A stretch of 12,574 bases of DNA from a virus. Lineage: Duplodnaviria > Heunggongvirae > Uroviricota > Caudoviricetes. The stretch lies in the IMG/VR virus record IMGVR_UViG_2518645559_000002, one strand, 5' to 3'. Shown piece by piece: positions 1 through 12,574 of this stretch (positions are counted from its first letter, which is position 1; each line of letters opens with the position of its first letter). The notes beneath the pieces were generated by a model. That model did no database searches. It was not told where the DNA came from and saw only the letters and a program-made list of their open reading frames with translations. The translations under genes and the position numbers were made by a program.

Positions 1-1248
1 ATGGCACTGAATATTCCATTCAGAAATGCGTACTATCGTTTTGCATCCAGTTACTCATTTCTCTTTTTTATTTCCTGGTCGCTGTGGTGGTCGTTATACG
101 CTATTTGGCTGAAAGGACATCTAGGGTTGACAGGGACGGAATTAGGTACACTTTATTCGGTCAACCAGTTTACCAGCATTCTATTTATGATGTTCTACGG
201 CATCGTTCAGGATAAACTCGGTCTGAAGAAACCGCTCATCTGGTGTATGAGTTTCATCCTGGTCTTGACCGGACCGTTTATGATTTACGTTTATGAACCG
301 TTACTGCAAAGCAATTTTTCTGTAGGTCTAATTCTGGGGGCGCTATTTTTTGGCTTGGGGTATCTGGCGGGATGCGGTTTGCTTGATAGCTTCACCGAAA
401 AAATGGCGCGAAATTTTCATTTCGAATATGGAACAGCGCGCGCCTGGGGATCTTTTGGCTATGCTATTGGCGCGTTCTTTGCCGGCATATTTTTTAGTAT
501 CAGTCCCCATATCAACTTCTGGTTGGTCTCGCTATTTGGCGCTGTATTTATGATGATCAACATGCGTTTTAAAGATAAGGATCACCAGTGCGTAGCGGCA
601 GATGCGGGAGGGGTAAAAAAAGAGGATTTTATCGCAGTTTTCAAGGATCGAAACTTCTGGGTTTTCGTCATATTTATTGTGGGGACGTGGTCTTTCTATA
701 ACATTTTTGATCAACAACTTTTTCCTGTCTTTTATTCAGGTTTATTCGAATCACACGATGTAGGAACGCGCCTGTATGGTTATCTCAACTCATTCCAGGT
801 GGTACTCGAAGCGCTGTGCATGGCGATTATTCCTTTCTTTGTGAATCGGGTAGGGCCAAAAAATGCATTACTTATCGGAGTTGTGATTATGGCGTTGCGT
901 ATCCTTTCCTGCGCGCTGTTCGTTAACCCCTGGATTATTTCATTAGTGAAGTTGTTACATGCCATTGAGGTTCCACTTTGTGTCATATCCGTCTTCAAAT
1001 ACAGCGTGGCAAACTTTGATAAGCGCCTGTCGTCGACGATCTTTCTGATTGGTTTTCAAATTGCCAGTTCGCTTGGGATTGTGCTGCTTTCAACGCCGAC
1101 TGGGATACTCTTTGACCACGCAGGCTACCAAACAGTTTTCTTCGCAATTTCGGGTATTGTCTGCCTGATGTTGCTATTTGGCATTTTCTTCTTGAGTAAA
1201 AAACGCGAGCAAATAGTTATGGAAACGCCTGTACCTTCAGCAATATAG
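1..1248 (+). CDS. cscB: Sucrose:H+ symporter, MFS oligosaccharide (LacY-type) permease, 415 aa, complete
   Basis: Full-length ORF from ATG at 1 to TAG at 1246-1248. Protein is hydrophobic with ~12 predicted membrane spans. N-terminus MALNIPFRNAYYRFASSYSFLFFISWSLWWSLYAIW matches my memory of E. coli CscB; not verified by search. Confidence 0.85.
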   Translation: MALNIPFRNAYYRFASSYSFLFFISWSLWWSLYAIWLKGHLGLTGTELGTLYSVNQFTSILFMMFYGIVQDKLGLKKPLIWCMSFILVLTGPFMIYVYEPLLQSNFSVGLILGALFFGLGYLAGCGLLDSFTEKMARNFHFEYGTARAWGSFGYAIGAFFAGIFFSISPHINFWLVSLFGAVFMMINMRFKDKDHQCVAADAGGVKKEDFIAVFKDRNFWVFVIFIVGTWSFYNIFDQQLFPVFYSGLFESHDVGTRLYGYLNSFQVVLEALCMAIIPFFVNRVGPKNALLIGVVIMALRILSCALFVNPWIISLVKLLHAIEVPLCVISVFKYSVANFDKRLSSTIFLIGFQIASSLGIVLLSTPTGILFDHAGYQTVFFAISGIVCLMLLFGIFFLSKKREQIVMETPVPSAI

Positions 1249-1256
1249 ACGTAAAC

Positions 1257-1301
1257 TTTTTCCGGTTGTTGTCGATAGCTCTATATCCCTCAACCGGAAA
1301 A
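1257..1301. other. Palindromic hairpin 3' of cscB (stem CCGGTTG/CAACCGG, 22-nt loop, flanked by T5 and A4); not a canonical rho-independent terminator on either strand
   Basis: Direct reading: tttttCCGGTTG(22 nt)CAACCGGaaaa. No U-tract follows the stem in either transcript orientation. Confidence 0.35.
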
Positions 1302-1689
1302 TAATAATAGTAAAATGCTTAGCCCTGCTAATAATCGCCTAATCCAAACGCCTCATTCATGTTCTGGTACAGTCGCTCAAATGTACTTCAGATGCGCGGT
1401 TCGCTGATTTCCAGGACATTGTCGTCATTCAGTGACCTGTCCCGTGTATCACGGTCCTGCGAATTCATCAAGGAATGCATTGCGGAGTGAAGTATCGAGT
1501 CACGCCATATTTCGCTATCAGGATTCTGTGTGATGGTTACATCGCCCGGCTCAGGGCTGTTTAGTCATCAGCGCTTTCTGACAGTGCTGAGATTTCAACC
1601 TGTTGCAGTAAAAATGAGTAGATATAAGGCAAGTGTGCTGCCAAACCCATCTTTTACGGGGTGAAGGTAGATTTCGTTTGAAGGGTATC

Positions 1690-1704
1690 TGGTGTCCCCT
1701 GCAG
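1690..1704 (-). other. attR-like core of the prophage: 15 nt identical to the 3' end of a tRNA (T-stem 3' strand, acceptor 3' strand, discriminator, CCA), consistent with argW tRNA-Arg
   Basis: Minus-strand sequence CTGCAGGGGACACCA reads as CCTGC-type T-stem 3' half + AGGGGAC acceptor + A + CCA. It lies at the boundary between the host flank (cscB side) and the first prophage gene (torI). Confidence 0.55.
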
Positions 1705-1777
1705 ACATCTACTTGAGGCGGCAGGGGATTGATTGGAATGGTGTTTTTTAGATGTGAGAAATATTTTACCCGCTATT

Positions 1778-1978
1778 TTACCCATTGGCGCGGCTTAAGA
1801 GCTTATTTTTGAATTCACAATGGTCACGATATAACCATCTTGCTCGCCCGTGGATAACTTTGGCTTTAGGCAGGTCTCCGGACTTAATCCGGTCATAGAT
1901 GAAGGTTTTACCGAAGCCAGTATCAGCCATGATGAATTTCAAATCAACCAGTGAATCAGGCTGTAGTTCGTGTTGCAT
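1778..1978 (-). CDS. torI: Excisionase / recombination directionality factor (AlpA/Xis-family winged-helix), 66 aa
   Basis: 66-aa ORF MQHELQPDSLVDLKFIMADTGFGKTFIYDRIKSGDLPKAKVIHGRARWLYRDHCEFKNKLLSRANG matches my memory of TorI of the KplE1 prophage. Position next to the att core fits. GGAG lies 9 nt upstream of the ATG. Confidence 0.8.
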   Translation of the reverse strand: MQHELQPDSLVDLKFIMADTGFGKTFIYDRIKSGDLPKAKVIHGRARWLYRDHCEFKNKLLSRANG

Positions 1979-1997
1979 GAGTGCTATCTCCGAATAG

Positions 1998-2013
1998 GGA
2001 ATCGAACCTGCAA
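1998..2013 (-). other. tRNA T-arm fragment (TTGCAGGTTCGATTCC on minus strand) immediately upstream of the torI start codon
   Basis: Minus-strand reading gives T-stem 5' half GCAGG + T-loop TTCGATT + CC. It is exactly contiguous in tRNA terms with the 1690-1704 fragment (1-nt overlap), but separated from it by 293 bp that contain torI. Confidence 0.5.
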
Positions 2014-2020
2014 ATCAGGC

Positions 2021-2044
2021 AATAAAAAACCGCCATCAGGCGGC
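2021..2044 (-). terminator. Rho-independent terminator for the minus-strand early operon
   Basis: Minus strand: CCGCC-TGAT-GGCGG stem-loop followed by TTTTTTATT. Sits between the last early gene (stop at 2110) and torI. Confidence 0.6.
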
Positions 2045-2109
2045 TTGGTGTTCTTTCAGTTCTTCAATTCGAATATTGGTTACATTGTTTTCATATATGA
2101 ATAAATAAA

Positions 2110-2289
2110 TTAGCTTTTTTCGTTGCCTTCGCGTTCTTTATTAATTTTAACAAACTCGTTTTTACCACGCTCTCCAAATGCGTCTTTAGAGTCGTTGTAT
2201 CCGCAATCGCAGCACACATAATCACCAGACCATCCACGCATTGTTTTTTCTTTTGCAATATTTCCAGAACCGCATTTTGGACAAGACAT
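2110..2289 (-). CDS. Small zinc-ribbon protein (CPKCG...CCDCG), 59 aa; function unknown, possibly Lar-like restriction-alleviation
   Basis: ORF MSCPKCGSGNIAKEKTMRGWSGDYVCCDCGYNDSK... with two CxxC pairs. GGAGG lies 7 nt upstream of the ATG at 2289. The track's longer 70-aa version lacks an RBS. Confidence 0.5.
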   Translation of the reverse strand: MSCPKCGSGNIAKEKTMRGWSGDYVCCDCGYNDSKDAFGERGKNEFVKINKEREGNEKS

Positions 2290-2385
2290 ATCACTACCTC
2301 CAAAGCATGAGTGAGATGACAACGTAACATTGATTGGAGATTAACAATAGATTGCTGATGTAAAAGATATGTATAAGCTTCGCTT

Positions 2386-3015
2386 TCAAAGTGGAGGCTC
2401 TGGTAGCGGCATCCAGTGTGACGGTTTCCACGACGCACCAGGAATTATCCACCCATCATTAGCGTCAGGATGACCCGGGATGTAAGTCGCCCATTTCATT
2501 CGCCAGTCACCTTTCCTGTCAAACTCCACGGCAACAAGAACGGCTGTTTTGGTATCCGGCATTCGCTCACTACAGCTTATCCAGCCATCCGGAGTTACCG
2601 GAGAGTTGCCGGGTTCTTTAATGTGCAAGCGAGGCTCACCATCTTTTGGTTCAGGCCACTGGCGTTCCATGTTGATCTTCAATTTATTTTCCATAGCAGC
2701 GGTAATTTCAGCATCACTGATACCAGCACGGCGCTGTGCATCCCACAACAGGAACTGCATATCAGCCCACTCGCTAAGATCGTCTGGTTCGGCTGCGGCT
2801 TCCAGTGCCTCTTTTGAGAGGTGTTTCAGTGGACCAATGGGGCCAACGCAGCCAAATGTGGAGTCAGACCATTTGGCATGCTCGTGGCGAATCTGTTCGC
2901 GTTCCAGTGATGCCAGTGCAATTCGTGCCAGTTCCATTTGTTCGCCACGAGTAAGCCCGTTTTCAAGCGGATTTTTAATGAACAATTCAATACGTTCTTT
3001 GGTAATAGTGGTCAT
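2386..3015 (-). CDS. Two-domain prophage protein: N-terminal MazG-like dATP/dGTP pyrophosphohydrolase-type domain (DUF550-like) plus C-terminal DUF551-like domain, 209 aa
   Basis: 209-aa ORF. Start ATG overlaps the stop of the upstream 69-aa gene (ATGA). N-terminal half is acidic and helical (EALEAAAEP...EWADMQFLLWD). C-terminal half (WISCSERMPD...VLVAVEF...WMPLPEPP) resembles DUF551 from memory. Confidence 0.6.
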   Translation of the reverse strand: MTTITKERIELFIKNPLENGLTRGEQMELARIALASLEREQIRHEHAKWSDSTFGCVGPIGPLKHLSKEALEAAAEPDDLSEWADMQFLLWDAQRRAGISDAEITAAMENKLKINMERQWPEPKDGEPRLHIKEPGNSPVTPDGWISCSERMPDTKTAVLVAVEFDRKGDWRMKWATYIPGHPDANDGWIIPGASWKPSHWMPLPEPPL

Positions 3016-3221
3016 GTGTTAATCCTCAAAACTTTATGCCCGGGCGCAAAAGTACGTGTTTTGTCTTTGCTTATTCGCCACCCGTCTTTACGGGCCTCTT
3101 TTGCACAACCAGACCATGACGTACCGATATACTCACCGAAGTCTGGCACTGGATATACACCTTCCGTACACTGGCGACAATCACAATAGAGATGCATGGT
3201 GTAACTTGCAGCGATAGCCAT
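3012..3221 (-). CDS. Small Cys-containing phage protein, 69 aa, unknown function
   Basis: ORF with strong SD (AAAGGAGAG) upstream of the ATG. Motif CDCRQC...C. Stop overlaps the start of the next gene (ATGA). Confidence 0.5.
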   Translation of the reverse strand: MAIAASYTMHLYCDCRQCTEGVYPVPDFGEYIGTSWSGCAKEARKDGWRISKDKTRTFAPGHKVLRINT

Positions 3222-3222
3222 A

Positions 3223-3411
3223 TCACTCTCCTTTAGTCCGCAAGTAGTTTTTCCAGCGGTTTTGCGCCGCGCTGGGCTTTTTGCAACAACTGTGACCCAT
3301 CACCCCGCAACACCCCATCAACCTCACTCGTCTGTTACTAATCCTCACCCATCGCCAGACCCCAACACCGTTTCTGCGAGCTAACAGAATCTTTGCTTTA
3401 CGGTTTTTCAT
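3223..3411 (-). CDS. Hypothetical basic Cys-rich small protein, 62 aa; coding status uncertain
   Basis: ORF with GGAGAG 7 nt upstream of the ATG. Protein is very Arg/Lys/Trp/Cys-rich and the DNA is compositionally odd (C-rich on + strand), so it may instead be regulatory or non-coding. Confidence 0.3.
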   Translation of the reverse strand: MKNRKAKILLARRNGVGVWRWVRISNRRVRLMGCCGVMGHSCCKKPSAAQNRWKNYLRTKGE

Positions 3412-3583
3412 CGTTTTGCTCTCCTGCGTCTCTTTGCTGCTCGTCGTGCCGCTGCAATACCGGTATGGCGGCGCTTTGGTGCCGGGATGATGTTGTCAGC
3501 TATCAGGACATGTGGCTTTGCAATTAGCGCAGAAGCCCAAAAACGAGTCGGGTACGGTAACAAGCCGATACATGCCACACGCA

Positions 3584-4255
3584 CTACTCACCCTCTTTGA
3601 TGCGAATGCCTGCGGCGCGTGGCACATTAACTTCCACGATGCGCACTGTTGGTTTGTACATCTCAATCGCTGTCAGCCAGTCAGCTCCTGTCATGCGCTT
3701 TTCCGCATCGCCATTAGTCCACTGAACCGGTACACCAATAGCCTTCATCGCGATTTCTATTTCCCCGGCAATGGCGCTTTTTCCGCAACCAGTAAAACCA
3801 GAAACAACGACAAGAACTTCACCTTTGGCTGGTTTTATTTCCCGTGCTTCCAGTTCTGCTATGCGCTTACTTCCATCCGAGATAACACCTTCGTAATACT
3901 TACGCTGCTCGTTGAGTTTTGATTTTGTCTCCTCAAGCTCAACACGCAGCTTCCCTACCGTTAGCGCAATGTCCTCGTTCTCCTGGTCGCGGCGTTTGAT
4001 ATATTGCTGGTTTCTTTCCCGTTCATCCAGCAGTGCCTGCACTACTTTAGGGTTGAAAGCTGCGATAAATTCTGCGTTGTTCTCTGCATTTTTCTGGCCG
4101 TCAAAGCCAGGCCATTTGATAATGTCTCCGCAACGTTCATCCCCCGGCGTATGCACCGCATATGTATCAGTGCCCGGCGAAATGAATGCGACCCATTCGC
4201 CCTGTGTTGCCTGTTTTGCTAACTCACGCAGTGCCTGATAGTCAATCTTGCTCAC
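3584..4255 (-). CDS. Ead/Ea22-like phage protein with central coiled-coil and C-terminal Walker-A-like motif (GFTGCGKS), 223 aa, GTG start
   Basis: GTG start preceded by AAAGGAGG and overlapping the upstream stop (GTGA). N-terminus [20 protein letters not shown]... is Ea22-like from memory. Middle is charged and heptad-like. C-terminus has [19 protein letters not shown]. Confidence 0.6.
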
Positions 4256-4419
4256 TGGTTGCCTCCTTTACGCCACATCGCATTCAGATATTTGTTTTGA
4301 TTCACTGATGGAAAAGAATTTCTCTTAAGCAATTCCTCTCTCGATGGCATTGGCTTTACGCGCTGGCGAATAATCATTTCTGCCGGAAGAATGCCGGGAT
4401 TGTATGCAAGTCCTCTCAT
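4252..4419 (-). CDS. Hypothetical small protein, 55 aa, translationally coupled
   Basis: ATG overlaps the stop of the upstream gene (ATGA); its stop overlaps the GTG of the downstream gene (GTGA). No recognisable family. Confidence 0.4.
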
Positions 4420-4706
4420 GATTTACTCTCCACGAACTGGTCAATAGCCATGCTAAGTGACACACCTAAAGTCTCGATATGCTGCTGAATATCCTGTAGC
4501 GTCTGCGCCTGAGATAACAGGATTTCACGGTTGCATAACTCTTTAACCAGATGCTCAAACTTGCTGTAATAACCGATACGACTTAGTGTTTCTTTCCCTG
4601 CATTCTCGTCTTCTTTGATAATTCCTCTTTCGCTAAGAATCAGATCGTGTTTTGTTCCGGTAATAACGTATTTTCCGAGGTCGATGTTTAGCTTCATTGT
4701 TTTCAT
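4416..4706 (-). CDS. Hypothetical phage early protein, 96 aa
   Basis: Start [14 protein letters not shown]... chosen at the ATG preceded by GAGGAA (6-nt spacing). The longer track ORF (147 aa) overlaps the upstream gene and lacks an RBS. Confidence 0.5.
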
Positions 4707-4716
4707 TGTTAATTCC

Positions 4717-5013
4717 TCAGTCATTACTGATAGCGCCATAGCGTGAGCGGTAATTACGCAGGCGCGGGTCGATATATTCAGGGAAGTGGGGGTATGTGGC
4801 TTTGCGGAATGGTCGGATTGATGTCTGGTAAATTCGCTCGCGTTCTTCTTTCTCTGCAAGCCATATACAATGGCGAAATTCCTTTTCCTCTTTCGTTTCC
4901 TGCGGTAGCGACATTATCAGGTCGTAGTTTTTCCTGAATTTATCCAGCACCTCCGATACGGAATTGCCGGAACAGCGGCGCGGGTCATCCGCACCATACA
5001 GAGGCGCTGGCAT
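4717..5013 (-). CDS. Hypothetical phage early protein, 98 aa; Abc-like anti-RecBCD role is speculative, based on position only
   Basis: ORF MPAPLYGADDPRRCSGNSVSEVLDKFRKNYDLIMS... with AAGGA upstream. Lies downstream of erf/ssb, as the abc genes do in P22. Confidence 0.5.
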   Translation of the reverse strand: MPAPLYGADDPRRCSGNSVSEVLDKFRKNYDLIMSLPQETKEEKEFRHCIWLAEKEERERIYQTSIRPFRKATYPHFPEYIDPRLRNYRSRYGAISND

Positions 5014-5036
5014 AATTAAATCCTTATTTTTCTAAA

Positions 5037-5420
5037 TCAGAATGGGATGGAATCGTCGTATACAGGAGTGTTCTGCTGGTTACTACTTTGCTGCTGCGGG
5101 CTGTTTCCTGAAGTTGCAAATCCAATCTTTGCATTCAGTAATTCAAGAGTGATGGATTGACCATTTTGCCCCTGATAAACATCAACCCTGATGTTTTCTC
5201 CGGTAATTTCCACAATGCCACCTTCAACAAGAACACTACGGTAGTAATCCGCTTGCGCTCCCGGCTTGGCAAATACAACGGTGCTGTAGTTTGTCCATTC
5301 TTTCTTTTTTGTCTGGCGATCGTAATACTGAACGCCAGCACGGATGTTGAATCCGATATTTTCCCCGGCCTGAAACTCTCTTGCGGGCTTGTTTAGTCTT
5401 ACAGTAATCGAATGTGCCAT
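5037..5420 (-). CDS. ssb: Phage-type single-stranded DNA-binding protein, 127 aa
   Basis: C-terminal tail ...PVYDDSIPF (DDxIPF SSB signature) preceded by a Q/S/N-rich linker. Start ATG overlaps the erf stop (TAATG). Confidence 0.7.
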   Translation of the reverse strand: MAHSITVRLNKPAREFQAGENIGFNIRAGVQYYDRQTKKKEWTNYSTVVFAKPGAQADYYRSVLVEGGIVEITGENIRVDVYQGQNGQSITLELLNAKIGFATSGNSPQQQSSNQQNTPVYDDSIPF

Positions 5421-6025
5421 TAAGCAGCAGCTCCTTCTAATTCGTCTCGTCTGATGTTGTAAACGTCCTGCGCTTTGTGCTGCTCCGGTGTGCCTTCGAG
5501 CATCTTCCACGCTTTGGCGAACGCCTGTTTAAGCTCTTCCACGGTGTTTTTCTGCAATGCTGCGTCAGTGAATGCTTTTAGAACCTGTTCAGGTGTAGGT
5601 GATGGTTTTGATTGCTTTGCTGCTGCGTTCTGCTGATGTTTATGCTCGTCGGTATCTGCATCTTTCGCATCATCAATGCCGAACAAACCATTGAGGCAAT
5701 ACTTGCGTGCATAAGAGCTTGTAGCTCCCGTAACTTGTGCAGAATCCATTCCTTTCTTGCTTTCTTCCTCTCGTGCAAGAGCGGTTGCCGTATGACTGTT
5801 TTCGCCATCGGTAATAGTTGCCGTGGCTTTCACGTAATACCGATCACCAATCAACACAACTTCATCGCTGATTGATAAAAACAGGCCATTCAGTAACGGC
5901 TTAACGCCTTCAAGAATGTCTTCGCAGCTTCTGTATTTATATTTACCGAATGAGTTGTACTGATTCTTTGGCGCGTTCAAGTTCTCCTGAATAGCTGCCA
6001 GTCTTGCGTAAAATTCTTTGCTCAT
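5420..6025 (-). CDS. erf: ERF-family single-strand annealing recombinase (P22 Erf-like), 201 aa
   Basis: MSKEFYARLAAIQENLNAPKNQYNSFGKYKYRSCEDILEGVKPLL... matches my memory of the P22 Erf N-terminus. Start taken at MSKEF rather than the track's upstream Met at 6055. Confidence 0.75.
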   Translation of the reverse strand: MSKEFYARLAAIQENLNAPKNQYNSFGKYKYRSCEDILEGVKPLLNGLFLSISDEVVLIGDRYYVKATATITDGENSHTATALAREEESKKGMDSAQVTGATSSYARKYCLNGLFGIDDAKDADTDEHKHQQNAAAKQSKPSPTPEQVLKAFTDAALQKNTVEELKQAFAKAWKMLEGTPEQHKAQDVYNIRRDELEGAAA

Positions 6026-6114
6026 ATGTTTGTTCTCAGAATGGGCATGGCCCAAGGAAATAACGCTGATTTAATACTTCAGTCTTTGCCGCATTTAAAA
6101 AGACGCGAACACCT

Positions 6115-6285
6115 TCACGATCTCCCTTCTGGCGATACATTAACGCCTGCTGCGTGTACATGCGTCTCTGTAACTTGCTCTCCTTCACGGTGGTTGCAAG
6201 TGACATGAATATCTCCTTCGTTACCGAATAATTCTTTCATCTGACGAATGAATTCTTCGTCTGACCAGTTATCTGTAAAGCTCAT
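6115..6285 (-). CDS. Hypothetical small acidic protein, 56 aa (position suggests an Arf-like accessory recombination gene; speculative)
   Basis: ATG preceded by AGGA and overlapping the stop of the upstream gene (ATGA). Lies immediately upstream of erf. Confidence 0.45.
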   Translation of the reverse strand: MSFTDNWSDEEFIRQMKELFGNEGDIHVTCNHREGEQVTETHVHAAGVNVSPEGRS

Positions 6286-6434
6286 TTCCTGCGATACCAT
6301 GGAAGGTTGATAGCTGATTTCATCGCTTTATTTGCTTCAAGCCACATTTTTGAATCACCAATAAATCTGGCTATTACTGCTTTGTTCTGTGCAGCACGAA
6401 GCATCTGGTGATTGATGGCTATTTCATTGCGCAT
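6282..6434 (-). CDS. Kil-like small protein, 50 aa (candidate FtsZ-inhibitor/host-killing function)
   Basis: ORF MRNEIAINHQMLRAAQNKAVIARFIGDSKMWLEANKAMKSAINLPWYRRK. The FIGDxKM motif and position just after cIII recall lambda Kil; weak, memory-based. Confidence 0.4.
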   Translation of the reverse strand: MRNEIAINHQMLRAAQNKAVIARFIGDSKMWLEANKAMKSAINLPWYRRK

Positions 6435-6550
6435 AATAAGACCTCAACTCTTTTCCATCCGTCACGTAATTTACGGGTGATTCGTTCAAGTAAAGATTCA
6501 TTTAATTGGAAGGCACCCATGCGAGCGCCTCCCGCGATTGCGTAAATCAT
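6419..6550 (-). CDS. c3: CIII-like FtsH (HflB) protease inhibitor, 43 aa
   Basis: MIYAIAGGARMGAFQLNESLLERITRKLRDGWKRVEVLLCAMK. Core ESLLERITRKLRDGWKR matches lambda CIII from memory. AAGGA lies 8 nt upstream of the ATG. Confidence 0.65.
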   Translation of the reverse strand: MIYAIAGGARMGAFQLNESLLERITRKLRDGWKRVEVLLCAMK

Positions 6551-6574
6551 GGGTGGTTCCTTATGTTGGTTTTA

Positions 6575-6724
6575 TTAGTAGGTTATTTTTGTTGCGAATA
6601 CTTCGCCTTTTACGATGGCTGTTATGATATTTTTAGCAACATCTTCTGATGCACCAACCTTGATAAGGTCAGCAAGTATTTTGTTATTTACTTCTTTCCG
6701 GTGAGCTTTATCCTTTGCTCTACG
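6575..6724 (-). pseudogene. 3' remnant (49 codons) of a minus-strand gene whose 5' part is removed at the IS1 junction
   Basis: Open frame runs without a start codon from the IS1 left end to the stop at 6575-6577 (...ILADLIKVGASEDVAKNIITAIVKGEVFATKITY*). Confidence 0.4.
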
Positions 6725-6779
6725 GGTGATGCTGCCAACTTACTGATTTAGTGTATGATGGTGTTTTTGAGGTGCTCCA

Positions 6780-7055
6780 GTGGCTTCTGTTTCTATCAGC
6801 TGTCCCTCCTGTTCAGCTACTGACGGGGTGGTGCGTAACGGCAAAAGCACCGCCGGACATCAGCGCTATCTCTGCTCTCACTGCCGTAAAACATGGCAAC
6901 TGCAGTTCACTTACACCGCTTCTCAACCCGGTACGCACCAGAAAATCATTGATATGGCCATGAATGGCGTTGGATGCCGGGCAACCGCCCGCATTATGGG
7001 CGTTGGCCTCAACACGATTTTCCGCCATTTAAAAAACTCAGGCCGCAGTCGGTAA
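6780..7055 (+). CDS. insA: IS1 InsA (transposition regulator; N-terminal part of the InsAB' transposase), 91 aa
   Basis: [43 protein letters not shown]... Starts 55 nt into the element, as in IS1. Confidence 0.85.
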
Positions 7056-7477
7056 CCTCGCGCATACAGCCGGGCAGTGACGTCATCGTCTGCGCGGAAA
7101 TGGACGAACAGTGGGGATACGTCGGGGCTAAATCGCGCCAGCGCTGGCTGTTTTACGCGTATGACAGGCTCCGGAAGACGGTTGTTGCGCACGTATTCGG
7201 TGAACGCACTATGGCGACGCTGGGGCGTCTTATGAGCCTGCTGTCACCCTTTGACGTGGTGATATGGATGACGGATGGCTGGCCGCTGTATGAATCCCGC
7301 CTGAAGGGAAAGCTGCACGTAATCAGCAAGCGATATACGCAGCGAATTGAGCGGCATAACCTGAATCTGAGGCAGCACCTGGCACGACTGGGACGGAAGT
7401 CGCTGTCGTTCTCAAAATCGGTGGAGCTGCATGACAAAGTCATCGGGCATTATCTGAACATAAAACACTATCAATAA
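6974..7477 (+). CDS. insB: IS1 InsB reading frame (fused to InsA by -1 frameshift to give the transposase)
   Basis: 167-aa ORF overlapping the insA 3' end in the -1 frame; ...[21 protein letters not shown]... typical of IS1 InsB. Confidence 0.85.

Positions 7478-12574: not shown

Follow-up and report, generated by a model that had tools for sequence, protein, structure and literature searches.

Why the 3' end of a single tRNA gene should be written in two pieces on either side of an excisionase gene is the question raised by the 12,574-nucleotide stretch of DNA analysed here (the window). Read on the minus strand, positions 2013-1998 give TTGCAGGTTCGATTCC and positions 1704-1690 give CTGCAGGGGACACCA, and the 293 bp that part them (1705-1997) hold torI (1778-1978, minus strand), the gene for the recombination directionality factor (RDF), or excisionase, TorI. 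No tRNA gene was detected in the window by ARAGORN. E. coli O104:H4 FDAARGOS_348 contains the window at 100% identity, and in it a tRNA-Arg gene lies 162 nt past intS, just off the right window edge; the tRNA sequence itself was taken from a sister strain with identical intS. The 3' end of this tRNA-Arg(CCU) gene, argW, reads ...GCTAATTGCAGGTTCGATTCCTGCAGGGGACACCA, and both pieces match it exactly and are contiguous in it, with one base (C62) common to both, which bears out the original prediction that the two fragments abut in the cognate tRNA and would be found side by side in the intact gene beyond the window edge. Positions 1998-2013 match argW at 16/16 letters, through the 5' strand of the T stem, the T loop and CC, where 5.9e-6 exact 16-mers would be expected in the window and about 1.1e-5 matches to any tRNA 16-mer within 800 nt, and TTGCAGGTTCGATTCC remains the sole match in the window even when three mismatches are permitted. 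The same two-piece arrangement occurs in E. coli K-12 MG1655.

The window TorI is 100% identical to that of the KplE1/CPS-53 module, shared by phages HK620 and Sf6. In KplE1/HK620-type modules the integrase is expressed constitutively at a low level, and control of excision is thought to rest entirely on expression of the RDF (PMC2951348). The surrounding prophage is P22-like and inserted at argW, and in FDAARGOS_348 it is reduced to about 11 kb, with IS1B beside the tailspike gene (window 6780-7477 and 7495-9207); in other O104:H4 genomes the prophage is full, with about 20 kb between window positions 1-7492 and the intS end.

The reading that we favour, with reasonable though far from complete confidence, is that the two "halves" differ in kind: the right piece is an attR core, and the left piece contains a separate, selected, tRNA-derived box of phage origin in the torI leader. 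The features on which the argument turns are collected in Table 1.

Table 1. Features of the torI-attR segment and of the intS end, in window coordinates.
Feature	Position	Strand	Basis or remark
attR common core, CTGCAGGGGACACCA; displaced argW 3' end (tRNA positions 62-76); pawZ in K-12	1690..1704	-	tRNA and K-12 comparison
7-bp overlap (crossover), TGCAGGG, between inverted core-type sites G(A/G)TGTC and GACAC(C)	1697..1703	-	inferred
Phage-side core-type site (C site), GTAGATGTC; degenerate T-loop-like, adjoins crossover	1704..1712	-	core comparison
Two direct GGGTAAAA repeats; IntS arm-type sites of the P arm, overlapping the torI stop codon	1764..1783	-	HK620 annotation
torI; recombination directionality factor (excisionase) TorI, 66 aa	1778..1978	-	
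Putative cII-dependent promoter pI; cII site TTGCCTGATTTGC	1985..2023	-	HK620/Sf6 GenBank records; annotation, unsupported by conservation
Shine-Dalgarno GGAG of torI, 6 nt downstream of the box	1988..1991	-	
T-loop box, GTTCGATTCCC; tRNA positions 53-62 plus one C	1997..2007	-	invariant across diverged TorI-family modules
Full 16-nt argW T-arm identity, TTGCAGGTTCGATTCC	1998..2013	-	sequence match to tRNA
Intrinsic terminator-like hairpin GCCGCC-TGAT-GGCGG, then T run; ends upstream eaG	2024..2044	-	
intS; integrase of the same recombination module; attL and intact tRNA just past the window edge	11417..12574	-	

The attR core and its core-type sites

The right piece is an ordinary KplE1/CPS-53-type attR core, left by IntS-mediated integration and already known, and in this respect the original prediction, which took it for an att core, agrees with the record: the published 16-nt KplE1 core, CTGCAGGGGACACCAT (PMC2951348), is present here with 15 nt duplicated, the same 15 nt form the annotated pseudogene pawZ of K-12, and positions 1690-1704 recur at attL inside the intact tRNA. 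The core lies together with phage-side arm sites and torI, with intS at the other end of the element beside the tRNA. The GGGTAAAA repeat is annotated as an "attP" repeat in HK620, and arm sites of these modules carry a TAAA motif (PMC2951348).

Comparison of 33 distinct attP/attR cores from related modules showed that TGCAGGG is invariant and is flanked by the inverted sequences G(A/G)TGTC and GACAC(C); by analogy with lambda-type integrases, TGCAGGG would be the overlap region and its flanks the core-type sites. On the phage side, left of the crossover, all 33 cores have a T-loop-like C site of their own, whether or not the module carries the upstream box. The consensus of this site is ATTnG(A/G)TGTC, exemplified by CAGGTTAGATGTA in Chronis and CTGATTCGATGTA in Midgardsormr38, and it agrees with the tRNA T arm at up to 9 of 13 positions, as in the Chronis example.

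Two further observations concern the att sites. A conserved inverted repeat, CCCCTGC ... GCAGGGG, surrounds the C site (minus strand, window 1721-1727 and 1696-1702), with the overlap region as its 3' arm; it occurs in KplE1, Midgardsormr38, Chronis, Eho49, phiEt88 and the metagenomic relative L184, is shortened in Emek and Edwardsiella, and could form a hairpin where the torI transcript ends or serve as an additional protein site. At attL (L001 1315-1350) the tRNA T-loop pentamer GTTCG is 31 bp from the TorI site I1, and in HK620 attP sites I1-I2 are 20 bp apart and I3-I5 10 bp apart; with these spacings the T-loop pentamer lies roughly in helical phase with I1, and TorI might touch the B arm of attL too.

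The T-loop box of torI leaders

The left piece had been predicted to lie in the region just upstream of torI, and it does: its conserved part, the T-loop box GTTCGATTCCC, starts 26-30 nt before the ATG of the RDF gene (about 29 in the torI leader) and ends 3-8 nt before the Shine-Dalgarno sequence across modules. It is invariant, identical to the tRNA, borne by phages, fixed in position and, in some lineages, duplicated in tandem. The left piece is found in the phage genome records of HK620, Sf6, Emek, Midgardsormr38 and phiEt88, between the early-left genes and the RDF gene; it is phage DNA of the torI-attP-intS module, which travels with the phage, and not an integration scar. Among 80 IMG/VR loci with a 100%-identical TorI, every distinct torI leader has the box, single-base variants are rare, and at least two unrelated alleles lie upstream. 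Across IMG/VR, the combination of box and Shine-Dalgarno sequence precedes TorI-like genes only, the remaining matches being real tRNAs or att fragments.

When RDFs of the TorI family were grouped into 17 clusters (<85% amino acid identity), the exact 11-mer was present in 8, including that of Edwardsiella and that of a relative with only 30% identity, and absent from 9, including those of Chronis, Eho49 and Cronobacter, so that the box is dispensable. Upstream of the RDF gene stand CAGGTTCGATTCCCgtCAGGTTCGATTCCC, with two tandem copies of the box, in Erwinia phage Midgardsormr38 (TorI identity 88%); CAGGTTCGATTCCCTG in Edwardsiella tarda (76%); AAGTTCGATTCCC in Salmonella phage Emek (about 50%); AGGTTCGATTCCC in Erwinia phage phiEt88 (36-39%); and two tandem copies 13 nt apart in the metagenomic relative L184 (30%). 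The tandem boxes of these two unrelated lineages (L004 2457-2485; L184 1456-1483) have periods of 16 and 13 nt. Full 16-nt identity to the tRNA depends on a 5' extension, TTGCAG, specific to the KplE1/HK620/Sf6 clade; in other lineages just 11-14 nt of the left piece match, with CAG kept in most of them. At its other end the tRNA identity of the box stops at C62, the base before the inferred overlap TGCAGGG.

The source of the box is itself constant. IntS-type integrases with 58-100% identity, from about 40 Enterobacterales species, all adjoin tRNA-Arg(CCU), and every TorI-family module, like every close IntS relative, targets this same tRNA. Its T arm, GCAGGTTCGATTCCTGC, is found in almost all of these species, one T-stem base differing in two of them, and its T loop, GGTTCGATTCC, of which the box is a copy, is the same in all, and therefore the box equals the host T loop in every lineage. 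No extra T-loop copy was seen within 2.5 kb of distant integrases at other tRNAs.

The DNA around the box is far less constant. Six leader lineages that are independent of one another agree fully (100%) within the box, but to 36% over the 12 nt upstream of it, to 27% over the spacer and to 49% over the last 6 nt ahead of the ATG. Unrelated left flanks meet the box at its 5' edge, where mosaic joints and deletions of independent origin pile up. Invariance at such divergence is unlike that of a neutral relic, and on these comparisons the box is maintained by purifying selection, with the proviso that some of the seemingly deep conservation could stem from Emek-like lineages having exchanged 5' gene segments by recombination.

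Several observations bear on the mosaic upstream of the box. The terminator-like hairpin of the window belongs to an allele common to P22 eaG. In many modules the box is preceded by the first 11-20 codons of a P22-type xis (MESHSLTLDEACAFLKIS...), cut at varying points; this allele, a 5' remnant of P22-type xis that in K-12 is ypdJ (L389 300-335; also L007 2400-2460, IMG/VR loci), shows that a P22-type xis-int module once stood where the torI-attP-intS module has taken its place. In a subgroup of loci (L167, L170-L177) a clean deletion fuses GCCTG to GAGATAA and leaves the terminator and Shine-Dalgarno sequence in place; these loci appear to have lost the box by that deletion and would serve as natural box-less controls. 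On the plus strand, window positions 1928-2055, antisense to the torI 5' end, match the Rfam family STnc130, a Salmonella sRNA, at 25 bits against a gathering score of 55, a match driven mainly by the terminator hairpin and probably spurious.

Candidate roles and alternative explanations

Judged by its position and conservation, the box is likely a cis-acting element that tunes synthesis of the excisionase. How it might do so can be framed only tentatively. In our leading guess, to which we would give perhaps one chance in four or a little less, it is a putative mimic of the B-arm half-site of attB: the integrase, through its core-binding and catalytic domains, would bind the box, and integrase occupancy would thereby be coupled to TorI production. 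The box comprises tRNA positions 53-62, immediately 5' of the inferred overlap TGCAGGG, and since its tRNA identity ends at C62 it is the 10 bp expected as the B-arm half-site of attB. Besides these boundaries, its invariance fits such a mimic, paralleling that of the tRNA and the good conservation of the integrase, which in related modules is 61-84% identical where the RDFs range from 36 to 88%. Against an integrase half-site, the real phage-side core sites are all of the form G(A/G)TGTC, whereas the box stays tRNA-like (GATTCC), with no drift toward the stronger form; neither the TGCAGGG overlap nor an inverted partner half-site is present next to the box; and a protein bound to the DNA 6 nt upstream of the Shine-Dalgarno sequence would have no obvious effect on read-through transcripts. 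About as likely as the attB mimic is that the box would be recognised in the mRNA leader and act on the initiation of translation. Put more broadly, a T-loop half-site mimic may let the integrase or a T-loop-recognising host factor gate excisionase synthesis, a candidate mechanism that we rate at roughly one chance in five.

Other routes of action were considered and set aside. A structured RNA element was rejected. RNAalifold on eight diverse leaders yielded only a 4-bp UUCC:GGAG helix of marginal stability (-0.28 kcal/mol) with no covariation, and the local single-sequence fold has a z of -1.7; Rfam gave nothing credible for the leader, its 7-bit match being to the T loop of tmRNA, and ARAGORN finds no tRNA at positions 1998-2013, where an extra C displaces the 3' T-stem strand, if that strand is present at all, and no hairpin is conserved. 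Pairing of GCAGGUUC with 16S rRNA, whose helix 45 is complementary to it in the loop and the 3' strand, was likewise rejected, the target hairpin being stable and dimethylated and GCAGG being unconserved outside the KplE1 clade. Binding of TorR, suggested by the resemblance of the tor box CTGTTCATAT to CTGTTCGATT, amounts to a single half-match without repeats and is too weak. HK620 has just one copy of the box even when one mismatch is allowed, and a multi-site operator of regulon type was rejected on that ground.

That the box is an operator for TorI itself is improbable, at about one chance in eight. TorI binds GTTCG pentamers, and RDFs of the family, such as P4 Vis, autoregulate. AlpA-type RDFs often double as transcription regulators. 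The box carries GTTCG (2007-2003), the TorI pentamer defined in attL, and GTCCG, which stands in an Edwardsiella variant, is another of the pentamers accepted by TorI (GTTCG/GATCG/GTCCG; PMC2951348). In phiEt88, L158, L164 and L165, however, the P' arm repeats have become RTTAC/GTAAC, with no GTTCG, and the recognition helix has changed from GKTFIYDRIK to FTAKYFYSQI, yet the box GTTCGATTCCC is unchanged. The box is thus independent of RDF binding specificity, with which, unlike the P' arm sites, it does not co-vary, and it is equally independent of the C site of attP. Moreover, the ATTCCC portion is as invariant as GTTCG, although the flanks of genuine TorI sites vary; a lone pentamer is ill suited to cooperative multi-site binding; and the tandem copies recur at 13 or 16 bp rather than at 10-11. 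The P' arm repeats are of several types (GTTCG, RTTAC, GAACC and GTAAAC; L158, L164, L165, L008, and the attL flanks of L325-L341), and where both can be read the repeat type tracks the RDF recognition helix while integrase and core stay constant, which looks like a natural series of specificity switches. Pseudomonas matches of AlpA type (F116, phi297) were dropped from the comparison, their layout being different and int convergent.

Only about one chance in ten attaches to the reading embodied in the HK620 and Sf6 annotations (GenBank AF335538 and AF547987), in which the fragment forms the spacer within pI, a promoter activated by cII: cII would bind TTGCCTGATTTGC and transcription would start in or after the Shine-Dalgarno sequence, giving integrase without TorI during lysogenisation. 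The geometry is like that of lambda pI in xis, with 12-13 nt from the second TTGC to a weak -10 (TATTCG). The cII-type signature TTGC-N6-TTGC is, however, not found at the -35 of the torI leader: the repeat is TTGC-N5-TTGC here, against N6 in HK620 pRE, and many loci that are otherwise identical have TTAC in place of its first TTGC. The TTGC repeats are missing from Emek, phiEt88, Midgardsormr38, Edwardsiella and L184, all of which keep the box, and a promoter spacer would not be expected to be the invariant part. The pI/cII annotation of HK620 and Sf6 is thus not supported by conservation.

The original prediction offered two histories for the separated pieces. In the first, which we place as low as the promoter reading, an ancestral attP carried a tRNA identity block of about 31 nt, from T arm through CCA (contiguous form CAGGTTCGATTCCTGCAGGGGACACCA), that insertion of the RDF module split between C62 and T63. 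Box and core do abut perfectly in tRNA coordinates in every lineage, and the break falls at the inferred top-strand cleavage position, where an integrase-mediated illegitimate event could explain it. A split attP predicts no core-proximal T-loop sequence, yet the C site stands beside the overlap in all 33 distinct cores, box or no box, and the box is therefore a second copy of the T arm, not a missing half. The box-less modules of Chronis and Eho49, furthermore, share the same xis-attP-int layout; the box is invariant while neighbouring DNA diverges, as a neutral relic would not be; tandem copies exist; and a longer tRNA extension was not found, the pattern CTARTTGCAGGTTCGATTCCC having no match in IMG/VR. 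The box may still have had an ancient origin in the tRNA, perhaps through an event at the integrase cleavage position.

The second history, superimposed integrations with different crossover points in this chromosome, leaving the upstream fragment as an att junction, has very little in its favour beyond the fact that argW is a hot spot for many different elements; it is contradicted by the phage genome records, in which the fragment is identically placed (HK620, Sf6, Emek, Midgardsormr38, phiEt88) and so was not created in this host. A chance likeness of the leader to a generic T loop can be dismissed, for although GGTTCGAnnCC is common among tRNAs and about 0.5 occurrences of the 11-mer with up to one mismatch are expected per 38-kb phage genome, the match here is 16/16 to the element's own target tRNA, ends where the att core begins (1e-5 expected), and has its box at the same position in diverged modules.

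Returning to the selected leader box, its significance is first of all practical: an invariant tRNA-derived 11-mer at a fixed place in the torI leader, from E. coli to Erwinia and Edwardsiella, offers a concrete, mutable target for the study of torI control, a box-mutant form of GTTCGATTCCC being CAAGCTAAGGG. Two ideas are corrected as well: the fragment is no leftover of a divided attP, and the pI/cII label that the HK620 and Sf6 records have long carried is not borne out by conservation. If the box does mimic an attB half-site, a phage would here be tying target recognition to directionality in a manner not seen before; the identity of the integration target would feed into the control of directionality, through a regulatory layer so far unrecognised in modules whose int and xis are not coupled in transcription.

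Comparison with known systems

In the literature searched, which excludes the JBC 2007 and Virology 2010 KplE1 papers, no description was found of a T-loop box upstream of torI. Autoregulation by RDFs such as P4 Vis, P2 Cox and 186 Apl offers a first parallel, torI being likewise preceded by the DNA pentamer of its own RDF; the box differs in not co-varying with RDF specificity, and no promoter is evident at it. Lambda pI, the cII-dependent integrase promoter whose transcript has no functional xis start, offers a second, the box lying likewise just upstream of, or overlapping, the start of RDF translation, as annotated in HK620 and Sf6; it departs from lambda pI in the spacing of its TTGC repeat (N5 in place of N6, and polymorphic) and in the absence of that repeat from other box-bearing lineages. 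Closer in sequence terms are the C/C'/B/B' half-sites of lambda, since the box equals the 10 bp left of the inferred attB overlap and attP has inverted sites around TGCAGGG; unlike a lambda half-site, however, the box is isolated, with the core about 290 bp away and neither overlap nor partner beside it, and is of a weak B-type rather than the C-type consensus.

The module as a whole is that of KplE1/CPS-53 (HK620, Sf6), attL-intS ... torI-attR, with the same core, argW target and GGGTAAAA arm repeats. Panis et al. (PMC2951348, PMC3509656) define KplE1 attR by its core together with the arm sites and the sites for IHF and TorI, and the right piece, like the displaced tRNA 3'-end fragment pawZ of K-12, is a direct repeat made by site-specific integration. 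The upstream 16-mer differs from such displaced fragments in that it belongs to phage DNA in its attP form, lies 293 bp inside the element, and covers a part of the T arm that is absent from the core.

Follow-up and report, generated by a model that had tools for sequence, protein, structure and literature searches.

The probable early-left operon of a defective P22/HK620-like prophage at argW in Escherichia coli O104:H4

Related early-left regions and the prophage at argW

The early-left genes of phage P22 are ordered c3-kil-arf-erf-abc1-abc2-orf56-eaE...eaD-eaI-eaA-eaG-(terminator)-eaC-xis-int. The corresponding regions of HK97, HK022, HK633 and Sf101 carry an HK75-type recombination module of Erf, SSB-1b and Abc2; this Abc2 + SSB + Erf type has been described previously, with HK97 gp40 classed as the SSB-1b (PMC12315714). 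In lambda and the Stx phages the stretch from the recombination genes to xis, the exo-xis region, holds orf60a, orf63, orf61, orf73, ea22, ea8.5 and orf55. Two prophages of E. coli K-12 also invite comparison: Rac, with the order kilR-ydaE-racC-recE-recT-ralR(lar)-rcbA-xisR-intR, and KplE1 (CPS-53), which lies at argW and runs from intS to torI.

The DNA considered here, referred to as the window, is the whole 12,574-nucleotide stretch of IMG/VR record IMGVR_UViG_2518645559_000002, and is 100% identical to the chromosome of E. coli O104:H4. It contains a defective P22/HK620-like prophage inserted at argW, the KplE1 site, and its argW/intS/torI/attR layout matches that of KplE1. [quoted passage not shown] Both elements have an uncoupled intS/torI recombination module and both are remnants without a repressor; however, gtr genes and yfdK-T are kept in K-12, whereas an early-left operon, a truncated tailspike and an AT3-SGNH acyltransferase are retained in O104:H4. 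It is very probable that positions 2110-6550 represent the early-left (PL) operon of a P22/Sf6/HK620-like lambdoid prophage, now without its promoter, and the original prediction of an early operon of the PL type was therefore correct.

The block resembles the P22 PL operon in order and orientation and maps one-to-one onto c3-kil-arf-erf-abc2-orf56-eaD-eaA-eaG, with the same style of 1-, 4- and longer-nucleotide overlaps and a 96-nt gap 5′ of eaG in both. The differences are that an SSB-1b gene stands where P22 has abc1, a DUF5405 gene and the trio orf58-orf62-orf69 are additional, Kil is of the lambda rather than the P22 type, xis is torI-type with int beyond att (the KplE1/HK620 arrangement), and PL, gene 24 (N), ral and 17 are missing together with all else upstream as far as IS1. 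HK633 aligns with 58% of the block (97% identity) and shares the order cIII-kil-two overlapping ORFs-erf-gp40-abc2-DUF2737-ea22, whilst HK97 is matched at gp38, gp40 and gp42, although in the HK97 record two 56-aa ORFs are fused as gp42.1 through 2 extra nucleotides. The block is a mosaic, 58% of the region being the most that any one sequenced phage of the collection accounts for. The lambda/Stx exo-xis region shares its position between recombination genes and xis and an Ead/Ea22-family gene, but the block lacks homologues of orf60a, orf61, orf63, orf73, ea8.5 and orf55, and its recombination genes are Erf/Abc2, not Exo/Bet/Gam.

Coupled genes and the recombination module

The block is filled by co-directional minus-strand ORFs running from cIII to a zinc-ribbon gene. 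The original prediction had placed all of its members correctly but counted thirteen, and the number rises to 15 once starts are set by RefSeq and homologues. Translational coupling likewise stands, with eight tight junctions (overlaps of 4 or 1 nt, or a gap of 1 nt) plus a 16-nt overlap of cIII and kil in place of the six first proposed. These are four ATGA overlaps (kil/orf56a, DUF5405/DUF2737, orf58/orf62 and orf69/EaA-like), a GTGA overlap (DUF2737/ea22), TAATG at erf/ssb, TAGTG at ea22/orf58 and a 1-nt gap between orf62 and orf69. Almost all starts are preceded, at 7-13 nt, by a Shine-Dalgarno motif, and sigma-70-like sites are depleted (3 against 9.3 +/- 3.0 expected), as would be expected of a single long operon. 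There is nothing unusual in this arrangement, since the P22 early-left region has the same pattern. A PL transcript antiterminated by N would have run, in the parent phage, from cIII through kil, the arf-like/orf56 genes, erf, ssb, abc2 and the ‘ea’ accessory genes to eaG, with the stop/start overlaps and near-universal Shine-Dalgarno sites coupling translation along the long mRNA.

The first genes are readily named, and the cIII, Kil and Erf calls made initially have been borne out, as has the SSB call in kind. cIII (6419..6550, minus strand, as are all genes of the block), an FtsH inhibitor and lysogeny factor, matches Pfam Lambda_CIII at 4e-15 and is 72% identical to P22 C3; kil (6282..6434), a division inhibitor acting on FtsZ, matches Lambda_Kil at 1.7e-20. 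From this strong homology, the two products would be predicted to block FtsH and FtsZ, respectively. erf (5420..6025) encodes a single-strand annealing protein (Pfam ERF 2.1e-44; 75% identity to P22 Erf) and is TAATG-coupled to the gene for a divergent 127-aa SSB-1b of the HK97 gp40 type (5037..5420; PHROG 44 SSB 3.7e-27), which is 96% identical to gp40, ends in ...YDDSIPF and matches the PDB SSB structure 4dam weakly (E 0.21). The 98-aa ORF that follows (4717..5013) had been left unassigned and is in fact abc2, encoding anti-RecBCD protein 2 (Pfam PF11043 Anti-RecBCD_p2 4.5e-62; PDB 8B1T 1.3e-56; 93% identity to P22 Abc2). Erf, SSB and Abc2 would make up a recombination module of the HK75/HK97 type, with Abc2 predicted, by homology, to bind RecC and redirect RecBCD.

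At the far end, the gene for EaG, a 59-aa C4 zinc-ribbon protein (2110..2289; 95% identity to P22 EaG), is preceded by the conserved 96-nt leader, and P22, HK633 and HK620 share the eaG cassette at about 98% identity; for P22 this DNA identity embraces leader, ORF and terminator. The block is closed by a Rho-independent hairpin found by terminator scan (2027..2046, minus strand), where P22 also has an annotated terminator, and the xis leader follows. More than 130 lambdoid phages share a segment of about 65 nt around it at 97-100% identity, lambda among them (97%, positions 29098-29165, just upstream of xis). From its position and the lambda map we take the hairpin to be the lambda tL3-position element, and the PL transcript would have stopped at this tL3-type terminator immediately before xis. 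No Rfam family or RalA-like antisense RNA was detected in the window.

The accessory genes and their possible roles

Between abc2 and eaG lie the accessory genes. The DUF5405 protein (4416..4706) has 93 aa from the ATG at 4697 or 96 aa from that at 4706, the latter with the better Shine-Dalgarno site, and is followed by a basic 55-aa DUF2737 protein (4252..4419; Pfam 9.1e-32) equivalent to P22 orf56 (78% identity) and HK97 gp38 (92%). The identities of two larger products had been missed at first. One is a 223-aa, GTG-initiated Ead/Ea22-like protein (3584..4255; Pfam Ead_Ea22 4e-45), 71% identical to P22 EaD at its N-terminus and with a Walker-A-like GFTGCGKS in a C-terminal domain for which a PDB search returned no significant match. 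The other is an EaA-like protein of 209 aa (2386..3015) with DUF550 and DUF551 domains (PF04447 3.5e-42; PF04448 5.5e-21), a shortened P22 EaA (61% identity) with two in-frame deletions, in which DUF550 would, by strong homology, be a MazG-type dATP/dGTP pyrophosphohydrolase domain.

The remaining ORFs are small. orf56a (6115..6285; acidic, 56 aa; PHROG 2123 2.6e-38) is ATGA-coupled to kil, occupies the arf position and shares an SDEEFI motif with P22 Arf. orf56b (6036..6206; basic, 56 aa, Sf6 gp29-like; PHROG 1723 4.5e-34; WP_000050554.1) overlaps it by 92 nt in a different frame, has a strong AAGGAG Shine-Dalgarno site, and its alleles diverge conservatively at the amino-acid level. orf58 (3408..3584; 58 aa, pI 12, Arg-rich tail; PHROG 13831 8.1e-41) is intact in VT2-Sakai, phiV10 and Dewey. 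In orf62 (3223..3411; 62 aa, pI 11.7; PHROG 1380 9.1e-32) the ends are conserved and the middle is variable, and Sakai, Dewey, D6 and AVIO78A conserve it as a protein. orf69 (3012..3221; 69 aa) has an invariant YCDCxxC ... APxH motif, a probable zinc site, in a family with neither a Pfam entry nor a fold match. orf69 and EaG are probably zinc-binding, whilst orf58 and orf62 are rich in Arg and Lys and probably bind nucleic acid.

Some of these frames (orf58, orf56a or its tail, and the first 59 codons in the 209-aa ORF) could be chance or decayed remnants in a defective prophage. RefSeq/PGAP leaves 3222-3583, and hence orf58 and orf62, blank, omits orf56a and divides the 209-aa ORF into a 150-aa CDS and a pseudogene; the orf56a tail varies in length and sequence between alleles, and orf58 differs from its Dewey counterpart by 0 synonymous and 7 non-synonymous changes. 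However, we consider this somewhat unlikely: each has a Shine-Dalgarno site, a coupled start and a PHROG family match (1e-31 to 1e-41), the orf58 frame survives a 21-nt deletion in Sakai (7 aa, in frame), the 209-aa ORF is in frame with P22 EaA from residue 1, and the same sequences occur in the viable phages HK633, Sf101, P22 and Sakai. The small ORFs are instead read as real genes because their translations are conserved in unrelated phages, with pN/pS of 0.25 for orf69 and about 0.45 for orf62, and because the orf69 zinc-motif family is widespread.

As to what these genes do, they may tune the lysis-lysogeny decision or host physiology in the manner of the exo-xis genes (orf60a, orf61, orf63, orf73, ea8.5, ea22), with transcription, replication initiation and nucleotide pools as candidate targets, a reading to be held tentatively. 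It is in keeping with the position of orf58-orf62-orf69 directly 3′ of ea22 in VT2-Sakai (85% DNA identity), as in the block. Ea22 is described as pro-lysogenic and other exo-xis genes as shifting the decision (PMC7093339, PMC3824215, PMC8614690), and the Ead/Ea22-like protein belongs, by strong homology, to a family that is pro-lysogenic in lambda and the Stx phages. YfdS, which is encoded by the argW prophage of K-12 and contains DUF551, helps to inhibit replication initiation if over-supplied (PMC4776307), and DUF550 of another phage is a dATP/dGTP pyrophosphohydrolase (PMC12884076). However, homology searches, Pfam and PHROG among them, gave no direct homology of DUF5405, DUF2737, orf58, orf62, orf69 or EaG to characterised exo-xis proteins, whose phenotypes are themselves mechanistically unexplained. 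For the Ead/Ea22-like and EaA-like proteins, a part in the developmental decision or in nucleotide pools is no less likely than one in counter-defence, since Ea22 is a known pro-lysogenic exo-xis gene.

The original prediction had proposed from position that the unassigned genes may counter host defences, an argument borne out once, for Abc2. That at least one of DUF5405, DUF2737, orf58, orf62, orf69 and EaG is a further such factor, for instance a Lar/Ral-like restriction alleviator or an inhibitor of some other host immune system, is unlikely. In its favour, Abc2, Gam, Ral and Lar are classically encoded in this region, the genes in question are small accessory ones that move fast and occur in many unrelated phage types, and P22 accessory genes beside abc2 (abc1) have defence-related phenotypes (bioRxiv 10.1101/2023.04.06.535777). 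Rac, whose lambdoid early-left operon is likewise decayed and includes a division inhibitor and a recombination module (of unrelated genes), has a small C4 zinc ribbon near xis, the 64-aa Lar/RalR; EaG is of similar size, adjoins xis as ralR does, aligns with RalR over 53 columns (hhalign E 6e-4) and has sub-threshold Lar_restr_allev matches in 9 of 13 homologues. However, EaG itself reaches 23.4 bits, under the 28.6 cutoff, and scores comparably against the unrelated HVO_2753 zinc ribbon (21.2 bits; best E among the 13 homologues 1.5e-5, against 6.1e-5 for Lar); it also lacks the conserved Trp-containing helix that follows the ribbon in RalR (hhalign probability 28%). No protein apart from Abc2 reached the threshold of any known anti-defence family; fold searches for the six proteins gave nothing decisive, and none of six peptide strings (DUF5405, orf69, EaG, orf62, DUF2737, Kil) occurred in the supplements of the accessory-gene screen. 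Nothing found shows an anti-defence role for small genes other than Abc2, and for the rest it is a generic guess.

IS1 and the loss of the promoter

Upstream of cIII an IS1 of the IS1B family (6725..7492, plus strand; RefSeq annotation, homology breakpoints 6724 and 7492) occupies the expected place of PL, N and the immunity, replication and lysis genes, all of which it removed, the gap reaching the tailspike. This decapitation of the operon had been missed in the original prediction. IS1 also cut an Sf6 gp33-like, ‘TolA’-named early-left gene to a C-terminal remnant (6575..6724, minus strand; RefSeq pseudogene), which is uncut (969 nt) in the sister strain NCCP15648 and full length as HK633 gp41. 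NCCP15648 has no IS1, and its identical operon is joined to the intact gp33-like gene, repressor, cro, cII, replication genes, nin and Q.

A scan for sigma-70-like sites found no promoter 5′ of cIII and one weak site at 6279-6252; an internal or IS1-derived promoter could still transcribe the operon. With PL, N and all else as far as the tailspike replaced by IS1, the operon in O104:H4 is, judging from the DNA, most likely silent or at best leaky. All 15 ORFs are nevertheless intact and the block is identical across O104:H4 genomes, although the early region has otherwise been lost. This might suggest a domesticated module that is expressed independently of PL and benefits the host through stress tolerance, recombination or phage exclusion; in K-12, stress tolerance is aided by cryptic prophages, CPS-53 of the argW site among them (PMC3105296, PMC4776307). 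We consider domestication very unlikely, both for want of a promoter 5′ of cIII and because the O104:H4 isolates are clonal and the intact NCCP15648 prophage is 100% identical to the window over 6.7 kb; the deletion is therefore recent and the intactness of the ORFs needs no selection.

The early-left block is thus ordinary and already known and annotated, with most of its genes nameable. The anti-defence idea was right only for Abc2, whose anti-RecBCD role was known already, whilst DUF5405, DUF2737, orf58, orf62, orf69 and EaG belong to the conserved and mobile accessory genes that phage early regions carry.

Organisation of the early-left operon

The block of minus-strand genes at 2110-6550 is an ordinary prophage early-left (PL) operon that is already known and annotated, and its layout is nothing unusual. 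The gene order, cIII-kil-(arf)-SAP-(SSB)-anti-RecBCD-accessory "ea" genes-xis in a single direction, matches the PL order of lambdoid and P22-like phages. Thirteen co-directional genes with six tight junctions had been proposed in the original prediction; the shared strand is real, but with starts set by RefSeq and homologues the count rises to 15 ORFs, and the overlaps and the 1-nt gap, although present, number more than six (four ATGA overlaps, one each of GTGA, TAATG and TAGTG, a single 1-nt gap and a 16-nt cIII/kil overlap). The P22 early-left operon has this mix of overlaps too, and an identical 96-nt spacer before eaG. A Shine-Dalgarno motif precedes nearly all starts in the block, sigma-70-like sites are rarer than chance (3 seen against 9.3 expected), and no Rfam family reached its gathering threshold there.

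A terminator scan placed a Rho-independent hairpin (2046-2027, minus strand) followed by a T-run at the end of the block, ahead of torI. Such a pre-xis terminator is also found in P22, where it is annotated, in lambda and in more than 130 phages, its dependence on antitermination being putative. Approximately 65 nt carrying the hairpin AAGCCGCCTGATGGCGGTTTTTTATTG (2016-2083, minus strand) show 97-100% identity across more than 130 lambdoid phages, including lambda (29098-29165; 901-968 of the lambda comparison locus), 434, 933W, other Stx phages, P22 and HK620, always just upstream of xis; in the HK620 record a cII-activated promoter is annotated directly after this segment. We take it to be, probably, the tL3-type terminator of the lambda map.

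The assignments of cIII, Kil and Erf were upheld by Pfam (4e-15, 1.7e-20 and 2.1e-44, respectively), whereas that of the 127-aa single-stranded DNA-binding (SSB) protein (5037-5420, minus strand) was upheld in part: no Pfam SSB match was obtained at E<=0.1, and the best SSB match in the PDB was weak (E 0.21), but the protein matches PHROG 44 (SSB) at 3.7e-27, is 96% identical to HK97 gp40 and has an SSB-type tip. Its C-terminus, SGNSPQQQSSNQQNTPVYDDSIPF, ends in YDDSIPF, an acidic D-D-x-I-P-F partner-binding tip following a disordered linker; the E. coli SSB C-terminus is DDDIPF. HK97 gp40 has been classed as "SSB-1b" from an SSB-like AlphaFold 3 fold, and Abc2, SSB and Erf together form a described module type, the HK75 type (PMC12315714). 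The 127-aa protein is thus best regarded as a probable SSB-1b type, with a predicted OB fold and predicted ssDNA binding.

The 98-aa protein (4717-5013, minus strand), previously left without an assignable function, is Abc2: residues 1-98 align to positions 1-97 of the Pfam Anti-RecBCD_p2 profile (PF11043; 4.5e-62, 206.7 bits against a cutoff of 25), it is 93% identical to the experimentally characterised P22 Abc2, and it matches the structure 8B1T (8b1t_A) at 1.3e-56. From this 93% identity, and from it only, we infer RecC binding and modification of RecBCD by the window Abc2. The argument that this operon position should hold anti-RecBCD genes was therefore borne out once, by Abc2, which is itself a known protein.

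A promoterless remnant and its intact relative

Across all 12.6 kb the window matches the E. coli O104:H4 strain FDAARGOS_348 chromosome at 100% identity; with the 2011 outbreak O104:H4 strains, identity is 100% over positions 1-7492. RefSeq annotation and scans place the integration site at the argW tRNA, the home of KplE1/CPS-53 in K-12. Following cscB (1-1248, RefSeq), the 3' end of argW is repeated over 15 nt (1690-1704), agreeing with the published 16-nt KplE1 core, CTGCAGGGGACACCAT (PMC2951348), at 15 positions; next come a torI-type excisionase (1778-1978, minus strand), the PL-type block, a truncated Sf6-gp33-like gene (6575-6724) and IS1 (6725-7492), the last two as annotated by RefSeq. 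Beyond IS1 lie a 570-aa tailspike gene (7495-9207, plus strand), a gene for a 640-aa AT3-SGNH acyltransferase (9278-11200, minus strand) and then intS. In KplE1, HK620 and Sf6 the att site falls between intS and torI (PMC2951348), and the window prophage is arranged likewise. The acyltransferase lies between intS and the tailspike, where Sf6, P22 and KplE1 have their O-antigen-modifying genes (oac/gtr); it is presumably an O-acetylase for serotype conversion that the remnant has kept.

The PL promoter, N (gene 24) and repressor expected directly upstream of the block are absent; instead, IS1 abuts the truncated gp33-like gene, as it does in every O104:H4 genome inspected. In E. coli NCCP15648 (NZ_CP009050.1, 2966000-2976500) the operon is 100% identical over window positions 1-6724 and, with no IS1, runs on into an untruncated gp33-like gene, then a LexA-family repressor, cro, cII, replication genes (with a DnaB-type helicase), nin and Q. 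Since PL, N and the repressor are present in this sister strain, they have been lost from the window prophage, and since NCCP15648 carries the operon joined to immunity and replication genes, the block is a PL operon whose lambdoid prophage was once complete. The NCCP15648 prophage appears to be the intact parent, and the strain offers a naturally occurring control for expression and deletion work. No sigma-70-like (promoter-like) site was found upstream of cIII, and in O104:H4 the block, lacking PL and N, is predicted to be without its own promoter; phenotypes are therefore best sought in the NCCP15648 prophage, HK633 or P22.

On the right flank of IS1, the outbreak strain has late genes, starting before terminase, and the window strain has the truncated tailspike; because this junction differs from that of the outbreak lineage, the window strain has a further IS1-adjacent deletion. 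The tailspike ORF begins 2 nt past the end of IS1 and, of the 113 positions in the head-binding domain profile, keeps only 90-113 (the final 24). It is an N-terminally truncated remnant with a fortuitous ATG.

EaG and the larger accessory proteins

The 59-aa zinc-ribbon protein is P22 EaG (95% identity), and the question arises as to whether it belongs to the Lar family of restriction alleviators. Lar proteins are alike in size, in their four-cysteine pattern and in their place beside xis. EaG scores 23.4 bits against Lar_restr_allev (PF14354), under the 28.6 cutoff, and 21.2 bits against HVO_2753, an archaeal zinc ribbon; over 13 EaG homologues, the best E-values were 6.1e-5 for Lar and 1.5e-5 for the unrelated HVO_2753. 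The ribbon, CPxCG...CxxC, has its cysteines at C3, C6, C26/C27 and C29 in 59 aa, compared with C9, C12, C30 and C33 in the 64 aa of RalR (Rac, K-12), and hhalign of the two gave a probability of 28% (E 6e-4, 53 columns). The helix following the ribbon reads EALERWNKR in RalR, whereas EaG has KDAFGERGKNEF with no Trp there. Pfam searches with EaG and its 13 homologues, hhalign to RalR and BLASTP all gave sub-threshold or non-specific matches and, as the Trp-containing helix is also missing, EaG was not filed as Lar. It may nonetheless be considered the sole concrete anti-restriction lead here, albeit a weak one.

The eaG cassette (96-nt leader, ORF and 3' hairpin; 2016-2385, minus strand) shares approximately 98-99.8% DNA identity with HK633, HK620 (701-1101 of the comparison locus) and P22 (3883-4275 of its locus). 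The genes flanking it are far more diverged, with EaA at 61% amino-acid identity, and the cassette thus behaves like a unit that may have spread recently or be constrained at the nucleotide level. The eaG leader itself showed no promoter-like site.

The 209-aa protein (2386-3015, minus strand) is a shortened P22 EaA, in frame with it from residue 1 apart from two in-frame deletions, and contains DUF550 (PF04447, 143 bits against 23) and DUF551 (PF04448, 75.6 against 22). Its DUF550 domain is a predicted MazG-type dATP/dGTP pyrophosphohydrolase, an activity shown only in a distant Acinetobacter-phage member (PMC12884076). In RefSeq/PGAP this ORF appears as two pieces, a 150-aa CDS and a fragment labelled "pseudogene". 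The 223-aa protein (3584-4255, minus strand) is Ead/Ea22-like (PF13935; 4e-45, 154.2 bits against 27) over residues 2-136. Residues 130-223 (3587-3868, minus strand) contain a Walker-A-like GFTGCGKS and then a hydrophobic strand ending in E (TVRIVEVN); a P-loop NTPase was considered and rejected, with non-significant matches only (Pfam E 0.03-0.04, PDB E >= 0.05), and this C-terminal domain, at approximately 90 aa, falls short of the length of a canonical P-loop domain.

Two smaller proteins fall into domains of uncharacterised function. The 93/96-aa protein is DUF5405 (PF17399, 26.0 bits against a threshold of 21.6) and the 55-aa protein is DUF2737 (PF10930, 109.2 bits against 25), equal to P22 orf56 and HK97 gp38. 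A literature search found no functional study of either family and no paper mentioning DUF5405. In a viral structure library, DUF5405 has as neighbours either other DUF5405 members or proteins that are themselves uncharacterised, encoded by phages of both Gram-negative and Gram-positive hosts; the label "replication initiation protein" (PHROG 154, phiKT) was found to be without support.

Small mobile genes as candidate host-targeting factors

A stretch left blank by RefSeq (3222-3583, minus strand) holds two very basic, translationally coupled ORFs, orf58 (3408-3584; pI 12.0) and orf62 (3223-3411; pI 11.7), each of which matches a PHROG family. Together with orf69 (3012-3221, minus strand) they are intact in the Stx2 phage VT2-Sakai, directly 3' of ea22, and in the epsilon15-like phage phiV10; phage Dewey has orf58 and orf62, the P1-like phage D6 has orf62 and orf69, and a 9NA-like phage has orf62. 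The VT2-Sakai record annotates other frames (orf7, orf8) across the three genes. In comparison with relatives in these phages, pN/pS is approximately 0.25 for orf69 and 0.45 for orf62; the N- and C-terminal motifs of orf62 are kept around a variable middle, and in Sakai the orf58 frame survives a deletion of 21 nt. Conservation at the protein level is seen for orf62; the coding status of orf58 is putative.

A word-indexed search gave no relatives of orf69 outside enterobacteria; a profile search of 1.84 billion representatives gave a family of 328 clusters (50% identity), almost all of them stand-alone proteins of 60-80 aa with no Pfam domain. Their consensus, MIxxGYxxxLYCDCxxC...GW(R)IS.D...CxAPxH, resembles a zinc site, and the confidently predicted fold has no match among solved structures. 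A distant member of the family (132 aa) has a fused C-terminal segment, CxxC...CPxC...EAIFSWNK, which by eye is Lar-like; this is a single case, and Pfam gave nothing for the protein at E<=0.01. In Kosakonia and Pantoea prophages the orf69 gene is found in the early-right operon, within the nin region, beside DUF551 genes, so that orf69 is a floating accessory gene rather than a fixed part of the left operon. Homologues of orf69 or orf62 recur beside DUF550 or DUF551 genes in Kosakonia, Pantoea, the P1-like D6 and the epsilon15-like phiV10 (comparison loci L015, 4001-5175; L016, 3610-4195; L006, 897-1939; L004, 1819-3271). The occurrence of these genes with DUF550/DUF551, whether early-left or nin, suggests a loosely linked mobile accessory cluster.

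At the cIII-proximal end of the block, two 56-aa ORFs, orf56a (6115-6285) and orf56b (6036-6206), together spanning 6036-6285 on the minus strand, share 92 nt, read in different frames, and both occur in PHROGs. On comparison of alleles the downstream frame, orf56b, changes conservatively in protein, and the tail of orf56a does not. orf56a has its position and an SDEEFI motif in common with P22 Arf. In the HK97 record (3515-3766 of the comparison locus) 2 extra nt join the N-terminus of orf56a to the C-terminus of orf56b, giving the 83-aa gp42.1. A programmed frameshift would need to be +1/-2; as no evidence of one was seen, the HK97 fusion is treated as allele or sequence variation.

As regards counter-defence more broadly, PADLOC returned 0 matches for 10 proteins, its models being of defence rather than anti-defence genes, and NCBIfam gave nothing over cutoff. 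Six peptide strings (from DUF5405, orf69, EaG, orf62, DUF2737 and Kil) were absent from the supplements of a phage accessory-gene screen. We consider it unlikely that, among the mobile small proteins still without an assignment, one or more is a new host-targeting factor, for anti-defence or host takeover. The best candidates may be the orf58-orf62-orf69 trio, and orf69 above all: as judged from its distribution, the trio travels as a unit among lambdoid Stx, P22-like, epsilon15-like and P1-like phages, often beside DUF550/DUF551 genes. EaG as a divergent Lar-type restriction alleviator may be a second possibility. The genes between exo and xis in lambda and Stx phages influence the lysis-lysogeny decision, according to two reports (PMC7093339, PMC3824215), and for the remaining small proteins such a role is at least as plausible as counter-defence.

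As it stands, the result matters little, this being a textbook-type operon in a heavily sequenced pathogen in which every gene belongs to an existing family. The gains are corrective: a 98-aa protein thought unassigned is the known RecBCD hijacker Abc2, and RefSeq has missed orf58 and orf62 and split the EaA-like gene. That orf69, DUF5405 or EaG targets a host system is no more than a prior; if one of them were shown to do so, hundreds of phage genes would be annotated at once.
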